Below, in pieces: positions 1 through 64,000 of a stretch of DNA of 64,000 nucleotides. Source of the DNA: Vitrella brassicaformis CCMP3155 (Eukaryota > Protista > Chromerida); assembly GCA_001179505.1 (NCBI GenBank), contig CDMY01000283.1, positions 1-64,000 on the forward strand. Direction: 5' to 3'. The notes beneath the pieces are model-generated. The model was not told the DNA's origin. It ran no database searches and saw only the letters and a list, made by a program, of their open reading frames with translations. Made by a program: the position numbers and the translations under genes. The stretch's first letter is position 1. The number at the start of each line of letters is the position of its first letter.

Positions 1-96
1 AGAGGAGAAGACAAGAAAAGACAAGGAAAGCATTCTGAGGAGACACGATCTTATCAGCCATCACCGAAGTGAGATCTGTGTTGACCACCCTTCATG

Positions 97-162
97 ATGC
101 CATACATGGACAGAAATAACTTTGACTAATGCCATACATGGACAGAAATAACTTTGACTAAT
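97..162. repeat. 32-bp direct tandem duplication (ATGCCATACATGGACAGAAATAACTTTGACTA x2)
   Basis: Exact copies at 97-128 and 129-160, plus 2 nt of a third. Confidence 0.95.
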
Positions 163-444
163 TGGCCAGTCCATCGGTCTTATTAAAGTAAAAGCACTCT
201 TACTCTGGGACTTACCGCCCAGCAGATCCACTATTGAGCTAACTGCAGGAAAGGTCCTCACCGGCCTTTTCGCACACCATCAAGCCGCCTTCGAGGAATA
301 ATTTCCACCTCTGCGAGCTTAGCCGGGGAGGAACGAAGCTCGCACATTTGACGGAGCTCCTGCGCGACCTCGACGGATGCGTTTGGCATGTGTAGGATGA
401 GAATGGCGTTCTAGCCGCTTTCTCTTCTTGATCTATGCAAGATC

Positions 445-1776
445 ATGGGTGGAAGCTCTGACCCGTCGACGGCTCCCATCCAGGCTTGTGACAGTGGAGC
501 AGCCTTGCAGATCCCGCTGAGCTTCGAGTGTACCGCCAGCGTCACCAAAGACGGCACCGCAAACACGTCTGAGGTACCTCCACCACAGACACGGCATGCT
601 GTTCATCGATGTGATGCTGGTTGTGTCATGCCGTGGCTGCAGACCAGCTTGTTTGGCTTGCCCATTGAGCGAGGATGGCCCCGCGACAACCAGACGCCCG
701 AGGAAACGGCGGCAGTGATGGCTCAGCGTGTGGCCTCACACTACCTCAGGTGGCTTGCGGAGGGTCCAACTATCTACTGGCCCGTGCCCATCAGCCAACC
801 CAGCAAATGGACGGTAGGCACACAGATGGTCGCCATGCGTCATCCTTGTGTCTGTCTGTCTGTCTGTCTGTCCGCCCACTGCTGTGAGCTGCGTGCAGCC
901 CCTGTACACCCTGCGGTTCTTCTCTGTGCTTGAGGAGCCACCCGCCCCTCCCCCGCTGACTGCCTTCGGCCCCCGCACCAGCCTGGTGCTGCCCTTCCCC
1001 TTCATATCGTCCATCCCCCCGCTACGGCTGCTCACACTGGGCGCGCCATCACTCACTCATGGCCAGCGGAGTAGTGAGGTGGCCATGCCCATCCTCGGCG
1101 GCATGATGGGCGGCCGACTCGTGTACAGAGAGGGCGGGGGTGTGGGCAGTGTGACCAACGGGCGGATGGTGTTCGGCTGTGGCTTTGTGGAGAGCAGGTG
1201 GTTTCGGCGAAGGGAGAGCGCGGGGCAGATTGCCATTGAGGATGGCGATGACAAGAGGGCAGAGGACCAGAAGGGCGGGGATGGGGGAGGCGGGCTGATC
1301 CCGATGCCCATCCCTGCTGATGGAGAGCCCACACCACCAGAAGAGGAGGAGACCCCACAAAGGGTCAGTGAGTGCGCAAAAACCAACCACACTCATCCAC
1401 AGATCCTTCACAGATGTATCTCCATTCTCTCTATATTATGTTATGCCTATCAGAGGAGGGCCTTGGCGTCCCAGAAAGGGATGGAGGTTGGTTCGTTCGA
1501 GCTGGAGACCCGGCTTGAGGGCTACCAGTCACCCCTGGTCAAGCTGGGCGGCGGGATCGGTGTGGATTGGCTCAAGGCCATCTACGAGAGGACACAGCTG
1601 CCGCTGCACCAACGAATGCTGCGCAAGTTCCACAGGTACGCGAGGCATTCGTCGAATGGCAGCCACCGTGTGTGTATGTGTATCTGTGTATGTGTGTATG
1701 CAGGTATGTCCATGACACCTTGCCCGTGAACTTCGTCGCGCGTCTGAAGGGCCCCCCACCATTTGACCTGTATTGA
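445..1776 (+). CDS. Hypothetical protein, about 5 exons
   Basis: ORF-track segments 445.., 848.. and 1567.. join through GT-AG introns (MGGSSDPSTAP...TSE|TSLFGLPIERGW...KWT|PLYTLRFF...PQR|RRALASQKG...RKFHR|YVHDTLPVNFVARLKGPPPFDLY*). No family recognised. Confidence 0.7.
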
Positions 1777-1962
1777 TCCGTCCGTGATTTGTGTCAATCG
1801 CAGTGTGTGCCAGTAGACGTCTGTGTATGTTATGTACATGTGTAGAGACCTATAGTGTGTGTGTATTGGTTGATGCGGACGCTAGATTGGGCCCTTACAT
1901 GGACGCTCCTTTATCCATCCCACTGTGGCGCTGCAAGAACGAGTAAACGCGTCTCTCTCTGT

Positions 1963-2668
1963 CTACACAACGGGCCGATACCTAGGCAAGTGCCGCACAT
2001 AGCGGGCGTTGTCAGTCTGGTTGGCAGCCAGCGACCTGCCGTTGCCACTGCTCCGATCCCGATTGTTGTGGTGCGACAGCGGGTTCTTGACGTTGTAATA
2101 GTAAAGCCGCTCAGGTATGCACCGAAACTTGCCGCCAGACAGCTCAAGCAACGGGTACATCAAGGCGAAATCAGACGCCGACCTGAGCCACTTGCCGCTC
2201 CTGTCCTTCATGTGGGTCAGATTGACGTGCGGCACAAGACCGAACCTGAAGGTCTTGAGGTGGCTGAAGGTCCACTCGATGTCTCGGTAGCTGTTTGTAG
2301 CGGCCACGTGTGTCCAGTTGTGTGCGGAGCAGTTGCAGCAGCCTATGGGGTCCCAGTGAGAGATGTAGCTCCCGAAGGTGAGGTGGATGTCGTCGCTGGC
2401 GTAGTAGGCCGCCACCCGACGCAGCACATCATCCCCCCACAGAAAATCATCGCCGTCGAGCCACACTGCACCCATCCATCCATCCATCCAATGGTCATCT
2501 TCGGGTGTGCTCGCCTACCGACGATGTCGTCGTTGTGTGGCCGCAGGCACTCCATCCCGGTGAATGTCGAGTACAGCAGCCCCCGATTAGTGGACTGGTA
2601 CCGCCAGTAGAACCTCGAGTCAGAGCGGAAAATGGACCGCAGCTGCTTCACCTGATGCACCACATCTG

Positions 2669-2703
<35 letters not shown>

Positions 2704-3334
2704 GAATACTCCATCAATGCAGTTTCCCTGGTCCGTGTATGTCTGTACCTGGGTCGCTGGCGTCATCGACAATACACGCGGTCCAGTTGGTGTGTGTCTG
2801 GTGCATGAGAGTGCGGAGGCAAAGATGCAGCAGCTCTGGCTGGTTGTAGTGGGCTATCACCACACGGAAGCGGACCGACGACAGCGCATCGGCTGATGGG
2901 ATGGACTGCCGCAGCCATGCCGATGCCAAGAAGTACAAAAGCCGCGACAAGCTCCGAGTCTCCTCCTGTTCATGGCGAGGGCGGTTCCTGGCGCGTCGAA
3001 GGTGTGGGCTGGTATGGAGACTCTCCCCCTCTCCATCTATGAGTGGCCCCATGATCTTCAGGACTTCCTCGAGCCGCTTTCTCGTTTGCGTGCCGTCGTA
3101 GGGCAGACAGAAGGAAGAGGTAGAGTTGCAACCGTCCATGGTGGCCATGAGCTCATCCAGCGTGTGTATGTGGCGACTGGCATCCCCTCCGTGGAGGGAT
3201 CTCCGTCGATGTGGGAGGACCACAGGATGTCGCAGGGGTGGCAGGAGGCGCGAATGCAGAAAGATCGTGGTGATGATGACCACCACAATGGCCTGGGCGA
3301 CCAGAAACAGCAGAAAACCATGGCTGACCTTCAT
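1963..3334 (-). CDS. Glycosyltransferase family 2 (GT-A fold), type II membrane protein, 3 exons
   Basis: N-terminal TM anchor (MKVSHGFLLFLVAQAIVVVIITTIFL). GT2 motifs VVIAHYN...QTHTNW...IVDDAS, the DxD-like WLDGDD, and the C-terminal SHLKTF...DFALMYPLLELSG...LYYYNVKNP. Confidence 0.9.
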
Positions 3335-3390
3335 CAAGGTTTTTACATCGTCCTGTAAACAAACAGCTATGGTCTCGCGCTCTTTAAGGC

Positions 3391-6151
3391 ATGTCTAGCG
3401 GTTCAGGTGGTTCTCAGCAGAGCGGTCTGCCCCCCAGCCCGTCAGCAGCGAGTGCCATCTCCTCACCCAAGGCAGCATCCCGCGGCCGGCTCTCCCTCGC
3501 CGACCGCTCCCCACTCGCCCGGGGGCATACGACTGCCGGTAGAACAGAATCCAGTACAGTACGGGGAGATGGCCGCACAGCCACGGGGTCTTCCTCGGCC
3601 GCTGCTGCTGCTGCTGCGCCCGATGTGGGTGCTGCCAGTGCTGCGGGCATTGCAAGAGGACTTGCACCGGAGGACAGGGAGAGGGCTGAGAGGATCATGA
3701 AGCGACTGCAGGTACAAATGAGGACGCGTCGAGGGATGGATGGATGGATGGATGGATGGATGGATCTGTTGTTGTTGGGACTCGTTCTTGCTGCAGGAGC
3801 AGCAGGCGGCTGTGGCTCAGAGCCGCAGTGCGCAGCACATCATCCGGAGCGACTCTGAGCAGCGGCGGGGTGGGCGTGGGAATGATGTCTTTCACACCCC
3901 TCGTGGGGATGATGAGGATGAGGAGCCGTCGCAGTTCGCCCGTGTCAGGTTCCGCGACAGGACGAGCTACTTCTGCGACAGGAGTGCCATCCATCGCATG
4001 ACCATCTTCCTCGCATTCGCACTCGCCACCGTGGCCCTGCTGCACATGAAGGACTCATTCGGCTATGATATTCGCTGGTGCGTGCAGCGGGAGGGGCGGG
4101 GGGGAGAGGAGAGAGGTGGCGTGCACATGGCGTGTTGTGTGTCGTGGGTTGGTTGTCAGGGACCATTTGGTGCTGCTGTGGGCCGTCAACCGAGTGGTGG
4201 AGTACATCGAGATCACCGCCATGACCGCCCGAACCTTCTGGCTGTACACCTCTCACGGCCGCGACCCACCTGGCCCGCCACACGCACACTCCCAGCTGGC
4301 GCTGGGCAGACTGCTGATCCTGTTTCTGGAGCTGACGACGGCCGCCATGCTGGTGGTGGAGATACAGACACAGAAGTTCGGCAGCTATGTCATGTGCGGC
4401 TATGGGTGGCTGAACGGGTACGGGGAAGAGTGTGGGAGAATGGGGCCCACGCTGCTGGCTTTGCCTTTCTTTGGGTGGGTCTTTGTATGCAGTCGTCTTG
4501 TTAATGCGGCGCTGCACATCAACGTGATGAGTCAGTGTAAGTTCTACATCCCCGACACGCACCACCTCATCACAGCGATAGTCGTATGGATCGGGTAAGC
4601 TATTACATCAATACACACACACACACACACACACACACATGAACACACGGCTGCACTGGGGGATGGACGTCTGTCTGTGTGCATTTGCAGAGTGGCGGCG
4701 GCGATGAAGCTCGATGGTTGGCGCATCAGCTGGGTGGTCGTACTCGTGTAAGCCACACACCTTCCCACCCCTTCCCACCCCAAGCACAGGGCAACCCAGT
4801 GACATCCTCCCATTCCTTGTCTGCCTGCCTCAATTGCAGTTGGCAGAACTTCGCTGTCGGCGCATTTCTCGGCGAAGAACTGCTGCACGTAAGCAGCCAG
4901 CCATCACACACATCAACACACACGCGACCCCATCCACCTCTGCTCTTAACGGGCGCATTCAGATCTTGCAAGCCAAGTTGAGTCGGTTCAGCGGCGCGCC
5001 GGACAGCACGCCCGAACAGGCCAAGCAGCTGTTCTTCTCGCGGCTGTGTGTGGTGCTGGAGGAGCTGCCGTGGCTGGTGCTCATTGTGGCGGCCCTGTGG
5101 TGGCACATCATGCTGCTCATGTGGCTGCAGTTCCAGACCAACTTCTACAGGCTGGCCTATATGGCTTACCCCGTGTTGGGCTTCTTTTTCCTGGCGTTTG
5201 CCTACCAGTGCCTCGTCTACCGGTGCGGCGGCAAAGACACAGACAGAGACACAGCAATGAATGCGTGTGTGTGTCAGGATGCTCGGCCCCCGGGCGCCAG
5301 AGTACCTGACAAGAGGGCATTGAGACACTGTAGTCAATTGTGGACATGTCTCTCTCTCCCTCCCTCTCTCTCTGTGTATGTGTCTGTGTGTGTCTCCCAG
5401 CTGGACGGCCTTCGGCGTAAACCCTCGACGATTCCTCCCCTCCTTATACATCCGACCCAGATATGTCAAAGTGAGCAGCAGAAAGCCACAAATGGATCCT
5501 CTGCCACGAAATACATGTCACGTCTCTCTTGGCTATCTATCATTCAGAAGCACAACGCCTGTTACCTGAGGTACAGCGGCCCCATCCCCCGCCCCATGGC
5601 AGCAGTGGGCGACATCGAGAGCCAGACCCTGCCGCTGCCGGCCGGCAGGGAGGAGGAAGGGGCCGTGTCTAAGTCTGAAAGCCAAATATCGGAATCAGGT
5701 CCGGTGGGCGCGCAGCGACGGGAGTGGAGATGACCACCAAAGGATGTGTGTGTGTGTTGTGTCTCGGGCAGAGAATGGCGAGGACGCGTGTATCGTTTGT
5801 CGCGCGGCCAGGGCCAACGGGATCATAATGGAGTGCGGACACTCCGCATGTACGCCGGCCGGCCGATGGGACACACACGGGGGCTGCAGGCATCGTTTTT
5901 GTGTATTCGTATGTGTATGTGTATGTGTCAGGCTGCTACACTTGTGCGCGCCAGATATTCATCACTGACCAGAAATGCCATTACTGCAGACAGGTCAGTG
6001 GTGGCCACAATGCATTCATCCCATGCGGCCCTCATCCATCCACTCCACGTGTGTGGTGGTGTGTGTGGTGTCATGTGTGCAGCCGTCAACGTTCTTTCAC
6101 AAGATTGATCTGAATCCCGTGGCCCCCGGCATATACAGAGTCATCAAATAA
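3391..6151 (+). CDS. Multi-pass membrane protein with a C-terminal RING finger (probable E3 ubiquitin ligase)
   Basis: Low-complexity N-terminus and several hydrophobic helices. Spliced RING: CIVCRAARANGIIMECGHS...CYTCARQIFITDQKCHYCRQ. Ends ...PGIYRVIK* (TAA at 6149-6151). Confidence 0.8.
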
Positions 6152-6563
6152 GGCAATGCAGTGCAATGCAATGCGTGTGTGAGTGAGGGCATCCAGCTGT
6201 GTGGCATTGCGTTGCGCCATGTGTAATCAGTCAGTCCATGTGGCGAGTATGTGCACACACATACAGTAAGGAATTCGTTGGGACCTACGGATGGATGGAT
6301 GGACCGTCGGACCAACCAATAGTAGACATGTGGGTCGATGCGTGTGTATGTGTGGGAAAGGCCATTCAAGTGTTGTACAGCCAAAACCTTCGTCCAAAAA
6401 GTCTTTATTCGACTAATCCTGCCTGCCTGCCTGCCTGCGATGCAACACTGGACGCGCTCCATGAGCCAAATGGGGGCGTGGCTCATCAGATGCGTCCACG
6501 TTTCATCTGTCAGCATGCGACGCAGACCTGCATCCACCCATCCATAATAAGTCACACATGTGT

Positions 6564-8209
6564 CTATCCGGCCGCATCGGGTGTCTTGACGCGTATCCAC
6601 AGCTTGCCCTTGGCCACCTCGCCCTTCAGCAGCCTCTTGTACGCCTCGTTCGTCTCAGATATCACCTGAAACACACACACACCGACACAGGTGTCAACAC
6701 ACAACGCCCACCACGCACACGCGTCATCAATGGCCCGTGTGCGTGGCGCGTGTGTCATTCCGACCTTCTCCGCTGCAGTTTTGTTGATGGCCTGTCCGTC
6801 GTGGCCGAAGGAGTTGAGGGGCTTCCCATCAGGCACCTTGTACCACCTGCAATTGACGTGACGCAGAGAGAGGCATGGTCAAGTACCGTGTACACACGCA
6901 CATACGATTGAGGCCTATGTGGCTCTTTCCCTTCCTCCATCGTGTGTGCGTGCGTGTGTGTGTGAGTGGGGGCGTGTACCTGAACCACTCTCGTATGCCG
7001 GCTATGGTGTGTGGGTAGAACTTCTCGAGATCCTCGAGGGAGTCGATCGAGTCGAAGTGGGGGTCGCTCACCTGACAAACCACACCATGCCCACACCCGC
7101 ACGCCACACACACGTACACACACATGTTGGTGGGGATGCACTCAGTCAGTGCACCTTCCTTACCTTGATGGCGATGATCTTCCAGTCGAGCTCGCCGTCG
7201 TCAATCATGCTCAACGCACCCAGCACCTGTTCAGACACAGACGAATGGATAAACAGATAAGAGCGGTCTGCTCTATGATTCCTCCCGTCGTGTGTGTGTG
7301 TGTGTGTGTGCGCGCGTGTTGGCCTACCTTGACGGGCGTGACGGATCCCATCTCGAGGGGCTCCTGGCCCACTTCCACCACATCCAAAGGGTCGTTGTCG
7401 CCGAACGACTCATCCACCTGAACATCACATCCGTCAGTCACTCCATGTGTGTCGGGGTCTATGTGACTGTCAGTCAGAGAGCTGTAGACTGACTGACTGA
7501 CCTCTTTGCCCCCCCTCTCGTTTGGGTCTTCCCATGTCTGTGGGAAGCAACCGTAGTTCCAAAAGATCGGGCCGTGGTAGTATCGCAACTTCCTGTATGC
7601 CCGGGCAACACACACGATGGCCTCACTATCTGCGTGTGTGTGTGTGTGTGGCCCACACACAACCCACTGACTGACCCCTTCTTGATGTCCTGTTTGATGG
7701 GGTTGAATTCGTCCTTGGTGTCGACCTCCATCTTGGCCTTAGACAGACGGGGAATCTCCGTGATGAAGTGATACAACCCCTTGCCGTCTGCATGACACAA
7801 TCCCCCACACACAGACAAACAATGGTGCACCCTCTCTCTCTCTCACCCCTCTATATGTGTGTGGACCACCCTACCGACCTGCCTGTAGCGGCACATCGTG
7901 CCACGGCGACACCTTCCTCCCCTCCTCATCCTTGAACACCACCCGAAACTCCTCCGTGTCCGTCTGACCCACTACCATCGACGACGGCAGCGCCGCCGCC
8001 ACAGTGCTGAAAGGCCGATGGTAGTAGCTATGACCATGACTATGGTGGCCAATGTTGGCGCCCACGGTGCTGGGACTGCTTGGGCTGATGGGCGCCGCAA
8101 AGGCCGTCAGAGGGCGGGCATGCGATAAGAGAGATCCGGCGTATCTGCTGCCGCCATGTGGGAAGACGGTGAAGCAGCAGAACAGGAGGGGCCTGGACAG
8201 GGTGCGCAT
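6564..8209 (-). CDS. PPA: Family I soluble inorganic pyrophosphatase with an N-terminal organellar targeting leader
   Basis: Motifs SPWHDVPL, EIPRLSKAKMEVDTKDEFNPIKQDIKKG, NYGCFPQTWEDP, GDNDPLDVVEVG, DDGELDWKIIAI, EWFRWYKVPDGKPLN. About 8 exons. First in-frame ATG at 8209. Confidence 0.95.
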
Positions 8210-8511
8210 GGCTGCGATGAGGCCGGCGGCTGCGGCGACCAGCGCGATGGCGGTGAGGAGTGCGGCCTTGGCACGCAGGGTGGATGTCAGTGGTAGATCA
8301 TTGAGATTTCGGGACCGGTGGGCCTCGGCAAGCCGCTCAATGGACCGTATCAGCGATGTGGCGCGTTCCTTTGGTTTTTTTGTCGATCTGTTTGGCGAGC
8401 TTTTTTTCACTTTTGGGATCCTTGTGAGCGGCCAGGCCCACGGCAGTGCAGATCTGGTTGGATCTTAGTCGGAGACGCCGCAGCTGATCAGGCCAGGCGC
8501 AGGCAAGCAGT

Positions 8512-13229
<4,718 letters not shown>

Positions 13230-14392
13230 TTGTGGCCGGGCTGTCGTGCTGTGTCAGTGGGATTGTTTATTTGGCTGTCTCGTTTTGTGTTCCATTGTGT
13301 GTGTATGTTTTATACGTATGACGGACGCTTGTGTGTGAGAGGTGGGGTGGGGTGGGGAGCGACGCGAGGGGGGTGGGGGGCGAGGGAGGGCTATAGGGGT
13401 ACCTACCTACAGCAGTAGTAGTCTTTTTCTGGTCAATCGATTGGTGCATGTTTGGGTGCAGGCGGTGAGCTATGCATATGATGTTGTTTGTTTTATATCG
13501 CTAGTGCCTCTCTGTCTGTCTGTCTGTCTTGGTTTTGACAAGTGAGTCGCCGGGAGAGCGGAAGAAAGTGCTGCCGTATTTTGTGAGCAGCCAAGTACTC
13601 ATGGGGCTGCCTGTCTGTCTGTCTGTCTTACGCACATGACGTCATTTTTTACTTATACAGCAGTCGGTAGCTCAGTCGGTGGCTCGGTGGATGGTGAGTA
13701 CAGCCAGCCATGAAAGTGCCTGTGAGCGTGTGCAGAGGCACCGCACCGCTCCCCACCCCAACTTTAGTTAAGGTGTCCAGAGAAGTGAAGCCCTCCCCAC
13801 TGCGTGTAATTCGTGTATATGTGTGTGTCTGTGTATGTGTATGTGTAGGTGTGTCTGAGAACAACAGAGAGAGACGCCGGTCAGTCAGTCAGTCAGTCCT
13901 CCTTTCTTGTCTGCCAGCTGCTGTCTGCCACCTGAGGAATGTGCCTCCCGCGTATCTGTCAGTTTTTCATAGTTCCTTTTCTTGCTGCCTGTCTGTCTGG
14001 CTGTCTGCTATTCTACGTGGTGGCGGTTTGCTGTCCATGCTGGATGGATGATGTGTAATGCCATGCGTTGCTACAGACGTGATAAACGTCTTGCGTGCCG
14101 TGCGTGCGTGTGTGTGTAGGTGTGTGTGAGTGGATGGCTACATGGAAGAGAGAGGCGGAGAGAGTGCAGATTCCCGCCACTGCTGCCAGTGAGCGCCGTG
14201 TTTGTTTTCTGCCATCATTTTGCCGTGCTGCCGCCCGCCTCTCGTCGCTCTCGTCTCTTTGAGTCGTTCTCGTCGACGGTCATCTGAACGGAGTGCAGCA
14301 CTCCCCTTCGGACGAGCGTCAAGGAGGTCGACAGAAGAGGCGAGAGGAACAGAGAGAGGCGGCAAGTGGAGAGGATCAGTCAGCCTGACAGG

Positions 14393-14432
14393 CAGCCAGC
14401 CTGACAGAGTATCAGCCAGCCTGACAGAGTAT
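14393..14432. repeat. 20-bp tandem repeat (CAGCCAGCCTGACAGAGTAT x2)
   Basis: Exact copies at 14393-14412 and 14413-14432, with a partial copy just upstream. Confidence 0.9.
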
Positions 14433-15006
14433 CGTTTTGTCTTTGTTGTGTGCTCTCGTCTCTGCCGGGTCTTCCTTTCCCTCCAGTTGCTTCGTGAGCT
14501 CCGTTTCGTTACGCGCAGGCGAAAGGAGCTCCTCAAGGACTCGGTGGCAAGGATGGATGACTCGGAACGGACACGTCGCGGTACGATTGTTTGATTGCTG
14601 CATAAATGAGCCGACGGGAATGGGTGAGCTATCTTATCAATGTGTCGATGGTCCATAAGGGTAGGGGAGGGAGGGTATACGTATGGCAGCTGTTTGGTAC
14701 AAGTGTTGCATACCTGCCTGATATATCGGTGGCCTGCCTGCCTGCCTGCCTGCCTGGCTCTTTAATCTAGCAGCCAGCGGTGTTTCTTTACTGTAGGCCG
14801 GGCCGGTACATAGGTCATACAAACATCTGGCCATTGGTTCGTTCGTTCGTGCAGTCAGTAGTGGTAGCCATTACATGGGGGCGGGCCGGCGGGGAGAGAG
14901 TTTTGTTGTTTGCACATCGGAACGGAACGGACCAGTACTAGTGACTTGTTTCAAATCGCACTGACACACCAACAGACAAGCCTGGTGCCTCCCTCCTGAT
15001 GTCGAA

Positions 15007-18000
15007 TCAAACATACCCCCTGGCCACGCTGACATACCCACCCCCTCCCCCTCCCCCACCCACAGCACCAACACCAGCCCCTCTGACAGCACCGGCAGGC
15101 TCAATCCTCGGTGCCCTCGCATACCCCACGCCCGGTGCTCGCCAGACAGTGGATATTATTGGCGATGGGGAACCCCACCCCCATCCGCGTGTCTGTGTTT
15201 GAGGGGCGGCGCTGTACGGCAGCTGCGTGGCAGAGGCAACTGGTGATGGTGAGTGGCTGTGGCTCATCAGCAGTCGTTGCTGTCTTTGCTGCAGTCTGAA
15301 TCCACCGCAGCACTCCTGGCAAGTCATCGTCTCCGCCTCATAGGAGCCGAAGCGCTCGCCTTGCAGATAATCCTTCCCTGCACACACACACACACACACG
15401 TGTTGTGTCTCCCCGTTCATTCTCCTTTGTGCTCTCTTCTTACCTGGTTCGTAGTATACAAGGGGTGCTTCGTCCGTGGTAGCGCCCTGTTGTGACTTGA
15501 GCACATGGATGGGGTTGGTGTTGAAGGCGTCATACGGCAAATAAGAACGGACCTGCACTCACACACGCAGGAGGGAGGCAGAAATGTCTCTCGCTCTGTC
15601 TGTCTCTCTGTCTCTCTGTCTGTCTGTCTGTCTCGCTTTTGTCCAGAAGGGTCACCTCATCGTATACTTCGTCCTTCTCATCTTTGTATAGGGGCACCAG
15701 CCATGGAATCAGCACCTCGAGCAGCAGCCCATACACCTGACACACACACAATGACATGCAGTGAGTTGGGAGGAGGGACGTGACTCCATTTCCCATTCGT
15801 TCCCCTGCGCACTGACCACAGTGTGTGCGGCGATGGCGATGGGGATGTACCACCACTCCCACACCTGTCGCCTCGCACCCCAGTAGACGGGACACGCAGC
15901 CAACACTCCCGTCGGCACCACCCACATTCGCAGCACTGCACGCCCACAAGTTACCATCAGACAAAGACGTACGGTCTTTCCCTCTCCGTGTCAGTCATAC
16001 GCAATGGTGGCCATTGCAATGAAGCCAACTCACCCATATCGTCGACAGCGCTGGTGCTGAAGAACGTCCGCTTCGAATGCCGCAGAAAGAGCCACTTATC
16101 CTACACCAGCACACACATGGATGGGACAGACACCATGACCATATATGGGCCTGGACGCTCTCCACGTACTCACTCACGTACCATCCAGTAGGTGTAGATG
16201 CAGAAGACGATCAGGAAGAGGAAGATGGGCCAGGCCAGGTCGGTGACGAGGAAGAGCATCACCAGACACACGCTGGCGTTGATCACCAGGTCGCCGTACT
16301 TGCATGGCAAGTCAACAATCGGCGGCTCCAGCATCTTCTCCGCCGGACGGGCTGCCATCTACACACACACACACACACACACAGGTGTGGTGTGCGGCTG
16401 TCGGTGTGGATGCGGGCTTGTCTCCCTCCCTCCTCATTTACGTCTCGTTTGCTGTATCGGAGGACCCACCTGCCCACCAGCCATGGGGCCAGGTGTGTCA
16501 CCAGCGGCAAGGCGAGGTAAGGCAGGACGAGTGTGCCCGGGATGAGCAGGCCGAAGGTGATCTCCGCGAAGTGCCCCTCCTCCCCTGTGTGCCGCTGGCC
16601 CAGGAAGGCGTTGTCTCTCACGCGGCCCTCTGCCGCGACGTAGCCCAGATACAGATCGAGAAGCGTGTTGACCTGCAGACAGCCAGGACATTGGACGCTG
16701 TCTCTTGGCATGTGTGTGTCGATGGCTGACCATGACGGTTATGTAGTTGAGCACGAGAATGTACTTGTCGACGGAGTCTTTCCGCTGGAAGCCCACCCAA
16801 TACCCCACACGGAACACGATCTCGCCCATAATGCCGTTGCCTGTTGGGGGAAGGAGAGAATGGGCGGCATGGCGTCCTGACCCACTTACTTACCGACAGC
16901 AATAATGAGGCCGAGGAAGGTGTCTTCCAGAAAGGAGGGGCGCTTCCCGGGCACCTGTGTGAGCGCCGTGTAGTAGAAGGCGTACGGCCCGTAGAATATG
17001 ATGGACCACACGAACACCGAGATGCACATGACGCATATGCCCCAGAAGAAGCGGAGCAGCTGCATTGCAGTGCATTGCAGTGCACAGCACAACGGTCATG
17101 TGATGTGTGTCTCTGCCCATGCCGTCCCGTCCCGTCCCCACTCTCTCACTCACCCTTTCTGGTTTGCCCAAGCCGAAGTTCTCCCACTGGATCATGGTTG
17201 GCTCCATCGGAAAGTCTTTGAGCTGAACACACACACACACACGCCTTTCCTTTCCTCACCCGGCCCCACACACCATCCATCCATCCACCCGTACGTGTAT
17301 CTGGTATTTGCCTCTGAACCGCCACACGGCCAAACGGTCTCTCTCGGCCTCCCTCTCCGCCACCAGCGATCCGTCCAGGTCCTCATCCTCGTCAAACACC
17401 TCCGCCTCCGCGACGGCCGCCTCGGCATCCGTCTCCCTCTCTCTGAGGTCCGCGAAGATGTCAACCGCCCGCCACTTGCTGCTGTCAGTGTGGAAGACCA
17501 CAAAGGCGTAGCCCGATGACTCCACTTGGAGGGCCTTCTCGCGGAGAAGACGGAGCTCCTCAGCTTCGGCGCTGCATTGCATTGGATGGTGGAGACATGG
17601 CGGCCAGGAGATTTTTGCCCTTGTGTGTTGTCTCATGTGGATGCTGACTGACTTGTGTTCTTCGTCTGTGGTTTTGAGCATGAGACGGGAGAGCATTGGG
17701 GAGTAGGTGCCCTGGGAGAGGTCGCGCAGCTCCAGGTGACGGTCCATCAGCCGCTCTATCTGACAGCCAACCCCACACGCACAAATGGACAGGCGCGTCT
17801 GTCTGTCCATCTGGCTGCAGCTCACGATGTCGCCTTCGTTCCACAAATCATATGCAATGGACACGCCCACAATGTCCTGACCCAGCAGCTTCTCGAAGTA
17901 CGTCCGGATCTCCTCCTCATATGTGGCGTCCCGCGGGAACCCCCGGGCGAGAGCAACGTAGTTAGCCAGGGTGTTGTCCTCGTGGTAGAAGCGCCGCTCG

Positions 18001-19336
18001 TGGCACCGCTGGATGGCCGCAAACACACAAGTCGCCAGCATGATGAGGCCGTACACGATAAAGCCCATGTGCTGCGCCGCCTTTTGGAAGGCCTCGATGC
18101 TGCCATACGGGTGATCGACGCCCCCGATGCTCACAGAGCCGAAACTCCCTTTGGCTGTGGTCCTCGCCGCACCACCACCGCCCACAAGCTGTCGCTTGTG
18201 GACGACCGTCATCTCAGTCATGTTGCCACTAAAAGGGTTTGTCGACAGCTCTCCCCTGTGCTCTCTGAGCGCGTCGGCATATATCTTGACAGAGCATCCA
18301 TGAGGCTGCGAGTTGGCGTTGTCCGACACGGGGGTGGTGAAGTAAAGGGTGAGCGAGGCCATCAGGAGGATGAAGCCGCACCAGCCGATGAAGACGATGA
18401 AGTTCATGTAGAGCCCCAGCCCCACACCCGCGATGTTTGAGCGGTGCATGTCCGTGAGGATGTCGTAGAGTGGCTGGTGGGGCTCCCTGTGGTCACGGTA
18501 CTTGGAAAAGGACCTATGCCGCTCTGCATGCTCAAGCACAACACGATTCCTGCGCAACAAGCAGGGAGGGAGGGGGAGTGGCGGACACGTATACACATCA
18601 TGATGTGGGTTGGCCCTTGATTGGATTGCTGGCTGACTTGGGGGTTGCGCAGCAGAGCATGATGGCTACGTATGTGATGAGTGCCACAATAGCAGCTGCG
18701 GCGGCGATCATCATGGTGGAGAACACAAGACTCAGCCAGTGAGTGCAGGTGGCGCCATCCTCACTCAGGCTAAAGCCATCACGGCCTGCACGCTTTAAGT
18801 AAGATGCCGCAAGTTTTCTCTTCTGGTCGATCTTACATTTGTAGCATTTGTGTTTGTATCTGCACTCCTTGCAGCCGCTGACCCCACACGGCTCACACAG
18901 GAGGTTCTCAGGGTCAGGCAGCCGCGTCTCTGACCACACACACACGCACACAGCACACACGCACCCGCACAAACATATGGATGGCCCGTCCCCCTTTTTG
19001 ATGCACTTATGCACACCTGGGTTGTATACTCTGCACTCGTGGGGCTCCAGGCACAGCGCCGCACCTGCACAAGGAAGCGTCACGAGGCAACCGATGAGAC
19101 AATCATGGACCACATCAGTGAGAGGCTCTCCTACACTTCCAGAAGGGGTCGGGGGCGATGTATAAGCACTCGGGGGGGCACTGGTAGGCCCCGATGTGGA
19201 AGGTCCGGCGGCACTCGGCCACAGGAAGGGCCGACAGGTTGCTGGCCAGGGATGTGGCAGGGCGCTGCAGCAGCAGTGCAACAGACGCCAGCAGCAGCCA
19301 ACACATCATTCTGTGATCCCGAATACCCATGGCCAT
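15007..19336 (-). CDS. OSCA/TMEM63 (CSC1-like; TMC superfamily) channel with a signal peptide and Cys-rich N-terminal ectodomain
   Basis: About 10 hydrophobic segments. GVGLGLYMNFIVFIGW; NYVALARGFPRDATYEEEIRTYFEKLLGQDIVGVSIAYD; GYAFVVF; FPMEPTMIQWENFGLG, matching the family PEPxDIxWENL motif; DKWLFLRHSK. Signal-peptide-like MMCWLLLASVALLLQ followed by CxxC-rich exons. Confidence 0.8.
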
Positions 19337-19489
19337 GGGAAAGCCTTCCTCAGTTTTCAAAAAGCTCGCACCGCTACTCAGAACTAGTAAGCGCGCAGGG
19401 ACCTCGTGCAGTCGGTTCTCTCATCCTTGCCACTCTCTGGTCCAGATCTGCATCGCCGGGAGGCCTGTTATGAGTCGAAATCATTGATC

Positions 19490-20008
19490 ATGGTGACGAT
19501 TCGCTTGCTGAGTGTGGATGACCTGTTCAAGTTCAACAACGTCAACCTGGACGCCTTCACCGAGACCTTCCGCACCGACTTCTACCTCCACTACCTCACC
19601 AACTGGCCCGAGTGCTGCGTCGTCGCAGCCACACCTGACGACACCATCGCGGGATACATCATCGGCAAGGTCGAGGGCTCAAATGACAGCTGGCATGGCC
19701 ACGTGACGGCGCTGTCCATCGCGCCCGACTTCCGCAAGACCGGCCTGGCCCAGCGGCTGATGGCGTACCTGGAGGACGTGTGTGACCGGATCCACGGGTG
19801 CTTCTTCATGGACCTGTTTGTGCGGCCGAGCAACACTGTGGCGGTGCGGTTCTACCGGAAGCTGGGGTACGTCGTGTGGCGGGTGGTGAGCGGGTATTAC
19901 AGCGGGAGTGAGGACGCCTATGACATGCGGAGGCCCCTGGCCAGGGACCGGGACGGCAAGAGCATCGCTGACGCCCATGACTTCAAGACCAGGGGGATCA
20001 AGGCGTGA
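19490..20008 (+). CDS. NAA20: N-alpha-acetyltransferase 20 (NatB catalytic subunit), intronless
   Basis: MVTIRLLSVDDLFKFNNVNLDAFTETF...YLHYLTNWPE...GYIIGKVEG...WHGHVTALSIAPDFRKTGLAQRLM...DLFVRPSNTVAVRFYRKLGY...YYSGSEDAYDMR. Confidence 0.95.
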   Translation: MVTIRLLSVDDLFKFNNVNLDAFTETFRTDFYLHYLTNWPECCVVAATPDDTIAGYIIGKVEGSNDSWHGHVTALSIAPDFRKTGLAQRLMAYLEDVCDRIHGCFFMDLFVRPSNTVAVRFYRKLGYVVWRVVSGYYSGSEDAYDMRRPLARDRDGKSIADAHDFKTRGIKA

Positions 20009-20821
20009 CTAGCGTACGTGTGTATGTGTGTCCGATGGATGGGTGTGGGTGGTCTGTATAGCGGTCGGTGCGGAGGGTGGGTAGGTAGATTGGTTGGGGG
20101 ATTCATTGCCATCAATGACTGACTGCACAAATCGTTTGGATGAATAAATCCGTTGACACAGTCTGCAAGCCAGGCTGGACACACGCCCTCCCCAGCCCAG
20201 GCCTTGTTGAGTGTGTCTGCGAGGGCTTGACAGGACGGCGGCCATGGACGTGAGAGCCATCCGTGTGCTGACACGAAAAGCCCCCGCGTCCAAGACCGCC
20301 ATCCCACACACACCTCAACACAGCAACAGAGGGATCTTTTGGTACTTCCACACAAACCACCGGCATATCGACGAACGATACCAAAAGATCGCACGCCTAA
20401 TTCTGCTTGTCAGGAAAAGGACACTGTCTTGCTTCATGTGTCTGTGGGCATCGATGCCTTGGGCGTCAACAACGGCGGTGCCAATACAGCGACCCGACAG
20501 ATCTGTGTCGGGCCGTGTATTGTCATCGCTGCTGCCGACGCACAAAGCGACCAATGCCGCGACACACAGAGCGTCCATCGTGTGCATAAAGGAACCAATC
20601 ACCGCACACACAGAGAGATCACACACACAGGTAGATAAGCGAGACAGCTGGGGAGAGGGAGAGAAACCACTGCGAGCGTGCGTCTGTTGACGGCTCGCCT
20701 GCGTCCACACACACACACACACACACACACATAGACGACACATACAAGGAAAACTCCTTCCACAAACAAGCAAAGAAACTACCAACCAGCATTGAAAGCG
20801 ACAACACAACAGGATGGCACG

Positions 20822-23800
20822 TCAGAGCTTCGCCATAGGCCCCCCACCGACCCCGGCCGCGTTGTTGGTGTCGGCGCCCTCGTATATCTCGTTGACGAGG
20901 GCGTTGTACTTCTGCAGCACCACCGGCCGCTTGAGCTTCAGGGTGGGCGTCAGCTCGCCAGACGCCACGGTGAAGTCGGCAGGCAACACGCGCCACTTGC
21001 GGATCTGCTGCGCACTGCATGGACGACACACGGGGAGAGAGATGTGTCTGTGTGTGCTGGTGTGCTGGTGTGTGTGTTATTGACAGCTTCCTGACCGTGA
21101 AGTGGCTCTGCTGTTGACCCGCTGGATGCCCTCAGCCAGCAGCTCCTGAATCACCTGCAAATCGACGGACCATCTCCCTTCCTCCCGCCCCCATGCCATG
21201 TGTGTGAGAGCCCAGCCTAGGTTAGGCACTGTACCGGGTGTGTTGCAGCGGCCCTGACGCTGGTTGGTGGGTTGGCGACCCCCCGTGTGCGCATGAGCTT
21301 GGCCACGTCAACGCTGAGGGTGTCGGTCGGCTGCATGTTCTCGTCCACCTCTGACTTGAGGCACACCAGCAGCGACAAGAAGGGCTTCCTGTCCCCTATC
21401 AGCTGACAGTTGCTCAGGAACGGCATCTCCTCCTGACGAACAAGACAGACAGGGGCAATATCAGCAATCAGCAGCAGGGTACACCACGTCATGACCGTGT
21501 GTAAGGTTTTAAGGGAGAGGGAGGGTCTGGCGTGCTGACCATACTTTGCAAATGTTTTCGATGAGAACTGGCGGGATGTTCTCGCCTCCTGCCGTGATGA
21601 GCAGCTCCTTGATGCGGCCAGTGATGTAGAGAAACCTGCACACCACACCACACCACACCACACCACACCGACACACACGTCTTTGTCGGCCTGTTTGTTT
21701 GTCCTTCCCCCACCCATCCATCCGTCTACTCACTCACCCGTCGCTGTCGGTGTATCCGATGTCGCCCGAGTGCAGAAAGCCGTGCGAGTCGATCGTCTGA
21801 CGAGACGCCTGATCGATGCACACACACATCGCCTGTCTCTGCGAGTGTCGGCTTTTCCAACTGCACCCACCTCTTCATTCTTGAAGTAGCCCATGAAGAC
21901 GTTGCGGCCCCGCCAGCAGATCTCACCGTGACCACGGGCTGATCGTCACACACACACGCGCACCTCAATCACACACACATTGAGAGAGACAAGCGGTCCG
22001 TCTGGGGGGACGTACCATCAGGGTGATCTATCCTCAGTTGCGTGCCGGACAATGTCTGGCCGGGAGACCCAACACGGAACCTATATAACACATTGATTGA
22101 CACAGAAAGAAGAGCGAGTAGAGAAAAGATGAGAACCATCCCCCCATCCCTCTCACCCACCAGCCACCCCCAACTAACTGCCTGACATACCTTTTGGGTA
22201 TGTTGATGTTGAGTGTGGATGGCCCGGGCGACTCGGACATGCCGTACATGTCACAGATGGGGATGCCCAGCGACAGAAAGTACTCCTGCGTCGCCTTGGG
22301 CAGCGGAGCCGCACCCGCACCGAACCCGCGACACCTGTCGAAACCCAACGCCTCGCGAACCTTACTGAACACCTGCAAAGTGGGGGCATATCGATATAGA
22401 GGGAGGGAGAGGGGTTAGTGGCTTTTCCGACGTGCATGTGGCTGTCTGTCTGTCTGTGTGGGTTACTTACCAGGCGTTCGGCGATGGAGAATCCGAAAGG
22501 CACTTTGTCGCCCTCCAGCAGGGCATTGGTGCCCCGGCTGCCCACCGCCTTGGCCCACTCAGCCAACCGCTTACGCAAACCTGTCGACTACACACACACA
22601 AAAGAGAAACACACACACAGACACACACACGGAGAGAGATATATATATCGTGTCTGCCCTGCCTGCGGGAAGACCCCTCCCTCACCGATTGATTCGACTT
22701 ACCTGTGCGCCGATGGCCTTCATTTTCTCTTCGATTTTCTCCCATATCCGTGGTGGTGCGAAGAAGAAGGTCGGCCGCACCTCCCGCACCGTGTCCATGA
22801 GGGTGCCCCTGAGGGCGTCCGGGGCCGCAAAGAATACGGCCATGCCACTGGCCAAAGGGATGAACACATCTATCATCTAGTGGACACAGACAGCACAAAG
22901 ACAGACAGACAGACAGACAGGGAAAGGAAAGACGTCAGTCACCGTACCGTCTGGTTGTACCATACCTGTCCGGCTATGTGTGAGAGAGGGAGGTAGGACA
23001 CGGCGCAGTCGTCGTTGTCGTACTTAGCCGAGGCGGTGCACTGGCCGGCCACCCAGGTCATGTTGTCGTGCGACAGCATCACGCCCTTCGGCACACCAGT
23101 CGTCCCACTCGTGTAGCACAGCGAACAGCACTGCAGCCATCCGTCAAGCCATCCACACCACAGACAGAGTGTCTGTCTGTTTGCCGGCCGATCGACCAAG
23201 CCACGAGTGCCTTCCTTACCTGTCCAGGCCTGGCGGCCTCCATCCGTGCAGTGAGGTCCCTCTCCCTCACTGCGGCGCTCTTGGCCATGAAGTCGTCCCA
23301 GAACAGCACCGTCACCGAACTCATTGCCGGGTCCAGATCTGCCAATGCAGGCGGCCTCTCGGCGTACATGACCACCACCCGCAGCGTCTTGGCCCTTCCC
23401 TGCCGCTTCAGCGTCGCCACCTTGTTGAGCTGCTCGACCGTGTCGATGACCAGCACGGGCGCCTCGGTGTCCTCGAGGATGTGCCCCACAGCGTCGGCCT
23501 GGTTGGTCGTGTAGATGCCCACAGAGATGCCGTGGGCGAACATCGCCCCCAGCTCGGCTATGAACCACGCCGGCGCGTTGTAGCCCAGGATGCACACTCG
23601 CGCGTAGTCGGGGAAGCCGACAGCAATGAGGCCCTTGGCGAAACGGCAGACTTCGTTCCAGAACTGCTGCCACGTGAGGCTCTCCCACGGCGTGTTGGGC
23701 TGCCCGTAAGCCTTCTGCCAGAACAGCGCCGCCCGCGTCTTGTACCGCCTCACCGTGTCAGCAAACGACTCGATGACGGTGATTGGCGCCTCGCTGCCGG

Positions 23801-24002
23801 GGCCGTAGTCGGCCACGCGGATGGGCAGCTCCGTGGCGACGTCTGTGGTCCAGAAGACGTTCCTGCCGCCGGTCTCGTGGGCGTTTTTGACGAGTTGGTG
23901 GATGGAGAGGCGCGCGGAGAGGTCGGGGGGGAAAGAGGTGGCCTCGGTGGACAGCACAGTGCCCGCGGGGGGCGGCTCGTGGGGGTACACGATGGACACC
24001 AT
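20822..24002 (-). CDS. ACSBG: Long-chain-fatty-acid--CoA ligase, bubblegum (ACSBG) type
   Basis: AMP-binding motif [82 protein letters not shown] likely 5'-UTR intron precedes the ATG at 24002. Confidence 0.93.
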
Positions 24003-24432
24003 GCTGAGAGAGGGAACACAGAGCACACGCAACACATCCATGCAGGTGACCTCTCTGTGGAGCTCTTCTGGCGGACATGCACACCTTGAAGCAGAGAGAC
24101 CGAGTTGCCCGCCTGCCTATGATCTCATGCGACGAGCCTGGCCTGCATCGGATGCATCCACAGACACACACATCGATTCGGTGCTCGTTAGTGCTCCCTC
24201 CCTCCTTCCCCCTCCGCGTGTGCCCTTCCTGCACGCACCGTCAATGCCCTCGCCTCACGTGTCTAAAGAGAAAAACAGCCGAAAGATGTGCGAGCTCAGA
24301 TTGCAGATCTCAAGGTGAGAAAGTGGCTGATGTGACCGCCCATCTATCGGCAACTGCTGCTGCTGCTCGCCTTCTCTCACAAAACGTGGCTTGCCGCCGG
24401 GCGCAGAGCCGCCATCTGTCACATGAGAGGCC

Positions 24433-27267
24433 ATGTTCGGTGCGTCGCGGAAGCCGCCATTACCCCAGCAGCCGCGCCCCAAGGCGTCAGCACCGCCCCG
24501 CCAGCCGCCACCGCCACACTCGCCGCCAGAGCTGGACGACGAAACACTTGATCTGGCCTTGAGCTCCGGGCTGCTCTCGCCCCGTTCCACAAGCACTGCC
24601 ATATGGGTGCCAGCATCACCGTCGCCGTCGGTGTGCCCGCAGCCGAGCGAGGCCGAGTCGACGCTTTTTTCTCTGGAGGGCATGGAGACAAACACAGACG
24701 CCGACACGAGGGCGCCCTCTGAGGCCTCGTCCGTGAGACGGTCGACCCTCTGCGGCAAGGATGTGGAGCGGTCCACCGAGTCGCTGCCGATGCCATCGCC
24801 TTCGCCAGTGCCGCTGCCCCTACCACCGAGAAATGGCGGTCGGGGTGTTGGTGGGGTTGAGCGGCCGTACCCGATTGGTGGTGAAGGTGCCGGGGGATTG
24901 TTGTCCTCCTCATCGGTGGTGCCATCGCCTGTGGGTGTCAACACGGTGGCGTTGCCGGACGCGTCGCCCGAGTTTGGCTCCAGGATGAGGGAGCGGAAAA
25001 GACACGCCGACATGGGTAAGCCGGGGAGGGAGGGAGGGAGGGGAGATGACCGCTGTTCATCTCATCTAAACAGCCCTCCCTGTCTTCTTGTCTGTCTGTC
25101 TGTGTATGCCACCTCGCATCGCATCGCATCCATGGCAGCCCCTTCCTATGAGAACACCCCCGTGCGGAGCCACACCGACGCCAGCTTCAGCAGGCCCACC
25201 TTCCTACCCACAGGAGCCGCCCACTTCGAGAACAGCCCCGACCTCAACCTCGACGCCGTCCTGAGTCTTCTCGAGTCGGGCGACCCCGACTTCGACATCG
25301 ACATGGACACACTGCGCTCGCTCTACGACAAGGAAGGCATCCCATACGAGGATGACGGGCCGTCATCCTCAGCTGCAGCAGCCAACGCCCACCCACCACC
25401 ACAGCGCCCCGCCCCCGCCTCACCCCCTGCAGAAGAGCCACCATCACAGACAGCAGAGCCCCCGACACACCCAGCCACTCCCTTGGACGGCCAGCCAGCG
25501 GCTTCCAGCAACGCGAGAGACCCCCTGACCATCGGCAGGCTGGCCATCTGGGAGAGGGGGCGGGAGGGGGAGCACGACATCCTGAGGGGGAGACGACACC
25601 GGCTGCTGACGGGTACGGAGGAGTCAGAGTACGAGGCCACGGTCACCTCTCTGAGCAGCGACCGTGCGAGCTCCACAAGCGAGGAGACCGCCAAGCACTG
25701 CTGGGTGGCTGGGGGTGAAGGTGACGGTGGTGGTGATGGTGATAGTGATGGTGAGCCACCAGGTTCTCTCCCGCCGCCCATCGGCATCATGGCAGATGAG
25801 CCGCTCAGCCCGGCATCACGATTGAGGTACGCGTGTGTGTGTGTGTGTGAACGAGAGAGGAGAAGAGCATAGAGGTGGCTGGACCGGATGATCGATCGTG
25901 GCCGTGTGTGGCGTGCTGTACTGTGGTGTGTGTAGGGTGATAGAGGAGGCGTACTTCATCTACTGCCGGACGGGCATTGAGGACGCCGTCGCCAACTACA
26001 TGGACGTGAGTGAGGGAGTGCGGGCCACATATTAGATGCCAAAACGAGACGACAATGAGGCCATATATCCGCTTGGGTATCTATGTATGTGTTCGTTCAG
26101 GCTCTGCATGTGGAGCGAGCGCGTCGGGGGGTCCGTGTCCGACCACACAAACGCTTCACAGAGAGGTGTGTGGGGACGCCACACGAAGACAAGACGGCTG
26201 GCTGCAGTCTGTCTTCCTTCCATCCATTCCCTCTCTCTCTGTCCATGGCTGCACTGCACTGCATGTGTGTGTCCACAGGGTGCTTGAGCGTGCCTACATG
26301 ACCTACATCCGCACGGGCAGCCAAGACGCCCTCGCAAACTACTATGAGGTAAATCAACCCGCCGACCGAACAGACAGACACCCCCCCCTTCCGCCCTACA
26401 CATTCCCTTCTGCATCACTCACTCTCCCTGTGCAGGCCTTGCGGCAGGAGCCGCCCTCGCCCGTGCCAGTGTCGATCCCGCCGTCTCTGGTGGTGGCTGA
26501 GAGGGCGGGGGACGGGCGCGACGACCCTGAGACGACACCCGAGCCCCCGCAGCACACCACACTGCTCTACCTGCCTCTATACATACCCACCATTGAAGTC
26601 TTCGAACAAAGGTGGGTGGGCGACCAGACGGAGGGGAGAGAAGGGTGAGGGAGGTGTCTGTCCATTGCATTGCGGTCGGTGTCTTCCTTGCTCAGGGTGC
26701 TGGAGCGTGCGTACTTTCGGTGGCTCGACACGCGGTGTCAGGACGCCCTGCACAACTACTGCGAGGTCAGTCAGCTTGTGTATGCACCGACCGCACCGAC
26801 TGATGCCGACCTCCCAGCACTCAGTCACTCACATCCACCCGAAGCTTGCTTCCATGTTGTTTGGTGTGTAGGCGTTCTCGCGTGAGGTGTGGCTGCTGGT
26901 TGACTCGTTAAGGAGTTTCGACCCGCTGGCCTTCGGCGACCACCTGTTGGACTACGACAACGACCCCATCCAGCTCACGCCAGAGCGGATCTCCGACTTC
27001 AAAAACAGGTGAGCTGCATCGATGCGCTGTCCGGCGTGTGGAGGCATGGCATGGTGATGGTGTTTGTATAGGGTCGTGACGCGCGCATACTTTTTGTGGT
27101 TGGACACGATGGTTGACGACCAGTTCTACAACCATGCCTTGGTACGACAGCTTGCAACGACCACCACCCCACACGAGCTGGTTGATCCACCTTTGGCTCG
27201 TGTGTGTGTGCAGGCCTTCCGAAAGGAGCTTGGCATCCTCGTAGAGCACGCCGTCCAGGCACAATGA
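24433..27267 (+). CDS. Hypothetical protein: Pro/Ser-rich disordered N-terminus plus four copies of a 23-aa exon-encoded repeat
   Basis: Long ORF 24433-25872, then GT-AG exons encoding VIEEAYFIYCRTGIEDAVANYMD, VLERAYMTYIRTGSQDALANYYE, VLERAYFRWLDTRCQDALHNYCE and VVTRAYFLWLDTMVDDQFYNHAL. Ends AFRKELGILVEHAVQAQ*. Confidence 0.8.
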
Positions 27268-29537
27268 GGGAGGGGATCGCCACGTGATCCACATGACATC
27301 CATCGGTGAATGCCTCCCTTTTGTGGCCCGTCGCATGGCGTCCCTCCCTCCCTCCCTCCCTCTAGTACCGCCGATCCGATTGTTTTGTCACAGTCTTGAT
27401 TGATTCTTTTGTCCTTCGTCCCTCCCTCCCTCCCTCCCTCCGTCCTTGCGCGTGGTGCGTGTTATGTCGTGTTGTGCTGTGTCGTGGTGTGATAATCTAA
27501 AGGCGCCTCCTTTTGTTCGTCTGCGTGAGATTTTGCCGGTGTTCCGCAATGTACAGGTAGGCCTGCAGCCGGGGTGGACCGAGCAAGCATCAGTATCAGT
27601 GCAGATGATGGACCGATTTGGGGGCGGGGCGGAGCGGAGGGGAGGGGAAAGGGGGCAAATTTTGACTATGTGGGGTTCGGAGGGGTGGGTTGTCTTGTGA
27701 GTGTGTGGGTGTTTTTTGTTAGCCAGCCAGCCACCCGGCTGGCGACAGAGAGACGAGAAGATACAAGACTGCATGAAGGAGAGCACATCACATCACATCA
27801 CATCCATCCATCCCATCTGCCTCGGTGTGTGTCGGTGTGGTGTACCCTACGCTGGTGAGTGCAGTGCGTCCTCTCCTTCGTAATTTTATAGGTTTGTTTT
27901 TTCTCTCTCTCTCCCTTGCTATCCATCTGGCTGGGCTGGCTGGCCGATGGATGGATGGATGGATCCACAAGAATTGATGTCATGTCAGGCAGACAGACAG
28001 GCAGGGAGTGACGGACGGAGGGAGGGAGGCCGTGTGTCTGTCTGTCTGTCTGTCAGTCTGTTTGTGCAGTCATTCCATTCATATTGATATTTATTATGCT
28101 TACAGTGCGCGCGTGAGGGTGCTCTGTATTTTAAGCCGTTAATGGCGGAGGGAGGGAGGGAGGGAGGATGTTGCTGGCCGCTTTTGTCCGGGGGTGTGGT
28201 GTGGTGTGGTTTTGTGTATTGTGTGTTGTGTGTTGTGTACAGGGGAACTAGGTAGCTCTAACTAACTAACTCAGGTCGCTTGCTATGCCTCCCCTCCCTC
28301 CCTACCCGGCCCGGCTTGCATCCCACCCCCCGGGGCGGATCGATTCGACTGATGCGAGCCTCTTTTTTACCGATATGTACTTAGGTGAGTACATATGTTC
28401 TGTTATGTGTACCATGGCTTGTCATGCCTGGGATGGGCGGGTCAACGGATCGATGGATGCGATGGAGGGAGGCATCGCATGCATGGGTTTCAGTTTGGCT
28501 CTTTTGATGGACGGATGGATGGATCGACGGACGGATCGATGGATGCGTGTGAGCGTGTAGATGTATGTGGCTGATACGCGGACAGCCAGCCACACATACT
28601 ATCCGTGTGTTTGTTGTGTGTCTGGGATGTGTGTGTAAGAGGGAGGGAGCGGAGCAGCTGTTTTTGGCCGGGGTGGTGCGGGGTGGTGTGGTGTGGTGTG
28701 GTGCTGCTTTGGTGCTGGTGGTTGGGCTTTTGTAAGCTGCCTGCCTGCCTGAATGCCTGCTGTCTGAAATCTGTAAGCTAAGCTGTGCTGTGCTGCGGCA
28801 TATCTGTCTTTCTGTCTGTCTGATACCCACTACTATCTAGCGGATGCATCCCCGTACCATGTCGTGACTGCTTGGTGTCGAGTGTGTGAGATGTACGGTG
28901 CGTGGTCGGCTGCCCAGAGCTCGAGGGGACAGCCACCGTAAGTCGACTTGCCATGAAATGCATTTCACCCGCCAGCCGCCCGCCCGTCAGTGAGTCAGTG
29001 TTGCTGTTGTTGTGCTAGTATTTGTCTGCGTGGAAGTGTCCGTCCGTCCGTGTGTGTCTGCCTGTCTGCCTGTCCTGTGTCGCTCGTCTCGCGTCGTCTC
29101 GTCGCGTCCTCGTCTCGTCTCGCCTCGTCTTGCCTTGCCCAGCTTTTTCAGATCGGACGATCGATGGATGGTACAGTAGTGCGTGTCGCCTTGGTTGTCG
29201 TGTGGTCGTCTCACCACAAATCCGAGCGGAGAGAAGGAAGGGAGAGTTTGAGGGATGACGAGAGACTAGGAGAAGATGACGTGATGTGACGATTTGCCGA
29301 TGTCGGTTGTCCTCGTGTCAGCAATGTCCTTTCGCTGCTCTCTTGCTCGACAAGATGCCGCTGTCGCACCTGCCAGTGATATCTTCACGTGCATGAGGTC
29401 AGCGGAAGGGCATTCTGACCCGTGCCGACCGCTAAAGAGAGAAGAGGAGAAAGACGCCTGCCAGATTTCTCGGTTCATCTGGTTGACGCGTCTTGTGTGG
29501 TGCGGTGGTGCAATGGTGTGGTGCCGTGTGTCTATCT

Positions 29538-29632
29538 TTCACGACCGCTTCGCTGGCCGTGGGTGAAACGGAGATGGGCATCACTGCAATGCCCACCTCT
29601 CTTTAGGCTTCGGTCATCGAAGCGATCGTGAA
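29538..29632. other. Branched stem-loop (candidate structured RNA or tiny inverted-repeat element)
   Basis: 15-bp closing stem 29538-29552/29618-29632 with 1 mismatch. 11-bp inner stem 29571-29581/29589-29599 with 1 mismatch. Confidence 0.45.
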
Positions 29633-30605
29633 CGGGACATGGCATCGGTGGCCTCGAGTTCGGTGTGGAATGGTCCTCAATGGAACTTGACACAGACGCG
29701 CACTTCACTACACACGCGACCCGTCTGTCTGTCTGCCTGCCTGTCTGTCTGTCTGGATCTGTGTGTGTGTGTACGTGTTGTGTACGAGCCTCTTGCACCA
29801 TCGGAGGTCTGTATTTTTCTTCGTGTGTGTATCGTATCCATCCATTTCATCACTCACTCACTCATTCACTCCATCATTACCACCGTGTCCGTGTACATAG
29901 CTAACTGCCTGCCTGCCTGCTTGTCTACCATACGCCTGAGTGCTCTTCCTCACGCCTACCATGGCTACACCACTCTGTCTCTCGTCGCTTCATGCCATGT
30001 CATCCCATGCCACACCTGTCTGCCTATCTGTTCGTCTGTCTGGCTGTTTGTCGGTTGCTGCGTATCGCCTGTCGGCCTGACCGTTGTGTGCGCCTGTTTC
30101 AGCAGAGACGGCAAGTGTATCTCTTCCCTTCCCCGCGTCTGTCTGTCATGCTGGATCGTGCCCGTCATCCCTCCCACGTCCGATAGATACGTACACATTT
30201 CCATGCCCCGATGGCTCTCTCATCTCAATGCCCCTTGATCTGTCTTGTCTGCCTGTGCGTCTGAGTGTACGTGTGTGCGATTTTGGGCGTGCCACTCCAT
30301 CCACAGACCATGCATCCACACTTCGACAGCACTCAGACGCTGCATGCGCACCATGAGAATTAACCAACACCGGTCACCAGCAAACGAAGCTCTAGTCCAT
30401 CCGGCAGACGCCTCCAGCCGACAGATGCGATGAGTTCAGTCCCAGTGGATTCAGTCACGAAAACTCAACAGCTCGCATCGTTTCTCCGTCGTCGTGAGAA
30501 AGCGTGCGTGTGTTGAGTTGATGTGCAGCAGCTGATGGGAGTGTCGAAGAGTCGCCTGTATGTGCCGCAGCTGCCGCTGGATCGTGACTTCTTGTCGTCG
30601 TCCTG

Positions 30606-32652
30606 ATGTCTACGCCCATAGCCCTGTGGAAGCAGCTCGAGCAGCAGCTGAGATGTAAGCACACTTCCCGTGTGAGATGAGATCAGATGTCAGGCAAAGA
30701 CGCCCTGTCCGTGACGCCGCTTTGTGTGTATGTGTTGTGTTTGCTGCCTTGGTCTTCAGGTCAGATATGCCAGCAGTACATGGAGGCGCCCGTGTCGCTC
30801 AAGGTGGCGAGGATACACAGTACACACACGCACACAGACTCATCTACACCATTCACTTCTTGGATCTCTCTGTGTGGCATGCCCTGCCCTGCATCCATTC
30901 ATTTCTCGGTCATCCCTCTCAGTGCGGCCACGTCTTCTGCAGTCTGTGCATTCGACGCACCATCGTCAACGGCAGCGCCAAGTGCCCATTCTGCCAACAG
31001 CCTGCCAAAACGGTGGGTGCGCACACACCGCCAAATCGCCAACACACACCACACCCTCATAGTATCGGTCATTCCCTGTCTGAGCCTCTGTGTGTCTGTG
31101 TGCAGAGTGATCTGCGCCCCTCCCCCTCGCAGCACTCTCTGATAGAGCTGATAAGGAATGCGGCGGACGGCAAGTTCCGCAAGCTCGTCCGCAGCAAACT
31201 CAAGGCGTCCTCGAGGGCAGAGATGGACCAGCAGAAGGTGCGTGTGTTGGTGCGACGCTGTTCGATGTCTTCGTTTCCCATCTCTCCCTGTGTGTGTGTG
31301 CGTGCAGACGCCCAAGTACCGCAATAACGTTGTGCCGAGGAAGCGCTCGGGAACCATTACCGGGATGCTGGGCCTGGGGCAGCCGACATCAGCAGCAGCG
31401 AGCTCCGGCGACAGAGGGGGGGAGATAGTACGCAAGCACGGGCGGGCACCACCAGTGTCGCTCTCCGACCCCCACACACATATTCCATGATGTTTGTGTG
31501 TTGTGTTTGTTTGATGTGTGCAGACTTCGCATAAGACCGGGGTGACCTATGGGGGCAAGAACAATACCGCCATCGTTGATATGCTGCGGGTTAACAGACA
31601 CACAGGCAGACGACAAACAGGCGCACCACATGCACACATCCGCTCACCTTTGTTGTGTGTGCGTGTGTGTGTGCATAGCAAGAGGGTCTGCCTGTGGAGA
31701 AGGGCAAGGCGGCGGACGTCAGGGACATCCACGTAGCCAGACACGAGGTGAGTCCACTTTTTTTGTTTTGGGTGGGGTGGTCTCCCTTAGACAGACATAC
31801 ACACACGGCCATCCCACCGATGTGATGGTTGGATGGATTTGTGTGTGCAGGAGTTTTGTCTGCGTTGGGACGCCACGGTTGACGCCATCAAGTGCGGCGG
31901 GCAGGTCAAGAAGGTCGGTGGGGTGGAGATCAGCAGGCCACTCGCCGCTTATACACTCTCTATATATCTGTGTGGCTGTGCTGTGTGGATGCCTGCAGAC
32001 TAAGGCAGACTTAGTCAAGGAGGTGATGGACTGGGAGAGGCGGCACAAGCAGGCCTCCTCCTCACCCACGGCAGGAGCGGCAGCCGCAGCGGCGGCATCG
32101 TCCGACCTGCCCCCCGAGCTGCAGCAGCAGGCCCGCATGACGCCCCAGGAGCTGATGGCACAGCTGCGGAAGCGCATGGGGCGCCAGAAACAAGAGGGAC
32201 AGCCAGAGCCAGAGGCAGACAAGGAGATGCCCCCTCCCCCCGTCGGACCACCACCAGCCCCCCCACCCCCACCCCACCCCCAACCAAAGAAGCGCTCACA
32301 CAACGAGATGGTCCTAGAGGATGACTCCACTGGTCTGCCTGGAGCTTCACAACCAGCAGCTGCAGCTGCAGCGGCAGCAGCTCCCGCCGCGGCCGGAGGC
32401 GCGTCTTCCTCAGGCTTTGCCCAGGATTTCGGTGCGTTGCTCGGCGACAGCCATAGACACCCACAGCACCCACAGCAGCCCCCAGAGAAGCGACCAAGGA
32501 CGGGGGGGATAGATCTGTCTAAGGTGGTGGACCTGACAGGTGATGATGAGATCAAGATCAACGCGATGAGTAGGAGGGGCCGCGTAGTCGCCCCGTGGCA
32601 CGCCATCATGGGGGGTGGCGGGAGGGGACACAAGAAGGGAAGGGGGCGGTAG
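30606..32652 (+). CDS. RAD18: RAD18-like E3 ubiquitin ligase (post-replication repair)
   Basis: N-terminal RING: LEQQLRCQICQQYMEAPVSLK|CGHVFCSLCIRR...KCPFCQQ. SAP-like and Rad18-typical segment KEGLPVEKGK...VARHE|EFCLRWDATVD...KADLVKEVMDWERRHK. Confidence 0.8.
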
Positions 32653-33239
32653 GTAGACAGACAGGTGGAGAGATGGGTAGCATGGCAGTGTACATCGCTG
32701 GCTGGGTGCTGGTGAGAGATGGATGGACGGATGGATGGATGGCTCCATGGTGGTCCATTTTCTGCGGGTGTGGTGCATGGCGTGCAGTCAGTGTGTACAG
32801 ACAGACGATGACTGAGATTTGATGCATGCCATGCATGGCCAGCCTGCCGCCGCTGACGGACGGGACGGATGATTGCACACAAAGAGTGAACGTATGTATG
32901 ATAGCTAACCATACACGAATTTGCAGTCATTGTCAGTCATTTGCCGTCAACACACAACAGAGAGAGAGGAACACCACATGCATCAATCATTCGCACCATC
33001 CCGTCACACAAATGGGCCTGACCTGCTCATATAAATAAAGACCTGACTGACGTGGACACAGCACCTGTCCGTCCGTCACACCTTCTGCTGTCTTTCTATG
33101 AAGGGCAAAAACGTGTGTGTGGATAAGACCTATATGCAGCCATGCAGACTATGCACCCAAGACACCCACCCACCTAAACCCTCTCCCTCCACCACCACCA
33201 CACCACACAGGAAAAGGCTTGAGCTATTCGCTCAGCCGT

Positions 33240-35447
33240 CTAATTGATGCCCAGCACGAACCGCCCCTTCTTGTCGAAATACCCCAGCTGCGACCACTCA
33301 AACTCACAGTCGCCATTTCCGAGCTGCTCCTTGAAGCCCTTGACCACCTGGCCCCCCAAACCGCACTGGCCCGCCTCGTCCAGCCGCGCCTTGTGCACCA
33401 CCTCACGCAGACCGATCAGCCGGTGCGACCCCCCGACCCCATCGCCGACAGCAAAGCACTGCAGCGGGGGCACACGCACGGCCTGGCCGCTCTCGTCATG
33501 TCTCACCCCGCCCACCACCTCCCTGTTGCTCGTGGCCACGGTGGTCGCCTGCTTGACGAAGTGCGCCATGGCCCCGTGGACGCGCCCGCCGAAGGTGGTG
33601 TCGGCGCGGAGGTTGATGCCGTCGAGGGCCTGCTGGATGCTTCCTGTGTCGTTGTTGAAGGCAGCGATCTTCCAGGCGATCGCGGGAGCCTCCTGTGGGC
33701 CCAATGAGATGGCTGATGGGGACGCTTGGGGATGTCCGCCGTCGTGATGGGGTGCGAGTGGAAGCAGATGAGTGAGTAGGGCCGCAAGCTCACGGTGAGG
33801 GCGGAGGGCCGCGTTGACGGCGTCCATGGTCTGCTTGGGGATCTCACTGTTGAGGAGGATCATTAGCTGGCCCTTGGCGAGCGCTTTCTGCCGCCACTGG
33901 CCGATGCTATTGGTCGGCAGTTCCTCAATCGCGGCCCCGGCCCGCAGCAGCTCTCGCGCAACGTGCATGTAGGCGTGCACACCGTGCGGCGGAGTCATCA
34001 TGAGACGTGGGTCGGCTCGGCAGGGGAAGGGCGGGAGAAAGCGGCCGCTGGTGAGCTCCATGTCAATCCTCTGCACCGCCACCTCTAGAGGCGTCACCTG
34101 ATTAATGGAAGAAATGAGTGTCTCGTGTGGCGTCGTGGTGGTGTGGTTTGGTTATTGCGCACCGGTATGGGTGTGCCGGCACGGTTGTGGATCTCGCTGA
34201 GGGGCAGCTTGCGGCAGCAGTAGCTGAGGACGTTCAAGCAAGCCTGCATGGCTGCGCGCTGGATGAAGCCCACGTCCAGCACACAGCCGTGCTGCACCAT
34301 CTGATCCAGAAACCTGGACACACACCACACCCACCACAGGGAACATCAAAGACGAATCAAATCACCGAATCGCCCAGCCCGCGCTCTCTCTCACCCATCG
34401 ACGAAGCGTGGCCCGAAGAACTTGAGCATGTCCACGAGAAAGGCGGTCGTGGTCTCCGCCTCAGTGGCCAGAATGGGGTCGTAGTCCAGCAGCCGAGTGA
34501 AAGCCTCGAGCAGGTTGGCAAGGAACTGGACCTTCGCCTCGGATGTGTTCGCCCCCTTTCGGTGCTTGCCGAGCTCGATGAGCCCCAGGTTGATGATGGC
34601 TAGGCCCCGCACTCCAACGCGACGCTGCAGCAACACATCAACCGCCGCCAAATTGGCGGAAACCAGCGCCATAACAATTGGACAGCGATGCTGGGACGAC
34701 CAACACACACACAGACAAACACACACATACGGTATCTGCACACCCTTTGACACCCTCCCAACCCCCCTTCCCCCCTCCCTCCCTCACCGTGGTGCCGTTG
34801 GTGCTGCCCATCTGCACAATAGGGGTGAGCGGGACGGCCTCGTCGATGCGGTTGGGGTCGGCACGGCCGTCGGCGATGAGTGCTTCGAGTATGGCCGCCT
34901 GGGCCTCTCGTGACGGCCACAACGGGAGCATGACCTCGGACACGCCGCGGTCGTTCCACACGGACGGCATCTCCGGCAGGGCATCGTCGATGGCGAGCGA
35001 CAGCAAAGTGACGCGGTAGGGGAATGACTGGCCTGGGGCGCAAGTGACCTGACACCCACACAAACACATACGCACAGAGAACCATCCGTCTGCGTGTCCG
35101 CTGCCGGTGCGTGCCTTACCATGACGAGCGTGTTGCAGTCGGCTCCTTCACTGACTAGCTGGCGCAGCATCTCCGGCGTCAGTGTGCGCCGAACAATGGC
35201 CTCTACGGTTCGCTTGGTGGCCGGCACTCGTGGAGGGGTAGAAATGGACGGTCAGCCCCAGGATCTGTGTGGTGTCCTGGGGGATCTGCGGGGGCAGGTT
35301 GGTCAGCATAAATCCGGGGTTTCCTGCAGGGATGGCCATCAGTTGTCCCTGCTGCCCACCCTGCGGAGGGCCTTGCGGGTGGTTGGGCTGAGCAGCCTGA
35401 GGCACAGAGACGAACTGCCCGCCCGTAGGATAACCAGGAAACATCAT
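33240..35447 (-). CDS. Ankyrin-like repeat protein of a lineage-expanded family; apparent frameshift in exon 1
   Basis: Ankyrin-like segments LRQLVSEGADCN, ALIADGRADPN, PIVMALVSANLAAVDVLLQRRV, TPLEVAV, VARELLRAGA. C-terminus REVVHKARLDEA...KGFKEQLGNGDCEFEWSQLGYFDKKGRFVLGIN*, which I recall as typical of a large Vitrella family (not verified). Frames of ORFs 35148-35447 and 34784-35227 differ with no evident intron. Confidence 0.7.
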
Positions 35448-35632
35448 CCACCGTGAAAATGGGGTCTTCGCCTATCCCGTTGTGTTTTTCCGCACCCGAA
35501 GAGCTACCCTCTCGTAACCAACCAACCCACTGGAAAAAGAAGGTTTTTGTAGCTTTGGCGTGCATTCAGCCTTTGTTCGAAGTGATCTGCCGCCCTTGAG
35601 CCCGTGTTGAGACCGCGTTTGTCCTTCCAGCG

Positions 35633-36338
35633 ATGTCCGGCAAAGGCAAGGGAGGCCGTGGCAAGAAGGCGGGCGGCAAGAACGTAAGGCGACACCACAC
35701 ACCACACGTGCGTGTCGGTGGCGATGAGAAAACCGCCCAATCTCTTCTGTTGTCTTCTGTGTGTGGTTTGTGCCGGCAGGTGAGCCGCTCCGCCAAAGCT
35801 GGTCTGCAGTTCCCGGTTGGGCGTATCGCCCGGTACCTGAAGCAGGGCCGCTACGCCAAGCGCGTCGGCAGCGGGGCGCCCGTCTATCTGGCGGCCGTCC
35901 TCGAGTACCTGTGCGCTGAGGTGTTGGAGTTGGCCGGAAATGCTGCCCGTGACCACAAGAAGGTACGTGCGCACGGTGGTGGGTGGGTGAATGGGTCAAG
36001 ACGACCTGTGGGGTGACAAAGGATGGGTGACGGTGTGTGTGGGGGGGTGTTGTGTTGTGTTCAGAGTCGCATAGTTCCGCGCCACCTGCAGCTGGCCATC
36101 CGCAACGACGAGGAGTTGAACAAGTACATGCAGAACGTGACCATCTCCATGGGCGGCGTCCTGCCCAACATACACAACGTTCTCCTTCCCAAGAAGTGAG
36201 TGAGAAGTGCAGGACCAACACACGCATGGACGGATGGATGGATGGAACACGTCTCTGTCTGTTCTCTGTGTTGTGTGTGTGTTGTGTGTGTTCAGGGGCA
36301 AGAAGGCCAAGGAGGCTGCGGCCAGCCAGGAGTACTAA
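35633..36338 (+). CDS. H2AX: Histone H2A.X (C-terminal SQEY), 4 exons
   Basis: [17 protein letters not shown]|[61 protein letters not shown]|[43 protein letters not shown]|[14 protein letters not shown]. Confidence 0.97.
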
Positions 36339-37265
36339 TTAACTAACTCACCCCTAGCGGCGCAAACGTAGCATCTACACACACACACACACATGCACCT
36401 CTTAGTGTGCGTGTGTTGAGGGAGGGATCTGGATGCGTGTGGATGTCTATCGCTAGCTCATCTCTGCTGTTCGTTGAGTGCCTGGCCGCCTTGTTTTTCG
36501 TTTGTGGCTGGCTGCCTGTCTGTCTGTCTGTCTGGTTGGCTGGGTGACGTGTGTGTGTGGGAGGGGGGGTGCCTTTATTTTGGGATAGAAGATGTCCTTG
36601 ACCTTCTTACTCGCCTAGCCTGCCTGCCTCCCTGCCTGAGTACCATGTGCTGAGAGAGAGGCAAACGCAACACGTGTCCAGAGCTGCCCACCCACCCATC
36701 CACCCACAGACACACGCCATGCTCATGTGTGTTGCGGACACAGCGAGCCTTCTCTCTCTTTTGCCTTCCCTTGTTTCTCGTGCTAATTGCATGTCCGGTG
36801 CTTGCCTGTACATAACCAACCGTACGTATGGAATGCAATTGCTGGGTTTAGACGGACTCGCCTCCCCCCCTCCCCTCCCTCCCTGCTGTGCAGCCATATA
36901 GACAGACAGACAGTCAGACGCCATGCGGTCGGTCATGCACTCGCTGAGTGCCCATGACATCCATCAGCTGGCACACTTTGTGTGAGAGGGTCGGTTGTGC
37001 AGTGGATGCATGGATGGATGGTGCCTAGCTGGTCTGGATGGATGGATGGATGGATGGCTGGTACCGAGAGACCCTGATGGGCTGGCTGTGTGGTTTGTGT
37101 GTGCGTGTGTGAGCGAGTGACCGGGTTTAAATCAAGAACATGGTAGCAGCCATTGACGAGTCGATACTCGGTTGCACCCACTGTCACACACAACACACGT
37201 TTCACATGCTCAACCTTCCTGTGTCACACAAGAACCCCTCACACAGCCTGTTCTTCTGCCTTCGG

Positions 37266-38739
37266 TCATGTCCACTCAGGTGTGCTGGCGGGCTCAAACT
37301 GATACGTCTCTGGTGGCATCACCCCCTCCCCCTCCCCCTTGTCCTTCGCCCACCAGTAGAACCCAGGCTCATGCCCCCCTCCTTGTGGCTTGCGAGAGCG
37401 GAACTCTTCCCACAGGCCGGTCGTGTCGCTGTGCCGCGTCACGGCATCGTGGAAGCACTTGGTCATGGTGGCGCTGCTGATGCCCTGGGTGAGCTCGTCT
37501 GTGTGGGACGGCCAGTCTTCGACATTGTTAGCGAGGCCGGTTGTGCGGCTGATGCGGTGGAATACGTCGGTGAAGAGCTGCTCCATCATGGGCATGTATG
37601 ACTGCATGTCCTCTGATGCATGCAACACAAACAAGGAGGAGGCACATGTGACGGGAGGGAGACATACACACAGGTGGTTGTGTTGGTGTTTCTGACCACA
37701 GAGGTTGAGGAGCAGCCAGCAGAGCGCGAATTTCTGCGCGCGTCTTTTCCACTGCCTGACGAACGGGCCGTCCTCCTTCGCTCCCTCTGCTGCTGCTGGT
37801 GGTGCTGCAGCCGATGTGCCGTCAGGGTTGACCTGAGCCATGGCAAAGAACTGCTGATCCGCCCAGCTCGGTAACGCGCCTACACACACATCCACACGTA
37901 CATGGCTGTGTGCTGCGCTTCATAGGCTTTCCCGCCGTACTCTGTTCCTGCATTGCGAGGCCTCTCCTGAACGACACATACAGGCCCCCCACCAGCCCCC
38001 GGTCTCTCATGAAGGTCGCCTCGCAGTTCATCTGCCTGTCGCGCTCTCCCTGGCTCTTGCGCCAGGGGTACAGTCGATAGTGATGGAACAAAGGGAACAG
38101 ACACACAGCGTCGAACTGGCCCCACGCCGTCACACACTGACCGCCCGCTGTCTTGAAGTCAATCGGATACTGTGAGGTGTCAGAGGGGTGGAACACGCGT
38201 CTGCCCGTGTTGCAGTCGACCACTTCGTTTTTCTGCAGGGAGCCCTGGCTGTCCCATTGGTTGATTTGGGAGATGAATGAGTGTGGGGTCAGCTCGTGGA
38301 GGTCGATGAAGCGGTCGGCGTTGAGCAGGGCGTGGGTGAGCTTGTTCGGCTGGAAGGGCACCTTTTGTGTTGGGTCAGAGGGCCAGCCCTGCTGCTCGCC
38401 CACCGCACGAACGTGGCCAGTGCTATCTGCAGGCAGACACAAAGAAAGATGGAGCAAGCCTCTCGATGAATGTGTGCATGGAGCTGCAGGCTCACGGCAT
38501 CGGGCGAAGATGGCCTTGCAGACGACTATCTTCTGCATCTCCTCGGCAGTGAAGGTCTCCTCTGGCGGCCCCGTGCCCTGCTTCCATCGATAAGTGTTGC
38601 CATCGGTCAGCAGGTCGGAGAACTTGTAGCTGCGCATCTGCTCGGAGATGGCCAGGCATGTCCTCCTTTCGCCTGCAAGAACCTCACTCGCATCAATGCA
38701 GGGCAGGAGAAGCACCACAAGAGCCGTTCTGGAGAGCAT
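37266..38739 (-). CDS. Secreted hypothetical protein
   Basis: Signal-peptide-like MLSRTALVVLLLPCIDA. Long coding-like exons (ORFs 37822-38799 and 37266-37895) joined by GT-AG introns. The 3' end is uncertain and further exons are possible. Confidence 0.65.
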
Positions 38740-38797
38740 TGGGGAGACTGAGACGGCAGAGCCCCCAAAGGCCCACAGTCTCGTAAGTAAACGCGAC

Positions 38798-41350
38798 ATG
38801 AGGCGTTCTGTCCTGCTGGTGCTCCTGGGTGCGCTGTGGGCTCAATGCTCATCTGCCGGCGACGGTCCTTTCCCATCTCCGCCTTTTTTTGAACGGGATC
38901 TCGCCCTCTTCTTCAACGGAGATCTCACCTTTCAGCCAGACTGGGACTGCCGCGGCGTACCATCGCCCCATCCGAAGCTCCACTGGAACACATTGCGCCA
39001 GCAGCTGCTGCAGCTGTACCCGCCCTTCAATGACGCAGACACCAACACAAGCCCCGAGCAGCGCAAGGGTCTTTTCGCCGAGGTTCGAGGAGCCACAGAG
39101 ATCGGGCAGCTGTTCCTTGTGCTGGACCTCAATGCAACCAGGGCGCCTCACCGCAGCCAAGGGGCCCTGCAGACACGGCACTGCCCACTTGGTGCGTTTG
39201 CCTCGTGGCTGTTCCAGAGTGTGCACCCTCCTGACGGCATCATGGGCGACGGTGTGGAGGCGTTCCAGCGGTACATGCACTCATCAGCCCACACCATCCA
39301 CCAGACCATCAAGCAGCTGTCGATCGACGAGATAACGGGGACCACATGGCCAATCCTCAGGTACACACAGATGTGACATGGATGCCTGTGGCTGCTGTCT
39401 GCATTCCGTCCATCTGGTGCGGTGTGTTGGTATGTCAGGCTGCTCATTGCACTTGACAAGGGGTGGGCCAAGACCTCTGTCAACGATTGCTTCCACCACC
39501 CGCACCCATCGGTCGACTGGCGGCAGTTCCAGGCTGACGCGCAAAGCCTGGCCAAGAAGGTAATCGCGAGCGGCTCACTGGCCACGTATGCAGAGGACCA
39601 CGCCGCCGTCAGCCAGAGCGGCACCATCCTATTCCTCACCACGTCACGCGCACCATGGAACCTATCTGTCGCCGATTCCATGGCGCTGCTGACCGGCAAC
39701 AGCACGCCATCGACAAACTCGACGGCCCATGGCAACACGACAGTGGCGACGACCATCGGGAGGTTGACTCTCGCTTGTCCATTAGGGTCGGCCACCGCCC
39801 TGCTGCTGCAGGCGCTGGGTACGGCGGCCCTGCGTGACATGCACCGGCTGCTGCAGGTCAAGATGGCCATCGTCAGACAACACCTTACGGACATTCACGC
39901 CACGGCCGTCTTCAGCAGCGGTGAAGGGATACGGATGCATCTGAGAAAAGTCGTCATTCCGTTTCTTTATCTCTCTGCGTCAGGTTGGCCGATATTTGAG
40001 CTGCTGTTGATCATTGGGGAGCAGCGGTCGCACCGGAACTGTCGGCCGATACCGTTGCAGGACCTCATGCCCTTCCACAGGTCAAATCGATGTCGTTCTG
40101 CACGACAAGGGAGGGAGTGTCCCTGCTGTGTTTGTTGGCGTGTTCAGGTTCCCCGTCCCTGCTGATATCCTCTCTACTCTCCGTGGGCTGCACCCTCTGC
40201 AGATGAGGCAGCAGCTGCTCCCCTGGCTCGCACACAGAAGCGCTCGTAAGAAGGGAGACACCGACATCACACACAAAACCATGCCCTTTCTTCTTTCTCT
40301 TTGCCCTTCATTGCAGCGTTGAGGAATCTCACGGATGCCCTCAGCGCCGCAGCCCTGCTCGCCCTCCCCGTCCCAGCACACGCAGCAGGAGCAGCCGACG
40401 GCCGCCTCGTGTACATCACACTGGCGGCCAGCGATGCCGTCATCCCCTTCTTTCCACTCTGGTGGGGCCGACAGATACACATCCTCGGCCTACTCAACAC
40501 TGTCGTCATCACACGCTCTCAAGCCGCCTACCATGCCTGCATCGAGGGCAGGAAGGCCGCCCTCGCCCCCCCACGGCTGGCGGGCGTTTTCATCGCGACA
40601 GAGAGGGGCAGAACGACCATTGAGGAGCTGGGCACATGTGTCCTGCTGCCGTATGGCGATGGGAATGGCGAGGTTTGCGCAAGAGAGGAGGAAGTGAGGA
40701 AGGGCAACTTGTGGGGGGCATTTCCCGACACGGCTGCGGCGCTGGTCAAGTACTCAGTGCTGTTAGTGGGAGCTCAATTTGGCCTGCGGATGGTGTGGTT
40801 TGATATGGACGTCATGTGGGTGCGCGACCCGACACGGCTGATAGTGCAGCGGGCGAAGGACGGAGCGGCGGGAGAGAATGACTTGTTGGTGCTTGAAGAG
40901 CTCTTCACTGGTGGCTGGGGAGGGGAAGGGGTAAAGAGACATCAGCCGTTCGGATGTGTCTGTATGTGGCTATGTGTGTTCGGTAGATGACGCACGCGAT
41001 GAGATCATTTATGTGGGCAACACGGGCGCCTCTGACGTGTTCCTCGGCGTGCTCCTCTCCCTCATCATGGGCTTCCCATTCGCGGCCCCCAACAAGATGC
41101 TCAATGCCCTCATCAGACCGCAGGTAGGACGACACAACCTATGAGTGCATATCAATGTGTATGCTTCTCTCGCCTGTCTTGCAGACTGTGGCCTTTTCTG
41201 GGGTCCCTCGTCAGCTCGCCTTGGATCTGCGGCAGAGGATACGTGTGGGCATGCTCGACCCACAAGAGAGCTTCGCCAGCAGGCAAGGATGGTTCGGCGA
41301 CCTCGACAACGTCTATGCCTTTGCGACCTTCCAGCGAGAAGAGGACTGGT

Positions 41351-41386
<36 letters not shown>

Positions 41387-42996
41387 GTGCACTGCACACA
41401 GGCACATGACTCGATGGATGCTGTGTTTTCCCTCCTTGACTTGGCAGGCCTGCTATCGAGCACTCCATCATGGATCTGTTCAGCCCTTCCGTGCGGTGCA
41501 AGACAGCCGTCCACCTGCTTAGGAACCTCGCCGCAGCATCATCCACCACCACCGCACAGCAGCACCACGAGCAGCTGGCGAGAAACGACACCGGCACGGC
41601 CCTCAACGACACGGTGGGCGACGGCTGCTTTCGCGCCACCGTGTTGGAGACGCACAAAGTCCTTCTCTTCATCTTAGACACGTTCTTCCGCAACCGCACG
41701 CCCAAACAGCCTCTGTTCTCCACGGCAGCCGACAAGAGAAAGCAGGCCCTCCTTGGCGAGACGCGAAAGTTGCTGGAGAGGGAGGAGGCATTTCGGCACG
41801 GCAGAGAGAATGCCACCGACCTCCTGCCGACTGCAGATGACCCCATGAATGCCACATACGTGTCGCTGCCCTACGGGAATCTCACTGTGCTGTCGGTCAG
41901 CTATGCCGATGGGTGCTGTGAGATGGAGCAGGAGCAGAACCACAGGACGGCCTTGGAGTGGGGCTGCACGGACGCGTGGATGCTCAACGGGACCTTTCTT
42001 GACGTGGACTTCCCAGAGAAGAATCGGCTGCTGCTGGAGTTCCCGAGAGAGGGTGACTTGATTCGGTACAAGTCGCCCAGCGCCAAGCGGGGGTACTATG
42101 TGTGGAAGCCTTATGTCGTCCTCAAGGCGCTGCTGGTGAGTCTGCCACAGCTACATACACATCACCTGTATCCAACACACAAGACCGCCCTCTCTCTCTC
42201 GCTGTCTCTCTCTCTCTCGCTGTCTCCCTTTCTCTCTGTGTGGGCGTTGCGTGTGCAGTCTCCCGATTTGCCGTGGTATCGTGGCGTGTTGGTGTACAGC
42301 GATGCGGGCGGGTACTTCGTGGGACCAATACAAAGTCTGGTCGACACCTACCTGAACGGGAGCGATGTCGTCGCCTTTCAGGACTTCATGCTCGTGAGGC
42401 ACTGGCACACACACACACGCAGATGGGATGCCCTTCTCACTGTCTCTCATTATGTATTCATGTGTACACGTGTGGTGCAGGAGGGCGATTGGACGAAGCG
42501 CGACGCCTTCCTGGCGCTTGACGCCGACCACATCGCCATCGCCCTCAGCCAGCAGTACGCCACGGGCATCATCCTGATGCGCAAGACACCTCTGGCGGTC
42601 TCCCTCGCCCACTCATGGCTCAAGGCATGCCAGGACAGGAGAGTCATGACGGAAGAACCAAGCGTCATGGGTATGTATCTGACAAAGAGAACAGACCGTC
42701 AATGAAACAGACACCTTGTGTGTGTGTGTGTGTGTCGCTCGTGTGCACGTGCAGGCCAACCGGACTACCCAGGATTCAAGAATCACAACGACGACCAGTC
42801 AGCCTTCAGCCTGCTGTTCAAGCTGTACGGCTTCAGGGGCTTCTCGGTCATCACGCGCGACAAGCACATCCACTTCGCGCGCAACAAGAAGAAATTCGAG
42901 CTGCGTGCCGAGGCCACCGCACAGGGCCGGCGGCTGGGTGTGGACGACTACCTCACACAGACCACTGCGGCGCTGCAGGAGGCAATCAAAAGATGA
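38798..42996 (+). CDS. Large secreted/Golgi protein with two glycosyltransferase-like domains
   Basis: Signal peptide MRRSVLLVLLGALWAQCSSA. Nucleotide-diphospho-sugar transferase-like domain VKYSVLLVGAQFGLRMVWFDMDVMWVRDP. Second domain RGYYVWKPYVVLKAL...VYSDAG...EGDWTKRDAF...QYATGIILMRKT...WLKACQDRRVMTE...FKNHNDDQSAFSLL. Confidence 0.78.
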
Positions 42997-43033
42997 CTGA
43001 CTTTATCGGGAGCATGTTTGTCCATGCTGTACA

Positions 43034-43161
43034 TGTACGTGTGGATGCAACGGTTTGCACTGAAATTCGAATCATTACTTTGTCAGCGAGAAACAGAGCA
43101 CCACGCTGACTCAAATGAGCAAAGGGGATTGATTCAACCCTGCAGGAATCACTTGCGAGCT
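43034..43161 (+). repeat. ~130-bp upstream segment duplicated at 49327-49456
   Basis: Shared blocks TGTACGTGTG, TTTGCACTGAAATTCGAATC, TTACTTTGTCA, GAGCACC, CTGACTC, AAAGGGGATTG, TTCAACCCT and TTGCGAGCT in the same order and with near-identical spacing. Confidence 0.9.
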
Positions 43162-43225
43162 TGGCATCAGACCCCAAGTGCCGTCAAACACACACACACA
43201 ACAAAAGACAGAGATATAGAGAAAG

Positions 43226-45717
43226 ATGGTGAAGCATCTGCCGAAAGAGAGAGCTCCTGCTGGGCGTGAGCCGAGAGAGCCTGTCCGGCTTCAAGGGCGT
43301 GTTCGCTTCCAAGACCTGATCAGTGAGACCAATCTCATTATGGTCCATGACGCAAGAGTGCATGCAAACGTGTGCTTGTTTGCTTGTGCGTGTGTGCATG
43401 CAGAGTTGTTCCCGGACGCGCCGCCGTTTCCGAATGCGAAGCCCAAGAAGCCAAAGTCGAGGCGGCGTCTGGAGGAAGCGGCGCGGGAGAGGCGCATGCG
43501 GAAGCTCCAGGAGGAGCTCCAGAGGAAGCACTTCCGTAAGCGCTTCGAGCGCACGAGAGCGCACTATGCTTGTCGCTCAACTCTCTTGTCCTGCACTGAC
43601 TGCAGTCCGTGACGACCCAGACGATCCCATCGACGAGCCCGACGAAGAAGAGCCACGGGGACAGCAGCCCCACTCTGCACGGTTGTGGTGGATGGACGGC
43701 ACCGAGGACGGCGCTGGGGCAGAGCAACTGCCGCCGCCGCCACTGTGGGTTGATGATGAGGGCGAGGGCGAGGGCGAGGGCGAGGGGGGAGAGGGCGACC
43801 AGGGCGAGGTAAGCAGTCAAAGCAGCCACATCATGGCACGTGTGCATACATGTGCCTGCCTGATGCAATGCAGGTCGGATCATCGGTGCCATGGTATGCG
43901 AGTCTGCCGCCCGACGACTTGGCGCTGGCGGAGCGCCTTGTCCGGGCGGGCGGCAAGTACCCCCGCAGCTTCATCTCAGACATCGGACACATCACCATCA
44001 ACGGGTACACCCGCCAGTCGCACTAATATGAGAGGGAAAGGGGGAATGAGAGGCGGTGCAAAGTCTCTGTCTGTTTGTGCGTGTGTGTGTTCAGCCATAA
44101 CATCGCTGCTTTGGGTGACGGGTCTGTGGTGGATAATGAGGTAGTGGATGCCGTGTTCACCCTGGCGGCCGAAAGACAGAGCCAGCTCAGACAGTCGGGC
44201 AGACTGTGAGCGACCTGCACACACCCTATCACTGCGTTCCGACCAACACGTATTCTGTGTGTCTGTGTGTGTGTGTTTGCGGCAGGTTGCCACGTGTCCG
44301 CTTCACCACCACAGACTTCTGGCAGAGCCTGGCGGGCCCCGACGACGGGTACAAATACAACTACGAAGCCGTCAAGAGCCACAACAACATCCAGGGCGTA
44401 AGTGAGCCGCCCAGTCACCCAACCACCCAGCTGCACCGAAGCCCTCGACGCATACAAACACAAACACGCCCATCGTCCGTATGTTTGTGTCATTCAGATA
44501 AGCGTGTTTGAGGTAGACTATCTGGCCGTGCCGATCTGTGATCATGGGCACTGGTCGCTAGGGTTTGTCGACGTGAGGGACTGACACACACACACACACA
44601 CACTCGCGAACGAACGAACGAACGAACGACGAGAAATGTGCCTGTCTGTGTGTGTGCCTTGTTGCCTGCAGGAGGAGACGGGTGGGGGTATTAGACACGG
44701 ACATGCTGCCCAGCGAGGATACCAGCTTCCAGTACACACACACACACACACACACATGTCCAGACAGAATGTGCCGAACGTGTCTGTCTGTCTGTGTATG
44801 TGTCTGTCTGTCTGTTGTGGTAATGCAGTTTCCTCCATTTCATGATTGACTATATGAAAGACGCCTACAGGGACTTGTTTCACCGCGAGATGCCATTTGG
44901 CGAGTTCAGACAGTGGTGCGAGGCAGATGATGAGGTACAGACACATACACACACAAGGCCTCCATGTCCCATTTCTTGTGTGTGTATGCAGTTGGATCTG
45001 CAGCAGCAGGCGTACGAGGAGGACAGCGGCATATGGATGCTGCTGTTCGGCTTCTGCTTAATGACTAGAACGTAAGCGCCCAAACAAGGAAAGGAGGCAG
45101 GCAGCCATGGGACGGGGGTCGACTTGCGTGAGTGAGCATGTGTGTGTGTGTGTGTGTGTGTGTATCAGTCCGTTTGCTAGTGTCCGCCCCCGCAGCTCGT
45201 TCCTCCGCCTCACCGGCGACTGGTCCCAGGACCAGACCGCCCTGATGGACATTGTCCGACGCAAAATGGTATGGATGGATGGACGGATGGCTGGATGGCT
45301 GGATGGTCGGTGCAATCGGTTTGGCTCTCTCGTATCAGGCTCTCTCGTATCAGGTACTTAGCCTATATCGCAAGCATCTCCCGGCTGAGGTTTTCGACAG
45401 TGCTGCTGATCGGGAGATGAGCGAGGGCGACGAGGGCGCGGTAGGCAACCAAAGCACTGTGCAAGGGTGGCGGGGTGGGTGCGTCAACGCGCCGGCCGTA
45501 TGTGTGTTGGTGCCCCCAGGTGGTATCTCCGACCGCGTCAATAGGCGACGAGGAGTTCTTCTCCCTCGACCCGCCCCCACCAGAGCAAAGTGACAGCACT
45601 GACGGCACCTTGCGGGGGGCAGAGCCACCCCAAACCAACGTCCAGGGCCATCCTTCCCGGGAGGGGGGGTTTCTGCATGGGTTCATGCAGATCGTGGAGG
45701 CCATCGCTGGAGGGTGA
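43226..45717 (+). CDS. Ulp1/SENP (peptidase C48) family protein with catalytic Cys replaced by Ser
   Basis: C48 profile: VVDNEVVDAVFTLAAER...PRVRFTTTDFWQSL; SVFEVDYLAVPICDHGHWSL (His); VGVLDT (Asp); QQQAYEEDSGIWML, where the family has QxNxxDCG; DIVRRKM|VL. Confidence 0.82.
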
Positions 45718-46626
45718 GCAGCGACGGTCATGTTACATGTGATGCGATGTGTAGTGGACATGTTCAGACAGTGACTGCGACTCGAGTACCACTCAGTTAG
45801 CTGTACATTAATTGACGCGTTATTCCGTCTGTCTGGTCGGGCTTTCCCGATCAACACACCACGCTGCGTGTAGCAGCCAGTCATTCATTTCGCGCGTCAG
45901 TCAGTCAGTCGGTCAGTCATTCAGTCATTTGGTGTTCAGGCAGTGCTTCGATTAGCCACACTTGTCTCGCTTGTACTTGCAGAGTGCTGTACGTCATGTA
46001 CTACTGCTGTACTGTATGTACTACCCGGAGAGAACCAACTTGATGACATGAACACATGCCTTCCTCGTCTATGTATGCGCACACCAAACAGCAGGCCTCT
46101 CGCAGCCATCGAATCCAAGCCTTTCCAAGCATGCATCGCCTCTCTCCCTTTCTCTCTGTCTGCCTATTGGTTGGCTGCTGTGGGTGGATGGGTGGGGCGC
46201 TTCTGTTGTTTTCCGCGTGTACATGGTGGTGTGTTCACCTGATTGTTGTTTGTTGCGTTGGATGGCTCAGTGGGCTTCCATGTTTCGCTTGCTTCCTCTG
46301 GCTTCTGTACACTTGCCAGGGCTTCATGCTGTCGGGCGATATCGCTCGTTCTTGTGTATGTAGCCAGGGGAAGTGTTCGTCATCTGTGCCCTCTATTGTC
46401 ATCTGCATGTCGGCCGGTGCCAGTGCCTTTCCTTTTGTGGTGGACCATAGGGATGGGTGGGTAGACAGCCTGCACCACACAGACTCGTTCTTGCGTACCC
46501 CTTCGGGGGGCCGGGGGGCAAGGTCCCCGTGAGGTTAACGAACGAACGAATGCATCGCGATCTCCGCGAGCTACGAAAGCCGAAAAGCAACTCGGACTCT
46601 TTGACAAATTGCGAAGATCTGCCAGC

Positions 46627-49110
46627 ATGGGGAAGCAAAGGAGACCGCTGTCCGCCACCACCACGAAAGCGAAAGAATCCCTGCTGACTCCGAGTCGTAA
46701 GTGCATCGCTCGTCAGCTCGATTCTCTCAGCCGGCGGCTGGAGCTTTATGCGGATCATGGCGCTGACGTCGTGATGCCCCTGCTTCGCGAACTCACAACC
46801 CTCTTGCACTTCGAAGGGCTCGGGGGAGGGCGCTGCCGAAGGGTGAGGAGTCGGCTGGCGAAACGCGCGAAGGCTTTCCACCAATACCTGTTCGCCATTC
46901 TGCATCTGGTCCGCGGGCAGGCAGGCAGGCAGGCAGCCAGAAGCAAGAAGGCGCGCCGCTTTGACTCTCTCTGGTGTCGTGTGTTTGCATCTATCTATCT
47001 CTTTTGCAGAGCTACAGTCCCGCGTGCCGTGAGGCTGCCGCCGTGGCAATCGCCAAGCTCGTCAAGCTCGGGTTGACCTTCGTCATCAAGCCGCAGACAT
47101 ACTATCTGGGCGAGCACCTCCTAGCGGCTCTGGAGAGTATCATCCCTGACGCCCCTCACCTGACCGCCGCTGATGAGGCCATCTACATCATCTTACTCGA
47201 AGTCATCGCCACGACGCGGGGCGGCATTGCCCCGTCGTGCTGCTACCAGGTCATCGGCGCAACCGCTGCGGACGGCACCGAATACCGCGACGTCATTCTC
47301 ACGCAGCACAAGGCTTTGTTGCGCCGCGCCGAGATCCTCCTGCAGAGCTGCGATGACCTGAGGCAGCACAGCGTCCTCTTTCTTCTGTCCTTCTACAAGC
47401 CTCTCGCGCCGCCCTCCTGCTCCGTTGGCTGCTGGATGCGTCTGATGGGTGTGGCTGGATGCCGGCTCTGCGTGTTTGTTTCACTGTGTGGACCTGGTGC
47501 TCTCTCTGTGCAGGTGTGGCCATCGGTGTCAGCCTGCGGCAGCCGGCTCCACACGAGCTCGACGTGGCCGACTCGATGCTCAGGACCGCTGACGTCAACA
47601 TCAGCGGCGCCATCCGTGCAGGTGCGCGAAGTGAGGCCACACGCGGATGTGGCCTGACTGACCTGCCCGCCATCCAGTGTGTGTGTGTGTGTGTTGGTGT
47701 TGGTGTTGGTGTTGGTGTATGTGTTTGGTCGACTGACTGTCAGGCCGCGAGGTGGAGGTGTTTGCTGCAATCGAGGAGTACCTGGCCCCCTGTGTGGGCC
47801 CGCTGGTGATGGTGCTCACGTGGAGCGGCGATGTGGCGCTGAAGCGGCGCGCGATGAGCCTTATCGGCTGGATCTTCTATTTCACCTACAAGCCGTGCAT
47901 CGAGGGATGCGCCCCTTCGTCCGTCCAGGCGGAGGTCGATAAAGGTACGTCTGGAGAGGGAAAAGACGAGAGATGTGTTCTGCTCACACTCTGTGATGTG
48001 TGTGGTCGCTCAGTGTTGCGCCAGCCGGTCCGTGTGTTGTCGGCGGATCCCTTGGCGCTCAATACCATGGCCATGCTGCTGGGTGACACACACGCCGGCG
48101 GAGACGACGTCATCTCCAACATGCACGTGCCCCTGTACATCGCCAATCACCTGTCAGGTAGGTCCTCAACCCCCACACACACCCGACGCACAGGCAACCA
48201 CAACCTTGGTGGCTCTGTGCGTTGTCGACCTTCAGATCCGTCCCTCCACGAGGGCGCAGAAGGGCACTTGAATGCCCTCATCGAGGCTGGCTGGGTGCGT
48301 GCCATCGTCGGGCTCATCCGCGACGACCGGCTGCTGTCGATCGAGGCCTTCGTCAAGTACACCCTGCCGGGCTGCATTTACGCACTGCACAACATGGCTC
48401 AGTGCGACGAACAGGTGGATGGGGAAGTGGTGAGGCAGCAAGGGCAGGGCATCCACCAGTGCTGCTGTGTTTGTGTCTGCAGGTGTTGTGTGAGACGTCC
48501 GGTGTGTCCGTCGTGGGTGCGGTATGTGAGCTGCTCGTCAAGCACGCCCGCGGCGACATCGACATGATCGAGGAGAGCGACATGCAGAACCCTGAGTCGG
48601 TCATCAATGCCATATTGTGGCTCATCAACGAATTCGTGCCGTAAGGACATACACACACCAAAGACGCACACATTTCGACGCACGTGTGTGCGCGTGTGCG
48701 TGCATTTTTGCATAGGTACGGCGAGCGGCAGATTGACCAGGGGAAGCTCAGTACCAACGTGCCTCGGGTTCTGGTCCTCCAGGTACGCTCCCGCACAACT
48801 GGACATGCACTGATATCTCCCTGGACGCGTGACGCCTGTGTGTTCGTCTCTTAGCTGCCGTCGATCAAGGAGCTCATGACCATGCCGCGTGGCCTGCAAA
48901 GGCTGCCCAGAGAGGTGATATACACAGCCGGCCACACAAGCATGATCGCGTATTGCAGTCGGGACAGCAGTGTTGTGTGCTTGTGAGTGGATGCAGGTGT
49001 TTCAGCAGCTGGATTGGCTTTACGCTGCGTCCCGCGAGGAGCAGCACATGCGGTGTCGAGCTGAGGAAATCGCACAGGCATTCGCCCTCTGGCCTGCTGC
49101 AGGCGAGTGA
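46627..49110 (+). CDS. ARM/HEAT-like repeat protein, tandem paralog A
   Basis: Same exon structure and motifs as paralogs B-D (QLDSLSRRL, YRDVILTQHKALLRRAE, FAAIEEYLAP, LIEAGWVRAIVGLIRDDRLL, CELLVKHARGDID, QQLDWLY). The GWVPAIV segment resembles importin-alpha ARM repeats. Confidence 0.75.
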
Positions 49111-49326
49111 GCCAGTGACGTCGACCGTCGATGGTGTGTCGGAGGGAAGAGGGCCGCAGCAGGCGATTTACGTACGTACATGTCTTCCGTATACGTATAC
49201 ATTTGTATATTTGTATATTTGTGTGTACACATCTCAGTATGTATATGTACATGTGTGTGTACGTTGACTCACTTCGTTTGTCGTTTTGGTGCCGGTCGGT
49301 GGTGATCTGCGGATGTGTACTTGACT

Positions 49327-49456
49327 TGTACGTGTGAATGCGACAATTTGCACTGAAATTCGAATCGTTACTTTGTCAACGAGACCTGGAGCACCGCACT
49401 GACTCCTAAAACAAGGAAAGGGGATTGGTTCAACCCTCACAAGAAATTTGCGAGCT
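49327..49456 (+). promoter_or_regulatory. Upstream region of ARM paralog B, homologous to 43034-43161
   Basis: Lies 55-185 bp upstream of the ATG at 49511. Aligns by eye with the region upstream of the Ulp1-like gene. Confidence 0.7.
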
Positions 49457-49510
49457 AAGCACCGAAAAGAGATGGCACCCTCTAGCGTCTGATCGTCTGC
49501 ATCTGCCAGC

Positions 49511-52190
49511 ATGACGGCCTCGTTGTCGAGTCAGCTGGATTCTCTCAGCCAGCGGCTGCATGAGATATCGCCAACCGCTGACCGTGAGGCGCTGATGCCG
49601 CTCCTGGAAGATCTCGTTTCCAACCTCCACTTTGACAAGAACACTGCCGCTGGGCAGCAGAAGGCCACCAGGCTAAGGAAGCTGCTGCCGCCGCTCGCCA
49701 AGGGCGCGAATTCGCCGCATCAACCACTCCTCGCCATGATCCAGGTACTTTTGTGTCGTGAGGGCATGTGGCCAATGTGAAGCGCATGCACCTCGTGTTT
49801 GTGTTTGTGCTGTCTGCAGAGTGCGAGGAGCCGTCGGTGCCGTCGTTGGGCGACCATCGCCTTCTCGAAGCTGCTCCAGGCGGGCTACCCCTTCTGCTTC
49901 AGATCTGCGCAGCCAGATCTGGTCAAGCAGCTGCTCGACAACATGGCGCTGCTCCTCCCCACGGATGCGTCAGCCAGCACTGATATTGACAACGCCGTCT
50001 ATGCCATCCTGCTCGAGGTGATCGCGGTGTATGCGGGCGGAGTGCCTGCGTCCTTCGTGGGCATCGAGGAGCGGCGGTCACCTGTGGACTACCGCGAGAT
50101 CATCGTCACCAAGCACGAGGCGTTCCTGCACCGTGCCGAGTCCATCCTGCGCCACGCACCGCGTCTGTATGGACTCGGCTACGGAGTACTCTTCCTCATC
50201 CATTTCTACCAGCCATTGGCTCCCGACTCGTGCGCCGTCCTGTCGTGGATGCGGCTGGTGAGCCTGGCCATTGACATCACCATAGACGGCTCGGCCGCCC
50301 GCTATGCTCATTACGATACTTTCTTGCTGGACCGGCTGCGATGGGATGTAAATGGGAACGTCGTGCACTCAGTGGAGAACGGTGAGTGGACTCAAATGAT
50401 ATACACATATGTGTATGTGTTGCACACGTCTGTCAGGTCGCGATGCCGAGCTGTTTGCGGCGATTGAGGAGCATCTGGTGCCGCGTGTCGGTCGCCTCGT
50501 CGAGGTCATGACGACCAGCAACGACGACAACACCAGGCGGCTGGCGATGAGCATGATCGGGTCCATTTTCTACCTTGCGCACGCGTCGTATATCAAACAC
50601 TACCCCGACCCATTCATTCAGTCCCGTGTCGACGAAGGTGAGAAGCCATCACGCCTTTGACGCACCTTGCACCATGAAGCTGTCTCCCTGTGTGTGCCCC
50701 TGTCTGTGATTCAGTGCTGAGTGAGCCTGTTCGTGTGTTGCTGGCGCATCCATGCGCCCTCAAGACCATGGCATCACTGCTCAAGACGGCCGGCACTGCC
50801 GTGGACAGCCGAGATAAGTTGACACGCAACCAGCAGATCGAGTTCAACATCATGGAGCCCAACTTCGTCGCGTTGCATCTATCAGGTGGGCCGGCAACCC
50901 ACACACACGGACACACAGACGAATGATGGATGAATGGGTCTGTGTGTGTTGACGCTTCATTCAGATCCGTCTCTCAACAAGCACGCCAGAGAGCATGTGC
51001 ACGCCCTCATCGAGGCCGGCTGGGTGCCCGCCATCGTCACGCTCATGGGCGACGACCGGCTGCTCAAGATTGAGAGATTCGCCGACATTGGTCTGCCGGG
51101 CTGCCTGAACTCTCTGTACAAAATGGCGCAGCGCGACGAAAGAGTTGGCGGTGGCTGAATGGATGAGTGAATGAGGCCCTCACTCGGTGTGTGGATGGAT
51201 GGATGTGTGCAGGTAGCGTGCGACAAGACGGTTGCGTCGGTTTGCTGTGACCTGTTGGCCAAACACGCCCGTGGCGACATCGACATAGCGATCGAGGACG
51301 AAGTCAACATCACGAACTCGGCCGTCAACACGATCATGTCCATCATCAGCGAGTTTGTCGCGTAACCAACTCACACACACACATACACACACGCCATGAC
51401 GCGGCTCTTATGTGCCTCTGTTTATCCATCCGTGCAGCTATGGCGACCGTCAGGTGGAGCGAGGCAAAATCGCCACCAACGTCTTCCGCATCTACGTCTT
51501 CAAGGTAAGCCCCCCCCCCNNNNNNNNNNNNNNNNNNNNNNNNNNNNNNNNNNNNNNNNNNNNNNNNNNNNNNNNNNNNNNNNNNNNNNNNNNNNNNNNN
51601 NNNNNNNNNNNNNNNNNNNNNNNNNNNNNNNNNNNNNNNNNNNNNNNNNNNNNNNNNNNNNNNNNNNNNNNNNNNNNNNNNNNNNNNNNNNNNNNNNNNN
51701 NNNNNNNNNNNNNNNNNNNNNNNNNNNNNNNNNNNNNNNNNNNNNNNNNNNNNNNNNNNNNNNNNNNNNNNNNNNNNNNNNNNNNNNNNNNNNNNNNNNN
51801 NNNNNNNNNNNNNNNNNNNCCCACACACAGACACCCATTATGCCTACCTGCTTGCATGTGTGTGCGCGTCTGTGGTGTGTCGTGTGTCACACACACATGA
51901 CTCCATCCAGCTGCCGTCGGTCAAGGAGCTCATGGCCATGCCACGCGAGGGAAACAAACTACCCAAGAAGGTGAGTCAGATACACGCACTGCACTGCATC
52001 CACCCAGACAGATAAATCCACGGTATGCCCATGTGTGCGTTTGCGCGTGTGGTGCGCGTGTGCACAGATACGTGACCAGTTGGATTGGCTGTACGAGACC
52101 CCCAGCAGATTCCACGCGGGGCAGCAGATGCGCCGCAGCATAGACGAGCTCATGGCGGCGCGCGCCACCGGCCTCGGTCGGGCGGGATAG
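49511..52190 (+). CDS. ARM/HEAT-like repeat protein, tandem paralog B (interrupted by an assembly gap)
   Basis: MTASLSSQLDSLSQRLHEISPTADREALMPLL...; ELFAAIEEHLVPRVGRLVEVMTTS; ALIEAGWVPAIVTLMGDDRLL; last exon IRDQLDWLYETPSRF...GLGRAG*. Confidence 0.75.
51520..51819. other. Assembly gap (300 N)
   Basis: Run of N inside an intron of ARM paralog B, after a poly-C tract. Confidence 1.
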
Positions 52191-52400
52191 TCTTCATGGC
52201 AAAGAGCCAAGTCGTGCATGTGCAGCTTCATGCGTTGTCAGGGGAGGAGGGGCGTGTGTACATACTCGTTCGTCTGTTCTCGACTGTGTGGTGTGGCGTT
52301 GCATCGTCGTGCGCCTCCAAAAAACGGAAAACAATGAATTCGATCCAATTCCTCCCTCTGCGAGCTCCTCAGCGGAGCGTTTTCCCTTTTCTTTGCCAAA

Positions 52401-54014
52401 ATGGTGTCATCATCTTCGCCGTTGTGGAGTCAGCTGGCCGCTATCAGCCAGAAGCTGCACGAGGCATCGCCCACTGCTCATCCTGACGTTCTGATGCCAC
52501 TGATGCGAGACCTGGCCTCCATCCTCTCAAGTGCGGGCAGTGAAGACGAGAAATCCGAAGAGCTGAAGAAGGCGCTGGTCAGTCTTGCCGAGAACGGTAC
52601 AGCGCTCCACAAGCCGCTGCTCGCCATCCTACAAGTACAACGGCAGCACCACCTGAAATGCAGTCAGTGCTGTGATCTGATGTGCTGTGCTTCGTGCTAT
52701 TTTGCCAGGATGCCACCAGCCGCGACTGCCGCGAGTTTGCCGTCATCTTGTTCGCAAGAGTGATGGGAGCCTGCTTCCCCTTCTCATTCGATTCGGATGT
52801 CGTTGAGCAGCTCCTCGCAGCCCTGCAGCAGATCCTGCCAGACGAGCAAGCCAAGACCGATCTGGATGAGGCCATCTATCGCATCCTTTCTGACCTGATC
52901 TCGATGCCGAAAGACGACGGCTCGACAGACTACCGCGACGCCATCGTGTCGAAGCACGAAGCCTTCCTGCTGCGTGCCGAGACCCTCGTACGCCACTCGC
53001 CGGGCTTCCCCGCTGCCGGGCTCTTCCTCCTGGCATTCTACGAGCCCGGCAAGCCTCGCTCCTGCCCCGTCGGCACGTGGGTGCGCTACATGGGACTGGC
53101 GATCGACATCGCCATGGATGGAGGGGACGACGTCAAGCAGGCCGTGGTGGAGTCCGCCCACGATGGCGTCGGACATGACATTGAAGAAGCCGTCAAAAAG
53201 GGTACGTCAAGGTGGTCGCATGGCTGGGGGATGGTCGCATACGTCAATGCGCGTGTGGTCAGGTCGTGACGAGGAGGTTTTTGCTGCGATTGGGGAGCAT
53301 CTGGTGCCGCGTGTGGGTCGCCTCGTCGAGATCATGACGACCAGCAACGACGACAACATCAAGCGGGCCGCGATGAACGTGATCGGGTGCGTGTTCCGCT
53401 TTGCCCACATCTCTTACATCGAACACTACACCAACATCTACAGAGCCCGCACCCTTCGGGGCCGCGTTGCTCAGGGTCAGTCTCTCTGCATTCGGAACAA
53501 CAAATGAATGTGATCGATCGCCTTTCTGATGCGGCTGCCTGTGTTTTTCTTCAGTGTTGCGTGAGCCGAGCCGTGTGCTGGTGTCAGATCCGCGGGCCCT
53601 CAGTACCATGGCCGCACTGCTCGGCACGGCAGCCAGTAGCGTCGTGGACACCTTAGAGTTGACACCAGGGCAAGAGGTTACATACCACATCGCCAATCCC
53701 CTGTTTGTCTTCATACACCTGACGGGTACACAGATGATCTCATTTCACACACGAAAGGAAATAATAAAGATGGATCTGCGCGTGTTCGACCTTCAGATAT
53801 TCGCTTCCACGACAACGTCAAGGTGCATGTGGACGCCCTGATCGAGGGCGGCTGGGTGCCTGCCATCTTGAACTCATCCGCGACGATCGGCTGCTCGAGA
53901 TGGAGGCCTTCGCGAAGGGCGTCCTCATGAGCTGCCTCTATGCCGTCTATAGGGCATGCCGCGCTGTCGAAAAGGTCAGTAAAACGAAGCCACTCAGCCG
54001 ACTCAGTAACGCCC

Positions 54015-54051
<37 letters not shown>

Positions 54052-54782
54052 TGTGCAGGTTTTGTGCGACAAGTCAGAGGTGTCGGTGGTGGGGGCCTGC
54101 TGTGAGCTGCTGGCCAAGCATGCCCGCGGCGAGATCGACATGATCAAGGAGGGCGACATGGGTCACCTGCAGAGGGGCATGAACGACCTGGGCCCGACCA
54201 TCATGGACATACCGGCATCAGCATCATTGCCGGGCCTCACGCTCATGGCTGGTAATGACTTATCTACCATGATGCCCCCACCATCCCTGCGGCCGAGTAT
54301 CCTCACCATCATATCACTCATCATTGACTTCGTCGCGTAAGGACACACACACACACACACACGCACATGAAGCGGAAGGTGGTGCTTTGTGTGCGTGTGG
54401 GCGCGTTTGTCTAGGTGCGATTACCGTCCGGAAGAGTCTGGGGACCCGGCCGCTAATGAGTTCCGTCAGCACGTCCTCGACGTACGCCCATGGACACACG
54501 GAACGGACAGACACAACGTGCGCGTGTCTGTGTTGTTGTGTGTCTTGGTTGGCCAGCTGCCGTCTGTCAGGGAGCTCCGGGCCATCCCGCGTGACGCTAA
54601 CAAGCTACCCAAGGAGGTTGGTACAATGAAGCGCTCCACGAGCACAGGTAGCTCTTCTGCTGTGCACTCTGCTGCAGGTGATGGACCGCTTCGATCTGCT
54701 CGCCGACAACCCCGACAAGTTCTGCTCGGAGCGTCACACGCTGCGCATCCTTGAGATGTCGTCTTTGGGCCTCACGACCTGA
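52401..54782 (+). pseudogene. ARM/HEAT-like paralog C with a 1-nt deletion frameshift (pseudogene or assembly error)
   Basis: Homologous to A, B and D. At 53871-53872 the sequence reads GCC ATC TTG AA CTC ATC CGC GAC GAT, versus GCC ATT GTG AGT CTC ATC CGC GAC GAC in D. The downstream homologous frame is offset by -1. Confidence 0.6.
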
Positions 54783-54922
54783 TGGCAGACTCTTCATCAG
54801 GCACATGGTCTTCTTCGAGAGCGGGATCTTACTTTAATTCGATGCAGGTTGACACACGTACGTGTAATGAACCGCCCATCTATGTGTATATATGTCTGAT
54901 CGCAATGCATCACCACACCAAC

Positions 54923-54953
<31 letters not shown>

Positions 54954-55425
54954 GCGCGCCAACAGCAGTGTCACACACGTCTACTCGTTTTTCGTGTTGG
55001 TTCTGTGCGGTTTTGTACGTATGCGACTGAGCGTTGGTGTTGCGTGCAATGTATGTAGCGTTTACGTCAAAGAGCTTTGTCGTCGTACAGCTCTGTCATC
55101 ACGAGACAGATCAATGCACACATCCGTCTCAACACATATTCGTCCACACATCCATACATACAAATCCCCACACTACGATCCAAGTTATCATCCAACCAAC
55201 CAGCCTGTATCGTGTATATACACATATGCACAGACATATATAGTTAACACATCTACACAAGCGGCCCGACCAACGACCGGCCGACCCACACGAACCTGAA
55301 CACACACACACACACACACACACAAAGCAGGGCAGAGAGGGAGAGAGGGCACACAAATGCAATCGACACTGCCTGCACACGTAGATAGACCATGGCACAT
55401 AGAGCAGAGCAGCAGCACAACACAA

Positions 55426-55522
55426 GGCGGCCTCAGATCAAGTGTAGTATTATCTATATGCAGGCAGTCATCGCATTCATCGCTCCTTCAAGAGCGCAAA
55501 TATGGATGCATCACCGGCAGCC
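55426..55522 (-). ncRNA. Candidate box C/D snoRNA/scaRNA guiding 2'-O-methylation of U2 snRNA A30
   Basis: On the minus strand: stem arm GGCUGCC, 1-nt spacer, C-like box GUGAUGC (55514-55508), 14-nt perfect antisense AUACUACACUUGAU to U2 nt 26-39, D box CUGA (55436-55433), then stem arm GGCCGCC (6 of 7 bp pair). Confidence 0.6.
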
Positions 55523-58500
55523 TTCCTGCCTGCCGGCCGCGTGTGCCTGTCCTGCTCACCTTGCTCGACAGATGGATTCGTTGATTCACATGGTGGGTAT
55601 GGTGGGCGGCGGCACCTGCTGGTCGTCCATCTGCTGCTGCTCATCTCGTCGGGTGTGTCCGCCAGGATGTCCTCCTCGTCAAATCCTCCGTCGTCCTCCT
55701 CGTCGCTCTCGAGCACCGACGGCACAGCCGACCCATCCTTCATGTCAATGCACTCCACACCCCCTGCACACAACACACAAACGGGGCCATCTGATCCATC
55801 CATCCATCCATCCCTCCCTCCATTGTATATGCCCTTGTGTGTACCTTGGTTGTTGCTGCGGATGGTGTGCGTGGCGCCCTCCTGCTGCTTAGCCTGTGTG
55901 GCGACTCTCTGGAGCATCTTGAGCAGCAGCAGGCCCCGCTCCATCTCCCGCTGGCCGGCCTCGAGGGCCGCCCAGCCTGCGGCGAGACGGTCGGCGCTGT
56001 TGTAGCGGACAGCAGGGGGCGGGGCCGTCTCGTCCACATACACACGGAAACCTCTGCACGGACAAACAAGACAGAGAGAAAGAGTGTGTGTGGAGTGGTG
56101 GGGTGGGGTGGTATGGGGTGTGTGTCCGCATGCGTACACGTATGGCATGTCGGGTGTGCGCATGAGGTGTGGGTTTCTGTCCATGATCTTCTTGGCTACG
56201 GCGAGGATCTGCGGGTCGGTGGGCACGTCCATGGAGTCCATCAGCTCAGCCAACTCATCTGGAACGAGCAAAACCAAAAAATACAGAGAAAGGCATCCAT
56301 CCATCCATCCAGGATATAGATCTTGCCATTGTTCTGCGTCGTGTGCGCGTGCCTGGTGTGATGTCCTCATAATATTTGTCGCCGTATCTGTCCATGACGT
56401 CCTCCCACTTGGCCCTAAGCTCATCGCCCACGTGGATCAGGTACGTCGGATGCAGCTCAATCAACTGCATCAACATGCAGAGGCAACGGATCGACAGGGG
56501 CGCATGGGGTGCTATTGTGTGTGTGTGTGTGTGTGTTTGTGGTGCATGGGGTCGGACCTTGTGCTGTGCGACGCAGTCGAGTATCCACTTCGGTCTGATG
56601 ACCTCCTTGCCCTGACACTTCACAAACAGCCGGGTCTCGCTGCTCTCCCTGATCGACACACAGCCGAGCGACACCCTCATCGGATGAGCCTCTCTTGTCT
56701 GCACGTGTGTGGCTGGCTGACCTCGGTGCGATGACTCGTGTGGTGGTCAGTGGTTTGTAGTGCATGGGCACCAGCTTGTTGGCGCCGTTCTGCACCACGA
56801 GCCGGCTCAGCTCCTCGCGGGTCACCAAGTCATACCTCGCACCGCCCAGAAAGTGGAACTGGCACACACAGGAGATGGACGAGTGTCTGTCTGTCTGTAT
56901 TCTGCGTGTGGCTGCGTACCTCCTCTCCATCGAAAATGTTGGACACGACCACTTCCTGCGATGTGTCGACGAAGGCCTGGTGAGGGACGATTGGGAAGTT
57001 GCGCGGGCCCCCACCGTCCACCCGCGGCCCCTTGCGCTGCTTCTTGCCGACAGGCGCGTCCTCCTGTGCGCAAACCCACGAAGGCAAGGCATGACCGCAC
57101 TGCATGTGGCTATAGCGAATAGGTGCACGTGTACCTCGCCGGATGTGTTGTCGCCATCGGCTTCGTAGCCGCCGGCCCCTCGGTCGCCCCAGCGCTTGCG
57201 GTTGTTGCGGTGCGCAGGGTCGACTGAGATGAACTCCTGCACTCAACACACACACACACACACACACACACGTGCCCTCGATGCTGTCTTTCTCCTCCCC
57301 TGCTGCTGGTGGCCGACCGACCGACCTCGAGGTTCTCCCGTGTCCACGCCTCGTGCCACGCTTTGTCGGGGCGTATGAATTGTGCCGGTTGGTTGTCACT
57401 GAGGCGCATCTTGGGGCAGCGGGGATGGCGGAGGGTCTTGCCCATGGCGAAGTCGTCACTGTCGACGATCTCGGCACACGTGACGTCGATGACCCAGCCG
57501 TCAGAGGGAGGCCACACGAAATCAGGCCTGATCCGTCCACAGAGGGAAAATGGGAGAGCGAGATTGGTGTCTGCGGCTTGTGGTGTGGTGTGTGGTGGTG
57601 TGTGTGGTGTTGGGTGGTGGTGGTTAGTGACCTGCTATTGGCAGTCGGCTTCCAGTCGCCCATCCACGGCGCGTCCTCGAGTCCCTTGTACCTGCACACA
57701 CACACACACACACACACACAACGCCGCCCACACATTCACACCGATACACACACATGATGCATTTCCACTTCAGCACACCTCTTGGCGACCTTCCTGACGA
57801 TGTCGCGGGCCTTCTTGATCTCCTCGACCTTGAAGCCGGTGCCAACCTTGGCCAAGGTCACGACACGCTGCTCACTGCCCAGCACCGACTGGCCCTCTGG
57901 CGGCGTCTCGTGGACGGCACACAGGAAGTGCGTCATGTGGTCGATGGCGTGGGCAGAACTCTGATGGATAGATAGGTGCACACATAAATTGAATCATGGT
58001 CACTGCAGGGGGGGGNNNNNNNNNNNNNNNNNNNNNNNNNNNNNNNNNNNNNNNNNNNNNNNNNNNNNNNNNNNNNNNNNNNNNNNNNNNNNNNNNNNNN
58101 NNNNNNNNNNNNNNNNNNNNNNNNNNNNNNNNNNNNNNNNNNNNNNNNNNNNNNNNNNNNNNNNNNNNNNNNNNNNNNNNNNNNNNNNNNNNNNNNNNNN
58201 NNNNNNNNNNNNNNNNNNNNNNNNNNNNNNNNNNNNNNNNNNNNNNNNNNNNNNNNNNNNNNNNNNNNNNNNNNNNNNNNNNNNNNNNNNNNNNNNNNNN
58301 NNNNNNNNNNNNNNNGAGGGTGGCTGACCAGGTTTCTGCGGCCAGCTGAGTCGCCCAGGAAGCCGCCCACAACCACCAGGTCCTGCACACAAAATGTACA
58401 CGTGTGCGTGGCTTGCATGGTGCGTCTGGCGTGTGGCTGGCTACCATGGTGTCGCCCTGGTAGTCGGGCTTGAGTTTGAACCACGCCTTCTTGCCTCTGC

Positions 58501-59031
58501 ACACACACATACAGACAAAGGGAGCCGTACGCGTATGTGTGCTCACGTGTGTGGGTGGATGGATGGATGGATAGATGTAGTGTGTTACCGTTCGCCCGGG
58601 TAGTAGTGGCTGTTCATGTCCTGAAATATCATGCCCTCCTCCTCATTGTTGACCAACTCGTAGTACTCGCGCATCACGTCCTGACCAGAGAACACCTCCT
58701 AACCGCCACCAACACAAAGCACTCCATGAGCCGCCCACCCACCCACCCGTCGTCAGTCTCACGCACCCACCTTCTGTTTGGCGAGGTCGAATCTGTTGGG
58801 TGTGAATTCGAGGATGTTCTTCTTCTCGAGCAGCTCCCGCCGCTTCCACAGGGGGTGGCTGAGGAGGTCGTACACCGTACCCGCACTGTCCTTGATGAAC
58901 AGAACGTCAAACACCACGTAGTACAGCTGCAGACCGGGCTCGGTCCCCTTGGCCGTCGATATCCTCCACACACACACACACACACACACAAATGGAGCGA
59001 GAAGGCCCTTTCTCTTTGTGTTCTGGCCCTT

Positions 59032-59063
<32 letters not shown>

Positions 59064-61048
59064 GCGGCTGCATACACAAATGTGAATGGCGATCTTCTCT
59101 CCTGGTAGGTGTCGTATGCGCACATCTCGCCGTCGAGGATGACCTGCTGGCAGCGGCAGCTCTCCAGCAGCAGCTCGTCCATCTGTGAGAAGAGCTCCGA
59201 GTGCTCCTTGGACGGGGAGTTCCGACGCGAATGATTGAAGTACCACACCTGCAGCCATGCACCCCTCCATCACACACAGAGAGGCGTGTGTGTCAGTTTA
59301 TGTGTGTGTACCTTCCTCTCTGATTTGTCGATGTGAATCTGAAGGCGCCAGCCATCCAGCTTGGGCTCAGTCACGTACCGCGGCACCTCCGCCGCGTCGT
59401 CACTGCACCCACACGGACAGGCATTTCCCAGCGTGTGCACACCGCTTAGAAGGGCTCACTGACGTCTTGGTGAACAGCCTCTTGACGTCAGGGTGGGTCA
59501 GGCGCTGGCTCAGCATGCACGCGACAGGAGAACCGATCGCCATGCTACCCTGCACACATCACATCAACCACAGCCACAGACGTTTGTGTCACGAGATTTG
59601 TTATCGCTTGGATTTCATTGCATTTTGTCTTTGTGTCTGCTGCTGACCATGGCCATGGCCGTCGTCTCGTCCCGCAACGCATCCAACGTCTTCTGCACCC
59701 ACCACACCACCACGACACACACAAGGGACGTGCAAAGGTTTGCTAATCTGCGGATGGCACATGGCGCATCGTGTTGTGTTGTGTTGTGTTGTGTTGCGTT
59801 GCTCGCCTTGAGATTGCTGCATTTGTTGTAGATGTCGAATGCGTTAGCGCGGATCCGCTTCAGAATGGTCTCGTGCTTGACGCCACACTTGAGATCTGAC
59901 ACACAGAGAGAAATGGGAAGAGGCCATGGGTGCGAGGGCGAGTGGGTGGGAGTGAGACCTTTGAGTATGATGCGACTGATCCACTTCTGCTCCTGTGCAG
60001 TGGCCTCCCGCAGAATCATACGAAACACATGTTGCCTGAACAACGAAGCAAGCCAGCCAACCATCACACACATGGCCACAGCAGCACATTCCGAGCCGTC
60101 TTCCCTACTTGGTCATGAGCGGTGCCTGCTGCTGCTGCTGTGCTGGTGGTGCTGGTGCCGGCTCGTCAGCCAGAGGCGCATCCACCGCCATTGCCTCTTG
60201 TCTGTCCTTGGCTGCGGCCGCCTTGCTCTCCTCCCAGGCCTGCTGCAGCATGTCCAGCAGCTCGTTGAGCCGACCCACAGTCAGACGCTTTTTCGGCGGC
60301 GTCACGCGGTTGTGCAGGACGGAGTACAACACCTCACCGAAGTCACCCGCCATCTGTGTCGGTTGGGCGGCAAACAGCGGTGTGTATCATTGGCCCTGTC
60401 TGGTCTGTGGACGCGCCATTCCTTCACTGACCACGTGGTGTTCCTTCCGGTAGTCGAGATCCTTCCACTTGAGCAGACGATCCTTACCTACAACACACAG
60501 GAAGGAGCCACCAGCATCATCCATCCATCCATCCATCCATGTGTCTGACCGGCGGTCGGCAGTGCCAGGACGCCGTCCGATGCGTAGACCTTGGCCATGC
60601 CGGCCTCCAAGATGCCGTAGGCACGCCTCTCGGGGTCGATGCTGGGCAGCACAAGACGGAAGAACGGGTAGAGGTCGGCAGTGGGGTGGAACAGCTTGTA
60701 GTACTCCTGAACCACACTGATCAACCAACACACCACCCCACACACACCGAGAGGGAGCAAGCACACATGCGCCTCTGCGAGTGTGGGGTGTTCCATCCAT
60801 CCATCCATGCAGTCAGTCAGCCCATTGTCATGTGTGTGTACTCGAGTTTCGATTTGCCCGGCGGCGGGTTCTTGGTCCGCTCTGCCACACACACACACAC
60901 ACACACCACCCGAACAAGCGACGCCATGCATCTCGCTCGTGGCATTCATCACATCACGCGTACCGAAGAGTTTGACGACTTCGATGAATTCTCTGTCATT
61001 GCACGTCAGCCGCTTGCCGCCAGCGGAGCGCTGACCCATCGTAATCAT
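55477..61048 (-). CDS. LIG4: DNA ligase IV (NHEJ) with C-terminal BRCT region
   Basis: DBD segments LYPFFRLVLPSIDPERRAYGILEAGMAK, AGDFGEV and EQKWISRIILK. Motif I EPKLDGWRLQIH; ILDGEMCAYD; YVVFDVLF; EEEGMIFQD; WFKLKPDY; DLVVVGG; KVGTGF; TLRHPR. BRCT-like LVVQNGA...VIRPKWILDC. The exact 3' end is uncertain. Confidence 0.92.
58016..58315. other. Assembly gap (300 N)
   Basis: Run of N inside LIG4, between the DLVVVGG exon and the HFLCAV exon. Confidence 1.
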
Positions 61049-61118
61049 CTCACTCACACACACACAACCAAAAGAGCGATAGCGCGAAGCAAAACAGAGG
61101 GGCGGAGGTGAGCAATTG

Positions 61119-63214
61119 ATGGATCAATTCACGCCTTCCCTCATTCGTTCCAGTTTCATCGCCAAGCTCGCAGAAGCCGAAAATGTGCCCTCGTTGTCGA
61201 GTCAGCTGGATTCTGTCAGCAAGCGGATCCATGAGGCATCGCCCACTACTGACCGTGAGGCCCTCCTGCCTCTCCTGCAAGATCTCACGGAAATACTTCT
61301 CTTTGACACGGACACTGCAGCAGGGCAGCAAAAGGCCACCAGGCTAAGGAAGCTGCTGCCGCCTCTCGCCAAGGGCGCGAAGCTGCTGCATCCACCGCTC
61401 CTCGCGATCATTCAGGTACTTGGTTGCGTCGTGAGGGCATGTAGCCAATGTGAAGCGCATGCACCTCGTGTTTGTGTCTGTCCTGTCTGCAGAGTGCGAG
61501 GAGCCGTCGGTGCCGTCGTTGGGCGACCATCGCCTTCTCGAAGCTGCTCCAGGCGGGCTACCCCTTCTGCTTCAGATCTGCGCAGCCAGATGTGGTCAAG
61601 CAGCTGCTTGACAACATGGCGCTGCTCCTCCCCACGGATGCGTCAGCCCCTTCGGCTGTCGATGAGGCCATCTACATAATCCTCTGTGAGGCGACTACGC
61701 TGACAGTGGGTGGCGAGATTGCGCCGGTGATGGATATGATCCAGCAGAGGGCCTCGATGGACTACCGTGACATCATCGCCACCAAACACGAAGCCTTCCT
61801 GCGCCGCGCCGAGACCCTTCTGCGCTACGGACGGGAGGCGGGCAAAGCTGGCGTATTTATCAGCTGCTTCCACGTGCCATCGACGCCGGCCTCATGCCCC
61901 GTCGGCACGTGGATGCGGTTCCTGGGAGTGGCCATCGACCTCGTCATAGAGGGACCGGCTGAGGAGCACGGAGTCGTGGTGGATGGCGCGCGTAAGGTTG
62001 CGGAAATCAATGTTGACGTGGCAGTTGCCAACGGTGAGCGGAATGCTGTGGGCATCAATTAACGGCTGCATAGACGTGTGTGTGTGTGTGTGTGTGTGGT
62101 CATCAGGTCGCGATGCCGAGCTGTTTGCTGCGATTGAGGAGCATCTGGTGCCGCGTGTGGGCCGCCTCGTGGAGGTCATGACGACCAGCCAGGATGTCGA
62201 TACCAAGCGGGGGGCGATGAACATGATCGGCTGCATGTTCTCCCTTGCCCACCCATCGTATGAGAAGCACTACGCCAACTCGGCCATCCAAGCGCGTGTC
62301 GATGAAGGTACATGAGTCTGCGGGAAGCCGATGCATCCTCATGTGTGTGTGCTGCTGTGTGTGTGTGATTCAGTGCTGAGTGAGCCTGTTCGTGTGTTGC
62401 TGGCGCATCCATGCGCCCTCAAGACCATGGCCTCACTGCTCAAGACGGCCGGCGCTGCCGTGGACGTGGATGATGAGCAGGCCGTGACATTCAACATTAT
62501 CGACCCCATGTTTATCCCCGTACACCTGTCCGGTGGGCAAGTGAAGCCAGACCTACCCACACACACACGCACACACACTCATGAAGAGTCCATTGATGAG
62601 TGGACTTGTTTGTGCATGTGGGGATGGGTTTGTGTACAGAGCCGTCCTTCCACAAGCATGCCAAGGAGCACGTGCATGCAGCCATCGAGGCGGGCTTCGT
62701 GCCCGCCATTGTGAGTCTCATCCGCGACGACCGGCTGCTCAAGATGGAGAGACTCACGAAGCCTTTCCTGATGGGCTGCACCAACGGCCTGCTCAAAATG
62801 TCCCAGTGTGACGAAAAGGTGAGGAATTAGTAAAGCCCTCACTCGCCAAGACACATAGCTCGTTCGTCTGTGTGTCTGGATGGATGTGTGCAGGTAGCGC
62901 GCGACAAGACGGTCGCGTCGGTTTGCTGTGACCTGCTGGCCAAACATGCCCGCGGCGACATCGACATACTCATGACCAGTGACGACACCAAGGTCCTGCA
63001 GTCGCCCCTCAACAACATCATGTCCATCATCAGCGAGTTTGTCGCGTAAGCAACTCACACGCACACACACTCACACACACACGCCATGATGCGGCTCTTG
63101 TCTACCTCTGTTTATCCATCCGTGCAGCTATGGCGACCGTCAGGTGGAGCGAGGCAAGATCGCCACCAACGTCTTCCGCATCTACGTCTTCAAGGTAAGC
63201 GAGCCTGCAGAAAA

Positions 63215-63249
<35 letters not shown>

Positions 63250-63265
63250 GCCTTTCATGTGTCCA

Positions 63266-63298
<33 letters not shown>

Positions 63299-63582
63299 CT
63301 ATGTGTCTGTAAACTTGCCAGCTGCCGTCAGTGCAGGAGCTCAGGGCAATGCCACGCGACGGAAACAAACTGCCCGACAAGGTAATCTTACAAAGCCCGG
63401 AAGGCATGCACGTCTGTGTGTGCCTGCAGGTGTTTGAGCAGTTGGATTTGTTGTACAAGGAGCCCAGCAAGTACCGTGAGGAGCGAGACGCCATCCGCAC
63501 TGCAGACGCAATCACTGCGGCGTTCGCCACTGGCCAATTCGGGCCCCACCGTGGCGGGTCATTCTTCACTTGTCGGCCGTGA
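61119..63582 (+). CDS. ARM/HEAT-like repeat protein, paralog D (closest to B)
   Basis: MDQFTPSLIRSS...SLSSQLDSVSKRIHEASPTTDREALLPLL. Same exon structure as A-C. Long stretches, including introns, are near-identical to B. Confidence 0.78.
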
Positions 63583-64000
63583 CTAACTGACTGAGGCACA
63601 ATTAGCCACGTTGTGTCTTCGTGGCGTGTGACTGACGTGTTGCCGTCTGCATAGATATAGATAGATACACGTTTTTGCCGCTCTGTAAATATGTATGTCG
63701 GTCTGTGTAGGTGTTTGTTCTGTGTAGTGGGCAGATGTCCAGTCCAGTGTGTGTGTGTATATCCCGATTGACGTGAATGCGTTCATTCACACCATAACAA
63801 CACACGCACGTGACGATCTGTCTCCTGGCACATTCGTGCACTCTCACCCACTCACTTTCTGGTTCGTCAACACCTACCTGTCGCTCATCGGTCCATACAC
63901 AAATCGGCAAATCTCCTCTCACTAAGAAACAGCCCCCCTCACGCACGCAACACATCACATGCACACAAAAATCGTCCCAGCCTGTCTGTCTGTCTGCGAC

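Follow-up and report, generated by a model that had tools for sequence, protein, structure and literature searches.

Introduction

The papain-like SERA5 of Plasmodium is a natural Cys-to-Ser pseudo-protease and offers an analogy for the gene described here. Among the pseudo-DUBs and pseudo-proteases, folds that have lost their nucleophile serve as scaffolds or binders (PMC10919355); the passages retrieved from that source describe such pseudo-enzymes in the USP and JAMM families and name no natural pseudo-SENP or pseudo-Ulp. The engineered mutant Ulp1 C580S binds SUMO conjugates tightly and is used as a SUMO-binding reagent (PMC3216068). In this and in the SENP1 C603S and SENP2 C548S traps, the residue change is identical to that of the gene analysed here, and it is found at the same position.

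The gene belongs to Vitrella brassicaformis CCMP3155, which is among the closest photosynthetic relatives of the apicomplexan parasites. It lies in assembly GCA_001179505.1, contig CDMY01000283.1, of which we analysed positions 1–64000; this whole stretch of 64,000 nucleotides is called the window below. A sequence-only reading had proposed the locus as a possible natural SUMO trap. The family assignment, the Cys-to-Ser replacement, the loss of a tunnel Trp and the reality of the base stood up to scrutiny, but we found no positive support for the trap itself. On balance, we lean towards regarding the locus as a transcribed, recently disabled, lineage-specific Ser-variant gene, and not as a working protease or SUMO trap.

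Gene Structure and Transcription

The record segment 39890–50717 of CDMY01000283.1 maps to the window from 39890 onward, and positions 43226–45717 of the forward strand contain a gene of 13 exons bearing a Peptidase_C48 (Ulp1/SENP) domain (Table 1). The gene model was built by eye and by script, and then compared with spliced contigs. The introns are short and rich in CA/GT repeats, with GT-AG boundaries at every intron (12 others by our count) except the frame-keeping intron 7, which is GG-AG. Exon 4 aligns with the N-terminal region of SENP1, homology to a paralogous locus starts inside exon 5, at 44135, and the acceptor of exon 12 falls within the first unit of a 15-nt tandem duplication that is specific to the window copy. 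Exon 6 also carries window-specific sites, at 44289–44397.

Table 1. Features of the C48 gene in the window, with the evidence for each
Feature	Coordinates	Strand	Description and evidence
exon 1	43226..43322	+	ATG start; same start as CEL99551.1 (P0006)
exon 2	43404..43535	+	basic Lys/Arg-rich stretch; X10 GT-AG joints 43322>43404 and 43535>43606
exon 3	43606..43808	+	acidic low-complexity, (GAGGGC)n repeat; X10 contig and translation
exon 4	43874..44004	+	N-terminal part of the structural Ulp domain; X10 joint 44004>44095
exon 5	44095..44205	+	GSVVDNE at the NWLND motif position; X10 contig, SENP1 alignment
exon 6	44286..44397	+	X10 contig, joint 44397>44498
exon 7	44498..44577	+	His box, His codon 44549-51; PF02902 match, SENP alignment
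lesion	44578..44579	+	in-frame intron 7 donor GG, GT in the paralogue; alignment and donor table
exon 8	44672..44731	+	Asp codon 44694-96, in the VLDT box; the annotated model reads it out of frame
exon 9	44829..44934	+	shifted-frame TGA 44847-49 ends CEL99551.1; CEL99552.1 ATG at 44890
exon 10	44992..45071	+	QQQAYEEDSG; oxyanion Gln 45007-09, Ser AGC 45025-27; X10 joint 44934>44992
exon 11	45169..45268	+	intron 10 = 45072-45168; L003 spliced alignment, P0002 and P0008 sequences
exon 12	45339..45440	+	X10 and L003 joints
exon 13 and stop codon	45520..45717	+	joint 45440>45520 in X10 and X15

The sequence-only reading had named a lack of transcription as grounds for its refutation; run X10 and the transcript contig L003 attested that the gene is transcribed and spliced. 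Run X10 behaves as RNA, with spliced introns 1–6, 9, 11 and 12 visible, and one of its spliced contigs (43191–43322, joined to 43404) places the transcript start at or before 43191. Run X15 shows intron 12 spliced. L003, a contig of 1225 nt from JGI data set 3300017148, starts at 44852 and matches the window at 100% over exons 9–12 and at 860 of 861 bases over exon 13 and the 3'UTR, which extends to at least 46379. It carries the window-specific sites, meaning that it is a transcript specific to the window copy, and it sets the limits of intron 10 besides confirming introns 9, 11 and 12. The start first assigned to exon 11 had to be abandoned, as the transcripts use 45169 instead (L003), with exon 12 starting at 45339 (X10).

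Altogether, RNA support was obtained for 10 of the 12 introns, introns 7 and 8 being the exceptions, and both halves of the gene are transcribed; positions 44572–44636 were masked as repeat in the contig mapping. Neither spliced form of intron 7 turned up when JGI metagenome contigs were searched by pattern, and a word search among short transcript-derived ORFs over exons 4–7 returned only the fragment P0009. A loose end of X10 at 45590 (AGGAGACGG) was considered as a back-splice and rejected, being the PEQ/RGDG exon junction of the paralogue.

Family Assignment and Catalytic Residues

Membership of the Ulp1/SENP (C48) family was borne out by matches to PF02902 and by alignments with SENP1 and SENP2. 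Exon 7, the His exon, matched PF02902 by itself (E = 3.8e-4, 20.8 bits; the curated cut-off is 20.7 bits), as did P0006 (CEL99551.1, window exons 1–7; E = 3.5e-4, 20.9 bits). The paralogue P0001, which is the window sequence exactly in exons 7, 8 and 10, gave E = 1.8e-11 and 44.7 bits. When single window exons were searched against Pfam only the His exon scored, and the Gln/Ser exon alone had no match in the PDB. With the domain of the paralogue as query, phmmer placed SENP1 and SENP2 at the top of the PDB matches (E = 1e-5 to 4e-5, about 27–29 bits), engineered Cys-to-Ser/Ala crystal constructs coming first, those with Ser because 'dsg' matches 'dsg'. In the alignment HWSL falls on HWCL/HWSL, VGVLDT on ITYYDS, QQ on QQ and EEDSG on GSD(C)G. 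An ESM Atlas model of P0001 gave TM scores of 0.73–0.77 to C48/SENP2 clusters over residues 45–269, including 0.75 to a SENP2 cluster in the Atlas search; these are comparisons of predicted models, and of the paralogue rather than of the window protein.

The catalytic residues listed by the sequence-only reading are present. The His codon CAC at 44549–44551 aligns with the HW of SENP1, the Asp of VLDT with the YDS of the SENPs and the oxyanion Gln with their QQ. The spacing (His-Asp 17, Gln-Ser 6) holds for the frame-preserving model only, and only in that model do His, Asp and Gln all lie in one domain. What was not borne out is the claim that His, Asp, Gln and Ser share one reading frame: the junction needed for this has a GG donor at 44578–79, and canonical GT-AG splicing puts the Asp, Gln and Ser boxes out of frame.

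The replacement of the WLND tunnel Trp was also confirmed, the SENP1 alignment placing a Val at 44126–28. Here GDGSVVDNEVVD aligns with NHLNWLNDEIIN, so that the first tunnel Trp corresponds to Val (E = 0.06, a weak match, albeit in the same register in all SENP1 chains). The Trp of HW, which is the second of the two Gly-Gly tunnel Trp residues, is retained.

Serine Codon

As had been described, the codon at 45025–45027 is AGC (Ser), at the nucleophile position of the D-C-G motif, which here reads D-S-G. The base at 45025 is A; neither the DNA contigs, drawn from two studies, nor the spliced ones of a third study, nor L003 show any other letter. More precisely, the DNA contigs X3 and X1 and the spliced contigs X10 contain no alternative letter at 45025–27, where they cannot separate the window copy from the paralogue, the two sequences being identical; L003, which is able to separate the copies, carries GAGGAGGACAGCG (AGC). 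The Ser codon is real in DNA and RNA, and an assembly error at this codon is rejected by the read contigs and L003.

A check for paralogues with Ser showed that the second locus, on CDMY01000690.1, also has it. Because the 3' halves of the two loci are 98–100% identical (dS 0.016), their common Ser represents one event.

Intron 7 Donor and Split Annotation

From exon 7 to exon 8, the nearest canonical donor (GT at 44573) and the acceptor (AG at 44671) differ in phase by one base. The frame and the His-Asp spacing of the family are kept only by the junction 44577/44672, whose donor is GG; GG-AG introns are extremely rare. The donor context is GTGAG/GTACTG in the paralogue vs GTGAG/GGACTG in the window, and since the paralogue has GT at this site, the window appears to have undergone a T>G change at 44579. 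The G at 44579 is the letter of the assembly, within the tract masked as repeat in the read-contig mapping.

The paralogue protein P0001 reads VDVRRRRVGVLD across the His exon, and its frame continues through the intron 7 junction (VDVRRRRVGVLDT, also given as GFVDVRRRRVGVLDT). We preferred the junction 44577/44672 because it matches both the paralogue protein and the 17-residue spacing of the family. Two other junctions were tried and rejected: GT44573 with AG44633 is in frame but adds 13 residues from a (TG)n/pyrimidine tract, and with a GA donor at 44575 the His-Asp spacing falls to 16.

The cryptic donor GT at 44573–74 lies 5 nt upstream of the in-frame donor, and its use shifts the frame, leading to a stop at 44847–49. 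The reference annotation takes this upstream GT for intron 7, so that exon 7 stops at 44572 there, whereas the frame-preserving model extends it to 44577. Because the canonical donor shifts the frame to that stop, the public annotation is split into CEL99551.1 (313 aa), which ends after the His with the tail EETGGGIRHGHAAQRGYQLPFPPFHD (ending ...GFVDEETGGGIRHGHAAQRGYQLPFPPFHD), and CEL99552.1 (P0002; 174 aa, start 44890). Neither protein has a complete C48 domain. The Vitrella annotation was made with Augustus and RNA-seq intron hints (PMC4501334), a pipeline that would miss a GG-AG junction. CEL99551.1 and CEL99552.1 are best seen as the halves of one C48 gene split by a splice-site lesion, and a catalytic-residue pattern should not be read from a model that silently bridges a non-canonical junction. 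As assembled, with its GG donor, the window copy can yield no complete domain through canonical splicing.

Paralogous Locus and Wider Family

The paralogue on CDMY01000690.1 (locus L001, 10467–12209) is 92–94% identical to the window, introns included. Copy A of L001 spans window positions 44135–45599. Copy B follows directly, corresponding to window 44584–44924 with a 20-nt deletion in exon 8, and a third fragment of 284 nt (window 44135–44432) lies 6 kb upstream. A tblastn search of the paralogous contig revealed no homology upstream of window 44135, and P0001 (CEM30219.1) lacks the 45–60 N-terminal residues of the structural domain, including the strand equivalent to WLND. P0001 is a chimera whose N-terminal exons are rich in Arg and Ser and whose frame-shifted tail derives from copy B; P0009 is likewise a chimeric model, in which exon 6 is fused to a CCHC knuckle (the 284-nt fragment). 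The P0001 locus is transcribed, its predicted PEQ/RGDG splice being found in an X10 contig. Contigs of X3 and X1 join foreign sequence at 44937, and the k-mer depth is raised 3–4 fold over 44860–45124, a depth that does not equal copy number; together, the foreign junctions and the depth hint at a further partial copy, which would start in intron 9.

The sequence-only reading had suggested a search for orthologues with Ser. A scan of 1.84 billion representative proteins with the Gln/Ser exons returned only P0001, P0002 and translated-intron repeat artefacts; the query was an 80-residue piece of which 61 residues were real, meaning that distant orthologues may be missed. Three word-index searches returned Vitrella proteins only, and no relative was found in JGI metagenome contigs. 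Across these three kinds of search, then, no orthologue with Ser came to light outside Vitrella. The surroundings of the window gene contain no inverted repeats of at least 45 nt, no terminal repeats and no transposase domain.

Over exons 7–13 the window and copy A differ at 4 sites (dS 0.016, dN 0.004), too few for a test of selection. Exons 8–13 have no further lesions, and at 1.6% synonymous divergence none are expected. Exons 5b–6 are more informative: 25 of 183 sites differ, with dS 0.40, dN 0.093 and omega about 0.23, and the synonymous excess has a p of about 0.001–0.004. Purifying selection on these exons means that the family was long a constrained coding gene.

The intron between exons 5b and 6, together with the start of the next intron, differs at 6 of 151 sites (Fisher p = 0.002). 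This low divergence could perhaps stem from patchy gene conversion, which is a guess on our part. When structured RNA was sought in the conserved intron 5 and elsewhere in the gene, only sub-threshold CA/TG-repeat matches appeared.

Interpretation of the Locus

Our preferred account is as follows. The window copy would be the parent of a small, Vitrella-restricted, very divergent Ulp1/SENP family in which the nucleophile changed from Cys to Ser. The in-frame 5' splice site of intron 7, between the His and Asp exons, would then have turned from GT to GG, and splicing would be left with the GTGAG donor that lies 5 nt upstream. The frame would shift after ...HWSLGFVD and run into a stop in exon 9; the mRNA would still be made and spliced, but would presumably encode a 313-aa product without the Asp, the Gln and the Ser. 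That the cell uses the cryptic donor, and has hence lost the function, we infer from the DNA sequence.

Recent disablement is favoured because the in-frame donor is lost, a strong cryptic donor stands 5 nt upstream and the sister locus is fragmentary. Among the three options listed in the sequence-only reading, that of a decaying duplicate comes closest, with the reservation that the window copy resembles the parent gene and not the duplicate. Some observations nevertheless weigh against disablement. An assembly error at 44579 would restore a normal gene, and both halves of the gene are still transcribed. Moreover, His, Asp, Gln and the D-x-G context have been retained along a very long branch, pointing to constraint that is recent or still in force, and exons 5b–6 show purifying selection (dN/dS about 0.23, p about 0.002).

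The strongest competitor, which we hold to be unlikely though far from negligible, is a working non-catalytic, Ulp-like SUMO/UBL reader or trap, a 503-aa protein that would be produced through a T at 44579 or a tolerated GG donor. The Ser takes precisely the place of the nucleophile, and His, Asp and Gln are retained; Ser occurs in both loci, the gene is transcribed and spliced, and exons 5b–6 were under purifying selection in the past, all of which would suit such a role. However, the in-frame donor is GG in the assembly, a junction of extreme rarity in general, and one of the two Trp residues that clamp the Gly-Gly tail in the tunnel is Val. The presence of Ser in both loci also loses force, as the near-identical 3' halves make it one event; no orthologue with Ser was found, so that any conservation of the Ser by selection is conjectural. 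Binding itself would be expected by analogy with the engineered Ulp1 C580S.

More broadly, it seems doubtful that Vitrella makes a full-length natural Cys-to-Ser protein of the Ulp/SENP fold that selection maintains as a non-cleaving reader or regulator of SUMO or another ubiquitin-like modifier, be it from this locus, with 44579 misassembled or the GG donor in use, or from a sister copy. If such a protein were made and selected, evolution would have found the very Cys-to-Ser trap that biochemists engineer into Ulp1 and SENP. In the literature searched, as far as its passages were retrieved, we found no natural pseudo-SENP; if true, this could be the first reported.

A distinctly improbable variant is that the functional gene of the family is P0001, or an unassembled third copy, with the window copy as a relic. 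P0001 does have a canonical GT donor, a frame that stays open across the His, Asp, Gln and Ser boxes and a domain match (PF02902 E = 1.8e-11); the PEQ/RGDG splice in X10 shows that it is transcribed, and a further copy is hinted at by the k-mer depth and by the foreign sequence joined at 44937. Yet everything upstream of 44135 is absent from it, including N-terminal domain residues and the WLND-equivalent strand, and towards both termini its sequence is of low complexity or a duplicate read in a shifted frame.

We consider it very improbable that the gene encodes an active Ser-His-Asp hydrolase in which Ser has taken the nucleophile's role within a CE-clan fold. Other protease clans are known to interchange Cys and Ser, and His, Asp and the oxyanion Gln are intact here, but we know of no CE-clan Ser enzyme. 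The frame break at intron 7 applies to this reading too, the SENP1 and SENP2 Ser constructs that top the PDB list are crystallisation traps, and engineered Cys-to-Ser mutants of Ulp1 and SENP are inactive (PMC3216068).

Finally, there is practically no chance that sequencing or assembly turned a true TGC into the Ser codon. The contigs of all three studies (DNA in two, spliced in one) agree on 45025–27, L003 (a 100% match at window-specific sites) has AGC, and AGC is found again in the paralogue, whose exon 10 is identical at 80 of 80 positions.

The locus that we favour, a Ser-variant gene recently disabled at its intron 7 donor, can be set beside several known systems.

Comparison with Known Systems

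With SENP1 and SENP2 (PDB 2g4d, 2iy0, 2io0), the window gene agrees in how His, Asp, Gln and the nucleophile position are ordered and spaced, and the HW is kept. It differs from them in having Ser for Cys, Val for the first tunnel Trp and a long basic/acidic N-terminal region, and in that its frame is broken between His and Asp.

Ulp1-domain genes that have spread through duplication or with transposons, such as plant C48 domains linked to hAT and MULE elements, resemble the Vitrella family in being lineage-specific, multi-copy and rich in fragments. A neighbour of the P0001 model in the ESM Atlas is a hAT-C48 fusion cluster, and one L001 fragment is fused to a CCHC knuckle. The window gene, in contrast, has no transposase and no terminal or inverted repeats around it, has 12 introns and lies among ordinary neighbours.

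The engineered traps are laboratory mutants of optimal SUMO binders with both Trp residues intact, whereas in the window gene the change is natural, one Trp is missing and it is doubtful whether the full domain is expressed. What the window gene shares with the pseudo-proteases is a protease fold with a lost nucleophile; those folds serve as scaffolds or binders, and any such function of the window gene is putative.

Divergence of the C48 gene and its paralogous copies

When window 44135–44440 was compared with two stretches of the paralogous locus L001 on CDMY01000690.1 (10467–10765 and 4530–4813), exons 5b (the part of exon 5 from 44135, where the homology starts) and 6 differed by 12–15% from both L001 copies, with many synonymous sites among the differences, whereas intron 5 and the beginning of intron 6 were 95–100% identical. 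Judging by sequence divergence, exons 5b and 6 thus look older than the intron that they flank.

In transcripts of the C48 gene, the intron 11 acceptor in use lies in the first copy of a 15-nt tandem repeat, so that the protein gains the residues ALSYQ. Only a single unit, versus two in the window, is present in the paralogue and in one contig of run X1.

Chimeric models and neighboring repeats

The C48 copy in the CEM30219.1 model is 5′-truncated and has its splice donor within exon 13. From this donor, splicing proceeds to a 9–10 nt piece of the downstream duplicate exon 8 and on to duplicate exon 9, which is read in a different frame; the chimeric junction is backed by an RNA-like contig of run X10. 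In P0009, named a CCHC-type domain protein in UniRef, a copy of C48-gene exon 6 reads on into the intron and is joined to a CCHC zinc knuckle (CWWCHQRGHKMSRC).

Features at L001 and in the window
Feature	Location	Details
Chimeric gene model, CEM30219.1	L001 10001–12853	CDMY01000690.1
P0009, annotated protein	L001 4531–5490	113 aa
82–135 nt element, two occurrences	window 43031–43161 and 49324–49456	81–84% identity
Two direct repeats	window 48231–48411 and 50960–51140	122 nt at 78%, 48 nt at 81%
15-nt tandem duplication, GGCTCTCTCGTATCA x2	window 45323–45352	contains intron 11 acceptor

Two plus-strand genes, the C48 gene and another beginning near 49511, each have the 82–135 nt element 55–65 nt 5′ of their start codon; it could be a common promoter/5′UTR element or a small dispersed repeat. 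Both direct repeats have an identical spacing of 2729 nt, which suggests a diverged tandem duplication across the genes downstream of the C48 gene.

In DNA contigs from two studies, unrelated sequence (…GAATTCGTCATCTGGTACTGATACACACAC) is attached to the window at position 44937, which lies within intron 9's CA repeat. These foreign joins suggest a further partial copy with the Ser exon somewhere else in the Vitrella genome.
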